Source: Promethearchaeota archaeon (lineage in GTDB: Archaea > Asgardarchaeota > Lokiarchaeia > Sigyniarchaeales > SOKP01). Taken from it: 64,000 nucleotides of DNA. The translations under genes and the position numbers were made by a program. The notes beneath the pieces are model-generated. The model saw only the letters and a list, made by a program, of their open reading frames with translations. It made no database searches and was not told the origin of the DNA. Positions 1 through 64,000 of the stretch are shown piece after piece; within the stretch, counting starts at the first letter, position 1, and each line of letters starts with the position of its first letter. The stretch covers positions 86,719 to 150,718 of the forward strand of contig JAEOSU010000076.1 of assembly GCA_016840165.1 (NCBI GenBank), in the 5' to 3' direction.

Positions 1-169
1 TAATGTAAATCACTAATCTGTATTATTTCTACCATGCTATCAATACCATATTCATTATTTTATTTTAACCTAATGTGTTCTAATGTATATTAAATTTTAA
101 ATTATATTAAAGACTGAATATGGCTTTTTATATAATCCTAAAATTATTATTCATGGAATAAAAGTAGTT

Positions 170-331
170 TTAAAAGACGGTTTCAACATTGACATAGTTA
201 TTGATTTTTCGATTCTGTGCGATTTTATCTAAAATTAGCTTATCTCTACAATTAACACAAATTCCATTTATTTTTAACCAACACTCTTGGCCGCATTTAG
301 AACATAAAAATTTTTTATAGATAATTTTCAT
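170..331 (-). CDS. small zinc-ribbon protein, 53 aa (below ORF-track size cutoff)
   Basis: Hand translation of minus strand: MKIIYKKFLCSKCGQECWLKINGICVNCRDKLILDKIAQNRKINNYVNVETVF-stop. It has two CxxC pairs. No family recognised. Confidence 0.3.
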   Translation of the reverse strand: MKIIYKKFLCSKCGQECWLKINGICVNCRDKLILDKIAQNRKINNYVNVETVF

Positions 332-504
332 ACATATCTCTCATTTCTCTTATTAATTAAAGTATTTATTCGAAATTTTTTAAGCAATTTCGCCATATTA
401 TATAAAAACTATAGAGATATATATAGGTGATTCGAGCGGATTTTGGAGGAATATAATCAGTTTATTAGAATAAATAAATTAACTATATATCTCGTGTTTA
501 ATTT

Positions 505-3500
505 TTATATTAATTTTTCTAAATCCTCTCGAATCATATGAAGCAATTCAGATCCTTTATTTTTACAGTCTTTAATTAATGCTTGACCATAATCAATAGA
601 TCCTCCCCCTTTACCATTAAAACGTTCTGAAAATTCTTTTATAAATGAACCCATATTAAGGTTAAGTTTATTGGAAGGTTGTTTTCCCATCATCCCAAGC
701 AAAATTATTCCATTTTTAATGGTGCTAATAAATATAGCTATTATATCTTCTGAATACTTCATAATATTTTTACCTAAAGTATTTAGATCTTTCTGAGAAA
801 TGTTATCAAAATGTTTAAGAATTAGATTAAAACTACTGAATTTTTCCGCATTATTAATAATATTATCAATATATTCTTTACTAAAGATATTCTGTAATTC
901 TTTTAACTTTTTCTTTGCCTCTTCCCATTCTGAGAAAAATTTTTCTATTCGGAAAGGAATATTCTCTTTCGGAATTTTATCCTCCTTTTTTGTCTTTAAA
1001 ACTATAGCTAATTCCGATAAAATATCTCCAGTAAATTTTTCTTTAGAAGTTAATTGGAGGTCACTATTCTTAACCTTTCCGAATTTGAGCTGTTCAAGTG
1101 CTTTATTTAACTTTTTCCACTTATTAATTAATTCGTTTATGCGCCCTACAACAAATTCTCTATTCACTCCGAATTTCTCTTCTAAATGCTTCAATATTTT
1201 TTCTTGTTTTTCTTCATATCTTTTTGTAGCTTCTCCAGCGGTAAAAGTTAAACGAATAATCCCATCTTGAATTTTCCGCGATTTGGTTATTTTAATCTTA
1301 CCTGTTTCTGCAGTATTATTCAGATGAGTACCTCCACAAGCTTCCACATCAATTCCAGGGATTTCTACTATTCGAATCATTTTGCCTGGAACCGCTCCTC
1401 CCTGATAAATTCTCATCCCATATTTTTTTTCGGCCTCAGAACGGGGAATAAAAGATAGATTCAAGTCTATGCCTTTTTCCACTATTTTGTTGGAAATATC
1501 TTCAATTTGCTTAAGCTCATCAGCAGGTATTTGAGCATAATGTGTTATATCTAAATGAGAATTTTTAAGAGTTTTTTTTGCCCCCGCTTGATTGATATGA
1601 TCACCCAAAATTTCTCTCGCAGCGGCATTGACAATATGAGTAGCAGTATGATGTTGAGAGAGTTGATAGCGCCAACTTTTATCCACTTCGACTGTAACTT
1701 CATCTCCTTCATTAAACTGTGGTGATTCGTCTAATACATGAACAATGTGATTTCCTTGTTTATAGACATTTTGAAATGGTTGGTCATCAATATTGCCAAT
1801 ATCATGCAATTGACCCCCTGAAGTTGGATATGCAACTGTTTGATCTAATATTGCATTATTATCGATGATTTTCAACACCTTTGCTTTATTAGATGTAATT
1901 GTGTAATCGTAATAGTAAAGAGCTTTAGTTTCAGGTACATTTTTTAAGTCAAGTTCAACTTCCTTTGTAATCTCTTGTTCTTTTTCCTTCATCTCATGCT
2001 TTTCTACAACTAGATTATAAAAATTCTCAGGAATTTTAATTGAAATTCCAAGTTTTTTTGCTGTTTCTTTGACCAGGTCAGGACTTATTCCTCTGGAATC
2101 ATATAATTCAATAAGAGTTTCAACGGAAATGTCTCCATCTTTGATTCTTTTTTCCAGAATTTTACCGGCCTTCTTTTTATTTTCATAGTATTTCTCTTTT
2201 TCCACCTCTAAAATTTCTTGAATTTCACCCAGATGTTCGGATAATTCTGGGAAGAGCCCATGTAATTCTTCTGCATGCCATCGACATACTTGCGCAAGAT
2301 CAATATCCCATTGAAAGTGATCGATAAAAGAGATTGCACGACGAAAAATGACTCGTAAATTATAACCACCTCCCATATTAGAAGGCAATTTTCCATCATT
2401 TATAGCAAATAATAGCGTTCTTGTATGTTCTGCGATTGAATAGAGTGCAGTCATAGGTAAGATCTTTGATTTTAAATCTGATACTTGAAAATTTAATTTA
2501 TCTGCTACTTTTTGCCAGGCAACGTCCATATTCTCGACTTCGTCATAATTTAAGTAAGCAGAATATTTTGAAAAATCATTGTAGAGTTCTAAATCTAATT
2601 TAATTTGAGTAATTTCCCTTAATTTTGAGATTACATAAGGAAATGTCGCTTCATAGATATTTGGAGTTCCTTGTGAGAACCAAGCAACTCGTTCTTGGCC
2701 CATTCCCATGTCAAGTACTTTTAGACTAAGTTCCTTAGGGCCCTCACTAGTTTGTTCGTACATAGTATAGACTTGATTGAATAATTCTATTCCTCTACTA
2801 AAAAATTCAAGGCTACATCCAAATGACCCTCCACCAGCCCAACTATCCTCATGGATGGTAATCTCTTCTTTTGGTAAACCAACACCTATATGAATAAAAT
2901 CATGAATATCTTTAAACAACTGCCCTTGATCCCATTCCTCTGGTGAACCAAAAAAATGCTGTCCGATCATGGTGAAACCACATAAATGAGCACCAGTTAA
3001 GCCTACATTTTCAATATCATTGAATCTTAAACAGAATTGAGGAATAATCAGTTTTTTTGCTGGGGGTTCAACTTCTCCGGTAATAACATATGGTTGAAAA
3101 GCAGATATTGATGCAATAGTGAATTCTGACGTGGGATTCCATCTCGCAACGCATGGATAACGATTTATGGGAACATACCCTCTGGGTTCCAATATTTCAA
3201 CTATTTTCTCCCATACTCCGATATAGGACAGTTTTACCTTAGCAGGGTTCTTTTCAATTATTTGAAAACCCCCAGAGCATACCGGATCACCACAAACAGT
3301 TCTTTCTTTAAGTTGAGTCCAAAAATAAGTACCACAATGCTCACATTGTTTTCTCATATACCCTAATTTCCTTAATTCTTGAGTAGGAAAATATTTATCA
3401 GGGTTTTTTGAAGCTATCTCCTTAAACGCTTTTTTAATTTTTTTATCACTTTGAAGATCTTTTAGATCTTTTAATTCTTCATTTAAGGGCAATTTAATCA

Positions 3501-3531
3501 TTAACTCTAGTTGTGTATTTAATTGTTCCAA
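505..3531 (-). CDS. alaS: alanyl-tRNA synthetase, archaeal type
   Basis: 1008 aa. N-terminal CEHCGTYFWT zinc motif, editing-domain motifs HHTATHIVN and CGGTHL, C-terminal DHHA1-like GKGGG region. Confidence 0.93.
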   Translation of the reverse strand: MEQLNTQLELMIKLPLNEELKDLKDLQSDKKIKKAFKEIASKNPDKYFPTQELRKLGYMRKQCEHCGTYFWTQLKERTVCGDPVCSGGFQIIEKNPAKVKLSYIGVWEKIVEILEPRGYVPINRYPCVARWNPTSEFTIASISAFQPYVITGEVEPPAKKLIIPQFCLRFNDIENVGLTGAHLCGFTMIGQHFFGSPEEWDQGQLFKDIHDFIHIGVGLPKEEITIHEDSWAGGGSFGCSLEFFSRGIELFNQVYTMYEQTSEGPKELSLKVLDMGMGQERVAWFSQGTPNIYEATFPYVISKLREITQIKLDLELYNDFSKYSAYLNYDEVENMDVAWQKVADKLNFQVSDLKSKILPMTALYSIAEHTRTLLFAINDGKLPSNMGGGYNLRVIFRRAISFIDHFQWDIDLAQVCRWHAEELHGLFPELSEHLGEIQEILEVEKEKYYENKKKAGKILEKRIKDGDISVETLIELYDSRGISPDLVKETAKKLGISIKIPENFYNLVVEKHEMKEKEQEITKEVELDLKNVPETKALYYYDYTITSNKAKVLKIIDNNAILDQTVAYPTSGGQLHDIGNIDDQPFQNVYKQGNHIVHVLDESPQFNEGDEVTVEVDKSWRYQLSQHHTATHIVNAAAREILGDHINQAGAKKTLKNSHLDITHYAQIPADELKQIEDISNKIVEKGIDLNLSFIPRSEAEKKYGMRIYQGGAVPGKMIRIVEIPGIDVEACGGTHLNNTAETGKIKITKSRKIQDGIIRLTFTAGEATKRYEEKQEKILKHLEEKFGVNREFVVGRINELINKWKKLNKALEQLKFGKVKNSDLQLTSKEKFTGDILSELAIVLKTKKEDKIPKENIPFRIEKFFSEWEEAKKKLKELQNIFSKEYIDNIINNAEKFSSFNLILKHFDNISQKDLNTLGKNIMKYSEDIIAIFISTIKNGIILLGMMGKQPSNKLNLNMGSFIKEFSERFNGKGGGSIDYGQALIKDCKNKGSELLHMIREDLEKLI

Positions 3532-3706
3532 TAATTAGAAAAATTTATTATCTCCTAAAATTTTTCGCATTATATTTGATACAAGTTTAAACTTCATGTA
3601 TAACTTTGATTAAAATTGATTTTTTCCATGAGAACAATAGGTTTAAATAAAATAAAAGTAGATTAGTATTATTAGTTAATCCATAATCAAAAAGGAGTGA
3701 TATTAA

Positions 3707-4072
3707 ATGACTTTCCCATATTACGATCCATTTGGAGCTCTTGGAGCAATTCTCGGGATCCTTATTGTAGTTATTATTGCTTCATGTGTAATTCAAATAG
3801 CAATTGCAGTTTGGGTCTATAATGATGCTAAAAAGAGAAATATGGACCCAACAATGTGGCTTGCAATCACTTTATTAGCAGGGTGTATAGGTTGTATTAT
3901 TTATTTAGTAGTAAGAGATCCTATTGCTACGGAAACTACCCCTATGGCTAAAGAACCGTATGATAATAAAGCTGAACTAGCACAATTAGAAAAAGGTACA
4001 TTCTGTAGCAATTGTGGTAGTGAGATACCAGCCGGAGCTAAATTTTGTCCTTCTTGCGGTAATCCACGATAA
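3707..4072 (+). CDS. two-TM membrane protein with C-terminal zinc ribbon
   Basis: Two hydrophobic helices flank VYNDAKKRNMDP. C-terminal CSNCG-x9-CPSCG. AGGAGTGAT Shine-Dalgarno motif just upstream of the ATG. Confidence 0.6.
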   Translation: MTFPYYDPFGALGAILGILIVVIIASCVIQIAIAVWVYNDAKKRNMDPTMWLAITLLAGCIGCIIYLVVRDPIATETTPMAKEPYDNKAELAQLEKGTFCSNCGSEIPAGAKFCPSCGNPR

Positions 4073-4074
4073 TT

Positions 4075-4533
4075 TCATAAATCTTCCAAGTCTAATGATT
4101 GAAAACGAGAATATCCTTGCTTAACCAAATCATAATCTAAATATTCTATTTTATTTGGTATTATTTTCAAAATAAGTTTTCTTTTACCCCGTACTATTTT
4201 CTGAGCTTTTTCAAATTCTTCATCTCGTTCTCTCAGAAAGATAAGATTATCTACGCCTTCAGTGGTAATCTGCATCCCTTGAATTTTTCCAGAATCTAAA
4301 GGAGAATAGATGCCAATACTAACAATAGGATTTTGTTCAATATTAGTAACTTTTCTTCCAGGGGCAAGTCCTACATATATATTATAGTTTTCATGGGAAT
4401 TTTCCATGTAAAAATCCATCGGAGTAGCACGGGGAATATTATTTAAACATGTACATAAGACTAGCACTTTTCTTTTATTTAGAAATGCTCTAATTTCTTC
4501 TTTTAATAGATTATCGGGCATTTTTTTGTTCAA
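4075..4533 (-). CDS. pyridoxamine 5'-phosphate oxidase-like FMN-binding split-barrel protein
   Basis: 152 aa. The N-terminal pattern (LVLCTC..IPRATPMDFY) resembles the PNPOx-like family. Assignment by eye only. Confidence 0.5.
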   Translation of the reverse strand: MNKKMPDNLLKEEIRAFLNKRKVLVLCTCLNNIPRATPMDFYMENSHENYNIYVGLAPGRKVTNIEQNPIVSIGIYSPLDSGKIQGMQITTEGVDNLIFLRERDEEFEKAQKIVRGKRKLILKIIPNKIEYLDYDLVKQGYSRFQSLDLEDL

Positions 4534-4613
4534 AACAAATCACCTATTAATTAGTAATTCCCATCATTAATAGGGATTATGTTTATGTATCCTGTTCTTT
4601 TAAAAGAAGATAA

Positions 4614-5750
4614 TTAAAGTAATTTACTATCTGGAAATCCAGTATTGTCTACTGCAGCACGCACATACGGAGAGATTGGTCCTCTTCCCAATGCCATAAT
4701 TCTTATTTTTGCACCAAGAGAAGGATTTAATGCAGTTCCAAATTTTAATGAAGCTTCCTTCGGAATTTCATTAGATATAGTAGAAATTATTTTATCCATC
4801 TTTGATAATGATAATTTATGATCCCCGGAAACGGATACAATACATTTATCTATTTTATTAGGATCAGGTTCTAATAGAGGATTATTCAAGGCGAGGTGCG
4901 CTTTATTGATTAAGTCTTTCTCGTCACCTAATGATTCTGTTATACCGATGAGTCCACTAGGGTATGCACCGTTCTTTTCAAGTACCTTTCTCACATCAGC
5001 ATAATCAATATTTATTAAGCCACAATTATTGATTAAATTTAAAATTTCTTTTATGCTTCTGATTAAGACTTCATCCATTATTTTAAATCCAGATAAAACT
5101 GGCAGTTTTTCATTAAATCTCAATAAATTATCATTCGGAACAGTTATAAGGGTGTCAGTATTTTTCACGAGTCCCTTTAATCCTCTTTGGGCTCGTGATC
5201 TCCTCTCACTACCTTCTGAAGAAAAGGGAATCGAACAAAATGTAACTACTGTTGCATTATTTTTTTTTGCTTCTCTTGCAATAATCGGAGCTGCTCCAGT
5301 TCCAGTCCCTCCACCCAATCCGTACGTTAAAAATATGACATCCGCATTCAAAGCTTCGGCTAGTCTTTCTACATCCTCCTCTGCCGCTGATGCTCCGATT
5401 TCTGGATCATTACCTGAGCCCAATCCATTACATATTTCCTTCCCAATTAATATTTTATTAGTAGCATTGGAATAATAAAGGTCGTGAGCATCAGTATTGA
5501 TATTAAGAGTCTCCACGCAGTCCGTTTTGAATTCTTGCATTCTCGAAACTGTATTATTACCCGCTCCTCCAATTCCAACAACTATAGATTTAATTTTTAG
5601 GACTTCCAATAAATCGGATAGATATTTATCGCTATCTAAATTTGCATTTTGATTATCTATTTTATTTTTGCGAGCAATTTCATTAAATCTTGATCGTATT
5701 GATAGTCGTGATTTTACTACTTCCTTTAGATCAAACTCATCGTTCGACAT
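4614..5750 (-). CDS. ftsZ: cell division GTPase FtsZ
   Basis: GIGGAGNN, NTDAHDL, tubulin signature GGGTGTGAAP, T7-loop NIDYADV. Confidence 0.92.
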   Translation of the reverse strand: MSNDEFDLKEVVKSRLSIRSRFNEIARKNKIDNQNANLDSDKYLSDLLEVLKIKSIVVGIGGAGNNTVSRMQEFKTDCVETLNINTDAHDLYYSNATNKILIGKEICNGLGSGNDPEIGASAAEEDVERLAEALNADVIFLTYGLGGGTGTGAAPIIAREAKKNNATVVTFCSIPFSSEGSERRSRAQRGLKGLVKNTDTLITVPNDNLLRFNEKLPVLSGFKIMDEVLIRSIKEILNLINNCGLINIDYADVRKVLEKNGAYPSGLIGITESLGDEKDLINKAHLALNNPLLEPDPNKIDKCIVSVSGDHKLSLSKMDKIISTISNEIPKEASLKFGTALNPSLGAKIRIMALGRGPISPYVRAAVDNTGFPDSKLL

Positions 5751-5946
5751 TCACAACATCCGTTTTAAAAACTAATTTGTTTTATAATATGAGTATTATA
5801 TCCATATAATATAGCGTAGTAATATGCATGTAATATCATCTATATTTAGGTTAAAGAAATTACTTAATTTGTGCGAAGAAAAGTAAATAGATAAAAGTAC
5901 TAAAATTTATAAGAATAGATTTTCATGTTAAATATGTTAGGGGTTA

Positions 5947-6189
5947 TTGGTAATGGAAATTGATATTAATGAAAAGAACAATGATAAGGCTTCTAGTGGG
6001 TCAGATAATAATATAATCAGTGTTAGAGTTATTATTAGTTGTCCTACTGGCGATTATAAAAAAAAGTTTAGAAATCAATTTCCCCGAGATCAAATGGACC
6101 TCTTTTTGGTTTCTGCTCGAGTTTTTGATTGGATGACATGTCCTCTTTGTGGAGAACTTTTGAATTGTAATTTTGAGTTTAATATCTAA
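5947..6189 (+). CDS. hypothetical small protein
   Basis: ORF only; one CPLCG knuckle. The ATG at 5953 is the more likely start. Confidence 0.3.
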   Translation: MVMEIDINEKNNDKASSGSDNNIISVRVIISCPTGDYKKKFRNQFPRDQMDLFLVSARVFDWMTCPLCGELLNCNFEFNI

Positions 6190-6232
6190 TCTTGTTTTAA
6201 TAAAGATAATAGTATCACATTTAGAGTAGATT

Positions 6233-7549
6233 TTAAATGTCTAAATCAAGTTTGATGGACCCATACTTTCCCCCTCCGCCAGGAGTATAAATAATCTGGT
6301 CATTTCTCATAGCTTCTATTATTTCACCAATTTTTTTGTCATAGTTGTTAATTTTGTTTAAGGACAAATCAATTAAAATTTCATATTCGGGTCCTAATTG
6401 AGAGATCATCTTTTCATAAGCATTTAAAACGGTCTTACTAGTACTGCTTTTAACATTTTTAACTGAGCGAATAATATCGATTAATGGAATCGCATTGATA
6501 TAAGGAGGACGGTGATTGGGATGTTGAGCTTTATTATATGAAGAAATCGTTTCGATTCTTTCATATACTCCCAACTTAATTTTAAAGTTCTTACTAGTTT
6601 TTTCCTTACAAGCAGGGCATATCATTTTTCCTTTAGCAACGGTATTGATAAACTCTTTTCGCGCACGCTCTAAATCTTTAGAATAGTATTCAACGAATTG
6701 AGGAGTGATACGGTACTTATTAAAAATTGAGGTGGTAGATTCATTGATTTTTTTAAAAATTATTCGTCGTCGACATTTATAGCAAAACATATTGTAATAT
6801 TTACCTAGTTTTGGATGTAAACCTACATTAAGAATAATTCTTCGAGAATCTTTTCTTCGCAGAGCGGATTCAATTTCCTCGAATGAAGGATTATCAATTT
6901 CAATCCTATTAAATTCTCTTCCCAAAGAACGTGGTGATTGCGAATGAGCATCACTGTTACTGAGAAATGATACGTCTTTTAGACATTCTAAACGATCTGC
7001 TAAATCTGTGTTAGCAGAAAGTCCTAGTTCAATAAATGAGACTTTTTTTAATGCATGATGGTAGCAGTCCTCTAAATTACTATATTGATTTTGACGAAAT
7101 ATTGCTTTGAAAGGAGTAAATGCATGTGCTGGACCAATGATACCCCCTATATCTGTAATTTCATCCACTAACTCAGCAGGAGCTAAATTTACTCTTGGTC
7201 TCCCTCCCCATTCATTAAATAAATTTTTTGAATGATTCCTTAGCTTTTTTTGTGCCTTAATTACGCTTTGAAAGTCGGGAAGGAGAACTACATGATGGAT
7301 ATTTTCCATATCTTCTATTTCAGTTTGTAAAATGAAAAAAATATCATCATATTGATAGGCACCTTCAGGAGTTTTTTGAAGGTTATGTTGCATATATTTT
7401 AACCACTCGGGTTGTAATATATCTCCGGTTCCTAATATCTGGAGGCCTTTCTGTTTGCATGTAGCAACCATAGTATCCAAATTCAGAGATTGCGACACTG
7501 CGATTGAATGAGGACTATGGATATGAAGATCTGCGTTAAAAATTTGCAT
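6233..7549 (-). CDS. endoQ: endonuclease Q (PHP-domain deaminated-base endonuclease)
   Basis: N-terminal ADLHIHSPHS PHP motif, GPAHAFTP, LSNSDAHS..LGREFN, central CxxC..CPAC zinc finger, C-terminal PGGGGKYG. This is collinear with Pyrococcus EndoQ as I recall it. Confidence 0.82.
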   Translation of the reverse strand: MQIFNADLHIHSPHSIAVSQSLNLDTMVATCKQKGLQILGTGDILQPEWLKYMQHNLQKTPEGAYQYDDIFFILQTEIEDMENIHHVVLLPDFQSVIKAQKKLRNHSKNLFNEWGGRPRVNLAPAELVDEITDIGGIIGPAHAFTPFKAIFRQNQYSNLEDCYHHALKKVSFIELGLSANTDLADRLECLKDVSFLSNSDAHSQSPRSLGREFNRIEIDNPSFEEIESALRRKDSRRIILNVGLHPKLGKYYNMFCYKCRRRIIFKKINESTTSIFNKYRITPQFVEYYSKDLERARKEFINTVAKGKMICPACKEKTSKNFKIKLGVYERIETISSYNKAQHPNHRPPYINAIPLIDIIRSVKNVKSSTSKTVLNAYEKMISQLGPEYEILIDLSLNKINNYDKKIGEIIEAMRNDQIIYTPGGGGKYGSIKLDLDI

Positions 7550-7608
7550 TATTTTAGCAAAAACTCGATTTCCTTTAAAATTTAATTATTAAAATATTAT
7601 CAGCAAAT

Positions 7609-8667
7609 TCATTGCTGATTTAGTTTAATTTCACGCCATTTTTCTGCATTCTCAATGTCATTTAATTTTTCATAGCAAGTAATGAGATCTTCAATGACAT
7701 CATGCTCAACAGGATTAAGAGAGAATAATCTTTCGTAATACTGAACAGCAGTAGCAAAATTTTCTTGTTGGTAATGAATTTTAGCGACTTTTTTCAAGGC
7801 ATTTTCGAATTCGGGAAATATTTCAAGAGCTATATTGTAATACTTCAGGGCCTGAGAATAATCTTGTAGTAGTTCGTAAGAAAATCCAAGATTTTCATAA
7901 AGAACTGGATCATCATCCTTCAGAGTAAGTGCCTTATTAAATGCTTCAATCGCCTTTATGTAATTCTCCTTAAATAAGTAGCATAATCCTATATAATTCC
8001 AGGCTCTTAGAAGGTAAGGATCCAATTCTAAAGCTTTTGAAAAAGAATTGATGGCTATATCATATTCTCTTATTTCATAGGCAATTTCTCCAAAATCAAA
8101 CCATAAAGCTGCATGATCTGGAGCTAAATTTAGTGCTTTTTTATTATAAAATATGGCTTTTGTGAAATCCTTTAAATCAAAATATATAGAAGATAAATTA
8201 TTGTATAATATTGGGTCGTCTGGATTGATTCTGATAGCTTTTTCATAGCTTCTTATTGCTTCATCATGTTGGTTAAGGTCTTTATAAAGAAGTGCCATAT
8301 TATTTAGTGCATCTATATAACTTGGATCATATTCCAAAGATTTCTTATAATATTCTAATGCATCATCATAGTCTTCTTTTTCTTCATAGGCACATGCAAT
8401 ATTATAATAAACTATTGCGTCCTCAGGATCTAATTTAAGTGCACGAAAATATGACTCAACTGCATTTTCTAACTCACCTTTCATTGAATAAGACAGCCCT
8501 AAATTGTTCCATACTTCTGAATAATAAGGATTAATGTCAAGAGCTTTTTTATAGCTAATTATTGCATTGTCAAAATCATCCTCATCATAATATGCATCTC
8601 CCAGATTAATCCAAGTGTCTAAATCATTAGGATCGTGCTTTAATGATTCTTTAAATCGTTCGATCAT
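7609..8667 (-). CDS. tetratricopeptide (TPR) repeat protein
   Basis: About ten consecutive 34-residue repeats with the pattern W.N.G..Y...G.Y..A...Y.KAL...P. Confidence 0.9.
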   Translation of the reverse strand: MIERFKESLKHDPNDLDTWINLGDAYYDEDDFDNAIISYKKALDINPYYSEVWNNLGLSYSMKGELENAVESYFRALKLDPEDAIVYYNIACAYEEKEDYDDALEYYKKSLEYDPSYIDALNNMALLYKDLNQHDEAIRSYEKAIRINPDDPILYNNLSSIYFDLKDFTKAIFYNKKALNLAPDHAALWFDFGEIAYEIREYDIAINSFSKALELDPYLLRAWNYIGLCYLFKENYIKAIEAFNKALTLKDDDPVLYENLGFSYELLQDYSQALKYYNIALEIFPEFENALKKVAKIHYQQENFATAVQYYERLFSLNPVEHDVIEDLITCYEKLNDIENAEKWREIKLNQQ

Positions 8668-8732
8668 AATTTCTTAATTTTTAAAATGCTAAATATCTAA
8701 AATCTTTTTGGAAAATATTTAATAACCGATTT

Positions 8733-9773
8733 CTAAGTTAAAATAATCATTTTATCAGTAACTTGATTCTCCAATAATATTCGAAAATATTCTTGCTCAT
8801 CTTTGTATTTGACTTTTTCTAATTTACCTTTTATGAGAACAATTTCATCTTTTACCGCTTGTTCACAAAATCTCCCACGGAAGGAACACACTTCATTGAT
8901 TCTGTCCAGAGAAATTTGCTGTTTATTGGTTAGGGAAGATATTATCTTTAATGGCTCTATTCTATAGCTACACGGTGTAAAAATTGAATCTGTTGAATCT
9001 GTAATTTGTGCTTTAATATGAATCCTTCCCAAATTCTTAAAATTATAATCATAATAATTACCCTTCCAATCTTTTGGGCTTTTAATATATCGTATAAAAA
9101 AATCTATTTCCTTAAATTTCCCTTGATGCTGTTTTCTCATTTCAGTTTGTAAAAATGTTGTAAAAGGAATATCAGAGCCTCCCACACGCCAAATATAGTG
9201 ATTTTTGTACTCTTCCATCTTATACTTACGACATCCATTTGGTATATTAAAGATCTGCTTTAGAGATTTTTGAAAATTTAGACTATTTTTTGTTCCATAA
9301 ATTACTAAATCAATATCAGAATCATTTTTGCTTAATCCAATCATTTGGGAGCCAGTTATGCCAATAGAGTCTTTTGAAATACCCCCCTCATCAATAAATA
9401 GTTCACATAAATCTTTTGAGATTTTTTCGATTTGAGAGAGCTTTTTATCATTATCTAATGACTGAAAATAGGTTCTAGGAGTATAAATCCGCTCAATATC
9501 TTCATTCTTTACACCTTGTAATTCCATATCACGTTCTTTGGAGAAGAAAAGATATTGTGGATAGGTCGTTTTCAATAAAGAATATCTTTTTTCTAAATCA
9601 TAAATCTTATTGTAAGCTATACCATTCTTTACTCTATCTCCATTATTATCTGGAAAAAATCTAATAAAACATATTTTTCTATCATTTGGATGACGTAATC
9701 CTTTAACGTCAAAAAATAGATGGGTCTTTTTAGTTTCTACATAATCGCCCTCGATCCCTACAGGAATTATCAT
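8733..9773 (-). CDS. Pol-beta superfamily nucleotidyltransferase with C-terminal beta-rich domain
   Basis: GITGSQMIGLSKNDSDIDLVIYG matches the GS-x(n)-DxD NTase motif. Substrate unknown. Confidence 0.6.
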   Translation of the reverse strand: MIIPVGIEGDYVETKKTHLFFDVKGLRHPNDRKICFIRFFPDNNGDRVKNGIAYNKIYDLEKRYSLLKTTYPQYLFFSKERDMELQGVKNEDIERIYTPRTYFQSLDNDKKLSQIEKISKDLCELFIDEGGISKDSIGITGSQMIGLSKNDSDIDLVIYGTKNSLNFQKSLKQIFNIPNGCRKYKMEEYKNHYIWRVGGSDIPFTTFLQTEMRKQHQGKFKEIDFFIRYIKSPKDWKGNYYDYNFKNLGRIHIKAQITDSTDSIFTPCSYRIEPLKIISSLTNKQQISLDRINEVCSFRGRFCEQAVKDEIVLIKGKLEKVKYKDEQEYFRILLENQVTDKMIILT

Positions 9774-9790
9774 GGAAAATCTGACCGAGA

Positions 9791-10894
9791 TTAATATTTT
9801 GAAGGTTTTTTTGATTTTATTTTATATTTTGGTATTTCTTCGATTTTTCGTAATTGATTCTCAAAATCGCGTTTTTCTCTTAAAAATCGTTCTTTATCTC
9901 TTTCTAATTTACCTCTCTCTTTTTTAATTGTATTTTTTTCACTTTCAATGGTAATTTTTTCCTTTTCAATTTTAGCATAGTGATTCTTTAAATTTTTTAG
10001 TTTTCTTTCTAAATCTTGAATATTTTGCTCTAATGAACGATATGTTCTTTCAGCTTTCGGAACTTTCTTATTTAATTCTTTCAGTTTTGCTTCTTCCTCT
10101 TTTCTAGATTTTTCTAGATTTCTTACCTCTCTATTAACATTATCTCTGAACTCTTCTAAATTAATCTTTTTCTTTTCAATATCACGAGCTTTTAGGTTAA
10201 TGTCTTTTTTCTTATACTTAATTTTATCTTTATATTCTTTTAGACGTCTCTTCTCATCTTCAATACGATTCCGTTCATCTGTGAGTTCTCGTTTCATATC
10301 ATTAATATCATTATTAAGCATATCCTTCTCACTCTTTAATTGTTTGATCTCTTTTCTTAAGTCCATTAACTTGTCTTCGTGTTTTTCAATAGTACTCTCT
10401 AAAGCATTTTCCCTTCGTTCCATACCCGGTATTTTTGATTTAATCTCTTTAATCCGATCTTCTGTTTTAGCCTTTTCCTTCTGTAAATTGATTTTTTCAT
10501 TATCTAAGTCATCTTTAATAGCATTTAACTTATCTTGATAACGTTTTAAATCATTACTTTTTTTATCTAATTCCTTTTCTTTAATTTGGAGTGTATTTTT
10601 ATGTTGTTTTATATCATTTCTCATTGTTTCTATTTCATTTTTTAAATTATCGCGTTCCTTTAAGAGATTTCGAACTTCTAATTCCTTTTGTTTTCTTTTC
10701 TTCTCAAGATCATCAATATCATCGCTATAATCTTCAATCTTCTTTAAAACTTTTTCCCATTCAATTTTTTCTTTAACTAATTTAGCTTGCTCATCTTTTA
10801 TTTTTTTGAGTAATTTTTGATTTGTAATATTATCTATTTCATTTTGGGGTGTTTTTTCTCGAATTTGATATTTAGGAATAGGTTTATCGTTCAT
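9791..10894 (-). CDS. long coiled-coil protein (K/E-rich)
   Basis: 367 aa that are almost entirely charged heptad-like sequence. No enzymatic motif. Confidence 0.65.
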   Translation of the reverse strand: MNDKPIPKYQIREKTPQNEIDNITNQKLLKKIKDEQAKLVKEKIEWEKVLKKIEDYSDDIDDLEKKRKQKELEVRNLLKERDNLKNEIETMRNDIKQHKNTLQIKEKELDKKSNDLKRYQDKLNAIKDDLDNEKINLQKEKAKTEDRIKEIKSKIPGMERRENALESTIEKHEDKLMDLRKEIKQLKSEKDMLNNDINDMKRELTDERNRIEDEKRRLKEYKDKIKYKKKDINLKARDIEKKKINLEEFRDNVNREVRNLEKSRKEEEAKLKELNKKVPKAERTYRSLEQNIQDLERKLKNLKNHYAKIEKEKITIESEKNTIKKERGKLERDKERFLREKRDFENQLRKIEEIPKYKIKSKKPSKY

Positions 10895-11067
10895 TATAAT
10901 TGCAACACTAATCTTACATCTTTAGTAAATAATAGTGATATTTATTCTAAAGTGTTTGTGATTTGATTTTATGATTTTTTCAAATGATTAGAGCTTATTT
11001 ATATAATTTAGATACTATTATTTTCATAGTAAATTTATTATTAAACAAAGTGTATGGTGTTTAACTT

Positions 11068-11478
11068 ATGAATTTTGAAGATGAGGAGGAAGAATTCGAT
11101 GAAGAATTCGATGAAGAATTTGATGAAGATCTGGACGAAGATTTGGATGAAGAGAGAGATTTTGAATTAAAAAAACCAACTCCAGAAGTTCTTGCAACTA
11201 AAACTCCAAAAGGTACCATTAGCTCGGAAGCAAAAAAGATTTCCGTATATCTAATGTCAACAATAGGGCCGGGGGAAAAGAAACAAAAATTATTAATATA
11301 TACTGGATATCAGATTAAGGATATCAAGGAAACAGTGGCTAATATATTTGGTTTAGACCCCTCTGATTTTCATTTATCTACAGGAGGAGTCACAATGGAG
11401 GAGGGATTAACGCTAAATGATTATAATGTTAATGATGGAGATGATATTTTGTTAATTCCGGCTAGCACTGCTGGCTAA
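11068..11478 (+). CDS. ubiquitin-like beta-grasp protein Ubl1, acidic N-terminal extension, ends ...STAG-stop
   Basis: The C-terminal ~80 aa align with Ubl2 (13316-13660); the last 19 residues DYNVNDGDDILLIPASTAG are identical. Terminal Gly is followed directly by TAA. GGTG SD upstream. Confidence 0.8.
   Translation: MNFEDEEEEFDEEFDEEFDEDLDEDLDEERDFELKKPTPEVLATKTPKGTISSEAKKISVYLMSTIGPGEKKQKLLIYTGYQIKDIKETVANIFGLDPSDFHLSTGGVTMEEGLTLNDYNVNDGDDILLIPASTAG
11089..11160 (+). repeat. six tandem 12-nt coding repeats (GAAGAnnTnGAn) encoding (EEFD)3(EDLD)2EERD
   Basis: Read directly: gaagaattcgat x2, gaagaatttgat, gaagatctggac, gaagatttggat, gaagagagagat. Confidence 0.85.
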
Positions 11479-11523
11479 ATTGTCAAAATATTTAATATTT
11501 AAAATCAATAAGATATTTTTAAT

Positions 11524-12306
11524 CTATTTTTTATTTCTTGGAATTAAAGCAATTTCATCATCATCATCAATATTATACTCCCTTATAAGGGAATTTTCAT
11601 GTAATAATATTCCGCCAGAGGAGAGTAAAAAATCATCGAGATTATATCCAAAAAATACTGCTATTCTTTCTTTAAGATCTCTAATGAAATCTGATGATTC
11701 GATTATTAAAATTTTAGTTTTCTCTCCTGGTTCAACTAAGGACCTAACATAAACTCGTATTCTGTCTTGCATCCCTATTTTATTTTTTGGGGGATAATAA
11801 ATAATCTTTTTATTATTCTTAGCTTCCAACATAGATTCAATTAGGACTTTCCTCTCTTCAGCATCATAATATAATAATTCTCTGAGGAAAAATATCTTAT
11901 CCATTTTAGATAGATCTAATATTTCTATCTTCTCTAATTCTTCTGGAATAAATAATGAAAAAATAAACTCATGAAGTTTTGGTATTTCTTCATATGAATC
12001 ATCTGAATCAGCATAATCATCAATTAGAGGCATTGCTTCGAAATAATCATTTAAAAAAGCACTAGAAATTCCTTTATGTGGTTTTCTATTCAAAGGAATC
12101 TTCTTCTTTAAAATTAAATTATCGGGTTCTTTTTTAGATTCTATGATTGTATAGAGAGTAACACTAGGTAAAACAGCAACACTACTTATAATTAGGATTG
12201 AATTTAGAAGGATATGATCTATATTAAAGAAAATAAAGAGAAGATAGATTAAAATAAAGAATATATAGAGAATGATTGTACCAAATAATAGATGCTTTAG
12301 TTTCAT
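11524..12306 (-). CDS. membrane protein (2 N-terminal TM helices) with C-terminal ubiquitin-like domain lacking a terminal Gly
   Basis: C-terminal RVYVRSLVEPGEKTKILIIESSDFIRDLKERIAVFFGYNLDDFLLSSGGILLHENSLIREYNIDDDDEIALIPRNKK aligns residue-for-residue with the Ubl1/Ubl2 beta-grasp region. Confidence 0.75.
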   Translation of the reverse strand: MKLKHLLFGTIILYIFFILIYLLFIFFNIDHILLNSILIISSVAVLPSVTLYTIIESKKEPDNLILKKKIPLNRKPHKGISSAFLNDYFEAMPLIDDYADSDDSYEEIPKLHEFIFSLFIPEELEKIEILDLSKMDKIFFLRELLYYDAEERKVLIESMLEAKNNKKIIYYPPKNKIGMQDRIRVYVRSLVEPGEKTKILIIESSDFIRDLKERIAVFFGYNLDDFLLSSGGILLHENSLIREYNIDDDDEIALIPRNKK

Positions 12307-12391
12307 GATTTTATTTTTAATACCTACTTCTAAATTTTAAATATAAATCTCTTAATATAAATTCCATTGGAATAAATTTGCAATTTCTCTT

Positions 12392-12865
12392 TTATTCCTC
12401 ATTGATTAATTTTCTAACCTCAAAATATTTGTCTTCATTTAAGCAAAATAATACTATTCTATTTTGTCTTCTAATGGTTATCAGTTGTAATTTTTGTAAA
12501 ATCTTAAAATACTTTTTTATAGAATTATAATTTCTTTTTAGCCCATTTGCAATTTCGGTGATTTTAAATTCTTTTAAAGAATTTTTCTGTATGAAACTTA
12601 TTATTTCTTTGACGATACTTTGTTTTAAATAGAAATGTAATTCATCAAACTCAGGATTTAAATCAAATTTGAAAAATACTCGTTGATTTTCAAATTTTTT
12701 AGATCTTACAAATTGAAATTTCTCTAAACAAGATAAATGCCATAATACTTGATTACTTCCAATGTTTATTGCTTTCATAATCTCATTAATATTTGATGGT
12801 GTTTGTTTAATTAAATTAAAGATTTCATTTCTTACTGGATGTTCTATGATGTTATTCTTCATCAA
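12392..12865 (-). CDS. winged-helix (ArsR-like) transcription regulator with two wH modules
   Basis: HPVRNEIFNLI..INEIMKAINIGSNQVLWHLSCLEKFQFV is ArsR/SmtB-like. A second wH-like segment is ITEIANGLKRNYNSIKKYFKILQKLQLI. Confidence 0.65.
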   Translation of the reverse strand: MMKNNIIEHPVRNEIFNLIKQTPSNINEIMKAINIGSNQVLWHLSCLEKFQFVRSKKFENQRVFFKFDLNPEFDELHFYLKQSIVKEIISFIQKNSLKEFKITEIANGLKRNYNSIKKYFKILQKLQLITIRRQNRIVLFCLNEDKYFEVRKLINEE

Positions 12866-12866
12866 T

Positions 12867-13067
12867 TTAGTCCCAGGAATAAGGATTTTTTTTTTTAATA
12901 AGCTTCTTTATGATTTTTTCGATGCTATTTTTATTTATATTTGGGTTTAACTTTACCCTATTACTAATGAATAAGACGATATCTTCAATTGAAAAGAATG
13001 GTTTCTTTTTTAGATATTCTTTAATTAAGTCAAAAACAATATCTTCGGCATAATTGGGGGATTTCAT
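12867..13067 (-). CDS. small hypothetical protein (possible wH fragment)
   Basis: 66-aa ORF directly upstream of the wHTH gene, in a different frame. Confidence 0.35.
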   Translation of the reverse strand: MKSPNYAEDIVFDLIKEYLKKKPFFSIEDIVLFISNRVKLNPNINKNSIEKIIKKLIKKKNPYSWD

Positions 13068-13315
13068 TAGTGTATACTTCTAATATGTTAGATGAAATGA
13101 ATTTATTAATGATTTCTTTTATCTAAAATGTTATCTTTCAGTTCATATTAATTACTAACCATTTATTCAATTTATAAGTATATTTTCTTAGATTAATAAT
13201 GGTATTTATGTCTTTATTCAAGAATTTTCAAAATCATTCCAATTGGTTTTATAATATCATTTTAGCATGTTCTTAGTAAGTTTAAAAATAAACTTTCAAA
13301 AAATAAAAAAAAGAA

Positions 13316-13660
13316 GTGAAAAAAATGAGTTTTGATAATGATTTTGATGAGGAATTGGAACCATTAAAGTCTAAAACGCCTACAAGTAAAACACCTTCAG
13401 CAGGAAAGAAACTGACTCTATATTTTATGTCAACTATCGGTCCTGGTGAAAAGAAAGAAAAGTTAACCGTAAATGATGCTAATCAAGTCAGTGATATTAA
13501 AGAAACCTTAGGAAATTTATACGGTCTTGACCCTGATGAATTTCATTTATCATCTGGTGGAGTTACAATGGATGAAAGTAATCAATTAAAAGATTATAAC
13601 GTAAATGATGGAGACGACATTCTTTTAATTCCTGCGAGTACGGCGGGTAGACTTATATAA
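13316..13660 (+). CDS. ubiquitin-like beta-grasp protein Ubl2, pro-form ending ...STAG-RLI
   Basis: Paralog of Ubl1. A three-residue extension follows the Ala-Gly. The ATG at 13325, preceded by GAAGTGA, is the likelier start. Confidence 0.85.
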   Translation: MKKMSFDNDFDEELEPLKSKTPTSKTPSAGKKLTLYFMSTIGPGEKKEKLTVNDANQVSDIKETLGNLYGLDPDEFHLSSGGVTMDESNQLKDYNVNDGDDILLIPASTAGRLI

Positions 13661-13682
13661 TTTTCTATATAATTTATAATAA

Positions 13683-13716
13683 GAAGGCTTTAGTCCTTCA
13701 TTTATTTTTTTTTTAT
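13683..13716 (+). terminator. hairpin plus oligo-T tract between Ubl2 and E1
   Basis: GAAGG-ctttagt-CCTTC stem-loop (13683-13699) followed by tttattttttttttatt. Confidence 0.35.
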
Positions 13717-13727
13717 TAATAATTAAG

Positions 13728-14960
13728 GTGATAGGATTGGAGAAAAATTCAGATTTTTTTGGTAAAGAACTGTCAGTGGAGGAACGAGACTTATATGACC
13801 GCCAATTTCGCCTTGAAGGTTGGTCACAAAAGGTAGTAAAAAATTCGAGAGTCCTAATAGCAGGTGTAGGAGGTTTAGGTTGTGAAACTGCTAAAAATTT
13901 AGCTATGTTAGGTGTGGGTCATATCGATCTTGTTGATTTAGATATAATTGAACATTCTAATTTAAACCGACAAATACTTTTTACTGGTGCTCAAATAGGA
14001 GAATCCAAAGCGATTGTAGCTGCTAGAAAATTGAGGGAAGTAAATCCAAATATAACTATAAAAGGGTATTCTACCTCTTTAGAACGATTAAATCCTGAAA
14101 TTTATCAAGCCGTTGATATTGTGGTTGGTGGTCTTGATTCGATGATTGCTCGTTTAAACTTAAATGCGCAGTGTATAAGATTTAGAAAACCTTTAGTTGA
14201 TGGGGGCGTATCTGGTTATCATGGGCATATCTATACCGTGTTTCCTTATAAAAATGCCTGCTATGAGTGTAACCCATTACCTATTGGCGAAAGTGATGAA
14301 ATGGCAGCTTGTACTGTAGTTGGAATTCCCCGGAAAAGAATTCACTGTGTTTTTAAAGGGGATATGGCTTTTAGAGAAAAATTTGATAGAGATCCAAATC
14401 CAAAAGATATGAATGATATAAAATATATTCAAAAAGCGGCAAATGAATTAGTAAATAAACATAATTTCTTACCCGAATACACTGAAGATGATATTGTAAA
14501 AATTATTGATAGACATGATCCAGGATTAATTACAGTTAATGCCGTTATTTCTGCTTTACAGTCTCATGAGACTATAAAGATTATTCATTGGAAAAAAGGG
14601 CATAAAGGATTAGGAGCGCCCATACAGGATTATGTTATCTTTAATGGTATTACCATGAAATTATATCATATTGAAAAAAAAAGAAACCCAGAATGTTCTC
14701 AATGTGGAAGAAATGCTCGACGTGTTATTATAAAAATGAAAGCACAGTCACCTTGCATGAATATTATAAAAATTTTAAATCATCATGGGTATAACTTAGA
14801 GGAAAATTTTGAACCCATTATTACACTATTGGATTTCAATGATATACAAGTTATTGATTTAGAAAAGAATGCTAGAGAAAATGATTTACGTAATTTAGAA
14901 TTTTTAATTGTAGCTGGGTTTGTTGGTGGAGAAATTTATGTAACACTAAAATTAAAATGA
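13728..14960 (+). CDS. ubiquitin-activating E1-like enzyme (ThiF/UBA family)
   Basis: GVGGLGCE nucleotide loop and NLNRQ. Two CxxC pairs (CYEC, CSQC). MAACTVVGIPRKRIHC resembles the eukaryotic UBA3-type catalytic-Cys segment (Cys codon 14310-14312). C-terminal ~70 aa is a possible ubiquitin-fold domain. The TTG at 13737 after AAGGTGAT may be the true start. Confidence 0.9.
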   Translation: MIGLEKNSDFFGKELSVEERDLYDRQFRLEGWSQKVVKNSRVLIAGVGGLGCETAKNLAMLGVGHIDLVDLDIIEHSNLNRQILFTGAQIGESKAIVAARKLREVNPNITIKGYSTSLERLNPEIYQAVDIVVGGLDSMIARLNLNAQCIRFRKPLVDGGVSGYHGHIYTVFPYKNACYECNPLPIGESDEMAACTVVGIPRKRIHCVFKGDMAFREKFDRDPNPKDMNDIKYIQKAANELVNKHNFLPEYTEDDIVKIIDRHDPGLITVNAVISALQSHETIKIIHWKKGHKGLGAPIQDYVIFNGITMKLYHIEKKRNPECSQCGRNARRVIIKMKAQSPCMNIIKILNHHGYNLEENFEPIITLLDFNDIQVIDLEKNARENDLRNLEFLIVAGFVGGEIYVTLKLK

Positions 14961-15046
14961 ATTTATGATCAAAATAAATATTTATAATAATTGTCTTATC
15001 AAAAACTATAAGAATTGAAAATTAAAAAAAAAGGGGTTGAAAAAAA

Positions 15047-15574
15047 TTGAGTTTAAGAAGTAGTCGTATTTCTCGAGATTTTGCGGGTTTAAAAAAGATG
15101 CTTAAGAATGGAACCATGGTTCAATTAAAACCATTTAATCCAAAAAAAAAAAGTATTGATCATTTAGCTATTACTATCAGAGGTCCCAAAGGAACAGCTT
15201 ATGCAGGGGGTCTTTTTAAATTAGAAATGAAATTCCCTGCTCAATATCCTAAGCAGCCTCCATTTGTGAGACTCCATACACCAATTTGGCATCCAAATTT
15301 TTGGCCTAAACCAAGTGAATATAAAGGACAAAGAAATATCTGTTTAGCATTAGTTGATCCTTCTTTAGTTGGTAAAAAAGGAGGTTGGAGTCCTTCGAAA
15401 ACAGCAGTCACTATAGTGCAAGCAATAATTGCTATGTTAAATACACGCGGAAAATATGTTAATCCAACAGATGTATTTAATAAAAAAGCAGCAATCGAAA
15501 TGATAAAGGATCAAAAATTCTTCGAGAAAAAAGTTAAAAACCTAGTAAAGAAGTATGCAAAAGAAAAGTGGTGA
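15047..15574 (+). CDS. ubiquitin-conjugating E2 (UBC fold)
   Basis: HPNF...QRNICLAL gives an HPN motif and catalytic Cys (codon 15341-15343). The N-terminal helix SRISRDFAGLKKML is UBC-like. Confidence 0.87.
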   Translation: MSLRSSRISRDFAGLKKMLKNGTMVQLKPFNPKKKSIDHLAITIRGPKGTAYAGGLFKLEMKFPAQYPKQPPFVRLHTPIWHPNFWPKPSEYKGQRNICLALVDPSLVGKKGGWSPSKTAVTIVQAIIAMLNTRGKYVNPTDVFNKKAAIEMIKDQKFFEKKVKNLVKKYAKEKW

Positions 15575-16388
15575 AAATAATATGAAAAATGATGAAATTC
15601 CTGATGATCCAATTAGAGAAGCCATTAAACAAAAAATAAAAAACAAAATCAAAAAAGAATTACTTAAAGAAATATATTCGGAATTACAATTAGAAGAAGA
15701 AATTACAAACGAGATAACCACTGAAATAATTAGTGATCCTTTATTAGAGCATTCCGAGATCAATAAAGCTAATCTTGAACCGATTCCTTCAGAGATCGTA
15801 GAAACTTCTGCTAGTAATGGTAAATTTAAAGCACCTATAGCTATAAATGTAAAATCCATTCTAAAAATTGCCAGTCACGCATTAAAATATGCTCATTCAA
15901 AAATCCCAAGAGAAGAATGGGTTGAGGTTATTGGCTTACTTGCTGGAACATTTGATAAAATTCATAACGTTTTATATATTGAAGATGTTTATCCAATGGG
16001 ACATGGTAATGCTGTGTATGCGGAAATTAAAGATTATAAAAATTATGTAAGAGCTTTTAAAGATATCAAAAAAAGTAGATTGTTTATATGTGGCTGGTAT
16101 CACTCTCATCCATCCTATGGATGCTTTATGTCTAGAGAAGATTTAGGTACCCAATCGCGGTATCAAACATTATGGGATAAAGCAATAGCACTTGTAATTG
16201 ATCCTTATCAGATAAATGGAAAATCATTGGGTTTTGAAATTTATCGTGCGAATTTTAAAAAACGAGAGTGGTTTTCTGTACCTTTTGAGATTAATGGAAA
16301 TTTAGATGTGGGAATGTTACCTGAAATTTTGGATTTTATGAACCCAATTATAGAGGGGAAGGCTGCTTATTTAGAATATGATGAATAA
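15555..16388 (+). CDS. JAB1/MPN/Mov34 (JAMM) metalloisopeptidase, Rpn11-like, with ~95-aa N-terminal extension
   Basis: EVIGLLAG plus GWYHSHPSYGCFMSREDL give E...HxHx7Sx2D. An alternative start is the ATG at 15582, 8 nt after the E2 stop, with GGTGA as SD. Confidence 0.9.
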   Translation: MQKKSGENNMKNDEIPDDPIREAIKQKIKNKIKKELLKEIYSELQLEEEITNEITTEIISDPLLEHSEINKANLEPIPSEIVETSASNGKFKAPIAINVKSILKIASHALKYAHSKIPREEWVEVIGLLAGTFDKIHNVLYIEDVYPMGHGNAVYAEIKDYKNYVRAFKDIKKSRLFICGWYHSHPSYGCFMSREDLGTQSRYQTLWDKAIALVIDPYQINGKSLGFEIYRANFKKREWFSVPFEINGNLDVGMLPEILDFMNPIIEGKAAYLEYDE

Positions 16389-16408
16389 AATCAAAGGTTG
16401 ATTAATCT

Positions 16409-17548
16409 ATGGTAAAAAAGAAAAATTTGATAATCCTTCTTTTTGTCTTAATTGGTTTTGTCCATGGGTTGATCTCAATTTCATTAAATATTTTTCTAAC
16501 TTGGGTATTTATCGGTTTGTGGATATTTTTCATAATAAAAATTTTCGAAAACATAAAACAACATCGCGAATTTAATTCACCTTATAATACGGCATTTTTT
16601 GTTATTCTTCCTTTATTTATTGGGATCTTTTATTCTATGTGGGGCTACTATACGAATTTATTTGGTGAAAATCTCTTTATGAACTCCAATATCTATTTTA
16701 GTTTATGGAGCTTAATTTTTGGATTTCCATTTGTTTTATATGGATCTTATTCATTATATCGTTGCTTTAAAAAGTATAATGTGATCTATTTTGGGAGAAG
16801 AGCTGTAAAGGCTAAAGTGGTTGGATATCTACTATCATTCTCAATAATTTTTGGTATTATTCTTTATTGGATAATTTTTTACTCTATTATTGAGTTTTTT
16901 AATTATTTATTAATTCCTTTACATTTCTCTTTAGATTTAAATCTTTTAATCATTTTTATATTGACTATTCTAATTCTTATTTTATTTGGATTTTTAAATC
17001 CTCAAAGACGATTATCTCCTTTAACTCGAGAATATATAGCACAGCGTACTCGAAGAATTAATGCTCTCACAAGACCTAGTATTCAAAATCAGAGAGTAAA
17101 GACAACTAACCGATCAACTTCTCCCTCAACTAGAACAGTGACCCGATCAACTACTACTTCCTATAGATCCTCAAGGATCACTCCAAAATCTAAAAGCCAT
17201 GCGAGGAGAACAACAAGAACCACTGAAACTAAAAAGACAAAAACTAATCTAAAAATTCGAAATATAAATGCTTATAAGCCAAAAGCGGCATTTCTGACAG
17301 AAGAAGATTTCAAATGCATTTTCTGTTTTAATTTGCCAAAATTTCCCGAAGATAAAGGTAGAGGGATCATTTTATGCCCTAATTGTAGATATCCTTCCCA
17401 CGCAGATGAGTTTAAAGACTGGTTAAAAACTTCAAATTTATGTTCACGTTGTAGCGCACCCATTCCCTCTAGCTTTAGAAGAAATCCAAGAATTATTAGT
17501 ATAAAAAATTATATTTCTATCTATAAACAAATTTTAAAAAAAACATAA
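16409..17548 (+). CDS. polytopic membrane protein with S/T/R-rich linker and C-terminal RING-like zinc finger (candidate E3)
   Basis: About six hydrophobic helices in the first 200 aa. The linker is RSTSPSTRTVTRSTTTSYRSSR... The C-terminus is CIFC-x16-CPNC-x4-H-x13-CSRC. Confidence 0.7.
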   Translation: MVKKKNLIILLFVLIGFVHGLISISLNIFLTWVFIGLWIFFIIKIFENIKQHREFNSPYNTAFFVILPLFIGIFYSMWGYYTNLFGENLFMNSNIYFSLWSLIFGFPFVLYGSYSLYRCFKKYNVIYFGRRAVKAKVVGYLLSFSIIFGIILYWIIFYSIIEFFNYLLIPLHFSLDLNLLIIFILTILILILFGFLNPQRRLSPLTREYIAQRTRRINALTRPSIQNQRVKTTNRSTSPSTRTVTRSTTTSYRSSRITPKSKSHARRTTRTTETKKTKTNLKIRNINAYKPKAAFLTEEDFKCIFCFNLPKFPEDKGRGIILCPNCRYPSHADEFKDWLKTSNLCSRCSAPIPSSFRRNPRIISIKNYISIYKQILKKT

Positions 17549-17580
17549 TTAGATTGCATAATTCAAGTATTATCAAAGAA

Positions 17581-18540
17581 TTATTTATTTGTTCCAATAA
17601 TTCTTCTTAATTCTCCAACCGTAGTTTTTAATTCTGAATATACATTATGGGGATGGATGGATTCATAACTTTCAATAGTGAATTTAATTTTAGACTGATC
17701 CTCCAAATTTGGAAAATCACTCAGGATGAATCTTTTTGCCATTTGTCTGACTACATCCTCAGAAAAAAGTGGATTTAGATGAGCTGTTCGAACTAGCCTT
17801 GCCTCTTCTGGTCTTTTTAGAACTGACTGCATTTTTCCCGACATTGAACCTTCTATGATATCAATTATATCTAAAACATCAATTTTATGATTGTTTAAAT
17901 CTTTAATCTGCACAATAATAGTTCCTTTTGATCGCTGATTATGAGAACTAAAAGGTAAGATATTGAGGAGTTTCTTAATATCTTCTTCCCGCAGATTGAT
18001 ATCTCTTCTATTTTTAATAATTTCTTCAGCATACTCTTGGCTCATTTCTTTTGCACAAGGGCAAACCGTCATACCAACGGCACTTGCCCCAATATAGTAG
18101 TTAAAATCAATCTCTCCTGATTCATCCTTACGGGCTTTTACAAAAGAACTTATATCATATGACTTTTGGATATTTCTTTGTTGTTCATCTTTAGTTTGAA
18201 CGACTATTTTGCCTTCAAGTTTTACATAGACTTTTCTGGTATAAGGATGCTTTTTGAGAAGTTCTCGTGCAATTCTATCTCCTACCACTTCTACAGATGG
18301 TGTTGGTTTGAAAATTACCTCATTTATGATCTCTTCGATAGTTTCAGAGGTGCGAGACATATGAATCCCTCGTTGTTTGGCAGGAAGAGATATCAGTGCA
18401 GAGATCTTAGGATAAAAGGAGTAGCGCTTATTTTCTTGAATGATCTCGACTTTTTTTTCGACACCAACAATCCCAACTTTATCGATAGGAATATCGATTT
18501 TTGAGCCAGAATTCTGTAAATCTTTTTTAAAGTGGCTAAT
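17581..18540 (-). CDS. mptA: GTP cyclohydrolase MptA / FolE2 family; N-terminus extended beyond the ORF-track ATG
   Basis: VCPCAKEMS motif. The in-frame upstream 60 codons encode DLQ...IDKVGIVGV...RGIHMSR, conserved FolE2/MptA N-terminal blocks. There is no ATG/GTG/TTG back to the stop at 18547-18549. ATT lies at 18538-18540. Confidence 0.78.
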   Translation of the reverse strand: MSHFKKDLQNSGSKIDIPIDKVGIVGVEKKVEIIQENKRYSFYPKISALISLPAKQRGIHMSRTSETIEEIINEVIFKPTPSVEVVGDRIARELLKKHPYTRKVYVKLEGKIVVQTKDEQQRNIQKSYDISSFVKARKDESGEIDFNYYIGASAVGMTVCPCAKEMSQEYAEEIIKNRRDINLREEDIKKLLNILPFSSHNQRSKGTIIVQIKDLNNHKIDVLDIIDIIEGSMSGKMQSVLKRPEEARLVRTAHLNPLFSEDVVRQMAKRFILSDFPNLEDQSKIKFTIESYESIHPHNVYSELKTTVGELRRIIGTNK

Positions 18541-18678
18541 TAAGTATCACTAACTTAAAATTATTTATCTATCTAATAAAAGTAGATATCTAATATAAAA
18601 AATATTAATGACCAAGTTTGTTCTACTAAAATTTATAATTTAATTTATATCATTACTATGCTTATCTAATTTAAAAAA

Positions 18679-19848
18679 ATGCCTGAAAAATATCTCTATT
18701 GTAAATTTGGGTTAATAGGAGAGAATTTAGAATTAAAACAAAATATAAATTTGTCATTTGACAAAGAAGGAAAAATAACTGAGTTAAAATTTGATGAGAT
18801 CGAAGCAGACATTAATTTTGATAGAACACGAGAAAATTATGTTATGATTCCAGGATTGATAAATTCTCATATTCATATTGGAGATAGCTTTGCTAAAGAG
18901 AGAGGTCATAATAAAAGATTAATTGAAGTTGTAAGTCCTCCCAATGGCATTAAGCATCTATTGTTGCGGGAAACTTCCGACACCAAAAAAATTAAAGGAA
19001 TTAAATATGCTATACATGAGATGATATCGAATGGAATAACCTATTTTATAGACTTTAGAGAAAATGGAATTAAGGGGATTGAACTTTTACAAAGAGCACT
19101 AAAAGATGAGAGTATTAAATGTTTGATATTCGGCCGTTTTGATCAAATAGATGATCTACAGGAAGTATTTTACAAATCAGATGGAATTGGATTATCAAGT
19201 TATCATCACCTAACCGATGATGTAAAGTTAGAGCTTAGAAGAATGAAATCCCGTCTGTTTAAAAAGATAGCTTGTCATGTTGCTGAACTCAATCATGAAC
19301 CTCTCCTTTTAAATGAAATATTAGAGGATGCTTTAGTCGATATAATTGTACACGGAACACAATTAAAAATTCCCGATCTAAGAAAAATTCAAGAAAAAAA
19401 AATTAAAGTTGTGCTATGTCCGAGGAGTAATGGATATTTTGGACTCGGATATCCTCCAATTAAAGAGATGTTGGAGTTAAGTATTCCTTTTTCATTAGGA
19501 ACTGATAATGTTATGGTTAATAATTTAAACTTATTTGAGGAAATGCGTTATTTATATTATACTGCAAGAAATCAAATAAACGAAGAGGATTTGGGCTATT
19601 TTAATGCTAAAAATATTTTTAAAATGGTTACTATTAATGCAGCTAAAAACTTCGACATTGAATCAGAAGTAGGGTCAATATCCTTAGGTAAAGCAGCTGA
19701 TTTAGTTATGATTGATTTAAATAATCCAAATTTTTACGTTAATAAATTAGATAAAGCTGAGTTCTTTTCATTACTTCTTCATAGGACTAATGTAAGGAAT
19801 ATCAACCAAGTATATATTGGAGGAAAGCTAATTTATGAAAGCGACTGA
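18679..19848 (+). CDS. amidohydrolase-superfamily deaminase-like protein
   Basis: INSHIHIGDS (HxH), CHVAE (HxxE), VHGT and GTDN metal/catalytic motifs, typical of the cytosine/guanine/MTA deaminase branch. Confidence 0.82.
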   Translation: MPEKYLYCKFGLIGENLELKQNINLSFDKEGKITELKFDEIEADINFDRTRENYVMIPGLINSHIHIGDSFAKERGHNKRLIEVVSPPNGIKHLLLRETSDTKKIKGIKYAIHEMISNGITYFIDFRENGIKGIELLQRALKDESIKCLIFGRFDQIDDLQEVFYKSDGIGLSSYHHLTDDVKLELRRMKSRLFKKIACHVAELNHEPLLLNEILEDALVDIIVHGTQLKIPDLRKIQEKKIKVVLCPRSNGYFGLGYPPIKEMLELSIPFSLGTDNVMVNNLNLFEEMRYLYYTARNQINEEDLGYFNAKNIFKMVTINAAKNFDIESEVGSISLGKAADLVMIDLNNPNFYVNKLDKAEFFSLLLHRTNVRNINQVYIGGKLIYESD

Positions 19849-20503
19849 TAAACCATATATCATTTTAAGTGCCGCTATGACCATCGATGGTAAAATAGCT
19901 TCTAAAGAAGGAGACACTGACATATCAGATGATAAAGATTGGAGGGAAGTCCATAAACTCAGAACTAAAGTAGATGCAATAATGGTTGGGAAAAATACAA
20001 TATTGGCTGATAATCCAAAACTCCATATTAAATTTTATTCCCATTCTGGTTATTATCGTATCGTAGTAGATAGTAATTTAGTAACGCCAATAGACTCTAA
20101 TGTTATTACATATCAACTAGACTTATATCCTACTATTATTTGTACTACTGAAAATGTACCTATTGATAAAATTAGGGAATATGAAGCAAAAAATGTTAAA
20201 ATTATTACTTCTGGTCGAAAGGAGCACGTTGATATAAATGCTTTATTACTAAAATTACATCAAATGGGTATTAAGTCAATTCTATTAGAGGGGGGAGGAA
20301 ATTTAAATTGGAGTTTTATAAAAGAAAACTTAGTGGATGAAATTCGATTGACAATCGCTCCTTGGATTATTGGAGGGCAAAATGCGATTAGTTTGGTTGA
20401 GGGAGATGGCTTCTCGCAAATGAAGAATGCACCTCGGTATCATCTATCTAAAGTTAAAACAAGAAATAATTATGTAAAATTGAAATTTTTGAAATTGACA
20501 TGA
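19835..20503 (+). CDS. arfC: 2,5-diamino-6-ribosylamino-4(3H)-pyrimidinone 5'-phosphate reductase (RibD C-terminal domain type)
   Basis: ILSAAMTIDGKIA, VGKNTILADNP, LLEGGGNLNWSF. Overlaps the upstream gene by 14 nt and the downstream gene by 4 nt. Confidence 0.85.
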   Translation: MKATDKPYIILSAAMTIDGKIASKEGDTDISDDKDWREVHKLRTKVDAIMVGKNTILADNPKLHIKFYSHSGYYRIVVDSNLVTPIDSNVITYQLDLYPTIICTTENVPIDKIREYEAKNVKIITSGRKEHVDINALLLKLHQMGIKSILLEGGGNLNWSFIKENLVDEIRLTIAPWIIGGQNAISLVEGDGFSQMKNAPRYHLSKVKTRNNYVKLKFLKLT

Positions 20504-21603
20504 GAAAATCGACATTACCTATAGAAAAACTCAAATCAATATCATTACGCAAGATACAAAAAAAAGTAAGTGAGATTACGAGTGAGTTTAATAAAGAACA
20601 TGATAAAGTTATAACTTATTCAAGGAATTTTACAATTTCATTGTCTAATTACTGTCTAAATCATTGCAGTTATTGTTTTTACAATCATCGGGTGCCTAAA
20701 GATCAAGATAATAGAAATACCATATTACTTTCTAATTCTAAATTAGACTCATTAATTGATAGTGCAAAAAAATTTGATTGTAAAGAAGCACTAATTTTAT
20801 CTGGGGAAGTACCAGACAGTTTTCAAATTGTAAGAGATGAACTTAAAGCCAGAGGTTTTGCGTCATTTTTCCGATATTTGGTCACTTTATGCAATAAACT
20901 TTTGGATATGAACTTCTTACCTCATACTAATGTGGGGTTAATCTCTTTTGATTATATGAAAGAATTGAAGAATATTAATGCATCAATGGGATTAATGTTA
21001 GAGAGTACGTGCGAAAGATTATCAATGAAAGGAGGAGTTCATGAATTTTCTCCTGGAAAGATGCCGGAAAAAAGAATTAGGTTTATTGAAAATGCGGGAA
21101 AACTTAAAATTCCGTTCACGACTGGTCTATTATTAGGGATCGGAGAGGATGAAACAAATAGGATTGAGGATTTATTTTTAATATACGAACTACATAAAAA
21201 GTATGGTCATATACAAGAAATTATCTTACAAAATTTCATAGAGAAGCAGAATATTCAATATCATCCCATTAGGCCTATACCCATAGAAGAAATACTCAGA
21301 ATAATTGGTATTGCTAAAATAATTATGGGAAATGAAATTGAAATCCAGGTTCCCCCAAATCTTTTAATGGGTTATGAAAAAGAAGCAATAACAATGGGGA
21401 TTACTGATTTTGGAGGTATATCGCCAATAACATTAGATTATATCAATCCAACTCATCCATGGCCCCAAATCGACTATTTAACAAAAATTTGTAAAAAAGA
21501 AGGGTATGAATTGAAAGAAAGATTACCTATTTATGAGAAATTTATTAGAAAAGAAGGATTCTGTTCAAAAAAAATTAAAGCTGTAATTAATAAAATAATG
21601 TAG
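20500..21603 (+). CDS. cofG: FO synthase subunit 1 (7,8-didemethyl-8-hydroxy-5-deazariboflavin synthase), radical SAM
   Basis: ITYSRNFTISLSNYCLNHCSYCFY is a CofG-type CxxxCxxC context. Confidence 0.82.
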   Translation: MRKSTLPIEKLKSISLRKIQKKVSEITSEFNKEHDKVITYSRNFTISLSNYCLNHCSYCFYNHRVPKDQDNRNTILLSNSKLDSLIDSAKKFDCKEALILSGEVPDSFQIVRDELKARGFASFFRYLVTLCNKLLDMNFLPHTNVGLISFDYMKELKNINASMGLMLESTCERLSMKGGVHEFSPGKMPEKRIRFIENAGKLKIPFTTGLLLGIGEDETNRIEDLFLIYELHKKYGHIQEIILQNFIEKQNIQYHPIRPIPIEEILRIIGIAKIIMGNEIEIQVPPNLLMGYEKEAITMGITDFGGISPITLDYINPTHPWPQIDYLTKICKKEGYELKERLPIYEKFIRKEGFCSKKIKAVINKIM

Positions 21604-21609
21604 AGACAT

Positions 21610-22734
21610 ATGGCAGCAGCATATAACCATATTGATAAAAAAGTAAAGAAAATTCTCAAGAAAGCTGAAAATTCTGAGGAGATAACCAAAGATGAGGCTT
21701 TGGAATTATTAAAAGTAACCGGAAATGAATTTTTTGCTCTACAAAATACTGCGAATAACCTTTGTTTTCAGAAAAAAAATAATGTGGTAACCTTTGTTAT
21801 AAATCGTAATATTAATTTTACAAACATTTGTTATCAGGGATGCCGTTTTTGTTCCTTTAGCGTTCCTAATAAAGAAAAAGATGCTTTTCTTTTAAGCATT
21901 GAAGAGATTCATGATAAAACTGTGCAAGCATATCATTCAGGATGTACTGAAATATGCATTCAAGGGGGTATAAATCCAGATTTAAATTTTGAATACTATT
22001 TAGATATCTTAAGTATTGTTAAAGAAGTTAATAGGAATCTCCATATTCATGCCTTTTCTCCCCAGGAAATTTTCTACATGGCGAAATTGCATGGTACTAG
22101 CATTGAAGAAACTTTAAAGGAACTTAAGAAAGCTGGATTAGATTCAGTTCCTGGAACTGCAGCAGAAATTCTTGTTGATAAAGTAAGAAAGATTATTTGT
22201 CCAAAGAAAATATCAACCGCACAATGGATTAATATTATAAAGACAGCCCATAATCTGGACATTCCAACCACTTCAACGATAATGTATGGCCATATTGAGG
22301 ATCTTATAGATCGTGTAGAGCATTTACACATTTTAAGAGAAATTCAAAAACAAACTTCTGGGTTCACTGAATTTGTACCACTTCCTTTTGTAAACGAAAA
22401 TCCCATATTATCTAAATTACCTAACTTTCCCTTAAGACTACATTATGGTATGGGAGATCTAAAGTTATTTTGTGTTGCAAGGCTATTTTTTAATAATTAT
22501 ATAGACAATATTCAATGTTCGTGGGTAAAATTAGGTCCTAAGATGGCTCAGGTTTCGTTAAACTATGGTGTAAATGATTTCTCCGGCACACTGATGGAAG
22601 AAAATATATCAAAGTCAGCGGGAGCAGATTATGGAGAGTATTTATCACCTCAAGAAATAACATCTATAATAAAAACAGCAGGAAAAAAACCTGCTCAAAG
22701 AGATACTTTGTATAAAATTTTAAAATTTTATTAA
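21610..22734 (+). CDS. cofH: FO synthase subunit 2, radical SAM
   Basis: VTFVINRNINFTNICYQGCRFCSF. Adjacent to cofG. Confidence 0.82.
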   Translation: MAAAYNHIDKKVKKILKKAENSEEITKDEALELLKVTGNEFFALQNTANNLCFQKKNNVVTFVINRNINFTNICYQGCRFCSFSVPNKEKDAFLLSIEEIHDKTVQAYHSGCTEICIQGGINPDLNFEYYLDILSIVKEVNRNLHIHAFSPQEIFYMAKLHGTSIEETLKELKKAGLDSVPGTAAEILVDKVRKIICPKKISTAQWINIIKTAHNLDIPTTSTIMYGHIEDLIDRVEHLHILREIQKQTSGFTEFVPLPFVNENPILSKLPNFPLRLHYGMGDLKLFCVARLFFNNYIDNIQCSWVKLGPKMAQVSLNYGVNDFSGTLMEENISKSAGADYGEYLSPQEITSIIKTAGKKPAQRDTLYKILKFY

Positions 22735-22747
22735 TTTAGAATTCTAA

Positions 22748-24625
22748 TCATTTCCTTGCTTGCTCTTGAAGCAGATTTAGAATGAAATGTTGGGTAATTA
22801 AGTCAGAACTTATTTTTCCAAGAACGATTCCCTCTTTAACTACAGGCATTGCTGAAATTTTATATTGCTCAAGTTCTCTGACTATTTCTAGCAAACTCAA
22901 GTCGGGAGATGCTGTAATTACATCCTTCGTCATAATATTTTCAAGATTAGTAGCACTAATTCCTTCAGCAATAGCTTTCGTTATATCCCAATCTGTTAAT
23001 ACTCCAACGAGTTTCTGATTTGAAAGAACTGCAACTATTCCACTATTTTCATTTATCATTAATTCAGCAACTTGTTGCATACTACTTTGAACATCAATAA
23101 CTGGAATAGTAATCATTATATCTTTTGCTGTTCTCAGACTTTCCTTTCGAGAAAGGCGTTGAAGGCTTATCTGTTCAGCCGCAGCAGATGGTAACAGGTC
23201 CTGATTTGAGGTTAAAATTTCGACTAACTCATTCATGTTATGTTGAATCACATTTTCTCTATATTCTCCTCCAGCTTCTAATCGTTCCATCGAGAGTTTA
23301 GCAAATTCCTTAGCATGATCCTTTAACCATATCTCAACCTTATCTGGATGTCCTAATAAGTTGTTTGGGATTTGAAGATTATCTGGTGTTTTTATTATAT
23401 GTTCTTGTGCTGCAAAAATTACTCCTCCAGAATTAACGAGATAATCATTCGCAATCATAATTCCTTTTCCTCGATAAACCACTTGCTCCATAACTGTTCT
23501 TGCCGCTTTCCTATTGGGATCAGGAGAGTAGGTATTCGCTCCTTCCACTATTAATGACCAATTTCCAATACGATCGACCGTCATTGAAGGATTATCAATG
23601 TTACTTACCCCCAAATAGTTAAATATTGGTGCTGCAGGAACTAAACAAAAAGCATTTTCACGAAGTAGGTTATTAGGATTATTTGAATATTTGATTGGAT
23701 GTTTGTGGCCTTTAGATATAATTTTACTCTTAAAATAATTAAGTGATACTCTCTTCTCTTCTACCCATATATCAAATAGTTCTTTAACTGGTAATCCATC
23801 CTCATCATAAAGATAGCCCTCTAAATCGCTTATTCCAATTACTTTCGCCTTTGGAAGACGCTCGGAAAGTATTCTAGCTGCATGGGCTCCCACAGCTCCA
23901 AAGCCTTGAATAATCAAGCTCACTTCTTCTGGTTCTGGAACTTCCAATGTAGAAAATTGGGAAAGCACAGTTAGACGTGGCATTATTTTTAATAAAGTTT
24001 GCAAAGCAATTACGACTCCTCCAGCCGCAGCACCAAGCTCATCAATTCTATTTCCTCCCATATCTGCAGTTTTAGATACAGCACTATCAATTCCATTTTC
24101 AATTGCAATAGTTTTCATATCCATATCATTTGTACCTACATCTGGACCGGGTACATATACATTTTTATATCTATTAATTAATCTTGCAAAATGGCGTACA
24201 ATCTCGGTGTGTTGATCTGGAGGTATATCTCGTTCTGCTATAATTCCAGACTTACCTCCTCCATAAGGAAGATTGGCTGCTGCATTCTTTAAAGTCATTC
24301 CTCTTGCTAGGTTGTATATATCTGAAGGTACTAAATCTGGAAGCATTCTAATTCCTCCCATACTAGGTTTGCCCATTGATAAATTATCAACGACTAAATA
24401 TCCACCTACTTCTAGTTCGGAGTTTTTATCCCATATACAGGCTACAAGCTGTGGCCCTAATTTATCACTTATAATCCCAATGCTAGACAGTAAGTTTTCA
24501 TCAGTTTTAGTAAATTCTAAATAACACAGACCATTTTCTTCGAAAAGACGGTTTTTAAGGATATTTTTGGGTAGATGTTCTTTTAGAAAACTTTCCATAT
24601 TTTTAGGAATCATTTTTACCACCAA
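22748..24625 (-). CDS. Glu/Leu/Phe/Val-family amino acid dehydrogenase fused to a C-terminal CBS pair
   Basis: GGIRM and KNAAANLPYGGGKSGI (catalytic Lys region), GFGAVG Rossmann loop. The C-terminal ~125 aa hold two CBS motifs (ITIPVIDV...GVLTDWDI; MTKDVITA...GKISSDLI). Confidence 0.88.
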   Translation of the reverse strand: MVVKMIPKNMESFLKEHLPKNILKNRLFEENGLCYLEFTKTDENLLSSIGIISDKLGPQLVACIWDKNSELEVGGYLVVDNLSMGKPSMGGIRMLPDLVPSDIYNLARGMTLKNAAANLPYGGGKSGIIAERDIPPDQHTEIVRHFARLINRYKNVYVPGPDVGTNDMDMKTIAIENGIDSAVSKTADMGGNRIDELGAAAGGVVIALQTLLKIMPRLTVLSQFSTLEVPEPEEVSLIIQGFGAVGAHAARILSERLPKAKVIGISDLEGYLYDEDGLPVKELFDIWVEEKRVSLNYFKSKIISKGHKHPIKYSNNPNNLLRENAFCLVPAAPIFNYLGVSNIDNPSMTVDRIGNWSLIVEGANTYSPDPNRKAARTVMEQVVYRGKGIMIANDYLVNSGGVIFAAQEHIIKTPDNLQIPNNLLGHPDKVEIWLKDHAKEFAKLSMERLEAGGEYRENVIQHNMNELVEILTSNQDLLPSAAAEQISLQRLSRKESLRTAKDIMITIPVIDVQSSMQQVAELMINENSGIVAVLSNQKLVGVLTDWDITKAIAEGISATNLENIMTKDVITASPDLSLLEIVRELEQYKISAMPVVKEGIVLGKISSDLITQHFILNLLQEQARK

Positions 24626-24733
24626 AAACGATATTTTATTTAAAATATCTATTAACTATTATGAGTCATTTGAATTTAAAATTGATTGGTTAATATATAA
24701 GAAAGCTATTAAAAATTAGAATGATTTGAATAT

Positions 24734-26635
24734 GTGATTATGGTTAATGATGAGAAGAAACTTCTTGTAATTGGTATCGATCAAGCTATTCCCTATCTTC
24801 TTAATAAATTCCTAAAAGAGGGATTACTTCCTAATATCGAAAATTTGGTGAATAATGGGGTCATTGGAGAAGGCTATTCTTGTCCTCCTTGCGATACTCC
24901 TACAAATTGGACAACGATAGCTACAGGAGCCACGACAGCGGTTCATGGAGTGACAAGCTTTTATATGCATCTTCCTGGTGAGCCTCTTGATTTAGGAATG
25001 AAATATCGATCAAGAACACAACTATATAAAAATTGTAAAGCACAATATTTATGGAATGTAGCGGATAGCAATGGATATAAGCCTTTTGTTTTGAATTACC
25101 CTTCTGGTTGGCCAAATGTATTTAAAAATGGAGTAATGAGCTTATTTACTTGGAATATTCCTGAATCCTTACCCAAAATGTTGATTTCAACTGAAATCTA
25201 TAAGATCGTATCAAACACACAGTCTTATTTAAAAAATGGTGAGATCTCAGAATATATTTTTGAAAATATCCAGAGTCTTACCCAAAATCTAAAAATGTCA
25301 ATTGAAAGTCAAAATGCTTCTTGGAAGAATTTCAAAATTGAGTTGAATAAGAGTAAGAACCAAATGTATGATTCGATTAAAATTAGTGGAATTGATTCTG
25401 GAAAATTTGAGATTGTTAAAGAAAATGAATGGAGCCAATGGTTAAAGTTAAATGTCAATTCAGAGTTCGGTGTTTTACCGTGTCTTTTTAGAATAAGACC
25501 GTTGAAGGTAGAAGAAAATGGCAAATATATTAAATTAGAACGTTCTGGAATCTATAATACAAAAGGATGGTCAGTACCCGAATCATTTGGGGAAAAAATC
25601 GTGAAGAATGTGTTTGAATATGACCTACCGAAGAAAAGGGATGTCGAATTTATGATTTATGGAAAAATGAAAAATTTTCTAAAGTCAGCTAGAAATGAAA
25701 GTTTATCCTTAGTTCAAGCACTTTATTTTGCCAAAAGAGATTTTAACTGGAATTTTTGCTTCTTTCACTATCATCCATTAGATACTATTAATCATGACCT
25801 TCTGGCGTTATTACATAAAAACTCAACTGTATATAGTGAAGCGAAAGCAAGCAAGGCACTCAAAAATGTGGAAACCGCATATAAAATCGTCGATGAGATG
25901 GTGGGGGAATTGATGAAAAGATGTGTAGATGAAGATACAATTACTTTATTTATTTCTGATCATGGTGCAATTCCTATTTGGAAAGTAGTTAATATCACTA
26001 AAATCTTAACTGAAGCGGGATTAATTACTTATAAATTTATTCATTCTCAGAAAAAGTATATTATAGATTGGAATAAAACAATGGTATTTCCTTATATGGA
26101 GCCTCCCTTTATCTGGGTTAATTTAGAAGGGAGAGATTCTTCAGGAATTGTTAAGCAAGAAGAATTTGAGAATGTGAGAGACCAAATTATTGAAGTCCTT
26201 TCAAACGTAAAAGAACAAAAAACAAATGTAAAGCTGATAGATAAAGTATTAAAAAAGGAGGACGCGTCAGATTTTGGTTTGAATGGTGAAAGAGTGGGAG
26301 ATATTGTTTATTTCTTAAATCCTCCTTATGGTGTATTTGATGGCGATTTAGATGCCTTAGATGCATCTTCTTTATCTCCAAGTGCATATAATAAACCCAT
26401 AACTTACAATTCCAAAAGATTTTTTGGAGCGCATGCATACTATACTCCGGACACGATTTTTGGAAATTTTTCTGTAAGCGTACCTTTAATAATTAGTGGA
26501 AAGGGAATCGCAAGAGGAGTGTCTCTAAATAAAATTATAAAATTAACAGATATAGCTCCCACCTTATCACATTTACTTAATATTCCAAAACCTCAGCAGG
26601 CACAAGGTAGTATTATTTACGATATCTTAGAATGA
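24734..26635 (+). CDS. alkaline-phosphatase superfamily protein (nucleotide pyrophosphatase/phosphodiesterase-like)
   Basis: VIGIDQA, PPCDTPTNWTTIATG (Thr nucleophile context), ISDHG. Confidence 0.72.
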   Translation: MIMVNDEKKLLVIGIDQAIPYLLNKFLKEGLLPNIENLVNNGVIGEGYSCPPCDTPTNWTTIATGATTAVHGVTSFYMHLPGEPLDLGMKYRSRTQLYKNCKAQYLWNVADSNGYKPFVLNYPSGWPNVFKNGVMSLFTWNIPESLPKMLISTEIYKIVSNTQSYLKNGEISEYIFENIQSLTQNLKMSIESQNASWKNFKIELNKSKNQMYDSIKISGIDSGKFEIVKENEWSQWLKLNVNSEFGVLPCLFRIRPLKVEENGKYIKLERSGIYNTKGWSVPESFGEKIVKNVFEYDLPKKRDVEFMIYGKMKNFLKSARNESLSLVQALYFAKRDFNWNFCFFHYHPLDTINHDLLALLHKNSTVYSEAKASKALKNVETAYKIVDEMVGELMKRCVDEDTITLFISDHGAIPIWKVVNITKILTEAGLITYKFIHSQKKYIIDWNKTMVFPYMEPPFIWVNLEGRDSSGIVKQEEFENVRDQIIEVLSNVKEQKTNVKLIDKVLKKEDASDFGLNGERVGDIVYFLNPPYGVFDGDLDALDASSLSPSAYNKPITYNSKRFFGAHAYYTPDTIFGNFSVSVPLIISGKGIARGVSLNKIIKLTDIAPTLSHLLNIPKPQQAQGSIIYDILE

Positions 26636-26637
26636 AT

Positions 26638-28221
26638 TTATTCATCTTGAATATATGGTTTATGCATCTCTAGACAGATTTGAGCTCTTTCTAATTCTCT
26701 TCCTAAATAGTTAAGATGTTCAAGATTTTGAGTAAGATCTAAGCCAATAAATTTCTTACATAATGCTTCAGCATTAGTGCCGATGAGAGTTTTTAAGAGT
26801 TTATTTTCATTGGAATAAAATTGTAAATATATTTTTTTATCGTATTGCTCAACATAGATTCGAAAATAGCCATTTTTATCGGGAGTATAAGGGATATTTT
26901 CCGATTTCACATTTAAAACGTTATAAAGATCGATTTTTGGTATCTTCTGACGGGTCTTTCCTTTTGATCGAAAAACCATAATTCCTTGGTTAATAGGAGG
27001 AGATTTTCGATATTGGGCTAAAAAGTTCAATTTCACACTTTCTTTTAGTTCTGAGATTCCTCCCATTAATTTTACACTGTGCTCTACCGAGAAAAGGATC
27101 CCAATTCCTAACTCAATGGCAATACTTGCTAGAAGTCCATTTACTCCTACTGAATCAATATCCATTAGTTCAACCACATTTGAAATACCAAAGAAAAGAG
27201 GTAATTGAAATGATTTATTTTTCTTTTCACCAACCATTTTATTATACAAAAAATAAGACTCTAAAGAATTGCAAATCCCAGGCGATATAGGAGTTTCTAA
27301 TAGTGGATCCGCAATCAGTTTTTGAAATCCTTTGTCTTGCAAGATTTTGGTTAAATTAAATAAATTCTCAACTCTATCCTTTGGATTTCTGGGAAAATAA
27401 GCATTCTTAATGTCTGTTGGCAAAATAACTATTGGTATAGTTTTAGGAATATCTAAAAACTCTTTATAATTACCTAAATCAAAGCTAAGGATCATATCAA
27501 TATCAGAATTGATAGCGGCCATAATCTCCGATTTATCCATTGAATCTATACTGAGTAACACATCAAAATTACGGCGAATAGTATCAATAATATTAGGGAT
27601 TTTTTCTGGATATACTTTATTTGCCACACATCCAATATCAATAATATCTGCTCCAGATTCAATATAGTGTTTCACCTTCTTAAGAATATTTTTTTCCGTT
27701 CTTTCGGTACAATTTACTATTTCTGCAATAATAGGAGGAGGGAGATGAGGGGAGATCATTATGTCTGATTTCTTTTTATTTATATAAAACGAAGTAGTAC
27801 TAATTTCTTTCTCAGCAATTTTTTTTTGTTCCTCTAAAATCGTATAATATTCTTTTTCACCAGACATTTCAATCAACTTATTAGCAGGTACTTTTCCTGA
27901 AAGCGTTATATTTTCAAGATTCTTGAGAATAAAGGGTAAATCTGAGGCAAACTCGGGACCTTTTTTTACTTCAACCCCATATTTTTGTTCTAACGATTTT
28001 GCATCCCATTGTACAAATCCCGGCAATAAAATTAAATCATAATCAGAAAGAGATACCTTATTAAGGATGTCCATAACGATATCGTTAGTAAGAAAAGCAG
28101 AAATCGTTATTGGTGCTTTAAATACATCTATCTTATATTTTTTAATTGGTTTGATTACTTTTGAGATAATAGGAAAACTGCTTGTACCGGTGATGATTAA
28201 TATGTGCTTATCCAAAATCAC
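26638..28221 (-). CDS. dihydropteroate synthase-like pterin-binding protein (methanopterin pathway type)
   Basis: GADIIDIGCV is a DHPS-like motif. It has long N- and C-terminal extra domains like the archaeal DHPS-related proteins. Confidence 0.65.
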   Translation of the reverse strand: MILDKHILIITGTSSFPIISKVIKPIKKYKIDVFKAPITISAFLTNDIVMDILNKVSLSDYDLILLPGFVQWDAKSLEQKYGVEVKKGPEFASDLPFILKNLENITLSGKVPANKLIEMSGEKEYYTILEEQKKIAEKEISTTSFYINKKKSDIMISPHLPPPIIAEIVNCTERTEKNILKKVKHYIESGADIIDIGCVANKVYPEKIPNIIDTIRRNFDVLLSIDSMDKSEIMAAINSDIDMILSFDLGNYKEFLDIPKTIPIVILPTDIKNAYFPRNPKDRVENLFNLTKILQDKGFQKLIADPLLETPISPGICNSLESYFLYNKMVGEKKNKSFQLPLFFGISNVVELMDIDSVGVNGLLASIAIELGIGILFSVEHSVKLMGGISELKESVKLNFLAQYRKSPPINQGIMVFRSKGKTRQKIPKIDLYNVLNVKSENIPYTPDKNGYFRIYVEQYDKKIYLQFYSNENKLLKTLIGTNAEALCKKFIGLDLTQNLEHLNYLGRELERAQICLEMHKPYIQDE

Positions 28222-29296
28222 TCATCTGTGTTTTATCAAAAGGAATATATATATCATCTAATATAGAACCTGTTGCTTCCTTTAATCTTAAATTATCAAT
28301 AATTGGCTTAAATTCTCCGTCTAATAGACCATTGGCTATGAAAGCTGCTCCTTGTGCCGCACGCTTTGATAAGTGACTATAGGTCTTCATGAGTCTTACG
28401 GGAGCGATATCTTTCAGATTTGAGATTATTATCTCCCTAAGATATGCTAAGTTTGCACCTCTCCCCGCTAATAAAATCTCTTGGATATTGGATCTACTGG
28501 CAAATGAAGAAGAAATTGCATAAACTGCTTTTTTTACACTTGAAATATAGGCTTCAAGAGCAACCCTAGTCTGATCATCTCTTTCAGCCAGAAGCATTAT
28601 TTCTTCTAAGCTTAGATCTTCATAACCAGCAATATAGGAAACACCACCCTTGTAAATATTTTTCTTTTTAATAGTTTTAATAAGATATGCTAATTCACCG
28701 TCCAAACTGCCACATGCTTTGAATCCCATAATATTAGAACCACCAATTCCATCAATTATTCGTCCTTTTTCAATAGCTAAAACCGCAGTAAACCCATACC
28801 CTATTTCTACCATGATAAAATTAGTTTTTTGAGGAGGTATCTGAAGGCTCTCCATTTGATCCCGAATACCGGTAACAGCTGTACATAGTTTATCTGCGGT
28901 CCCCATATCAATTTTATTAATTTTCCTATATCTAGGTATAGTCGGTAAATGTTTTACTCCAGGAACAATTATTCCAGGGATTTTTTCTGCTTTAATTAGG
29001 CGTAAAACCTCCCCTAAACCTATTAATTTTTCTTTCTCATCTTGTTTAAACTTTAAGAGTGTATAATGAATGTCTCTTTCAGTTAAATCTTCAACATTTT
29101 TTAAGGGAAGTCCAAAACCACTAGGGGCCACCATTAAATCAATTTTTTCAACAGATTTAATTATTGTAATTGCCTTTTGTGGTTCTTTAATTAATTCTTT
29201 TGATGGTAAAGAAGTATCGAGAATAATCTCATCATTATTTAATCCAAAAAAATCCCAGCTCAGTGATCCCGGATCAATTCCTATAACGCGAAACAA
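28208..29296 (-). CDS. ASKHA-fold (sugar kinase/Hsp70/actin superfamily) ATPase, DUF1464-like
   Basis: N-terminal VIGIDPGS phosphate-1 motif and later GGS..GF / LAGRGA motifs. Overlaps the DHPS-like gene by 14 nt. Confidence 0.58.
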   Translation of the reverse strand: MFRVIGIDPGSLSWDFFGLNNDEIILDTSLPSKELIKEPQKAITIIKSVEKIDLMVAPSGFGLPLKNVEDLTERDIHYTLLKFKQDEKEKLIGLGEVLRLIKAEKIPGIIVPGVKHLPTIPRYRKINKIDMGTADKLCTAVTGIRDQMESLQIPPQKTNFIMVEIGYGFTAVLAIEKGRIIDGIGGSNIMGFKACGSLDGELAYLIKTIKKKNIYKGGVSYIAGYEDLSLEEIMLLAERDDQTRVALEAYISSVKKAVYAISSSFASRSNIQEILLAGRGANLAYLREIIISNLKDIAPVRLMKTYSHLSKRAAQGAAFIANGLLDGEFKPIIDNLRLKEATGSILDDIYIPFDKTQMSDFG

Positions 29297-29475
29297 GAGA
29301 AATCAGATTTCATTAAAATTGAATATATAATTCTTTTATACTTATTAGTTTATAATTATTGCTAAAGATATTATACTGACTTTTAGTTCATAGTGATTAA
29401 ATATTAATAAACTAAAAAATTCATTTCCAAATAATTTAAAATTGAATTAAATCAAATAATATTAAAAAAAGAAAG

Positions 29476-30015
29476 GTGTTCAAAATTACTGTGGTAGATG
29501 TTTATGTATGTAAAATTTGTGGAGAAGCATATATTGGAGAGAAGATGCCCACGCATTGTCCTTTTTGTGGGGCTCATAAAAAGTATTTAGTGAAAGCCAG
29601 AGATTATGATGACACGGGTGCTTGGGAAGTAGATTTAAATGAAAAAGATAGAATAAACGCAGAGAAAGCTTTAGAAGTTGAAATCTCTAACACTATATTC
29701 TACAAATGCGCAAGTCAAAAAACTCCAAGTTTAGAAGGTCAAAAATTATTTAAAATATTATCTAAAGTAGAAAATGAACATGCTTCTGTCTGGAAGAAAA
29801 TTTTAAAATTAGAGAAAATTGAACTTCCAAAATATGATGCGTGTGCTTCTGAGTACATCCCAAATCTAGAGGAATCTCATTCTCGAGAAGAGAGAGCGAT
29901 TAATTTTTACAAACAAGCAGCAGTAGAATCTGCGAATCCTCGAGTGAGAGAAATTTTTCAAGCTTTTGTAGAGGTAGAAACCGATCATCTCCAATTATCT
30001 GAAAAAAGACTTTAA
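29476..30015 (+). CDS. rubrerythrin-family protein with N-terminal rubredoxin-like knuckles
   Basis: CKICG-x13-CPFCG followed by ferritin-like ExxH segments (VENEHA, VETDHL). The start codon is uncertain (GTG 29476 or 29491). Confidence 0.78.
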   Translation: MFKITVVDVYVCKICGEAYIGEKMPTHCPFCGAHKKYLVKARDYDDTGAWEVDLNEKDRINAEKALEVEISNTIFYKCASQKTPSLEGQKLFKILSKVENEHASVWKKILKLEKIELPKYDACASEYIPNLEESHSREERAINFYKQAAVESANPRVREIFQAFVEVETDHLQLSEKRL

Positions 30016-30089
30016 TAGAGCTTTTTTATTTTTTTTAGATAATTTTTAATTAACTGTGAAGGATTTATTTAATTAATTCATTTTTTAAA

Positions 30090-30824
30090 TTGTCGTTATC
30101 CATGGAAGTAAAATATCAAAATCTTGGAATCAAAGAAGACTATTTGTATGAAATATTAGCAACAACTTTTTCTTTCAAGGATAATGACTTAATTCCAAAT
30201 ACTTCATGTATGGGAATAAAAATAATTAATAATACCATAATCATCAAACCCTATCATAATACTAAAACTTACAAAAATTTAAAAAACAACTCTTTAATTT
30301 GTATTAATCTTGTGGAAGATATTTATTTATACGCATTAGCAGCCTTGAAAGGACCGTTTCTCTCAAAAAGAGATTATACTTTTCTAGAGAAAGATTATGA
30401 TTATTATAGTCTAAAAAGTAATCAAAAGATCTTTAAGCATCTAAGAACAAATCAAATTCCTTACCTTAGAGAATCATGGGCAATAATAATCTGCAGAACG
30501 AAAAAAGCTGTAGAAATTAATAAAGAGGATATTTTTGGATCAGTCAATCTTACTGAATTTACTTTAGAGATACTTTCTATACTAAAGTTTAAAGATTCAT
30601 ACAAATTGTATAATAGAGCTGAGAATTTAACTTTGGAAGCACTTATTTTAACTACTCGGCTTAAAATTGCTCGTGAAAAAAATGACAATGATCTAATAAA
30701 TCATTTTCAAAATAAAATTAGAGATATTATTAGCAATATTAAAGAATTCAGTAAAAATCCAGATGTATCAAAATCAATTAATCTTATTAAAGAATTTGTT
30801 AGGAATTTAAATTTAGAGTTCTAA
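30090..30824 (+). CDS. DUF447-like FMN-binding-fold protein (H4MPT-cluster associated)
   Basis: YEILATTFS..IPNTSCMGIKI...KPYHNTKTYKNL resembles DUF447. Assignment by eye. The ATG at 30102 is a possible start. Confidence 0.45.
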   Translation: MSLSMEVKYQNLGIKEDYLYEILATTFSFKDNDLIPNTSCMGIKIINNTIIIKPYHNTKTYKNLKNNSLICINLVEDIYLYALAALKGPFLSKRDYTFLEKDYDYYSLKSNQKIFKHLRTNQIPYLRESWAIIICRTKKAVEINKEDIFGSVNLTEFTLEILSILKFKDSYKLYNRAENLTLEALILTTRLKIAREKNDNDLINHFQNKIRDIISNIKEFSKNPDVSKSINLIKEFVRNLNLEF

Positions 30825-31198
30825 GATATCTTTTCGATATACATAAGCGGATAGCTTAAATCTTTTATCCATTTTATCGCAGCTTTAATTTTTACTGATT
30901 CATATTCCAGATCAATTTCCGCATTAATAATTTCCCCTGATATATCATCATAAGCAAATTCAGTTTTTTTATCTCCAATTATCTTATCTTTATTGAGGTG
31001 TATTTTTATGTTTTTAACATAAGGTTGGCAAGAAATAGAAGCTTCAATCCCTTTCTCAATAGATTTTATAATATCTACATTTGAAGATATTGGTAGACCA
31101 CATAATATATGATAAAGCGCACCCAGCTTTATTCCCACTTCAAAACAAGCTCTTTCTCTTTCAGAAAGATTTTTAGGAAAATAGTTATTTATCGACAT
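30821..31198 (-). CDS. mptD: archaeal dihydroneopterin aldolase
   Basis: LSERERACFEVGIKLGALYH matches the MptD N-terminal signature as I recall it. About 125 aa. Confidence 0.62.
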   Translation of the reverse strand: MSINNYFPKNLSERERACFEVGIKLGALYHILCGLPISSNVDIIKSIEKGIEASISCQPYVKNIKIHLNKDKIIGDKKTEFAYDDISGEIINAEIDLEYESVKIKAAIKWIKDLSYPLMYIEKIS

Positions 31199-32211
31199 TA
31201 ATTCTCATTTAAAATTTCAATTTTAGCTCCAAAATTATTTGGTTTACAAATATAAATATGACCTCCAAATCCGCTTATCAGTTTTTGAACTTCTTTCAAC
31301 AGAAGATGAGCCTCTTCATCTGATTCAGTTATTGCAACAACACTAGGGCCGAATGATGACATTCCATAAGCTTTCAGCCCAAGATGCTCAAAAAAATTCA
31401 AAATTTTCTTTACTATGTCATGTTGAAGATCAATTTCAATTTTTTTAAATCCAATAGATTGAATTCTTTTTAATCCTTCACCAAAACAAATAATATCCTT
31501 TTTGAGAATTCCAGGAATAATTTTCATTAATATTTGATGTGATACTTCATTAACTTCATTTTTTGGAATTGGTGCATGTTTATGGAATATGCTTACTTCC
31601 TCATCACCATAAGCTCCCTTTTTCACATTAGGAATCACTAAAACAAAACGCCAATGTTCCGGAATAGGATGTCTAAATATTGTAAGAGCTGGGTCTGCAG
31701 AAGTGGAAGCAGAGGATGGTAGATAGGTCTCTTTTTCCTTTCCAAGACCAAAATCATGTCCCGCATCAACGATGAATCCACCGCTCTCAAAACCTCTCCA
31801 ACCTATACCGGAAGTACCTCCCCGTTCCATAAGTTTAGTTAATTTTTTTATTGATATGTTATTAATTTGCTTTAATTTCATAATAGCTGTGGCAATAGCT
31901 AATGATAATTGAGTTTTAGAGCCTAATCCAACATGGCTTGGATAATATCGTTTCAGAGAAAAATGAAAATTTTTATTACTAATATTAAATGTTTTAAACA
32001 CTTTCGAAGCTTTTTCATTAATGACTTCTATGGATTCCCTGTAATATTTATGAGCTTCTATCTTGAACTCTTCAGCATGATTTGAAGCTTCGAATACAAC
32101 ATTAGGTCTATCAAGCATTAATCCAATCCCGCCATCGATTCTATTTGTATAGCCATTCTCATCTATTAAGGAAAGATGTATCCGACAAGGAGTGGTTATG
32201 CGAATTTTCAT
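31198..32211 (-). CDS. mptG: beta-ribofuranosylaminobenzene 5'-phosphate synthase (GHMP-kinase fold)
   Basis: PSHVGLGSKTQLSLA is a GHMP motif. Size and context (next to mptD) fit RFAP synthase. Confidence 0.72.
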   Translation of the reverse strand: MKIRITTPCRIHLSLIDENGYTNRIDGGIGLMLDRPNVVFEASNHAEEFKIEAHKYYRESIEVINEKASKVFKTFNISNKNFHFSLKRYYPSHVGLGSKTQLSLAIATAIMKLKQINNISIKKLTKLMERGGTSGIGWRGFESGGFIVDAGHDFGLGKEKETYLPSSASTSADPALTIFRHPIPEHWRFVLVIPNVKKGAYGDEEVSIFHKHAPIPKNEVNEVSHQILMKIIPGILKKDIICFGEGLKRIQSIGFKKIEIDLQHDIVKKILNFFEHLGLKAYGMSSFGPSVVAITESDEEAHLLLKEVQKLISGFGGHIYICKPNNFGAKIEILNEN

Positions 32212-32404
32212 ACTAATGATACTGAGATATTTTTGAAGCTAAGATTAAGAATTTTTACAATAATTTAAAGTTAATATTTCAACTTTTTTCAAGAGTATAA
32301 TTATTATGAAATTTTCAAAAAGAAACAAATTATAAAAAAAAAGAATCTTATTTTTTATCTAATAAGTGAGATATTCAGGCTTATAGACACTTTTGTCATA
32401 GATT

Positions 32405-32776
32405 ATGATAGATATTTTTATTGTTGAAGATGATAGTTCATTGAGAATGCTTTATGAGAAAGCTCTCGCATTAAATGGATATAATATTCTTGGTTCTGCA
32501 AGAGATGGTCAAGAAGCAGTCCAAATGTATCAAGCATTTAAAAATAAACCTGATATTATCATAATGGACCATCGAATGCCTATAAAAAATGGTATTCAAG
32601 CAACTAAAGAAATTTTAAAGAACCCGTCTAAAGTTAAACCAAAAGTGATTTTTGCAAGTGCAGATAATTCTATTAAAGATATTGCATTAGAGATTGGAGT
32701 AAAAAGTTTTAAAACTAAACCATTTACACTTCAGAAACTTTTTGATAATATAAAAAAAGTTTTAGTTAATGATTAA
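32405..32776 (+). CDS. stand-alone response-regulator receiver domain
   Basis: VEDD acidic pair, IIIMDHRMP phospho-acceptor Asp, conserved K in FKTKP. Confidence 0.88.
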   Translation: MIDIFIVEDDSSLRMLYEKALALNGYNILGSARDGQEAVQMYQAFKNKPDIIIMDHRMPIKNGIQATKEILKNPSKVKPKVIFASADNSIKDIALEIGVKSFKTKPFTLQKLFDNIKKVLVND

Positions 32777-32799
32777 AAATAAAAAAAAAATAAAAAAAA

Positions 32800-33840
32800 T
32801 TATTTATACTTCTGTATTTTAATAATTCGATAAATATCCTCTATCGAAGTTAAGCCAGCGATTACAGCAACCAAAATCATCAAATTACTTAAGAGATCAT
32901 AAAAATCAACGCTAACTCCCTCGTTTATCCACAGACCAGAAATTTCGTCATGGTAGAACCATGGAAAAATTTGAGGATTTTGAGCTAAAAAGATAATAAG
33001 TGGGATTCCCGCGAATTTTAGAATAATTTTTACTCCATGTATTATTTGATGGATGGAAGGTTTATAATTTCCGATAATTCCTCTGGAGATATCTAAGGAA
33101 GCTTCTATAGTTAGCAACACACCAAATATTCGAATAATGAGACTAAACAAGGGATCAAGTAACCCTATGAAAATTGGTTGAGTTATGAAGAAGATCCCTG
33201 CTATTAAACCTATTCCACCAGCAATAATCTCTTCCAGTGGTTTAATAAAAGGCTTAAGTGGTTTACCAGTTCTTTTCGAAACGGGGTATCCCTCCTCACG
33301 AGCTTTCTCCTTAAGTATTTTTTCCTTTTCCAATTCCTTTTTCGATTTAAAGTCTTCGGGAAAGTATCCTTCCATTGAAAGCACTACGAAAATAATACTA
33401 ATGACAGAAAAAGAACCTAAGAGCCCTAGTTGAATCCCTGATACAAGATTTCCAATTATAGTCCCAAAAGACGGATTTTCGAAAATGATATTAACAAGCA
33501 TAGCTATAACATTTAATATAATTATTACGGCAAATACAATTGTTAATACTCGAAGGTAGAGGGGCCACATTTCCTTAGTGATATAAATATGAGGAGTACC
33601 ACGTCTTTTATATTCTTTTGCAATAGTTTTTGGAGTACCCATGTGTTCAATAGCGTCATGGATCGACTTTAATGTAATCTCTCCCGTATTTGATAATTCT
33701 CTGGCTTTTTCCCGCAAGTGGTCTTCCAGATCGGCTAAAATTTCCTTATGCTCTTTCTTTTCTTTTAACCACTCAGGAAGAGCTTTTTTTACTTCCTTAA
33801 GATATTCTTTTATTATATTTTCACTTTCTGTATTACTCAT
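32800..33840 (-). CDS. membrane protein with DUF1700-like N-terminal helical domain (PadR partner)
   Basis: IKEYLKEVKKALPEWL...HMGTPKTIAKEY followed by multiple TM helices. The start overlaps the PadR stop by 8 nt. Confidence 0.6.
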   Translation of the reverse strand: MSNTESENIIKEYLKEVKKALPEWLKEKKEHKEILADLEDHLREKARELSNTGEITLKSIHDAIEHMGTPKTIAKEYKRRGTPHIYITKEMWPLYLRVLTIVFAVIIILNVIAMLVNIIFENPSFGTIIGNLVSGIQLGLLGSFSVISIIFVVLSMEGYFPEDFKSKKELEKEKILKEKAREEGYPVSKRTGKPLKPFIKPLEEIIAGGIGLIAGIFFITQPIFIGLLDPLFSLIIRIFGVLLTIEASLDISRGIIGNYKPSIHQIIHGVKIILKFAGIPLIIFLAQNPQIFPWFYHDEISGLWINEGVSVDFYDLLSNLMILVAVIAGLTSIEDIYRIIKIQKYK

Positions 33841-34354
33841 CTAAAAAACCTCTTGATTTTAATTCTAGATCAATCTGATGTCCACATACATCACAAAAAC
33901 TAATATCTTTAACAGACAAATCGATTTTGTTAGCGCAGTTAGGACAATAAAAGTATTGATCTTTTTTAAGTTTCACATTTACATCGAATAATGGTGCAAT
34001 CGCTTCAGTAAGTTTTGAAAAGAATCCAGATAAGAAATTAAAAACTTTTTTTCCTTTTTCCGTAATAAAATAAAACTTTCTTCTTCTCCCGATATTTTCT
34101 CGTTCCGATTTTATCAACTCATCTTCTTCTAGTTTTCTTAAAATAGGATAAAGAGTACCCTCTTCAATGATTAAAATTTCATTAGTTTGTTCTTGCAAAT
34201 CTTTAGAAATCTGATATCCATGTACTCCCTCGTCACCATATCGCTTGATTATTGACAGGATACATAATGTTGAGATTCCACGATTGATCTCAGATTCGAA
34301 TTTTGATGCATAATCAATAAATTCAGGATCAAATCCTTTTACTCGTTTTATCAT
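33833..34354 (-). CDS. PadR-family transcription regulator with C-terminal zinc ribbon
   Basis: HGYQI...EGTLYPILRKLEEDELI. C-terminal CPNC-x13-CDVCG. Confidence 0.85.
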   Translation of the reverse strand: MIKRVKGFDPEFIDYASKFESEINRGISTLCILSIIKRYGDEGVHGYQISKDLQEQTNEILIIEEGTLYPILRKLEEDELIKSERENIGRRRKFYFITEKGKKVFNFLSGFFSKLTEAIAPLFDVNVKLKKDQYFYCPNCANKIDLSVKDISFCDVCGHQIDLELKSRGFLDE

Positions 34355-34397
34355 TTTTTTTTCCTTCTTCTACTGTTTTTCTTTGATTTAAATGTGA

Positions 34398-34432
34398 ATA
34401 GTATCTTTTCGATACTATGCTATGTATAGTAT
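34398..34432. promoter_or_regulatory. candidate PadR operator: inverted repeat ATAGTATC-n5-GATACTAT plus a third ATAGTAT copy
   Basis: Read directly in the divergent intergenic region between the PadR gene (start 34354) and the larE-like gene (start 34523). Confidence 0.4.
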
Positions 34433-34522
34433 GGGATGAATCATATTTAAATCTTTGGATCCTTATTATTTTTTAAACTAAGATTTATTTTATTTTAGTC
34501 GTTATAATTCCTTAGAGATTTT

Positions 34523-35341
34523 ATGGAGTTATCTATTATACTTAGGAATAAGCTTGATTTGTTAATCTCATTTCTAAATAATAAGAAAATCATTGTTGCT
34601 TTCTCTGGTGGAGTAGATAGTAGCTTATTAGCTTATCTTTCTAATCAGTATACTAAGGAAACGTTATTAATAACAGTAAAATCGTTACTCAACCCCAGTG
34701 AGGAGATTGAAGAAGCAAAGTTGTTTGCGAAAAAATATAACATTCCTCATCAAGAAATAGTAGTAAATCTATTAGATAACGAGGATTTCGTAAATAATTA
34801 CAAAGATAGGTGTTATATCTGCAAAAAGGAATTATTTGGGAAATTTGTTGAAATTAAGCAAAATAAAAACTTTAATCTAATAATCGATGGTTCTAATGCA
34901 GATGATAAAGAAGATTTCAGACCTGGGATTAAAGCTTTAGAAGAATTAGATATCAAATCTCCATATATCTTATTTGATATAACTAAACAAGAAATTAGAG
35001 ATTTAAGTCAACATTTTAATCTAAAAACATATTCAAAACCCTCGGGTGCGTGTTTTGCATCTAGAATTCCTTATTCTCAAAAAATTACTGAAAGTAAAAT
35101 TCAAATGATTCGGGAAGCAGAAAGTTATTTGAAAAGACGACTTGGTATTAATCAATTAAGAGTTAGATATCATGAGGATCGATTAGCAAGAATTGAATTG
35201 CCTCCTAATAGAATTTCAGAAGTTCTAAATCAAAAAAGTTTAATGGAAATTAAAAGCAGATTTAAGGAATTAGGATTTGTGTATATCACTATTGATATTG
35301 AAGGATTTCGATCTGGTTCCTTAAATGAAATCTTAAACTAA
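34523..35341 (+). CDS. PP-loop ATP pyrophosphatase, LarE-like sulfur transferase family
   Basis: VAFSGGVDSS PP-loop and GACFASRIPY motif. Confidence 0.78.
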   Translation: MELSIILRNKLDLLISFLNNKKIIVAFSGGVDSSLLAYLSNQYTKETLLITVKSLLNPSEEIEEAKLFAKKYNIPHQEIVVNLLDNEDFVNNYKDRCYICKKELFGKFVEIKQNKNFNLIIDGSNADDKEDFRPGIKALEELDIKSPYILFDITKQEIRDLSQHFNLKTYSKPSGACFASRIPYSQKITESKIQMIREAESYLKRRLGINQLRVRYHEDRLARIELPPNRISEVLNQKSLMEIKSRFKELGFVYITIDIEGFRSGSLNEILN

Positions 35342-36715
35342 CTGTTCTGATTTAATGTATTTTAAGATCTCTTTCCTTTTATTTAAAGCTTGCTTAGCAG
35401 CTTCTTCTATGTCTTTTTTCATTTTTTCGACCATAGTAGGAGTTTCCTCGCCTATTTCTTGTTTAATTTTTGTATAAGCTGATTCACGAAACCGTGGTAA
35501 TAGTTCTTTTTTACGATTACCTTTAAAAATCATTGAAACTTGTTTTGAATAATCTACATATCCAATTTCAGCACAATCAATACTTTTTTTTTTTAAATCG
35601 TGGATAATTTCTTTGGAATATCTTTCAGGGCAATAAATGAGGAGAGCATCCAGAGAAACACCAAGATAATCAACTCCCACTGCATCTAACATCTTTAAAA
35701 CCTTCGAATTGACTAATTTTCTTATACGCTCTTCATAAATTGTCACCCCACAATTCGCTTCAAAATTAATTTCCCAAAGATCCCCTCTCAAACCACCATT
35801 AGTAACATCACACATAGCATGAACTTCATTTATATAGTCTGAGTTCAAAATTATTTCGCATGCTTTCAAGAATTTAATATTCATAGTTTCCTTAACAACA
35901 TCATGATTCCCAGAATAAATAGCGGTTGTTGATATTGTGCCTCCACCTGCTCCTTCTGTAAGAATTATTTTATCTCCAGGTTCGATATTCCTTCGGGCTA
36001 GAAGATGATCAGTGATTCCTACTGCTGAAACTCCACCAACTAGTCTATCTCCTATAACCATATCACCTCCTATTCTTAATGTAGATCCCGCGGTTATAGG
36101 AACCTCTGCTAGCTCTGAAATAGTAGAAATTCCTGCCATAAAATCGAATAGTTTTCCCACATCAGCATCATCTCCTAAATGTACGTCTACCATGAGTGAG
36201 AGAGGTTTTGCTCCTTTTACATAGAGATCGCGCAAACATGCTCTTGCAACATGAAATCCACATATAAATGGGAAATCACTTAGTCGACTATGAATGCCCT
36301 CCATTTTGGATGCAATTATTATTTCTTCTTTATTATTTATTTCTATTTTAACCGCCCCCGCATCATCAAGAGAGCTGGGTGATAAGAAAGCTTTTTTATC
36401 TGTTTCAGAGAGTTCTGCGACTAATTTATGAACAAAAAAATCACCAGCACCTCGACAACCAACGCCTTGATTTCCAACGGAAACGTTAGCATTGTTAATA
36501 GATAATAAATTTTTTATAAAAGAAGCTGAAAGTTTAGAAATATCACTTTTTATACATTCTTCGTATACGGCATTTGCTAATCGATTAGCATTATTTATAT
36601 CTATGTCCTTAAAATCAAGATATTCTTGAACTAATCTTTGTATAATTTCTTGTTTGGTTTTTCCTTTTTCGATTAATTTTCTTGTTAAACCTTCTAAATC
36701 ACTCAATTTATTCAC
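35333..36715 (-). CDS. AIR synthase-related (PurM/ThiL/HypE superfamily) protein with extra N-terminal domain
   Basis: SLDDAGAV N-domain motif and GGDMVIGDR / TNGGL segments. Specific function not assignable. Confidence 0.68.
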   Translation of the reverse strand: MNKLSDLEGLTRKLIEKGKTKQEIIQRLVQEYLDFKDIDINNANRLANAVYEECIKSDISKLSASFIKNLLSINNANVSVGNQGVGCRGAGDFFVHKLVAELSETDKKAFLSPSSLDDAGAVKIEINNKEEIIIASKMEGIHSRLSDFPFICGFHVARACLRDLYVKGAKPLSLMVDVHLGDDADVGKLFDFMAGISTISELAEVPITAGSTLRIGGDMVIGDRLVGGVSAVGITDHLLARRNIEPGDKIILTEGAGGGTISTTAIYSGNHDVVKETMNIKFLKACEIILNSDYINEVHAMCDVTNGGLRGDLWEINFEANCGVTIYEERIRKLVNSKVLKMLDAVGVDYLGVSLDALLIYCPERYSKEIIHDLKKKSIDCAEIGYVDYSKQVSMIFKGNRKKELLPRFRESAYTKIKQEIGEETPTMVEKMKKDIEEAAKQALNKRKEILKYIKSEQLV

Positions 36716-36827
36716 TTTTTGTATTTAATTTCTCTAATAAGAATTTCTCATATCATTTATAGAATTTTCATAAAAAAAAATAGTTTATTAGAAATAAAAA
36801 AAAATTGAAAGTCTAAATTGACTGACT

Positions 36828-37553
36828 TTACATTTTTTCTTTTCTAAGTTTCTGTAGGATAATAATTGATAATGGTATTAACCATAGGAAGGCTGCAAAA
36901 AGCATCATCCATTCAAGAAAAGGTAACGTCGTTGAGGGTGGAGGAAATACAAATAGAATTGCCGCTGTGGGTGGCCCAACTATCATATACGCGCCTAAAA
37001 ATCTTGGATAAATGGACTTCTTAAACAATATCGCAATACCATTAAAGAGTGCACCCGTTGCTAATCCAGCAAATACTATAATGGAGAAAATATAATGGAG
37101 CCCCAATTCGGTGGATCTGTCTTCGCTAAACAATCCAATACCAAATAAGCCGATAGCTGCGATTATAAGACATACTAAGCCCAGAATTATATTAATTAAA
37201 ACAAAAAAATTGAAGATTCTTTTCGAAAATGGATTAGTTGAATCAAATACTACTTCTTTTTTACCAGCTATTAATTTTTTATAAGAATAGAGAAAAATTG
37301 GAACAAGAAAAAAAGCAGTAATCATAGCAATACTATCTAAGATAAATGGAGTTGGAGTATAACGAAAAGACCCTAAATCACTAATATAATTGTCAATTAT
37401 GTTATATCCTTCTGGACCAAAAAATACAGCGATAAGAGCACCAATTAAAAGCCCACCTAAAAAGAGTAAATTACTCACATAGATACAGATCTTAATAACT
37501 CTTGGCTGGACAATTTTGTTAAAGATAACATATTTTGAATTACCATCATTCAT
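36828..37553 (-). CDS. polytopic membrane protein (DUF998-like)
   Basis: Six or more hydrophobic helices and an ISDLGS motif after TM1. Confidence 0.5.
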   Translation of the reverse strand: MNDGNSKYVIFNKIVQPRVIKICIYVSNLLFLGGLLIGALIAVFFGPEGYNIIDNYISDLGSFRYTPTPFILDSIAMITAFFLVPIFLYSYKKLIAGKKEVVFDSTNPFSKRIFNFFVLINIILGLVCLIIAAIGLFGIGLFSEDRSTELGLHYIFSIIVFAGLATGALFNGIAILFKKSIYPRFLGAYMIVGPPTAAILFVFPPPSTTLPFLEWMMLFAAFLWLIPLSIIILQKLRKEKM

Positions 37554-37610
37554 GTTATTCTTTAATATAACAATTACTTAAAAGTTAAGGAAAAAAAAGG
37601 TAAAAAAAAG

Positions 37611-38831
37611 TTAATATTCTTTCTTTATTTTGGACAATTTATAGACTTTATAGTAATTCCCAATCATTCCTCCAATGGTTCCTATGATGATTAGAATTAT
37701 TACCCAGAAGTAGATAATAAACTTTATATCTGTTATGTCATTAGGAATTGAGGCAATAATGCCACCAGAGAACACATCAATCGGGAAGATTTCAGGGTGT
37801 TGTAAAAGGAATAGTAACAATGGTATATAGGTAATATCATAGAGCGTAGTGATTACAATGAGAACTTGTTGACCAGTATGATTTGAAACACCCACAGCTA
37901 AACGGATAAGACATAAGAGTCCATTAACAAAAACTAATAATCCAAAAATCGTTAACCATTCCAGGAATTCTGTATTGAAAAGACCAAGTATGGAAAATGG
38001 TTGTAAAATTAAGATTAATCCAAAAATGATTCCCCCAACCGCTCCAAAGATCAATTCTCCTAAATTAACTGGTTCCTTTTTTTTGAGAGCGCGTTTTGCT
38101 TTTGCTTGAGCTAATTTCTCTTTCCTTAAGAGCTTGGCTTCAGCCATTTTTTGCTTGCGAACATATTTTGCTTCTTCTAATCTTTCTGCTCGTATTTCAC
38201 GTTTAGCTTTTACTTCGGCTAATTTCTCATCACGTAGAATTTTAGCCTCTTCTAATGTTTGTTTTGTATATTCTTTAGCTTCTTCCATTTCTTCTTCTGT
38301 AAGGTGAAATGGAAAAATTAGTTCTAACCTTTTGGGTATAATACCAAAATCTTCCGGCAAAAAACCTTCATGAGAAAAGTATACAAAAGCAATGGTGATC
38401 ACTACAGCAGATATCAAACAACCAATCCAAATCCCAGAAAATGCACTTCCTAAAATTTCCCACCAAGGAGTTATAAAAACTTGAAAAACCGCGACAACGA
38501 TATTAATCAGCACAATTATCCCCCAAAAGAAAAATAACGAACGGAGATAAAATTCAAACAACTCTTCAGTTATAAAATATTTAGGTGTTCCCCTTCGTTT
38601 GTAGAGTTTTGCAATACTTTCTGGAGTACCCATTCGATCAATGGCCTCTTGGAAGTCTTTATTAGTTGGCTCACTTCCTGAAGCTATAAGTTTTGCTTCA
38701 TTGATGACTTGAGACGCTAAATCATCTAAAATATGTTGTAATTGTTCCTCCTTCCATTTAAGCCATTCGGGCATTTTTTTCTTTACTCGATCTATATAGT
38801 CCTTTAAAATTTCATTATTTGGAACACTCAT
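37611..38831 (-). CDS. membrane protein, paralog of 32800-33840, with inserted A/K/E-rich helical repeat
   Basis: N-terminus ILKDYIDRVKKKMPEWL...RMGTPESIAKLYKRRGTP is collinear with the PadR-partner protein. The central insert is AKILRDEKLAEVKAKREIRAERLEEAKYVRKQKMAEAKLLRKEKLAQAKAKR. Confidence 0.6.
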   Translation of the reverse strand: MSVPNNEILKDYIDRVKKKMPEWLKWKEEQLQHILDDLASQVINEAKLIASGSEPTNKDFQEAIDRMGTPESIAKLYKRRGTPKYFITEELFEFYLRSLFFFWGIIVLINIVVAVFQVFITPWWEILGSAFSGIWIGCLISAVVITIAFVYFSHEGFLPEDFGIIPKRLELIFPFHLTEEEMEEAKEYTKQTLEEAKILRDEKLAEVKAKREIRAERLEEAKYVRKQKMAEAKLLRKEKLAQAKAKRALKKKEPVNLGELIFGAVGGIIFGLILILQPFSILGLFNTEFLEWLTIFGLLVFVNGLLCLIRLAVGVSNHTGQQVLIVITTLYDITYIPLLLFLLQHPEIFPIDVFSGGIIASIPNDITDIKFIIYFWVIILIIIGTIGGMIGNYYKVYKLSKIKKEY

Positions 38832-38934
38832 TTTTATTCACATATTTGATTTAATTTATCTAAAATATTTATTTTAATAAAAGCTAATCATTATCAGTTA
38901 TTAAAAAAAATGGAGACCAATTTTCATTATCAAT

Positions 38935-40413
38935 TTGAATAAAAAAATAAGAAGTTTATTTTTATCTAATAAAGGAAAGGATATGAAAGAAAAAAGTAGC
39001 TTCCGTGCAAAAGAAAGAGGTAAACGGAGAGCATTTGGGACACATATGACATCTATTGAGATTTTCCTTGAATTCATCTTTCCTGAAATTGAAAATGAAC
39101 TAGAAGGCTACATTTGGGTTGATCTTTATGCTGGGGAGGGAAATTTAATATTACCTATATTAAATCATATAAATATTGAAAAGAGAGAGGGTTTTTTTCG
39201 AAAAAACATCTTTTTATTTGATATTCAAAAGAAAATGGTACAAAAATGCATTCACAACGCAATATCATATGGTATTTCTGAATCTGTGGCAAAAAATAAT
39301 ATTAAAGTGCGTGATAATCTTGAAAGTTTCCCTGAATTTCTAAAATCATTAAAGAAGCCAATCTATCATATTACGAATCCACCGTATCTTTATTTAGGAT
39401 ATATTAGTAAACATAAATCAACAAAACCTTTTTTGAGATATTTCAAAGATGAGAATACTGGATACCAAGACTTATACCAAATAGCCATGATTAACGATCT
39501 AAGGAACAATATTAAAGATCTTATTTATATTATTCCCACTAACTTCTTATATGGTGCTTCTGTCTCCAATAAATTCCGTATAGATTTTTTAAAGTACTAC
39601 AATATTCGTCAAATGATAATCTTTGAGACGAAAATGTTTAAGTTTACAGGTACAAATATTTGTTTTGGTTTTTTTGAAAGGAAAAAGAATCCTAAACATG
39701 AGGTCAATAGATTTGTTGGAACAAAAATTTATCCAAATAATCACATTTTAGAGAAAAAGTATAATTTATACCCCGATTATAAATACCGTGCTGGTTCTGA
39801 ATTCGAAGCTTTCCTTAAAAAATTCAAATTAAGGCATCCTTTAAAAGTAAGATATTATTTATTAGCTGTTGATGTCCATCAGAATTTGGGTAAAAATGAA
39901 ATTAACCTATTGAATGCAAATAAATACAAAAATGGTAAGTATGAAAGAGTAGCTTTTAGTGTTAATCCTGACTTGTATCATAAAATTAAATCGAATATAC
40001 TATATGTAAGAACAGTAGATACTGGTTCGAATAATGGAAGGGTTGGATTGAATATTATAAAGGAAGATTTTAAAGTTGATGGTATTTATGTCTCTGGTAA
40101 TACATATCGTACCCATCCCATTCAAATCTTTTTAACACCGGAGCAATCTATCAAAGACCAAATGCTATTAAGAAAATATTTCAATTTTGTATTAGAAGCA
40201 TTTAGACATAAATTAGATAGTGAATTTTTGACCACCTATAAATATTCTAATGCTTCCTATACTAGAAAATATTTAGGATTAAGTCAGGTTAGAAAGCTAA
40301 TTGAAACGTTTCCATTCAATATAAGAGAATCTGAGAAGATAAGTCTGAATAAAATTATTAATGAGAAAAAATTCACGGAGCTAATGCATTTTTTAAATAG
40401 TATAAACTCTTGA
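38935..40413 (+). CDS. gamma-class N6-adenine DNA methyltransferase-like protein
   Basis: FGTHMTSIEI (motif X-like), VDLYAGEGN (motif I), HITNPPY (motif IV). The C-terminal half is unassigned. Alternative ATG start at 38983. Confidence 0.6.
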   Translation: MNKKIRSLFLSNKGKDMKEKSSFRAKERGKRRAFGTHMTSIEIFLEFIFPEIENELEGYIWVDLYAGEGNLILPILNHINIEKREGFFRKNIFLFDIQKKMVQKCIHNAISYGISESVAKNNIKVRDNLESFPEFLKSLKKPIYHITNPPYLYLGYISKHKSTKPFLRYFKDENTGYQDLYQIAMINDLRNNIKDLIYIIPTNFLYGASVSNKFRIDFLKYYNIRQMIIFETKMFKFTGTNICFGFFERKKNPKHEVNRFVGTKIYPNNHILEKKYNLYPDYKYRAGSEFEAFLKKFKLRHPLKVRYYLLAVDVHQNLGKNEINLLNANKYKNGKYERVAFSVNPDLYHKIKSNILYVRTVDTGSNNGRVGLNIIKEDFKVDGIYVSGNTYRTHPIQIFLTPEQSIKDQMLLRKYFNFVLEAFRHKLDSEFLTTYKYSNASYTRKYLGLSQVRKLIETFPFNIRESEKISLNKIINEKKFTELMHFLNSINS

Positions 40414-40416
40414 ATT

Positions 40417-41289
40417 TTAAATACTAGCAAATAGAAATGCTACTAAGCCCAAAAAAGCTCCAATTTTTAGGAAAAGGCTGATTCGCTTAAAATCTCTCTT
40501 AGTTTGTTCCTTTTTAAACATGAGTATTATAACATATCCAACATCAATTAATCCAAAAGTCATAGGGAAAAAAAAATAGGCAGGACTAATAATGGGGGTA
40601 TAAAAAGTTAAAATAAAAAATATTATGGCAAATATAGCAAAGAGCATTGAAATGTACTTTGACTTTTTTATACCGATCTTAATAGCTAAGGTTTTTACTC
40701 CCAACTGTTTGTCTCCTTCAAGATCCTCACATCCCTTTATAACCTCACGAGATAATAGGAGAAAAAATGAAGTGAAGAAAAAATAGTATATATATATCGG
40801 GATAATTGAACTATTAAGAATCGCTCCATATATCAAACCAATCGAAAAGGATATACTAACAATAATATTTCCGAGAAAACCACTTTTTTTGCCCCATTTA
40901 GCATATACCCATCCAATTAACCCAAAAAAAGCTGCGATAATTATATTTGATAAACCTAGTATATTTAATGTACTATTAAACACACTAGCTGTGAGCCCTA
41001 ATATTAAATAAATAACGAATAGGATCTGTGCTTGAGTTATAGTTATTGAACCTCGTGGGATTGGTCTTTGAGGCCTATTAATTAAATCAATTTCAATATC
41101 ATAGATATCATTGATAACCATTCCCGAACCTGCGATAAAAACATAAGCTAAGATTCCTAAAATAATATTTACAAGGAACTTTTCGGGTAAAATACCAGTA
41201 CGTGTATTTAATAATCCAATAATTACAGTAAGAGAGCCCATTAAACAATTTACAGGTCGTAAAATTTCAATAGCATCCTTAATTTTCAT
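40417..41289 (-). CDS. UbiA-family prenyltransferase, digeranylgeranylglyceryl phosphate synthase-like
   Basis: NDIYDIEIDLINRPQRPIP Asp-rich motif, about 8 TM helices, adjacent to GGGPS. Confidence 0.78.
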   Translation of the reverse strand: MKIKDAIEILRPVNCLMGSLTVIIGLLNTRTGILPEKFLVNIILGILAYVFIAGSGMVINDIYDIEIDLINRPQRPIPRGSITITQAQILFVIYLILGLTASVFNSTLNILGLSNIIIAAFFGLIGWVYAKWGKKSGFLGNIIVSISFSIGLIYGAILNSSIIPIYIYYFFFTSFFLLLSREVIKGCEDLEGDKQLGVKTLAIKIGIKKSKYISMLFAIFAIIFFILTFYTPIISPAYFFFPMTFGLIDVGYVIILMFKKEQTKRDFKRISLFLKIGAFLGLVAFLFASI

Positions 41290-41309
41290 AAAAACTTCTC
41301 TGAATTGGA

Positions 41310-42119
41310 TTATTTCATATTATAATTTTTTTTAAAATCTTTAGCAGTATCTTTAATTTCGTCAATAATTGCTTTTAAAGAATTTCCTTTATGTTTTAAT
41401 ATGTTTTTTTCTAAGAAACTCCCCATTACGATTATATCTGCTCCTGCTTCTACGAAACATCTTACATCTTCTTTACAGCTTACTCCTCCACCAGTTATTA
41501 TGGGAATATTAAGGATCTTTGAACACATTTTAATAATCTCCGGAGGGATACAGTTACCACCTGAGCCTGCTTCAAGATATACCATTTTATACCCAATCAT
41601 TTCTGCCGCTAAACCATATGCAGCAGTTAATTTTGGTTTATCTCGAGGAAGTAACTTTGCTTTTCCAATCCAACCTGCAGTAGCTCCAGGCTCAATTATT
41701 AAGTAGGCAGTGGAGATATACTCAAGGTTGGTAATCTTAACAGTATAACTTGCTAATGCTTGTTGAGTTATAATAAAATATGGATCTTCAGAATTAAGTA
41801 ACGACATGAATAATATCGCATCTGCATATTTGGAGATATTAGTAATACCTCCGGGAAAAATAATTACTGGTATATTGACTTCTTCTTTAATTGCTGTGAT
41901 TGTGTTATCTACAAATGTTTGATCAAAAACAGTGCTCCCTCCAATAAGGATACCGTTTGTCCCTGCCTCCTCAGCATATAAAGCCATTTTAGCGGCTTTT
42001 TTAGGCGTCTGGCGTATTGGATCAGGATCAATTAATGAGAAATGAAGAGTACCCTGTTCGTTTATTTTTTTGATAATATATTCGTAGGTAGTCTTCTTCT
42101 CTGGTCCAAAACTATCCAT
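41310..42119 (-). CDS. geranylgeranylglyceryl phosphate synthase (PcrB/GGGPS family)
   Basis: LIDPD, ILIGGS, YLEAGSGG, GGGV TIM-barrel phosphate-binding motifs. Confidence 0.85.
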   Translation of the reverse strand: MDSFGPEKKTTYEYIIKKINEQGTLHFSLIDPDPIRQTPKKAAKMALYAEEAGTNGILIGGSTVFDQTFVDNTITAIKEEVNIPVIIFPGGITNISKYADAILFMSLLNSEDPYFIITQQALASYTVKITNLEYISTAYLIIEPGATAGWIGKAKLLPRDKPKLTAAYGLAAEMIGYKMVYLEAGSGGNCIPPEIIKMCSKILNIPIITGGGVSCKEDVRCFVEAGADIIVMGSFLEKNILKHKGNSLKAIIDEIKDTAKDFKKNYNMK

Positions 42120-42146
42120 ATGTATTGATTACCTCTCGTAATATAA

Positions 42147-43541
42147 TTATTTTACTTTTTTTGGATTTATTAACATTTTTCGAACTTTATCATAAACTTG
42201 AAGAACCGATGATTTCCACGACTCGAACATAGAAATATCATTTGGAAATTTCTTATAAAGTTTAGAAACTTCCTTCATTCTTATTCTAAGATAATTTAAG
42301 TCTAATAAAAGATTAGGTTTTGAAATGCCTTTAAAGCCTTTTACTGCCATGTCTAATAGGGATAAATTTAAATCTCCGGAGGAAGAAATTTCCAATATTT
42401 CCTCTCCCGTCAAGAGATCTTGCTCTAAACCAAAGTTCAATTCCTCATTATTTAAAACCTGAAGCACCATCCTTAACAGATCTAACGAGGCAAATTCCGC
42501 TCCAAAGCTCGTCATTATATTATAATTATACATCCATAAATTTTCAATAGACGCTTCACCTGCATCTATTGCAGATTTAGCACAATTAGCTGCTAAATAT
42601 CCTGCTCTCATTGAAGGATCAATCCCTCCCCCATGCAAAGGGTTTACTTGACAGGCAGCATCTCCTATTAACATTATTCCATTGTCCGCACAAGACCAAA
42701 GTGGTCTTCGAATAGGCACGACACCACCACCCGAGGATAAGATCTCTACTTTAGATGTTTTGATGAATTGATTAAAAACATTTTTTTTATAGAACTCTTT
42801 TACTTGGCCTTTATAATCCATAAAAGCTCCTAATCCAACATTTACAGAACTTGAATTTTTAGGAAAGTACCAAATATATCCACCAGGTGCTTTATCTTGA
42901 TCTAGAATAATTGAGATATATTCAGGATCATTTACCTGCATATCTTCAAGTGAAAACTTTACAATTTCTCGAAAACATAGAATTGAATCTTCTTTTGATA
43001 TTTCTTTTTCAATTAAGGAGCTTTTAACTTTCTTTCTTAATGGAGAGTAAAACCCAGAAGCATCAATGACGACTTTTGATTTGAGCATGATTTTAGAACC
43101 ATCAGATAATTTAACACGCACTCCAGAGACCTGATTATTTTCATAAATAAGATCCAAAGCCATAGTATTTTCTAAAAATTGTGATATCCCGTTATCTAAA
43201 GCTTCGTTTAAAAGGCGTTGGCCAAATTCTAATCGATTAACAATATACCCCGCTTGTCTTGGATCCATTAAAGTAATACATTTTTTTAAGTTGGGGGTAT
43301 AAAGCTTCGCACCTTTAATATTACAAGACAATTCTTCGCCTTTAGGATGATTTATTTGAAGATAATCGAATATATCGGTTCCAACAGCGTCACCACATAT
43401 TTTATCCCCAATAGAATTCTTATCTTTTCGATCAATCAGGCATACATCTAAGCCTTGTTTGGCAGCAAAACGGGCAGCAGTACTACCTCCCGTTCCAGCA
43501 CCTACAACGATTACATCAAAAGATTTCTTTACCGATTCCAT
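42147..43541 (-). CDS. FAD-dependent geranylgeranyl reductase family protein
   Basis: DVIVVGAGTGGSTAA dinucleotide fold, GDAACQVNPLHGGGI. Confidence 0.85.
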   Translation of the reverse strand: MESVKKSFDVIVVGAGTGGSTAARFAAKQGLDVCLIDRKDKNSIGDKICGDAVGTDIFDYLQINHPKGEELSCNIKGAKLYTPNLKKCITLMDPRQAGYIVNRLEFGQRLLNEALDNGISQFLENTMALDLIYENNQVSGVRVKLSDGSKIMLKSKVVIDASGFYSPLRKKVKSSLIEKEISKEDSILCFREIVKFSLEDMQVNDPEYISIILDQDKAPGGYIWYFPKNSSSVNVGLGAFMDYKGQVKEFYKKNVFNQFIKTSKVEILSSGGGVVPIRRPLWSCADNGIMLIGDAACQVNPLHGGGIDPSMRAGYLAANCAKSAIDAGEASIENLWMYNYNIMTSFGAEFASLDLLRMVLQVLNNEELNFGLEQDLLTGEEILEISSSGDLNLSLLDMAVKGFKGISKPNLLLDLNYLRIRMKEVSKLYKKFPNDISMFESWKSSVLQVYDKVRKMLINPKKVK

Positions 43542-43585
43542 GGTCTCTTTATTTCTTAGATGATTAGAAAATTAAATTTAGAAGC

Positions 43586-44329
43586 TTAAAATAATAGCGC
43601 AAGCAGATAAATTATTAACGTAGTAAGAATTGGCACTGTTAAATCATCCCAGGTACTTGGAGATACTAACTCTACTAATGTTGCCAATACTGAAGTAATT
43701 AACGATAAAATTAAAGCCGATTCTAAGGAAATATGTTCTTGGGTGATTGGATTTGCAACCCCTAATAATGTAAATGCAATAAAACAGAGAATAAATCCAC
43801 TTATTAAAAATGTTAAGGAGCCCTCCAATGTTCGTTTTGAATTGGTCCATGGTAATTTAATAGAGATTTTACCATATCGTTTTCCAATTACAGAAGCTAA
43901 AGTGTCTGAAATTATCATTAATAGTATACCAGCTACTGGAAAATACATCTGAGATGGAGCAAAAATGACAAATACTAAAACTAATAATGTAATTGATAGG
44001 CAATAGTGAAATGGCCCTTGTAAATAACCCACTTTTTCTTCAGCTTCCTCCCCGATTGATTCGTATAGTTCTTTTAACTGTTTAACTTTAGATTTTTTAG
44101 AGCTTAATAAAACAAGAAAAGTAAGCGAACCGGCAATGATAACTGCCCACCATTTCCACTCGTAATAGGAGACAGTTAATACTGATAATCCGGCTAGTAG
44201 ATGGACAGCTTTTCGAGCTTGGAATTTAGTGATTTTCCCGCGCTTTTTTAATTGAACGGGAATTAAGATGGTTATGAACACATAAATATAAGTAATTAAT
44301 ACAATTAATAAATCTAATAAGATACTCAT
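43586..44329 (-). CDS. CTP-dependent polyprenol/dolichol/phytol kinase family membrane protein
   Basis: RKAVHLLAG and SDTLASVIGKRYG motifs, typical of the CTP_transf_1 kinase branch; multi-TM. Confidence 0.55.
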   Translation of the reverse strand: MSILLDLLIVLITYIYVFITILIPVQLKKRGKITKFQARKAVHLLAGLSVLTVSYYEWKWWAVIIAGSLTFLVLLSSKKSKVKQLKELYESIGEEAEEKVGYLQGPFHYCLSITLLVLVFVIFAPSQMYFPVAGILLMIISDTLASVIGKRYGKISIKLPWTNSKRTLEGSLTFLISGFILCFIAFTLLGVANPITQEHISLESALILSLITSVLATLVELVSPSTWDDLTVPILTTLIIYLLALLF

Positions 44330-44582
44330 CGATATTCAACGAATTTATTTATAATTATTAATTAGTCTTCAATCTATTTTTAATGAAATCAAACTAATTA
44401 TAGTATTAAGTGTAATATTATAAAATTATGAGAATGTTAAAAAGCTACCTATAGAGAAGCAATCTCCATTTTTTTCGCTTAAAAACCTTTCTCTTTCTCT
44501 TAAGAAATTCTGCAAAATTATATGATTAAAAAAGAGGGTTTTAATTTTTAAAAATTTTTTTTAATGTGTTTCATTTCAAGAA

Positions 44583-46607
44583 GTGAGATTAATCATGGAA
44601 GAGGATATTTCTTCATTACCATTTAGGAACTCTTCACTTGGGCTAGAAGAACGCGTGGATGATTTGCTAAAAAGATTAACATTAAAAGAGAAGTTTAAAC
44701 TTAGTTCTGGTAGATTAATGTGGTTTACTAAGAAAATTAAAAGATTGGGGATTGATTCATTTGCGATGTTTGATGGGCCTCATGGAGTTCGTCCGGATTA
44801 TAAAGGTGAACGACCATGCACTTATTTTCCTTCTGCAATTTGTCGTTCTGCTACTTGGAATAAATCACTTTCAAAAAAATTTGGAGTTGCAATTGCCGAG
44901 GAAGTTCGAGAGCTGGGAGCGCATATGATACTTGCTCCAGGAATCAACATTCAAAGAACACCGATGTGTGGAAGAACATTTGAATATCAGACAGAGGATC
45001 CATATTTAAATAAAATATTAGCTGTATCAGTAGTAAAAGGTATTCAAAGCCAGAGAATTGCTGCCTGTGTAAAGCATTTCGTTTGCAATAATCAAGAAAC
45101 AAATCGATTTACTTCTAGTTCAGAAGTGAATGAGCGAGCACTTCAAGAGATTTATTTTCCTGCATTTAAAGCTGCAGTAGAAAAAGCCGATGCATGGTCT
45201 TTTATGAGTTGTTATAATAAAGTGAATGGAGTGTATGGATCTGAACACTTCAATTTGATTCGTGAAAGATTGATGAATGAATGGGGATTTCGAGGGTTTG
45301 TAGTTTCAGATTGGAATGCTACGGCTTATACAACAACAGAGGGATGTGTAAATGCAGGATTATCACTTGAAATGCCAATAAGAAAAGCATATCAAGTAAA
45401 AAAAATGCAGAAAGCATTTGAAGAAGGAAAATTTAGTCTTGATTATTTAAATGATAACATTAGAAGACTCTTGAGGGTCATGTTCTTAGTAGGATGTTTT
45501 GATAATCAGGATTCAATACCAAAAGGGAGTAGAAATACTCCTGAACATCAAGCCTTAGCTCGTAAAATTGCGCAAGAGGGAATTGTCCTTCTAAAAAATG
45601 AAAAACAACTTCTTCCGTTAAACATTGAGAAAATCAAAAAAATAGCCGTTTTAGGCCCTAATGCGGAACTAAAAACATCATTAGGAGGGGGAAGTTCTAC
45701 TAACTTTCCAACATATGAAGTAACTGCTCTTCAGGGAATTATAGAAAGATGTAGAGACAAGATTGAGATTATAGATTCACTTCCCGATGCAGATGTTTCA
45801 ATATTATTTATCGGATTAAATCATGAAAAGAATATGGATGCTGAAGATACTGATAAGACTTCTTTCAAATTAGCATCAAGTCAAATACAGTTAGTTAAAA
45901 ATACGATAAGGCAAAATAAGAACACAATTGTAGTGTTAATAAATGGGAGCCCAATTTCGATGGAGGAGTGGATCGATGAGATCCCAGTTTTGCTTGAAGC
46001 TTGGTATGCTGGAATGGAAGGTGGGCGGGCTATAGCTGATATTTTGTTTGGTGATGTGAATCCATCTGGAAAACTTCCGATTACTTTTCCTAAGCGACTT
46101 TCAGATTCACCTGCCCATAAGTCAGATAAAACATTTCCAGGAGCTGATAAAGTTTTCTATGATGAAGGAATATTCGTTGGTTATCGTCATTTTGAGTATA
46201 ATGATATTAAACCACTTTTTCCATTTGGTTATGGTTTATCATATACCACCTTCAAATATAGTAATATAAAAATGGAAAATAATCGAGTCTCGGGGAATGA
46301 AACTATAAGAGTTTCTGTTGAGTTGGAAAATACTGGAAATAATGAAGGAGCAGAAGTTGTTCAGTTATATCTTCACGACATGGAATCAAGTTTACCAAGG
46401 CCATTTAAGGAATTAAAGGGATTTAAGAAGATTTTTCTTAAACCTAAACAAAAAGAAACTATAAATTTCGAATTGTATCGTGAAGATTTAGCTTTTTTTG
46501 ATGAAGAGGAGAATGATTGGGTAGTTGAAAATGGAACTTTTAAGATTCTAATTGGGAGCTCATCGGAAGATATTCGTTTAGAAACTGAGTTTAATTATTC
46601 TAATTAA
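44583..46607 (+). CDS. glycoside hydrolase family 3 beta-glucosidase/xylosidase-like
   Basis: DGPHGVR, KHFVCNNQE, GFVVSDW nucleophile motif, C-terminal Fn3-like domain (PFGYGLSYT). The ATG at 44595 is the likelier start. Confidence 0.92.
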   Translation: MRLIMEEDISSLPFRNSSLGLEERVDDLLKRLTLKEKFKLSSGRLMWFTKKIKRLGIDSFAMFDGPHGVRPDYKGERPCTYFPSAICRSATWNKSLSKKFGVAIAEEVRELGAHMILAPGINIQRTPMCGRTFEYQTEDPYLNKILAVSVVKGIQSQRIAACVKHFVCNNQETNRFTSSSEVNERALQEIYFPAFKAAVEKADAWSFMSCYNKVNGVYGSEHFNLIRERLMNEWGFRGFVVSDWNATAYTTTEGCVNAGLSLEMPIRKAYQVKKMQKAFEEGKFSLDYLNDNIRRLLRVMFLVGCFDNQDSIPKGSRNTPEHQALARKIAQEGIVLLKNEKQLLPLNIEKIKKIAVLGPNAELKTSLGGGSSTNFPTYEVTALQGIIERCRDKIEIIDSLPDADVSILFIGLNHEKNMDAEDTDKTSFKLASSQIQLVKNTIRQNKNTIVVLINGSPISMEEWIDEIPVLLEAWYAGMEGGRAIADILFGDVNPSGKLPITFPKRLSDSPAHKSDKTFPGADKVFYDEGIFVGYRHFEYNDIKPLFPFGYGLSYTTFKYSNIKMENNRVSGNETIRVSVELENTGNNEGAEVVQLYLHDMESSLPRPFKELKGFKKIFLKPKQKETINFELYREDLAFFDEEENDWVVENGTFKILIGSSSEDIRLETEFNYSN

Positions 46608-46702
46608 ATTTGAATTATTAGATTACTTCCAATTTACACCAAATATTTTTAATTTTGATAAGATTTAGATAACTATCTTTAGATTTAAGCCGGTGAATTA
46701 GG

Positions 46703-47959
46703 ATTTTAAGAGTAGGAATTATAGGTTGTGGAGATATAGCCAATTTAAATGTTCAAGGCTATTTATACTCAAAAGATACAGAGTTAATTGCCATTTGCGA
46801 TACAGATCTCGCGAGAGCTGGTGAGAAATTGGAGCGATGGGGTTTAAGATCCACAAAAGTTTACACTGATTATAAAGAAATGATAGACTATGAAGAACTT
46901 GATATCGTGGAAATACTTACACCGCATCACCTTCATTATCCTATGGCAGAATATTGTGCAAATGCTGGAGTACATGGAATTTCAGTTCAAAAACCATTAG
47001 CACATACAATTACAGATTGTGAGAAAATAATTCATGTATGTAAAAAGAATGAAGTTAAGCTAAAGTTGTATGAGAACTTTAGATTTTATCCCCCGTTTTT
47101 AAAAGCAAAAGAATTATTAGATAAGGGTATAATAGGAGAACCGATTAATTTTCGAATTAATACTATTTCCGTCGGAGGCCCAGCAATGAAAGTTGATCTC
47201 AAATCTTTAGGGTGGCGTCGTAAGTTTGAAACATGTGGTGGGGGTCCACTAGTCTATGATGATGGAATTCACAAATTTTCAATGGCGCTATGGTTAATGA
47301 ATCAAGAGAGAGTTGAAGAGCTTTATGCGCGGGTTGACTATTTTTCTGTTGTCAGAGATATGCCTAGCTATATTATTTGGAAATATCCAAACACAGATCC
47401 AAATAATCCTCCCAAATACGGTTCGATGGAATTTACTATCGCACCAAATCTTTATTATCCCAGTAATTATTATGGTTGTGATGAGTTTATTGAAATTTCA
47501 GGAACAAAAGGCATAATGTGGCTTAATCAATGTACTGCAGGTGGAAACTTTCTCTCAAAAACACCCCAATATCCTCCAATTGTTGTCTATGTAAATGGAG
47601 ATATTAAAAAATTTGGAGAGGATTTGCCAAGAGATTGGAGATATTCATTTATTAATTCTACTTCACATTTTATAAGAGTAATCAAAGATGGCGGAGAACC
47701 TATTTATACAGGAGAAGAAGGGAGAGCCTTATGTATATTTGCTAAATTACCATATATCTCCAATCAAAAGAATAGGATCGCATATTGGGAAGAGATAACG
47801 TCTGAGAATGAGCTTGATAAGTCATGTGTTGTTGAGGAGCCTCAATATATTGATGTGGGAGGATTTACACGCTACGGTCGAAATGTCAGAAGAGATCTAA
47901 GAAAAGGAATAAATCAAGGGTTGGTTCATACCGATTTTAAATATCAATATGAACAATGA
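46703..47959 (+). CDS. Gfo/Idh/MocA-family NAD(P) oxidoreductase; start extended to ATT
   Basis: The in-frame upstream sequence encodes (I)LRVGIIGCGDIANLNVQGYL, the Rossmann N-terminus, collinear with paralog 47960-49066 (MLRVGFIGTGVI...). There is no ATG/GTG/TTG between the stop at 46694-46696 and the TTG at 46829. GGTGA lies at 46692-46696. Confidence 0.78.
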   Translation: MLRVGIIGCGDIANLNVQGYLYSKDTELIAICDTDLARAGEKLERWGLRSTKVYTDYKEMIDYEELDIVEILTPHHLHYPMAEYCANAGVHGISVQKPLAHTITDCEKIIHVCKKNEVKLKLYENFRFYPPFLKAKELLDKGIIGEPINFRINTISVGGPAMKVDLKSLGWRRKFETCGGGPLVYDDGIHKFSMALWLMNQERVEELYARVDYFSVVRDMPSYIIWKYPNTDPNNPPKYGSMEFTIAPNLYYPSNYYGCDEFIEISGTKGIMWLNQCTAGGNFLSKTPQYPPIVVYVNGDIKKFGEDLPRDWRYSFINSTSHFIRVIKDGGEPIYTGEEGRALCIFAKLPYISNQKNRIAYWEEITSENELDKSCVVEEPQYIDVGGFTRYGRNVRRDLRKGINQGLVHTDFKYQYEQ

Positions 47960-49066
47960 TTAAGGAAACTCATCAAGGAGAACCTCTTTCTTTTGTTCTA
48001 CTGACTTGATGGCCGCAAGATTAAATTTCAGTACTTTTTTCGCTTCATAACCCGACAATACTGGTTTTTTTTCATTTTTTGCTACTTCTATTAGATGCTT
48101 AGTCGCATTAATGAAACTCTGTTTCCAATCATTATTAAAATCGTTATAGGTTTCAACCTTTCCATCCCTTATTATTATGATTGGGGCAAAAACATCTGAT
48201 TTTGTCATAGCATTTCCGATAGCAGTTCCTTGATTAATGCGCATGATACCTCTAGAGGCAATAATTTCAATGAATTCGTCTGTTGAGTAATAAGGAGAGG
48301 GAATTTCCATCTCAGGCAAGTAGCAGAATTCCATTTGCCCATACTGGGGAACAACATGCTCTTTACTTTGCTTATATTTAAAAAGTACATACGCGGGAGC
48401 ATCCATGCCATTATATGAACCCGTCCATGCAAAAATTTTGTCGATCTCTTCATTTACTAACCATCTTGCTAAAGTGAATGCATGCCAACCATTATCAAAT
48501 AAGATAGGAGACCCTTTAACTCCTCCTCCAACAAGTTTAGGATCTAATCTCCATTTTTCAGCGCTTTCTGGAATTTCCCAGCCACCGGAAGTTCCCAAAG
48601 CAACTTTAATCCGTACGGAAGTAATATCCCCAATATAATCTTGATCGATTAATTCTTTTGCTTTTTGAATATGAGGGGCAAATATGAAATTTTCATATAT
48701 TGATAATATTGCTCCTGAGTCATTACACGCTTTAATCATGTCATCTGCTTCCTTAAGCGTCAGGGCCATTGGTTTTTGAACCGAAATAACCCTCACTCCT
48801 TTACTAGCAGCGTGAATGCATGCTTCAGCATGAAGATTATGGGGTAAGAGAATCTCTAAAATGTCTAATTCTTCATTTTTAATCATTTCTCGATAATCAG
48901 AATAGACATGCATTTCTTCACTAAATTTAAATTTATCAATTTTGTCTCTCGCTTTTTGAACCGTTCTATTACATAAAGCTACAATTTTAGTTTCTTCATT
49001 TTCTAAATATCCTAAGACATTAAGGTCAAAAATAACTCCCGTTCCAATGAATCCTACACGCAACAT
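47960..49066 (-). CDS. Gfo/Idh/MocA-family NAD(P) oxidoreductase
   Basis: MLRVGFIGTG Rossmann start and EKP-like SVQKPMA motif. Confidence 0.88.
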   Translation of the reverse strand: MLRVGFIGTGVIFDLNVLGYLENEETKIVALCNRTVQKARDKIDKFKFSEEMHVYSDYREMIKNEELDILEILLPHNLHAEACIHAASKGVRVISVQKPMALTLKEADDMIKACNDSGAILSIYENFIFAPHIQKAKELIDQDYIGDITSVRIKVALGTSGGWEIPESAEKWRLDPKLVGGGVKGSPILFDNGWHAFTLARWLVNEEIDKIFAWTGSYNGMDAPAYVLFKYKQSKEHVVPQYGQMEFCYLPEMEIPSPYYSTDEFIEIIASRGIMRINQGTAIGNAMTKSDVFAPIIIIRDGKVETYNDFNNDWKQSFINATKHLIEVAKNEKKPVLSGYEAKKVLKFNLAAIKSVEQKKEVLLDEFP

Positions 49067-49229
49067 AACAAATAAATAAATTATTGCTAAAATTTATACA
49101 AGTCTATTTAATAATAATGAAGATATAATATTTCCCTTTTGGTCTTAATTTATTATAAATATTGAAATTTTTTTTATATTTGTTATAACTTTAATTCACT
49201 AAGCATTTTATAGAAGTTAATGATCTCTC

Positions 49230-50906
49230 ATGTTAAATAATAATGAAGATTTGGATTTCAGAAAATCATATGAGCGTGCTTTATATCTTGGATGCGGTTT
49301 TAATTACAATGATTTAAGCAAACCGAAGGTCGCTATTGTAAATTCATGGAATCAGATTAACCCAGGCCATATTCATCTAAGAAGGTTAGCATCCTTTGTC
49401 CATGATGGAGTAAAAGAGAAGGGAGGGACTCCTATGGAGTTTAATACTATTGCTCCTTGTGATGGAATTGCGAATTCAGGAAATAATTCAAAATATATCT
49501 TACCCTCTAGAGAAGTTATAGCTAATTCAATAGAATGTATTATCAAGGCTTACAATTTTGATGGAATGGTTATGTTATGTTCATGTGATAAAGTAATCCC
49601 TGGGATGTTATTAGCTGCCGCTCGTTGCGATATTTCAACAATCTTCTTAACGGGGGGTATCATGAAACCAAAATATTTCGAAAATGGTCCATTGAAAGGG
49701 AAAACTTATGTTACCTGCGATATCAAAGAAGCAATAGGAGAATATAAAGCAGGAAAGATTTCTAAACAGGAGTTAAATCTCATAGAATCCCAAACATGTT
49801 GTTCTCCTGGAGCATGCAATATGATGGGGACTGCGAATACTATGGCATGCATAGTGGAGGCTATGGGGCTGTCTTTGCCCGGTTGTGCGACTTTAAGTGC
49901 TGTTGGTGAGGAGCGAGAGAGCTTGAGCAAAGAAACGGGTATAAGAGTAATGAGTTTAATAAAAAACAAAATCACCGCTTTAAATCTAATCACAGATGCA
50001 TCAATCCAAAACGCAATTAAAGTTGCTTTATCATTTGGTGGATCCACTAATATGATACTACATATGTGTGCACTTTCCCATGAAATTGGAGGAAGTTTAA
50101 ACCACTTTGATTTTAATATCTTAAGCGAAACTACTCCACTTCTTGCAAAATTCAAACCTGCATCGGAATATAATCTCTCAGAGTTCCATAAGGTTGGAGG
50201 GGTGACCGTAATGATGAAAAAAATGGAAAAATTATTAGATCTTTCGGCGATGAATGCATTAGGAATTTCTTTAAAAGAATTTTTAAAGGATATAAAATAT
50301 GATGATTATCAAATAGTAAGAGTTTTAGAGGATCCGATCTCTTTAGAAGGGGGTGTAGCTGTTTTAAAGGGAACTTTGGCTCCTGAAGGGGCTATAGTAA
50401 AACAAAGCGCAGTTTCGTCTCAAATGCGAAAACATACGGGCCCTGCAAAAGTGTTTGAATCAGAGGAGGAAGTTCAAGAGGCATTGTTGTCAAACAAGAT
50501 AGAGAAAGGAGATGTGTTAGTTATCCGTTATGAAGGTCCAAAAGGATCTCCTGGGATGAGAGAACTTTCATTACCTGCGGCAATTTTAGTGGGGATGGGA
50601 CTTGGTGAATCAGTAGCTATGATTACAGATGGGAGATATTCTGGGGCAACAAGAGGCCCTTGCATTGGACATGTTTGTCCTGAAGCCTATGAAGGAGGTC
50701 CAATAGCTATTGTTCAAGATGATGATATGATAGAAATTGATATTGATAATAAAGAACTTAATTTACTTCTATCTTCTGAAAAAATAAGAGAAAGGCTTAA
50801 GAGATGGGAAAAACCTGAACCCAAGATAAAAAAGGGTTATCTATCTTTATATAGTAAAATAGTTTGTTCTGCAAAATATGGAGCATATTTGGGGGATTCA
50901 TTATGA
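49230..50906 (+). CDS. ilvD: IlvD/Edd-family dehydratase (dihydroxy-acid or sugar-acid dehydratase)
   Basis: [31 protein letters not shown] Fe-S ligand contexts; GRYSGATRG. Confidence 0.9.
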
Positions 50907-52063
50907 TTGATGAAGAATCAATAAAACAAAATTTAAATCATTTTGCATTTCCAAGACTTTCTGGGACAATACATGAAAAAAAGGCTTTAGATTTAGCATT
51001 TAAAAAAGTTTCAGATTTAGGATTGAAACCAAATATACAGAATTTCGAATTTAGCACTTTTTATTCCAGAACATATCCAAAAATAGCATTTCTTTTCGGG
51101 TTTTTGCTTTTAATCTCGTTTTATATTGATTTGAGCGTGGGGATTTTTATCTCATTGATTATAGGCCCAATTTTAGTGTTCTTAGTCATCATTATGAGAA
51201 AGCCAGAAAATGTGAAATTTCCCAGAAACTTTGAATCCGCTAATCTATTTGTTAAATTAAAAGTAAGGAGAAAGCTATCGAAAAAAGTATCATATAATCA
51301 AAGAAAAAGAATTGTTTTTTCATGTCATTTAGATTCTAAAGGCCAGAAATTGTCCATCCTAGCTCGCATCAGATCAATGAGAACCTGGATCATCAGTAGT
51401 GTCATCATAATAGGCACTTTAGGATTTAAATATTTAGTTCAACCTAATTTTGTAATATTCTTCATCATAATCGGAGGCATTCTGATGATCTTAAACTTTA
51501 TATCGACAATATTAATTTTAATAAACACTACTAACAATAGTTCACTCGGAGCAATAGACAATGCGACCGGAATCACTTGTGTTCTTGAATTACTAAAATA
51601 TTACTTATTAGATGATAATCGAATAGATAATATAGAGTACTGGTTTGTTTTTACTGGATGTGAAGAAACAGGAACTATGGGAATTCGCAATTTATATAAA
51701 AAGATTAAGTTCTTTGAAAGGGATTCTTTAATGCTTGTAAATTTTGATGCGATAGGAGGAAGTATTACTATTTTCGATAGCATATTTCAACCAGAGGGGT
51801 ATCGAGAATTTTATAATAGTTTCTTAAATAATAACATAGGTTTAGAAATTCGAGAAGAATCTAAAAGGATTAACTTTGGAACGCACTCTGATGGATACTA
51901 CTTAAAAAAGAAGAATTTCCAAGGAATCGAGTTTGGCGACATGGAAGCTTACCAATTCCTACATTCCAAGGAGGATACAATAGATAAGGTGAATACAAGA
52001 AATCTTAAGAAATTATGTGAAGTAATAGTTGAAAATTTAAGATTGCATTATAAAAACATGTGA
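50903..52063 (+). CDS. M28-family metallopeptidase with transmembrane hairpin insertions
   Basis: [37 protein letters not shown] metal-ligand blocks, interrupted by hydrophobic hairpins. The ATG at 50903 overlaps the ilvD TGA (ATGA) and matches the paralog N-terminus. Confidence 0.78.
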
Positions 52064-52089
52064 AACTAAGTTGCTTTCTAATTTTTAAT

Positions 52090-52170
52090 GTGGAACCAAA
52101 AATTTTAAAAGATTTATGTGAAGTTATTATTGATTACTTGAGAAAATTTGATAAATCATATGTCAATTAA
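52090..52170 (+). pseudogene. remnant of an M28 peptidase C-terminus
   Basis: The frame encodes ..EPKILKDLCEVIIDYLRKFDKSYVN-stop. LKDLCEVIIDYLR parallels [13 protein letters not shown] at the end of the intact M28 gene ~100 nt upstream (9 of 13 residues identical; they share ttatgtgaagt). Confidence 0.3.
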
Positions 52171-53707
52171 GTTCAGTAGGAAGGACCTTGGTCTAGTTAT
52201 TACTCCTAATAAAACAGCAGAATATCTTATACATAAATTAGGGTCAATAAAGCAAAATCAGTCAATTTTAGATCCTTGCGTAGGACCAGGTATTTTTGTA
52301 AAACTCTTAATAAAAAAAGGAATAAATAAAAAGCAAATCCATGCTTTTGATATAAGTTCTGAATACGAGGATGATCTAAAAGGACTAGGAGTTCATTTCG
52401 AACGAAAAGACACATTGTTATCCATTACCGAGAGCGAGCATAATCAATATGATTTTATTATCGGAAATCCACCATATTTAAACAAATCGAGCAGTTATGT
52501 GAGAGAAAATAAGAAAGAATTAAGAAAAATTTACGGTAAAATAAATTCTCATGAGACATATGCTATGTTTATAGTAAATAGTATATGGCGATTAAAGGAA
52601 GGTGGAAAATTAGCTTTCATTACCAGTGATTCCTTTCTAACTTTACGAACTCATCAACGCTTAAGAAAATTCATTCTAAGACATTGTGTAATTAATGAAA
52701 TTTTACTGGCACCTCAAGATTTGTTTTCGAACCAGAATGTAAGTACAAGCCCGGTTATTATAGTTCTTACTAAACTTTCTCGTAAAGACCAGAGAGAAAA
52801 GCGATTAACTAACCAAATACGAGTCATAACTCGTGTAAAGAACGAGGAAGAGTATAAAAAACCAAATAAGATTTTAACTCATCTTCAAAAAAGTTATCAA
52901 ATACTACCATTTAATATATTTTATACTGATATTGAACCTCAAGTTATTACTTTTTTTGAAACAGCACCAAAAATCGTAAACTACATGAAGGGATATATTG
53001 GAATGCATACACATAATAATAGGAAATACATCGCCGCTATTGAGGGAACAGAATTAGCAAAAATATTTCATAATAGGAATTCAAAAATAAGAGAACCAGA
53101 AAATCAATATCGAATTATATCAAGGGATTATCTAAAAGAGAAAGCCTGGAGACCTTATTTAAAGCGCGGAGGTGCTGAACAATATTATCGTCCCATCATG
53201 GAAGCTTTAGATTGGAGGGAAAATGCTAAAAAGGTATATGATATTCCTGAAAATGTTCCATTTGAAAGGGAAGGACTAGTGATTAGTGGAGTTAGTTCAA
53301 GATTAGCGGCACGTTATATGCCAAAAGGCTGTTATTGGGATTCAAATAAAGCCATTGGTTGTATTGTCTTAGATGAGAATATTTCTATTAGCTATTTATT
53401 AGGTTTATTAAATAGTTCGCTTTATAATTATCTTGCGAAAGGAATTATTAATAATACAAATAGCATCCAATTATCAGGGATTCATGCTTTACCCTTCATC
53501 ATGCCCGACTCTGAAACTAAAAGCTTAGTTGAAAAATATGTGGAGAGAATTATTGAGCAATTAAAAAATGATGGCTTATATAATTATGAAAATGAGCAAA
53601 GAATCATAGATAATCTTATATTTAATTTGCATCAAACCGAGTTTGATTTCGCTGAATCACTTAAAGAAAAATTAGAGAAAAAATACTCGATTTATCAGAA
53701 GAAATAA
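52148..53707 (+). CDS. N6-adenine DNA methyltransferase (Eco57I/TaqI-like gamma class)
   Basis: ILDPCVGPGIF (motif I) and IIGNPPYL (motif IV), with a C-terminal target-recognition-like half. The ATG at 52160 is the likelier start. Confidence 0.8.
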   Translation: MINHMSIKFSRKDLGLVITPNKTAEYLIHKLGSIKQNQSILDPCVGPGIFVKLLIKKGINKKQIHAFDISSEYEDDLKGLGVHFERKDTLLSITESEHNQYDFIIGNPPYLNKSSSYVRENKKELRKIYGKINSHETYAMFIVNSIWRLKEGGKLAFITSDSFLTLRTHQRLRKFILRHCVINEILLAPQDLFSNQNVSTSPVIIVLTKLSRKDQREKRLTNQIRVITRVKNEEEYKKPNKILTHLQKSYQILPFNIFYTDIEPQVITFFETAPKIVNYMKGYIGMHTHNNRKYIAAIEGTELAKIFHNRNSKIREPENQYRIISRDYLKEKAWRPYLKRGGAEQYYRPIMEALDWRENAKKVYDIPENVPFEREGLVISGVSSRLAARYMPKGCYWDSNKAIGCIVLDENISISYLLGLLNSSLYNYLAKGIINNTNSIQLSGIHALPFIMPDSETKSLVEKYVERIIEQLKNDGLYNYENEQRIIDNLIFNLHQTEFDFAESLKEKLEKKYSIYQKK

Positions 53708-53725
53708 GAATAAGTATAGTTTAAA

Positions 53726-55549
53726 TTATAATTTTTCTTCTTTAATTTCTTGCTCATATTTGCTTCTTCGTTCTTTTAAATATTCAGGAATAGGAACATC
53801 CCACCATCCTACAGCGGGAGAACCTGTGAAAGGATAGGTTCTATTCACAAGAATCTCAATTACAGAGGGTTTTCCCGATTTAGTAGCCCTCTCTAATGCG
53901 GGAATAATCTCTTCTTTTTTTGTTAGTTTTTCGGCATAGCAGCCAAATCCTTCAGCAATTTTCGCAAAATCAGGCGAATATGCTTTTCCCTCGAAGTTTT
54001 CAAAAGCTGTTCCATAACCTCTGTCCTCTCCAAAAGCGGTTTGCTGCAAGTCTTTAATAGCAATCCATCCATAATTGTTGATTACTATAAAAAACATATT
54101 GGTAAGACCGAGTTGAACAGCAACAGATAATTCTGAAATTGTCATCATAAAATCTCCATCACCTACAAGAGCAACGACTTCACGATCGGGTTTACCTATA
54201 TCAATGGAACCTAGTTTTGCTCCTATAGCGGCGGGAACAGAATATCCCATTGTGGAAAAGCCTCCTGCTGTTAAACAAGTTTTTGGTTCATAAAATTCTA
54301 ATTCTTGCAACATTTGAGCTTGTACATTACCTGAACTTGTGACAAATACCGCATCTCTCTTAAAAAATTTTCTTACTTCTTGAAGTACAGTTGAAATCAT
54401 GACAGGTACTTTTGAATCGTCTCGATTTTTATCAAGAAATTCAAACCATTTTTGTTTCTCTTCTTGCATTTCTTTAAAATAGTCCGTTTTTTCGTATTCT
54501 TTTGAATAGTTGTCTTTCTTAAGTAGATCGATAATTTGGTTTAAACAAGCCTTAGCGTCACCGTAGATTCCAACGGTTACTGGATAATTTTTCCCAACTT
54601 CATGTGGGTCAATGTCAATCTGAATTAATTTGGTAGGTGGGATAGAAAAGCTTACTCCTTGTTTATAGGAGCTTGCAGTCTCATCGGCAAATCTACATCC
54701 AACTGCCAAAATTACATCTGCTTTTGTTGTCATTTTCAATCCAATATTAGTCCCTTTAGAACCCGCAGACCAACAAAAGAGTGGAAGATCATTTGGAAAA
54801 GCATCTTTCCCCATCATAGTCACCACAACTGCTGCTCCTAAAATCTCTGCTAGCTTTTTGATTTCTTCGGCCGCATCAGATGCTAGGACACCTCCACCTA
54901 AAAATAAAACAGGTCTTTTAGCAGTTTTTAATAAGCCAATAGCTTCTTTTATTAATTTTGGATCACCTAATATCCTTCCTCCTGCTCTCCTCTTACTAGG
55001 TTCTGGAATCTCAGTTTCAGTGGCTTTTGCTTGAACATCCATCGGTAAATCGATATGAACCGGACCTCTTCTCCCAGTTAACATCTGATTAAAGGCTCGT
55101 TGCATTATGGTTGGTAATTGATTAGGATTGGATACTTGCCAGCTTCGTTTCGTGACAGGCTCAAGAATTCTAGGAAAATCGGAATCACTCTTCCGTTCGA
55201 TTTCTTGCAATACGCCTTTCCCTCTCATATGGGTATGAGTGTCGCCCGTAAGGCATAATACTGGAAAGCTATCTACATAGGCATCAGCTAATCCAATCAC
55301 AGTATTTGCAGCTCCAGGACCAATTGAAGTAAAGACACATAAAGGTTGTCCAGTGATCCTATAATAACCAACTGCTAAGTGTACCCCAGACATTTCCTGT
55401 TTTGGTTGGATTAATTTTAGATGATCTTTATTCTTAAAAAAGGCATCTACAAGCGGAAGATTTCCATGTCCTGGGATTCCAACGACATATTTTACTCCCT
55501 CTTTTATGAGATATTTAGCAATTATTTCTCCACCTGTATATTTAACCAT
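53726..55549 (-). CDS. thiamine-diphosphate-dependent enzyme (acetolactate synthase / IolD-like family)
   Basis: GIPGHGNLPL N-terminal Pyr domain and GDGDFMM...NNYGW ThDP-binding motif. No small regulatory subunit gene is adjacent. Confidence 0.85.
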   Translation of the reverse strand: MVKYTGGEIIAKYLIKEGVKYVVGIPGHGNLPLVDAFFKNKDHLKLIQPKQEMSGVHLAVGYYRITGQPLCVFTSIGPGAANTVIGLADAYVDSFPVLCLTGDTHTHMRGKGVLQEIERKSDSDFPRILEPVTKRSWQVSNPNQLPTIMQRAFNQMLTGRRGPVHIDLPMDVQAKATETEIPEPSKRRAGGRILGDPKLIKEAIGLLKTAKRPVLFLGGGVLASDAAEEIKKLAEILGAAVVVTMMGKDAFPNDLPLFCWSAGSKGTNIGLKMTTKADVILAVGCRFADETASSYKQGVSFSIPPTKLIQIDIDPHEVGKNYPVTVGIYGDAKACLNQIIDLLKKDNYSKEYEKTDYFKEMQEEKQKWFEFLDKNRDDSKVPVMISTVLQEVRKFFKRDAVFVTSSGNVQAQMLQELEFYEPKTCLTAGGFSTMGYSVPAAIGAKLGSIDIGKPDREVVALVGDGDFMMTISELSVAVQLGLTNMFFIVINNYGWIAIKDLQQTAFGEDRGYGTAFENFEGKAYSPDFAKIAEGFGCYAEKLTKKEEIIPALERATKSGKPSVIEILVNRTYPFTGSPAVGWWDVPIPEYLKERRSKYEQEIKEEKL

Positions 55550-55653
55550 TTTTGGTAACCTATTCCAAATTAAATTGATTAATGCTTAAATCAAAAGAAT
55601 TAAGAATGGAATTTTAATGATTGTGTTTAAGTGAATAAATAAAAAATAAAACG

Positions 55654-56433
55654 TTAAATGACTTTACTAAAGATTTCTTTAGCTTGTAAATAGGAAGGAT
55701 TTTGATTTGATATTTCTAGGAGATTACCTCCCATTAAGTTGATTTTAGCTATCTCATCATTTGATGAGATAAATCCGAGCAATTTCACATTATCTCTATT
55801 AGTTTCAATGATTTCTTTTTCTAAAATGCCCTGCAAATCCTCTGGAAATCTATTACCGAGTATCCAAATATTTTCAAACTCCAATTGTAATTCATCAGTA
55901 ATCTCAAGAATGCGTTTTAAGGTGTGCATTGCCATCTTAGAGGGATCAGAAACGATAATAAGATCAGTTACATTTCTTCCTGTTTTACGAGCAAAATGTT
56001 CCAAACCAGCGGGAGAATCAAGTAATGTGATATCATAATTTTTTGAGAGAGTATCTATAACTTTTTTAAGCACATCATTTATAAAACAATAACAACCTTC
56101 TCCCTCTTGTCTTCCCATTTCCAATAGATCAAAATCGTCCATCTCTATTAAGCAATTATAGACATCAGATTCTATCAACTGACCTTTAGGAGTGTTCGGT
56201 GACAATTTCATACTTTGGATCTTGTCTTTCAAGACCTTCATTTTTCCTCCAATCGTATCACAAAATTGAACTTCTTCCCCAATAACATCTGCCACATTGG
56301 CATCTGGATCAGAATCAATAACGAGAATGTCCTTATTATTTCCATTATCAAGAATATATTTAAGAAATAAAGCTAATGATGTTGTTTTACCTACACCACC
56401 TTTACCAGCAAAAGCTATTACGCGATTTTTCAT
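55654..56433 (-). CDS. cooC: CooC/AcsF-type nickel-insertion ATPase (MinD/ParA superfamily)
   Basis: AFAGKGGVGKTT deviant Walker A and a GCYC CxC metal motif. Confidence 0.75.
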   Translation of the reverse strand: MKNRVIAFAGKGGVGKTTSLALFLKYILDNGNNKDILVIDSDPDANVADVIGEEVQFCDTIGGKMKVLKDKIQSMKLSPNTPKGQLIESDVYNCLIEMDDFDLLEMGRQEGEGCYCFINDVLKKVIDTLSKNYDITLLDSPAGLEHFARKTGRNVTDLIIVSDPSKMAMHTLKRILEITDELQLEFENIWILGNRFPEDLQGILEKEIIETNRDNVKLLGFISSNDEIAKINLMGGNLLEISNQNPSYLQAKEIFSKVI

Positions 56434-56589
56434 TGTTATTTTAAATTAATTTTTAATTTCTCTTATGTTAAGAAAAATAATGTTTGATTAAAAATTTGTC
56501 ATTCATAGAATAAAAGAAAAATAAACAAGGAAAGTTAACTTCTAAATCCAAATAAAGAGGAAAATTATAGGTAATAAGGAAATATGTAA

Positions 56590-57411
56590 TTACTCTTGGC
56601 GATACATTGGGACTATTTTAGAGGTAAATTCATCTAATGTATACTTAAATTCCTCTTCACTTGAAATTTTACCTAGTTCCATGAGAATCTGTCTTGCTAA
56701 TAGCCAAAAGGCTACTCCTAAAGCTTTTTTACCCCGATTATTGGCGGGGACTGCTAGATCAATACCATCCAAGGTATCATCCGTATCAAACAAAGCAACG
56801 ACGGGAATTCTCGCAAGTTTAGCTTCTCTTAATATAACTTTATCGGCATGAGGGTCAACTATTACCACAACAGAAGCATCTTTAATGTAATCGTCGATGA
56901 GCGGATTAGTAAGCGATCCTGGGATAAAACGTTCAGTGATTGCTTTACAACCTAAAACTTCACAGAATTTCCTAACCGGTTCTTTTCCATATCTTCTTAC
57001 GGAAGTAACGATTACTCTGTCACTTCCTTCCTCGATATATTTGCTTAGGAATTTAGCAGCTATGTTTAAGCGCTCATCTGTTTTAGTTAAATCTATGACG
57101 TATAAACCATAATTAGTTTGCCGGTAAATGAATCGGCGAGCATCCCCAGATAATAATTTAGTCCCGATATGTATACCACAACTAAGATATAATTGCTTTT
57201 TCTCTTCATCCTTATCGATGATTGTTTCTTTGGGGGCTAGACCGGCCTCTAAATCTTCAGTGTCTAATAAATCAAGTTCTTCTTCTAAATCAAGATCCTC
57301 TTCAAAATCTTCTTCGAAATCAATATCCAAGTCTTCTGAGAGTTTCAAATCATCTTCCTTGTCTATCTCTTCACTTTCCGGTTCTTCTGCTTTTTTTTTC
57401 TTTCTAGCCAA
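56590..57411 (-). CDS. rps2: ribosomal protein uS2 with ~70-aa acidic N-terminal extension
   Basis: LSCGIHIGTK..., VTSVRRYG, VIVDPHADK, IPVVALFDTD are uS2 blocks. The N-terminus is KKKK followed by a D/E-L/F repeat stretch. Confidence 0.85.
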   Translation of the reverse strand: MARKKKKAEEPESEEIDKEDDLKLSEDLDIDFEEDFEEDLDLEEELDLLDTEDLEAGLAPKETIIDKDEEKKQLYLSCGIHIGTKLLSGDARRFIYRQTNYGLYVIDLTKTDERLNIAAKFLSKYIEEGSDRVIVTSVRRYGKEPVRKFCEVLGCKAITERFIPGSLTNPLIDDYIKDASVVVIVDPHADKVILREAKLARIPVVALFDTDDTLDGIDLAVPANNRGKKALGVAFWLLARQILMELGKISSEEEFKYTLDEFTSKIVPMYRQE

Positions 57412-57618
57412 GGTATTGACCTAAGTATTTAAGAAATTAATTTAATCAAATAAATGACTGTAATTATTTTAATTAAAACTTCATAATTTTAATATTTTAT
57501 TAAAAGAAATCTCCTAATTCGCTTATAACTAAAGATTTAATATAATCAAATTATTAAAGATATTTATAATCTATATTATTATAATTGGATTTAAACTTAC
57601 AAAAATAGGATTTTCTTC

Positions 57619-58107
57619 ATGGTTTCTTATAGATTATTAATAGGAATTATTACTAGTGTGATTTTCAGTTTCTTTACTGCTTTTTTCTTTACTATGGAAG
57701 ACATTACTGATCAAATTCAGTCATTTATTGCTTCAGATCCTCTAAAAGTTATAATATTGATGATAGGTGCAAATTTTAAGTTTGATATTATTTCATACTT
57801 TATAGAATCACCTACTTTTCTTGAGTTTTTTGCTCCCCAACTTTTAGCAAGCATTTTAATAGGTTTTTTAAGCGGTACGATTTCTAAGGGATTGAAAAGA
57901 GGATTTATAGCCAGCATGATTGTTATAGTTGTTGATGTATTAATTTGGATTTTGCTCAGCGTGATTTCGGGAGAAGATTTAATGGCATTATTTCAAGGTG
58001 CACAATTATCAGCCACAATCGGTGGTATATTAACCGCAATTATAGGAGCAATAGTAGGTGGAATGATTGGAGGTCTTATTAGTGGCCCATATGAAAATAG
58101 CTATTAA
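57619..58107 (+). CDS. hypothetical membrane protein with C-terminal glycine-zipper helix
   Basis: Four hydrophobic segments, ending GGILTAIIGAIVGGMIGGLISG. Confidence 0.5.
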   Translation: MVSYRLLIGIITSVIFSFFTAFFFTMEDITDQIQSFIASDPLKVIILMIGANFKFDIISYFIESPTFLEFFAPQLLASILIGFLSGTISKGLKRGFIASMIVIVVDVLIWILLSVISGEDLMALFQGAQLSATIGGILTAIIGAIVGGMIGGLISGPYENSY

Positions 58108-58180
58108 AATTTGATAATCAAGTCAAATTAGTTTCTTAACATAACCAAACCTTAAAGCATATGCTGATTTATAAAATTTA

Positions 58181-58714
58181 ATGGTAAATCAAGAGATACT
58201 CCCATCTAAAGAGGCAGCTTTCGAACTTCTTAAAAAATTAAAGGTTCCCTATCAAGTGAGACGGCATTCTTTAAAAGTAGCAGAAAAAGCTTTGGAGATT
58301 GCTTATAAAATAAATAAAACTGATGTTGATCTCGATCTAATTGAAATAGGAGCTATACTACATGATATAGGCAGAGCTCAGACTCATGGATTTAAACATG
58401 CAATAATTGGGGGCAGGATTTTAAGAGAGAGGGGGTACCCAAGCAAACTAGCCCGAATTTGTGAAACACACATTTTAGGTGGTTTAGATAAAGAGGATGC
58501 TAGGTTCCTAAATTTACCAGAAAAAGATTATCTTCCCAATTCTCTTGAAGAAAAGGTCATATGTTTAGCTGATAAACTAACCGCTGGAACTAAAGAAGTG
58601 ACTATTGAACAACGGTTTCAAAAATGGTTTAGTAAATACGGCAAAACTAAGATTCTTATGAAATCTAAAAGAAGAATTGAGAAAATTCAAGAAGAATTAT
58701 CTAGTCTCATGTAG
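58181..58714 (+). CDS. HD-domain (HDIG) phosphohydrolase
   Basis: HS..VA and LHDIGR motifs; later CLADKL. Confidence 0.78.
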   Translation: MVNQEILPSKEAAFELLKKLKVPYQVRRHSLKVAEKALEIAYKINKTDVDLDLIEIGAILHDIGRAQTHGFKHAIIGGRILRERGYPSKLARICETHILGGLDKEDARFLNLPEKDYLPNSLEEKVICLADKLTAGTKEVTIEQRFQKWFSKYGKTKILMKSKRRIEKIQEELSSLM

Positions 58715-59207
58715 CTTTTAGTCGCTTTTGTAGTTTTTTGATGATTCCTCCTTCATTTAAAATCTCAGTTAAAAATTTAGGGAGTTTTGGAAATTCTAAA
58801 ATAAGATTTTTAGTTTGATTTTCAATAATCCCCCTACTTAGATCTATTTTTATTAAATCACCATCACTAAAGGAAGCATCTTTCCAATTCAACGTTATAC
58901 CAGGAATTCCATTGTTAATAAGGTTTCTAAAATAGATACGAGCAAAAGATCTTGCGATTATAGCTTTTATTCCAAGAATTTTAAATACATTAACAGCTTC
59001 TTCACGAGAGCTTCCCGTTCCAAAATTACTCCCCGCAATCAATATTTTTTGTTTAGCTGACTTTTCTGTGAAGTTTGGATCTATGAATTCTAAAGTATAT
59101 TCTGCCATTGCATTCGAATCTCTCATTGTTAGTGTGTGACTTGGTACAATATCATCAGTATTTATATCATCCCCTAAGATATAAACATAGCCCTCAATGA
59201 ATCTCAC
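58707..59207 (-). CDS. leuD: 3-isopropylmalate/homoaconitate dehydratase small subunit
   Basis: YILGDDINTDDI and GSNFGTGSSREEA motifs. Confidence 0.88.
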   Translation of the reverse strand: MRFIEGYVYILGDDINTDDIVPSHTLTMRDSNAMAEYTLEFIDPNFTEKSAKQKILIAGSNFGTGSSREEAVNVFKILGIKAIIARSFARIYFRNLINNGIPGITLNWKDASFSDGDLIKIDLSRGIIENQTKNLILEFPKLPKFLTEILNEGGIIKKLQKRLKAT

Positions 59208-60469
59208 TATGACAACACCTCCCTTGGATCTGAAATTTTTCCATTTAGAGCAGACACAGCAACCGTAGCGGGAGAGGCTAGATAAATTTGAGAGCTAGGA
59301 TCACCCATCCTTCCAGTGAAGTTTCTATTTGTACTGCTGATACAAACTTCATTCTCACCTAGGAGACCAAGATGGCCTCCTATACAGGCACCACATGTGG
59401 AATTTGTAACAATTGCACCAGATTCTAAGAATATTTCGATTAAACCTTCTTTTAAGGCACTTAAATATATTTCTTTAGAAGCAGGGGTGACAATCATCCT
59501 AATTTTTTGATTTATTTTTTTTCCTTTTAAAATTTTTGCTGCTACACGTAGATCTTCCATTCTTCCATTTGTACAGCTACCTAAAAAAGCTTGATCAATC
59601 GATATTCCTTCAACTTCTTCTATATATGCTAAATTATCAGGATTTGAAGGTTTGGCAACCACGGGAGTTATCTTTGATAAATCGTATTCAAAAGTCTGCT
59701 CATATTCTGCATTCTTATCTGAATTTACCATTTTATAAGGTTTATTTGATCGTTTAGCAATCCAATTTTCTAAATTTTTATCAGGAATAAAAACACCAAA
59801 CTTGGCTCCTGCTTCCACCACCATATTAGAGATTGTCATTCTTGAATCGATGGACAGACTTTCAATACCATCCCCATGAAATTCAAGCGATTTATAAATT
59901 GCTCCTTTCGTAGATATATCTCCAATAAATGTGAGGATGAAATCTTTTGACATTACGCCATTATTTAATTTATTAGTTAAATCAATTTTTAATGATTCCG
60001 GAACCTTGAACCAAAGTATTCCTGTTGCAAATACCATAACTACATCTGTAGCCCCAATACCAGTTGATAAACAGTTAAAGGCTCCATAGGTGGTTGTATG
60101 ACTATCTGAACCAACAATAAGCATTCCTGGTCTTGAATAACCCATTTCTGGTAAAACTTGGTGACAAATACCTTTATCCATACCCATGTTATGAACAAAC
60201 TTATATTTTTCAGCAAAATTACGACAATCTTTATGCATTTGTGCCGCAGATACACTAGGGGCGGGTACCCAATGATCTAAAATAAAAAAGATCTTATCAG
60301 GATCCCACACTTTATCAAGTCCTAACTTTTCATACTCTTTATGAATTCTTCCACCTAATTGTTCATGAACCATAATAAGATCAATTTTAGCTTCAATAAA
60401 TTGACCTGGTTCAACTTTTCCGGTAGAACAATGAGATTGAAAAATTTTTTCTGCGATTGTATTACTCAT
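59207..60469 (-). CDS. leuC: 3-isopropylmalate/homoaconitate dehydratase large subunit (aconitase family)
   Basis: VGSDSHTTT, LGSCTNGR, CGACIG Fe-S ligand motifs. Confidence 0.9.
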   Translation of the reverse strand: MSNTIAEKIFQSHCSTGKVEPGQFIEAKIDLIMVHEQLGGRIHKEYEKLGLDKVWDPDKIFFILDHWVPAPSVSAAQMHKDCRNFAEKYKFVHNMGMDKGICHQVLPEMGYSRPGMLIVGSDSHTTTYGAFNCLSTGIGATDVVMVFATGILWFKVPESLKIDLTNKLNNGVMSKDFILTFIGDISTKGAIYKSLEFHGDGIESLSIDSRMTISNMVVEAGAKFGVFIPDKNLENWIAKRSNKPYKMVNSDKNAEYEQTFEYDLSKITPVVAKPSNPDNLAYIEEVEGISIDQAFLGSCTNGRMEDLRVAAKILKGKKINQKIRMIVTPASKEIYLSALKEGLIEIFLESGAIVTNSTCGACIGGHLGLLGENEVCISSTNRNFTGRMGDPSSQIYLASPATVAVSALNGKISDPREVLS

Positions 60470-61743
60470 TTTGTATCACACGTGAGTTCTTGATTATTAC
60501 TTAATTTATTATAATCTTTATCCATCATTAATATAACTTTTTTAAATAAGACGCAAGTTTGAAGCAAAATATTGGGATCTACTTTATCAAGAGTGTCATG
60601 CTTACTATGGGTAAATAGGGCCGCTGCTCGAGTGGTGATGTCAATAGCGTCATAACCTCTCAAATGAAAGGGTACTGAATCTGTATGAGCCCCAGTACTT
60701 AAATGAAATCCATTAATTTTGATATTCTCTTTATCTGCTACAAAAAGAATATATTTGCCTAGGAGAGGTGCAATCTTCTTTCTTGGAAACACCCCATATG
60801 ATTTAAAATATTCAATTTGATTTAGTCTGTGATTTTTACAAGATACCATATCAAAATTAAATTGAAAAATACGCCCTTTTGTAAATTCGGTTTCATAATC
60901 ATTAACGAAAATACGAGAACCCATCGTTCCTAATTCCTCTGCCGAAAATTGACAGCACCAAACATTAAAATTATCAAGAGGGTGTTTTAAAAAATACTGA
61001 CTCAATTCAAATACTATTGCCATGCCAGATCCATTATCTAAAGCTCCAGGTGAATTATTATGAGTGTTAAGAAACAGTAAAAATATGTTTGAAATTGAAA
61101 TTAGAATAACCGAAATCCAAGATCCATATAGAATAAACCGGGAATCCATATTAGATAAAGTAAAAAAGTTAAGTAAAAAAGAAATGTAAAAAAAGCCTTG
61201 AAATAGACCAGAATATAACCATAATCTATAAAATAATATTCTCCAAAACGTTTTGTAAGTTTGAGATTTACTGTCTAAATGAGCGGATAATATTATATCA
61301 CCTACCTGTTCTTCCTTGAGTTTTTTAGCGGGTACCTTAACAATCACATTACTAGCTGTATGAATATTGCCAAAGTATTCCCCCCAAAAACCTCTATTTT
61401 CAGGATGTCTTAAGCCTTTAAAAATTAATAAAACAACGATAGCCATTATAGCTACTACTGCTAATGTTAAAATAACGTGGATATAAAAAAATAATAATAA
61501 TATTAAATTAAAAATCAAATTTATCACCATTAATAATTTAATTAGCGTAGTAGAATAAAAATCAGAAAATTCAAATTCTCTTTCTATAATCTGTGATTCT
61601 TGAAATCCTAACTCTTTAAAGGTTTGAACTGTTATCCCTACAGCTTGTTTTTCATTAGCTGTTCCTGCAAGCCGAGGGAAACTTAATTTTTTGACGTAAT
61701 TGAAAATCCTTTTTTGCTCGAACTCGAATTCATTTCTCTCCAT
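60466..61743 (-). CDS. M28-family metallopeptidase with transmembrane hairpin insertions (paralog of 50903-52063)
   Basis: FPRLAGT, SAHLDS, GALDNGSG, SAEELGTMG, THSKHDT blocks separated by hydrophobic hairpins. Its stop overlaps the leuC ATG (ATGA). Confidence 0.78.
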   Translation of the reverse strand: MERNEFEFEQKRIFNYVKKLSFPRLAGTANEKQAVGITVQTFKELGFQESQIIEREFEFSDFYSTTLIKLLMVINLIFNLILLLFFYIHVILTLAVVAIMAIVVLLIFKGLRHPENRGFWGEYFGNIHTASNVIVKVPAKKLKEEQVGDIILSAHLDSKSQTYKTFWRILFYRLWLYSGLFQGFFYISFLLNFFTLSNMDSRFILYGSWISVILISISNIFLLFLNTHNNSPGALDNGSGMAIVFELSQYFLKHPLDNFNVWCCQFSAEELGTMGSRIFVNDYETEFTKGRIFQFNFDMVSCKNHRLNQIEYFKSYGVFPRKKIAPLLGKYILFVADKENIKINGFHLSTGAHTDSVPFHLRGYDAIDITTRAAALFTHSKHDTLDKVDPNILLQTCVLFKKVILMMDKDYNKLSNNQELTCDTK

Positions 61744-61758
61744 ATTTGAATAAATGAG

Positions 61759-62367
61759 TTACTCCTTTAATTTTTGAAGAACAATTTGTTGAATCTTATC
61801 TTGGACGAATTCTATAATATCATTTGAGTTTACAATAGAATAATTCTCTTTTTTTGCACGCTTCAGATAAAGCGCCCTTACTTTGTCCAAAAAGGACGTA
61901 TCTTCGAATTTTTCTAAATCTTGTTGCGTTTTACGGGCTAGAGATATTTTCGGATCAATGTCTAAGATTATTGTGAGATCAGGCAGTCCTACAAATTTGT
62001 TGATATTTTTTACCCATTCTATCGAAATTAATTCTGATTGGACAGATTGATAGATAATAGAGGATTCAATATATCTATCTGAGATAACAATATAGCCTTC
62101 TTTTAGCTTTTCCTTTATCTCACCATGATAATGGAGATTTCTATCCGCGGCAAATAATAGTGCATCGGTTATAGGAGGGATTTTTTCATCTTTCAAATAT
62201 TTTCTAACTAGAAGACCTATTTCGTTGTTTGATGGCTCTTGAGTTAGATGAACCTTAAATCCTTTTGTTTCCAAAAATCCCTTAAGAAGATTACAATGAG
62301 TCGTGGTACCACTTCCATCAATTCCATCTAGCACGATAAATATCGGTTTTTGAATCAACTTTAGCAA
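61759..62367 (-). CDS. tmk: thymidylate kinase
   Basis: VLDGIDGSGTTT P-loop and DRY motif (SDRYIES). Confidence 0.9.
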   Translation of the reverse strand: MLKLIQKPIFIVLDGIDGSGTTTHCNLLKGFLETKGFKVHLTQEPSNNEIGLLVRKYLKDEKIPPITDALLFAADRNLHYHGEIKEKLKEGYIVISDRYIESSIIYQSVQSELISIEWVKNINKFVGLPDLTIILDIDPKISLARKTQQDLEKFEDTSFLDKVRALYLKRAKKENYSIVNSNDIIEFVQDKIQQIVLQKLKE

Positions 62368-62569
62368 TGAATACTTTTTATTTGATATCTAATTTAATAG
62401 GAAATTATTGTTTTAGCTACTTTAAATTATTAATTATTTCTTTTGAAATAATAATAAAGAAGCGACTTTTTAATATGTTTCTTATCACTGACTAAAGAAA
62501 ATTATATTTAAGTAATTATGAACTTATAATTACTATTAAACAAATTTAATGAATAAGAGTTGATAAAAG

Positions 62570-62941
62570 ATGGAGACAAGAAATCCTACTGGTTATTGCC
62601 CGCGATGTAGACAAGAAGTCCTTCTTACAAGAGAAGAGATTAATTGGGGTGTAGCGATATTATTATTATGCTTTACTGGTGGTATTGGTTTAATAATATA
62701 TTTGGCAATTTATTATTCTAAGCCACAGGATCGGTGTATCCAATGCAATACTCGAATAATAAGTAGAGCTCCACAATACTCACGAAATATTAACATATAT
62801 CAAAATGAAGCAGCTATATCAAACGAGAATCAGAATGTAGAAGTAATAGAAAATAACAGCCCTAAGTATTGTCCCTTCTGTGGAGAGCAATTACAGTCAT
62901 CCAATGTAAGGTTCTGCCCTAATTGTGGAACTAAAGTATAA
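62570..62941 (+). CDS. LITAF-like split zinc-ribbon membrane protein with second C-terminal zinc ribbon
   Basis: CPRC-x13-(about 24 hydrophobic residues)-x8-CIQC, then CPFCG-x11-CPNCG. Confidence 0.55.
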   Translation: METRNPTGYCPRCRQEVLLTREEINWGVAILLLCFTGGIGLIIYLAIYYSKPQDRCIQCNTRIISRAPQYSRNINIYQNEAAISNENQNVEVIENNSPKYCPFCGEQLQSSNVRFCPNCGTKV

Positions 62942-62956
62942 TTATATTACCTATTT

Positions 62957-63181
62957 TTAAAAATAGAGTCTAGTTCTAATGCTAAATAAGTATTTTTCGT
63001 CAATTGAATATACATTGGACTGATTTTCTCTTTTCAGGTGATCTCTTTCTTTAGAGATTATTTTAAGAACTCGAAAATACACTCGATTATTATCGATCCA
63101 CATTCGATCTACTAAAATGTTAAGATTTCCGTTAGTTCCTTGACCATAAACTTGGAAGGAATTTATAGTTTCCACAGTCAA
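62957..63181 (-). CDS. hypothetical small protein
   Basis: ORF only, between the two paralogs. Confidence 0.25.
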   Translation of the reverse strand: MTVETINSFQVYGQGTNGNLNILVDRMWIDNNRVYFRVLKIISKERDHLKRENQSNVYSIDEKYLFSIRTRLYF

Positions 63182-63371
63182 TCCTCTAAGCTATTTTTTA
63201 TATTAATATATTTAGAAATAAATATTTGAATAGCACTTTTTTAGACATATTACTCTCTTTGAGAGGATCAATTCATTTTTAAAATATTGGACTAAAGATC
63301 ATTTTTGTATTTTCTATTTAATTTGTACTTAAAGATTAATATATAATTTAAAAATTCGTGAGGTAAGTTAA

Positions 63372-63737
63372 TTGAGCACAATGTATTGTGAAAAATGTCA
63401 AACAAACGTCTTAACCAAAAGGGAAGATTTAGATATCGGTATCATAATTCTTCTGTTTATTTTTACCGCAGGATTCGGTATTATAATATATCTTGTCGTA
63501 TATTATGACAAAAAACCAAATCGCTGTATTCATTGTAATTCAATTTGTAAGCCAATGCTGCTTGAATCTCAGAATAACAAAACGGTAGTTCAAGTTGAGG
63601 ATAAAAGTGAAAAGATGCAGAATTATGTATCTATAAGTACCATTAATACAACATCTAAATTCTGTTATAACTGTGGAACTGAACTTGATGAAAGGGAACG
63701 AAAATTTTGTCCTTTCTGCGGTGTAAATGTAGAATAA
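63372..63737 (+). CDS. LITAF-like split zinc-ribbon membrane protein (paralog of 62570-62941)
   Basis: CEKC-x13-hydrophobic stretch-CIHC, then CYNCG-x11-CPFCG. The ATG at 63381 is the likelier start. Confidence 0.55.
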   Translation: MSTMYCEKCQTNVLTKREDLDIGIIILLFIFTAGFGIIIYLVVYYDKKPNRCIHCNSICKPMLLESQNNKTVVQVEDKSEKMQNYVSISTINTTSKFCYNCGTELDERERKFCPFCGVNVE

Positions 63738-63756
63738 AATTTTCCATTTCCATATT

Positions 63757-63987
63757 TTAATCTTCCTTTTTTTTTAGAATTTTCATAAATTCATAAAAGT
63801 ATTCATATGAGCGTTTAAAATGAACATCATATTTCGAATAGTTTAATGCATCAATAAAGAGTTCATTAAATTTTTCTTTATCCTTATTTTCAATGACATG
63901 TTTATAATCGTTCATTAAAGATACCAAATCATTAATTACGTTAAGAAATTTAGGATTTTCCATTTGAATCTCTCCAAACATTTCCAT
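63757..63987 (-). CDS. hypothetical small helical protein
   Basis: ORF only. Confidence 0.3.
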   Translation of the reverse strand: MEMFGEIQMENPKFLNVINDLVSLMNDYKHVIENKDKEKFNELFIDALNYSKYDVHFKRSYEYFYEFMKILKKKED

Positions 63988-64000
63988 CTCTCTCTGAATA

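Follow-up and report, generated by a model that had tools for sequence, protein, structure and literature searches.

The window, the whole stretch of DNA that was analysed (64 kb, from an Asgard archaeon), carries an amidohydrolase gene followed on the same strand by arfC, cofG and cofH, with mptA as its divergent neighbour (Table 1). We use AH for the amidohydrolase encoded at 18679-19848 and for its relatives. The open reading frames, the 14-nt overlap of AH with arfC, the 4-nt overlap of arfC with cofG and the position of cofH next in line had all been described in the original prediction and were confirmed from the sequence. The overlap between AH and arfC (19835-19848) reads ATGAAAGCGACTGA, and a Shine-Dalgarno-like GGAGG at 19819-19823 lies 11 nt 5' of the arfC ATG. 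In 25 of 32 Asgard loci the tblastn match of ArfC starts at the same point, 14 nt within the AH ORF.

The neighbours of AH were assigned with family models. ArfC matches Pfam RibD_C (3.1e-47) and passes TIGR01508 'rib_reduct_arch' (197.4 bits, cutoff 186.45), CofG and CofH pass the NCBIfam equivalogs NF004884 (387 bits, cutoff 209) and NF005609 (473 bits, cutoff 426), and MptA passes TIGR00294 (223 bits, cutoff 220). The mptA ORF as listed stops at 18360, and conserved coding sequence reaches about 18531, an N-terminal extension. CofH consumes 5-amino-6-ribitylaminouracil. Neither a [HC]AE...PCxxC zinc motif nor any further rib gene was found within the 64-kb window, and a search for GTP cyclohydrolase II (RibA) with an approximate query sequence gave no match in the window or near AH in any other locus. 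In the mptA/AH intergenic region, examined at 23 Asgard loci, the five published consensus types of RbkR operators showed no enrichment relative to shuffles. A TTGAA-N4-TTCAA palindrome considered as an intergenic operator falls within the unannotated mptA coding sequence and was discarded. The sequencing runs that hold the locus are DNA metagenomes only, with no RNA-seq run among them.

Table 1. Genes, catalytic motifs and overlap at the amidohydrolase locus (window positions)
Feature	Position	Strand	Basis
mptA/folE2-type GTP cyclohydrolase, divergent to AH	17581-18531	-	TIGR00294 above cutoff
AH (amidohydrolase), 389 aa; predicted pyrimidine deaminase, orthologue of the HVO_2483/MJ0699 'PyrD' candidate; predicted substrate 2,5-diamino-6-ribitylamino-4(3H)-pyrimidinone 5'-phosphate	18679-19848	+	ORF list, Pfam
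HxH motif H64-I65-H66, putative strand-1 metal ligands	18868-18876	+	H64, H66 100% conserved
HxxE motif C199-H200-V-A-E203, putative strand-5 metal ligand and catalytic Glu	19273-19287	+	H200 100%, E203 99% conserved
H225, putative strand-6 catalytic His	19351-19353	+	100% conserved
D276 in G-T-D-N motif, putative strand-8 metal ligand	19504-19506	+	D276, N277 100% conserved
AH stop/arfC start overlap, 14 nt, translational coupling	19835-19848	+	sequence
arfC, RibD_C-type archaeal reductase, 222 aa; substrate 2,5-diamino-6-ribosylamino-4(3H)-pyrimidinone 5'-phosphate	19835-20503	+	TIGR01508 above cutoff
cofG, FO synthase subunit	20500-21603	+	NF004884 above cutoff
cofH, FO synthase subunit	21610-22734	+	NF005609 above cutoff

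The HxH, HxxE (CHVAE), H and D motif set, from which AH had been read as a deaminase-type amidohydrolase, was borne out by a family alignment of 152 sequences (the source of the percentages in Table 1), where it is 99-100% conserved, and it is invariant in a second alignment of 70 sequences. HxxE is the deaminase hallmark of the amidohydrolase superfamily. The family also has invariant residues of its own, i.e. D69 (three residues past HxH, invariant in both alignments), K92, D125-F-R127-E128, R153, C247-P-R249-x-N251, N277 and E288, and the family-specific motifs GDSxAKE, PPxGxKH, DFREGG and CPRSN. AH matches Pfam Amidohydro_1 (8.3e-39) and gave no Pfam match to dCMP_cyt_deam (PF00383); its AF2 model is a TIM barrel (pLDDT 95.2, pTM 0.94), more precisely a (beta/alpha)8 barrel with an N/C-terminal beta-sandwich, nearest to COG0402 structures. 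The top 50 Foldseek hits of this model were mostly COG0402-type deaminases and dehalogenases (E down to 1.5e-24, TM up to 0.86), and no close solved structure was found, sequence identity to the solved relatives being 14-22%. As judged from this confident model, AH is predicted to be a member of the COG0402 (ATZ/TRZ-type) deaminase clade of the amidohydrolase superfamily.

The best NCBIfam model for AH is PRK07213 (NF005552 'chlorohydrolase'), which aligns nearly end to end (AH residues 12-379, model positions 10-376 of 382) at 246.7 bits, below the cutoff of 294; the syntenic orthologue of Nitrosopumilus passes the same model with 333.2 bits. The name of this model carries no riboflavin meaning. 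The DadD (PRK07228; 99.4 bits, cutoff 522) and MtaD (PRK15493; 53.7 bits, cutoff 779) models align with the C-terminal half only, and scores against guanine deaminase (TIGR02967; 80.3 bits, cutoff 375) and aminofutalosine deaminase (PRK08418; 77.7 bits, cutoff 320) also stay below their cutoffs.

By sequence, AH can be placed in the family of HVO_2483 (Haloferax volcanii) and MJ0699 (M. jannaschii), the 'PyrD/RIB2 candidate' for which a deaminase role was first proposed in 2010 and put forward again in 2017 and 2021 (Osterman 2010; Rodionova 2017, PMC5397151; Pfeiffer & Dyall-Smith 2021, PMC8305020) and whose SEED role is 'Pyrimidine deaminase archaeal predicted, EC 3.5.4.26'. AH shares 29% identity over 333 aa (E 9e-47) and the family-specific motifs with a Haloferax orthologue that we equate with HVO_2483 by counting flanking genes in H. 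gibbonsii, not by locus tag. This orthologue (P0281) lies downstream of cofD (HVO_2479) and four genes before asd (HVO_2487). The interval from cofD to asd has 8 genes in H. gibbonsii, against 7 locus tags, and a count from cofD would give HVO_2484; one gene is therefore unnumbered or absent in H. volcanii. Haloarchaeal members have been given the names 'nucleoside deaminase' or 'cytosine deaminase'. According to a published statement, Archaea seem to lack orthologues of the CDA-type RibD deaminase domain, and the same source credits ArfB with formamide hydrolysis in M. jannaschii. A riboflavin review of 2026 does not name an archaeal deaminase. The earlier claim that this deaminase had not been assigned thus holds for experiments, as no biochemical or genetic test of any AH-family member was found in the searchable literature, but not for prediction, the same family having been proposed in 2010. 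AH is a genuine and well-supported Asgard representative of a family that had already been predicted, with a function that we infer. Since the deaminase hypothesis is about 15 years old, our finding is confirmatory and not surprising.

Relatives were retrieved with an alignment query, as a contig search with the single AH protein gave no matches, and about 13 kb was examined at each locus. In 30 of the 32 close Asgard loci arfC is the next gene downstream of AH, and the pair occurs in Asgard, Helarchaeota, Bathyarchaeia and Nitrososphaerota, a recurrence that argues against pairing by chance. In Nitrososphaerota, AH sits within a ribE-ribB-ribH-arfA-AH-arfC operon in all 20 loci (arfA detected in 19), arfC follows immediately 3' of AH in 19, and cofGH are absent nearby in all 20. 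The Bathyarchaeia locus has the order arfA-AH-arfC, one further lineage (L058) has AH-ribB-DMRL_synthase, and one locus (L033) has cofG directly after AH. ArfC lies at most 3 kb from AH in 29 of 71 loci of non-halophilic Halobacteriota (Methanosarcinales and relatives), with the order AH-usp-CBS-arfC in Methanosarcina, and no rib genes were seen at the loci of the Methanobacteriaceae and haloarchaeal orthologues. The mptA gene is a divergent neighbour in 26 of the 32 Asgard loci, a linkage restricted to Asgard. Synteny with arfC extends over several phyla, while that with cofGH was found in none of the 20 Nitrososphaerota loci. The coupling to cofGH is Asgard-specific and does not carry the main weight of the evidence, because Thaumarchaeota retain the AH-arfC pair without cofGH.

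A direct physical link between the two proteins is encoded in one Asgard MAG (GCA_054681365.1), where a continuous ORF of 636 aa consists of AH fused to RibD_C, with cofG and cofH next. This fusion is a singleton, no second independent case being present among the best 120 matches. The contig of this MAG lies outside the GTDB representatives.

We consider it likely that AH is the archaeal pyrimidine deaminase that supplies riboflavin and FO/F420 precursors, a mononuclear-metal amidohydrolase of the COG0402 clade. Gene structure, motifs, fold and genomic linkage are observed; substrate, reaction order and residue roles are what we infer. This reading is supported by the synteny with arfC and the rib operon, the AH::ArfC fusion and a deaminase-type signature on a COG0402-like fold, and also by the independent published prediction for the HVO_2483/MJ0699 'PyrD' family and the apparent lack of CDA-type RibD deaminases in Archaea. 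The same synteny, reaching across phyla, together with fusion, motifs and fold, upholds the candidate proposed from the single locus. Its corollary, that an amidohydrolase fold takes the place of the CDA-fold RibD deaminase, gains support from rib synteny and fusion, AH being a TIM barrel without PF00383. The substrate would be 2,5-diamino-6-ribitylamino-4(3H)-pyrimidinone 5'-phosphate, the product of ArfC, whose 2-amino group would be hydrolysed to give 5-amino-6-ribitylamino-2,4(1H,3H)-pyrimidinedione 5'-phosphate and ammonia. Once dephosphorylated, this product could be passed on to lumazine synthase and to the CofH/CofG FO synthase. If AH works like guanine deaminase and Tm0936-type enzymes, H64, H66, H200 and D276 might hold the metal and its water, with E203 and H225 transferring protons; hydroxide would then attack C2 of the guanine-like 2-amino-4-oxopyrimidine ring. 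The family-specific invariant residues (the set from D69 to E288) might bind the ribityl phosphate and the 5-amino group.

Several points count against the deaminase reading: AH scores below the PRK07213 cutoff, the orthologues of Methanobacteriaceae and haloarchaea lack rib context, the fusion is a single case, and synteny and fusion fit a deformylation before ArfC equally well. This last point leads to the alternative that AH acts at the other hydrolytic step, mainly as an ArfB-like formamide hydrolase that would turn the ArfA product, 2-amino-5-formylamino-6-ribosylamino-pyrimidinone 5'-phosphate, into the substrate of ArfC, or else as a bifunctional deformylase/deaminase. The arfA-AH-arfC order in Nitrososphaerota and Bathyarchaeia equals the pathway order ArfA, ArfB, ArfC, and haloarchaeal ArfB is a gap with a candidate only, HVO_1235. 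However, when candidates for both gaps were put forward, the AH family was assigned to deamination by the same authors, and its relatives in sequence and structure, the top NCBIfam, PDB and Foldseek hits, are COG0402 enzymes whose leaving group is NH3 or Cl-, displaced from an sp2 ring or amidine carbon, with no formamidase among them. HxxE as a deaminase signature also speaks against a formamide hydrolase, and M. jannaschii has a characterised, unrelated ArfB (presumably MJ0116) alongside the AH homologue MJ0699. We therefore regard action at this step as unlikely. More speculatively, AH might supply the missing formamide hydrolase activity, alone or as a bifunctional deformylase/deaminase, in the many archaea without the M. 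jannaschii-type (creatininase-family) ArfB, in which case gene order would mirror pathway order and the true deaminase would be another protein; or AH and ArfC might form an obligate complex that channels a labile intermediate to lumazine synthase and FO synthase, an idea hinted at by the conserved 14-nt overlap and the one natural fusion. This pair of proposals, too, we think improbable.

Slightly less probable again is that AH deaminates guanine, a pterin or another nucleobase, its clustering reflecting general GTP-derived cofactor metabolism. The retention of mptA beside AH would suit such a role, as would the 'nucleoside deaminase' and 'cytosine deaminase' labels of haloarchaeal members and the guanine, 8-oxoguanine and isocytosine deaminases among its structural relatives, which share the C2-amino chemistry. 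However, the mptA linkage stays within Asgard whereas that to arfC and rib genes crosses phyla, the guanine deaminase model is far from reached (80 against 375 bits), and the position three residues past HxH, a Gln in guanine deaminases, is the invariant D69 in the AH family. Finally, a 5'-deoxyadenosine/MTA/SAH (DadD/MtaD-like) or aminofutalosine-type deaminase, clearing inhibitory 5'-deoxyadenosine from CofG/CofH, is very unlikely: AH does adjoin two radical-SAM genes in Asgard (directly preceding cofG in L033), its nearest solved structures include MTA/SAH and adenosine-type deaminases, and CofH is homologous to MqnE/MqnC, whose pathway employs an amidohydrolase-fold deaminase, but all 20 Nitrososphaerota loci, the Bathyarchaeia locus and L058 place AH with arfC or rib genes and no radical-SAM gene near, which connects AH with the ArfC reaction, the partner in the fusion is the reductase and neither CofG nor CofH, the family has DFRE where the best-aligned solved relative 3lnp has ADMYF, and the DadD, MtaD and aminofutalosine deaminase scores are far below cutoff. 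A 5'-deoxyadenosine deaminase identity was rejected on synteny and model scores.

The pyrimidine deaminase is among the last steps of archaeal riboflavin and F420 biosynthesis without an experimentally identified enzyme. If the deaminase reading is true, the CDA-fold zinc deaminase of bacteria, plants and fungi would have a TIM-barrel amidohydrolase as its counterpart throughout a whole domain of life; AH would be a non-homologous isofunctional replacement of the RibD/Rib2 deaminase, extending to the Asgard lineage closest to eukaryotes. Thousands of database entries ('chlorohydrolase', 'nucleoside deaminase', 'amidohydrolase family protein') would then be corrected. To the published prediction our analysis adds cross-phylum synteny counts, a natural AH::RibD_C fusion and family-wide invariant residues for mutagenesis.

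Three known systems offer a comparison. The solved COG0402 structures, i.e. the Tm0936 MTA/SAH deaminase (1p1m/2plm), the Pseudomonas (4gbd) and Oleispira (3lnp) enzymes, guanine deaminase (2uz9/6ohb), isocytosine deaminase (7ww2) and AtzA (4v1x), share with AH the fold (TM 0.75-0.86, query-normalised) and the HxH/HxxE/H/D set, and the C2-amino hydrolysis of guanine deaminase is chemically the same as the reaction proposed for AH. However, AH is shorter (389 vs 405-475 aa), only 14-22% identical to them, has motifs of its own and falls below every specific family cutoff. The predicted archaeal 'PyrD' (HVO_2483/MJ0699) likewise rests on clustering with rib genes and has been proposed for the same reaction; AH differs in being an Asgard protein about 50 aa longer than the haloarchaeal ones, coupled to arfC and set before cofGH. 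The RibD N-terminal domain and fungal Rib2, CDA-fold zinc deaminases (PF00383), catalyse the same (Rib2) or an equivalent (RibD) reaction to that proposed for AH and share with it the placement beside a RibD_C reductase or in one protein with it. The AH::RibD_C fusion mirrors the deaminase-reductase architecture of bacterial RibD, while fold and catalytic machinery are unrelated.

The amidohydrolase AH, encoded in the window just upstream of the reductase gene arfC and the FO synthase genes cofG and cofH, is an Asgard representative of a family for which the role of riboflavin pyrimidine deaminase in archaea was predicted earlier, and the hypothesis is thus not new. We consider it likely that AH has this function, a reading well supported by synteny, a gene fusion and deaminase-type relatives. 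The stretch is AT-rich (GC ~31%) and derives from an Asgard archaeon, as the best matches of its proteins are Promethearchaeota, Lokiarchaeota and Thorarchaeota MAGs. Its open reading frames are laid out as in the original prediction, with a 14-nt overlap of the AH stop with the arfC start (ATGAAAGCGACTGA), GGAGG 11 nt 5' of the arfC ATG, and a 4-nt overlap between arfC and cofG.

Coordinates of features in the window and in compared archaeal loci
Feature	Sequence	Position	Strand	Remarks
Ubiquitin system cluster	window	13728-17548	+	eukaryote-like
E1-like ThiF	window	13728-14960	+	
E2 UQ_con	window	15047-15574	+	
JAB/MPN protease	window	15555-16388	+	
Multi-pass membrane protein	window	16409-17548	+	379 aa; Cys-rich C-terminal tail; without Pfam match
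mptA, listed ORF	window	17581-18360	-	
mptA, upstream extension	window	18361-18545	-	
AH	window	18679-19848	+	389 aa; Pfam Amidohydro_1 8.3e-39
arfC	window	19835-20503	+	TIGR01508 archaeal reductase equivalog, 197.4 bits (cutoff 186.45)
cofG	window	20500-21603	+	above cutoff of own equivalog
cofH	window	21610-22734	+	above cutoff of own equivalog
Glu/Leu/Phe/Val-type dehydrogenase	window	22748-24625	-	625 aa; fused to two C-terminal CBS domains
Type I phosphodiesterase/nucleotide pyrophosphatase family protein	window	24734-26635	+	633 aa; two genes from cofH
AH::RibD_C fusion P0174	L253	6001-7911		continuous ORF
AH match in two frames	L044 (Asgard MAG)	6001-7160		6001-6723 and 6720-7160
AH to arfC	L011 (another MAG)	7170-8722		~1.5 kb inserted
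AH-usp linkage	L130	7121-8519		

Genomic context was compared in 160 loci from alignment-based scans of GTDB representative genomes and 80 haloarchaeal loci from a single-protein scan. Among 32 close Asgard relatives, arfC directly follows AH in 30 (25 with the same overlap position), cofG lies within 3 kb in all, cofH in 28, and a divergent mptA, a GTP cyclohydrolase gene, in 26. One Helarchaeota locus reads cofH-cofG on the opposite strand, then AH-arfC, and one from Bathyarchaeia arfA-AH-arfC. All 20 Nitrososphaerota loci have arfC as well as rib genes no more than 3 kb from AH (arfA in 19/20, arfC directly 3' in 19/20) and none has cofG or cofH near AH; in one Nitrosopumilus locus (L074), AH (333 bits on PRK07213) neighbours NCBIfam-confirmed riboflavin synthase, DHBP synthase, lumazine synthase and GTP cyclohydrolase IIa/III. 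In L058, from an unrelated archaeon not in culture, the order is AH-ribB-DMRL_synthase. For non-halophilic Halobacteriota (Methanosarcinales and relatives), arfC lies within 3 kb in 29 of 71 loci, with the order AH-usp-CBS-arfC in Methanosarcina and arfC divergent from AH-usp-CBS in Methanothrix, while AH stands without rib context in Methanobacteriaceae (n=21) and haloarchaea (n=90). Thus, no fewer than four phylum-level lineages keep AH together with arfC and rib genes, with or without radical-SAM FO synthase genes in the vicinity.

Separately, usp, encoding a universal stress protein, is persistently linked to AH in Methanosarcinales, Methanobacteriaceae and haloarchaea (L130, L103, L121, L035 and L241 are among many euryarchaeal examples), as is a four-CBS-domain gene outside haloarchaea; usp lies within 3 kb in 66/90 haloarchaeal loci, and usp plus CBS in 19/21 of Methanobacteriaceae. 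The AH match split between two frames in L044 reflects a frameshift or assembly error.

The predicted catalytic motifs are all present (H64-x-H66, C199-H200-V-A-E203, H225, D276) and 99-100% conserved in a 152-sequence family alignment. The top NCBIfam model, PRK07213 'chlorohydrolase', matches AH end-to-end with 246.7 bits, under its curated cutoff of 294, while functionally named COG0402 models align chiefly to the C-terminal half, all far under cutoff: DadD (99 bits, cutoff 522), MtaD (54, 779), guanine deaminase (80, 375), aminofutalosine deaminase (78, 320) and 8-oxoguanine deaminase (66, 532). Neither phmmer nor a family-profile search found a solved structure of a close relative; the best matches were AtzA (1e-16, partial) and 3lnp, 4v1x, 4dyk/4gbd, 4f0r and Tm0936, respectively. 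An AlphaFold2 model from 70 family sequences (pLDDT 95.2, pTM 0.94) superposes on COG0402 deaminases and dehalogenases with TM 0.75-0.86 at just 14-22% identity. Outside the catalytic set, D69, K92, D125-F-R127-E128, R153, C247-P-R249-x-N251, N277 and E288 are invariant and family-specific, and several are basic, which may reflect the needs of a phosphorylated substrate.

AH is linked to ArfC by synteny and by the fusion, which alone cannot tell the step before ArfC from the step after. Action before it, as ArfB deformylating the ArfA product, is less favoured than deamination because all sequence and structure relatives displace NH3 or Cl- from an sp2 carbon via HxxE/His/Asp, with no formamidase among them, and because deaminating a 2-amino-4-oxopyrimidine ring is chemistry identical to that of guanine deaminase. 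Moreover, M. jannaschii, whose formamide hydrolase step is attributed to the archaea-specific ArfB (PMC5397151), still keeps the AH homologue MJ0699, and authors examining both gaps assigned the HVO_2483 family the deaminase role and HVO_1235 that of ArfB (PMC8305020). Only the divergent mptA hints at a pterin or guanine deaminase, and this linkage does not reach beyond Asgard. Clean-up of 5'-deoxyadenosine for radical-SAM enzymes, attractive given the adjacent cofG and cofH, conflicts with the gene contexts in Nitrososphaerota, Bathyarchaeia and L058 and with the model scores.

According to Rodionova et al. 2017 (PMC5397151), Archaea apparently lack orthologues of the RibD deaminase domain. 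As reported there, Osterman, Overbeek and Rodionov (2010) proposed the 'PyrD' candidate from clustering and co-occurrence, still a prediction in 2017; it is HVO_2483, 34% identical to MJ0699 and awaiting experimental confirmation (Pfeiffer and Dyall-Smith 2021, PMC8305020). Haloarchaea universally carry an AH family member (~337 aa; in Haloferax 29% identical to window AH, E 9e-47, with common family motifs), which is very probably HVO_2483 by gene order. Haloferax gibbonsii has cofD, a small ORF, a 200-aa ORF, two HD-domain genes, AH, usp, biotin ligase, biotin carboxylase and asd, and counting back from asd (HVO_2487; cofD is HVO_2479, PMC8305020) lands on AH. This interval holds eight genes for seven locus tags, so H. 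volcanii must either lack one of them or leave it without a number; apart from AH, only an HD-domain gene might be HVO_2483, and its product would make an implausible 'deaminase candidate'. The searchable literature yielded no later experimental work on the family's function, and no archaeal deaminase is named in a riboflavin biosynthesis review from 2026. The claim that this enzyme is unassigned thus holds for experimental proof but not for prediction, which dates from 2010.

The listed mptA ORF is ~57 codons short. Family profiles match it from model position 57-58 only, and the upstream region shows codon-periodic conservation among Asgard loci but contains no ATG, GTG or TTG in the window. 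Translation probably starts at AUU/AUC, since a conserved ATT (11/13) or ATC (2/13) follows an SD-like GGTGA/AGTGA by 6-7 nt and is directly preceded by a stop codon in one locus (L008); five codons downstream, a site that is ATG in three loci is AAA, AAG, ACA, ACT or ATA in 10/13. Upstream, the membrane protein of the ubiquitin cluster could be a membrane E3. On the other side, the dehydrogenase-CBS gene is convergent to cofH, a position kept in most close Asgard loci, and no gene of the operon encodes the phosphatase that must act between deaminase and FO synthase.

To the published prediction we add quantified cross-phylum synteny with arfC and rib genes, the Asgard AH-arfC-cofG-cofH operon with its conserved overlap, a confident structure model, the invariant-residue list and a natural AH::RibD_C fusion. 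The latter, P0174 (GAB4316839.1; Asgard MAG GCA_054681365.1, contig BAAHGB010000015.1), came from an exhaustive search of representatives and is the only such fusion among the best matches listed; its 636 aa comprise Amidohydro_1 (56-382) and RibD_C (415-625), and cofG and cofH follow. There is an outside chance that an assembly frameshift produced this ORF, although the ~25-aa linker speaks against a simple frameshift at the overlap. The closest relatives of the reductase half are bacterial-type RibD proteins (40-49% identity), and P0174 has the same layout as bacterial RibD, with an amidohydrolase where RibD has its CDA domain.
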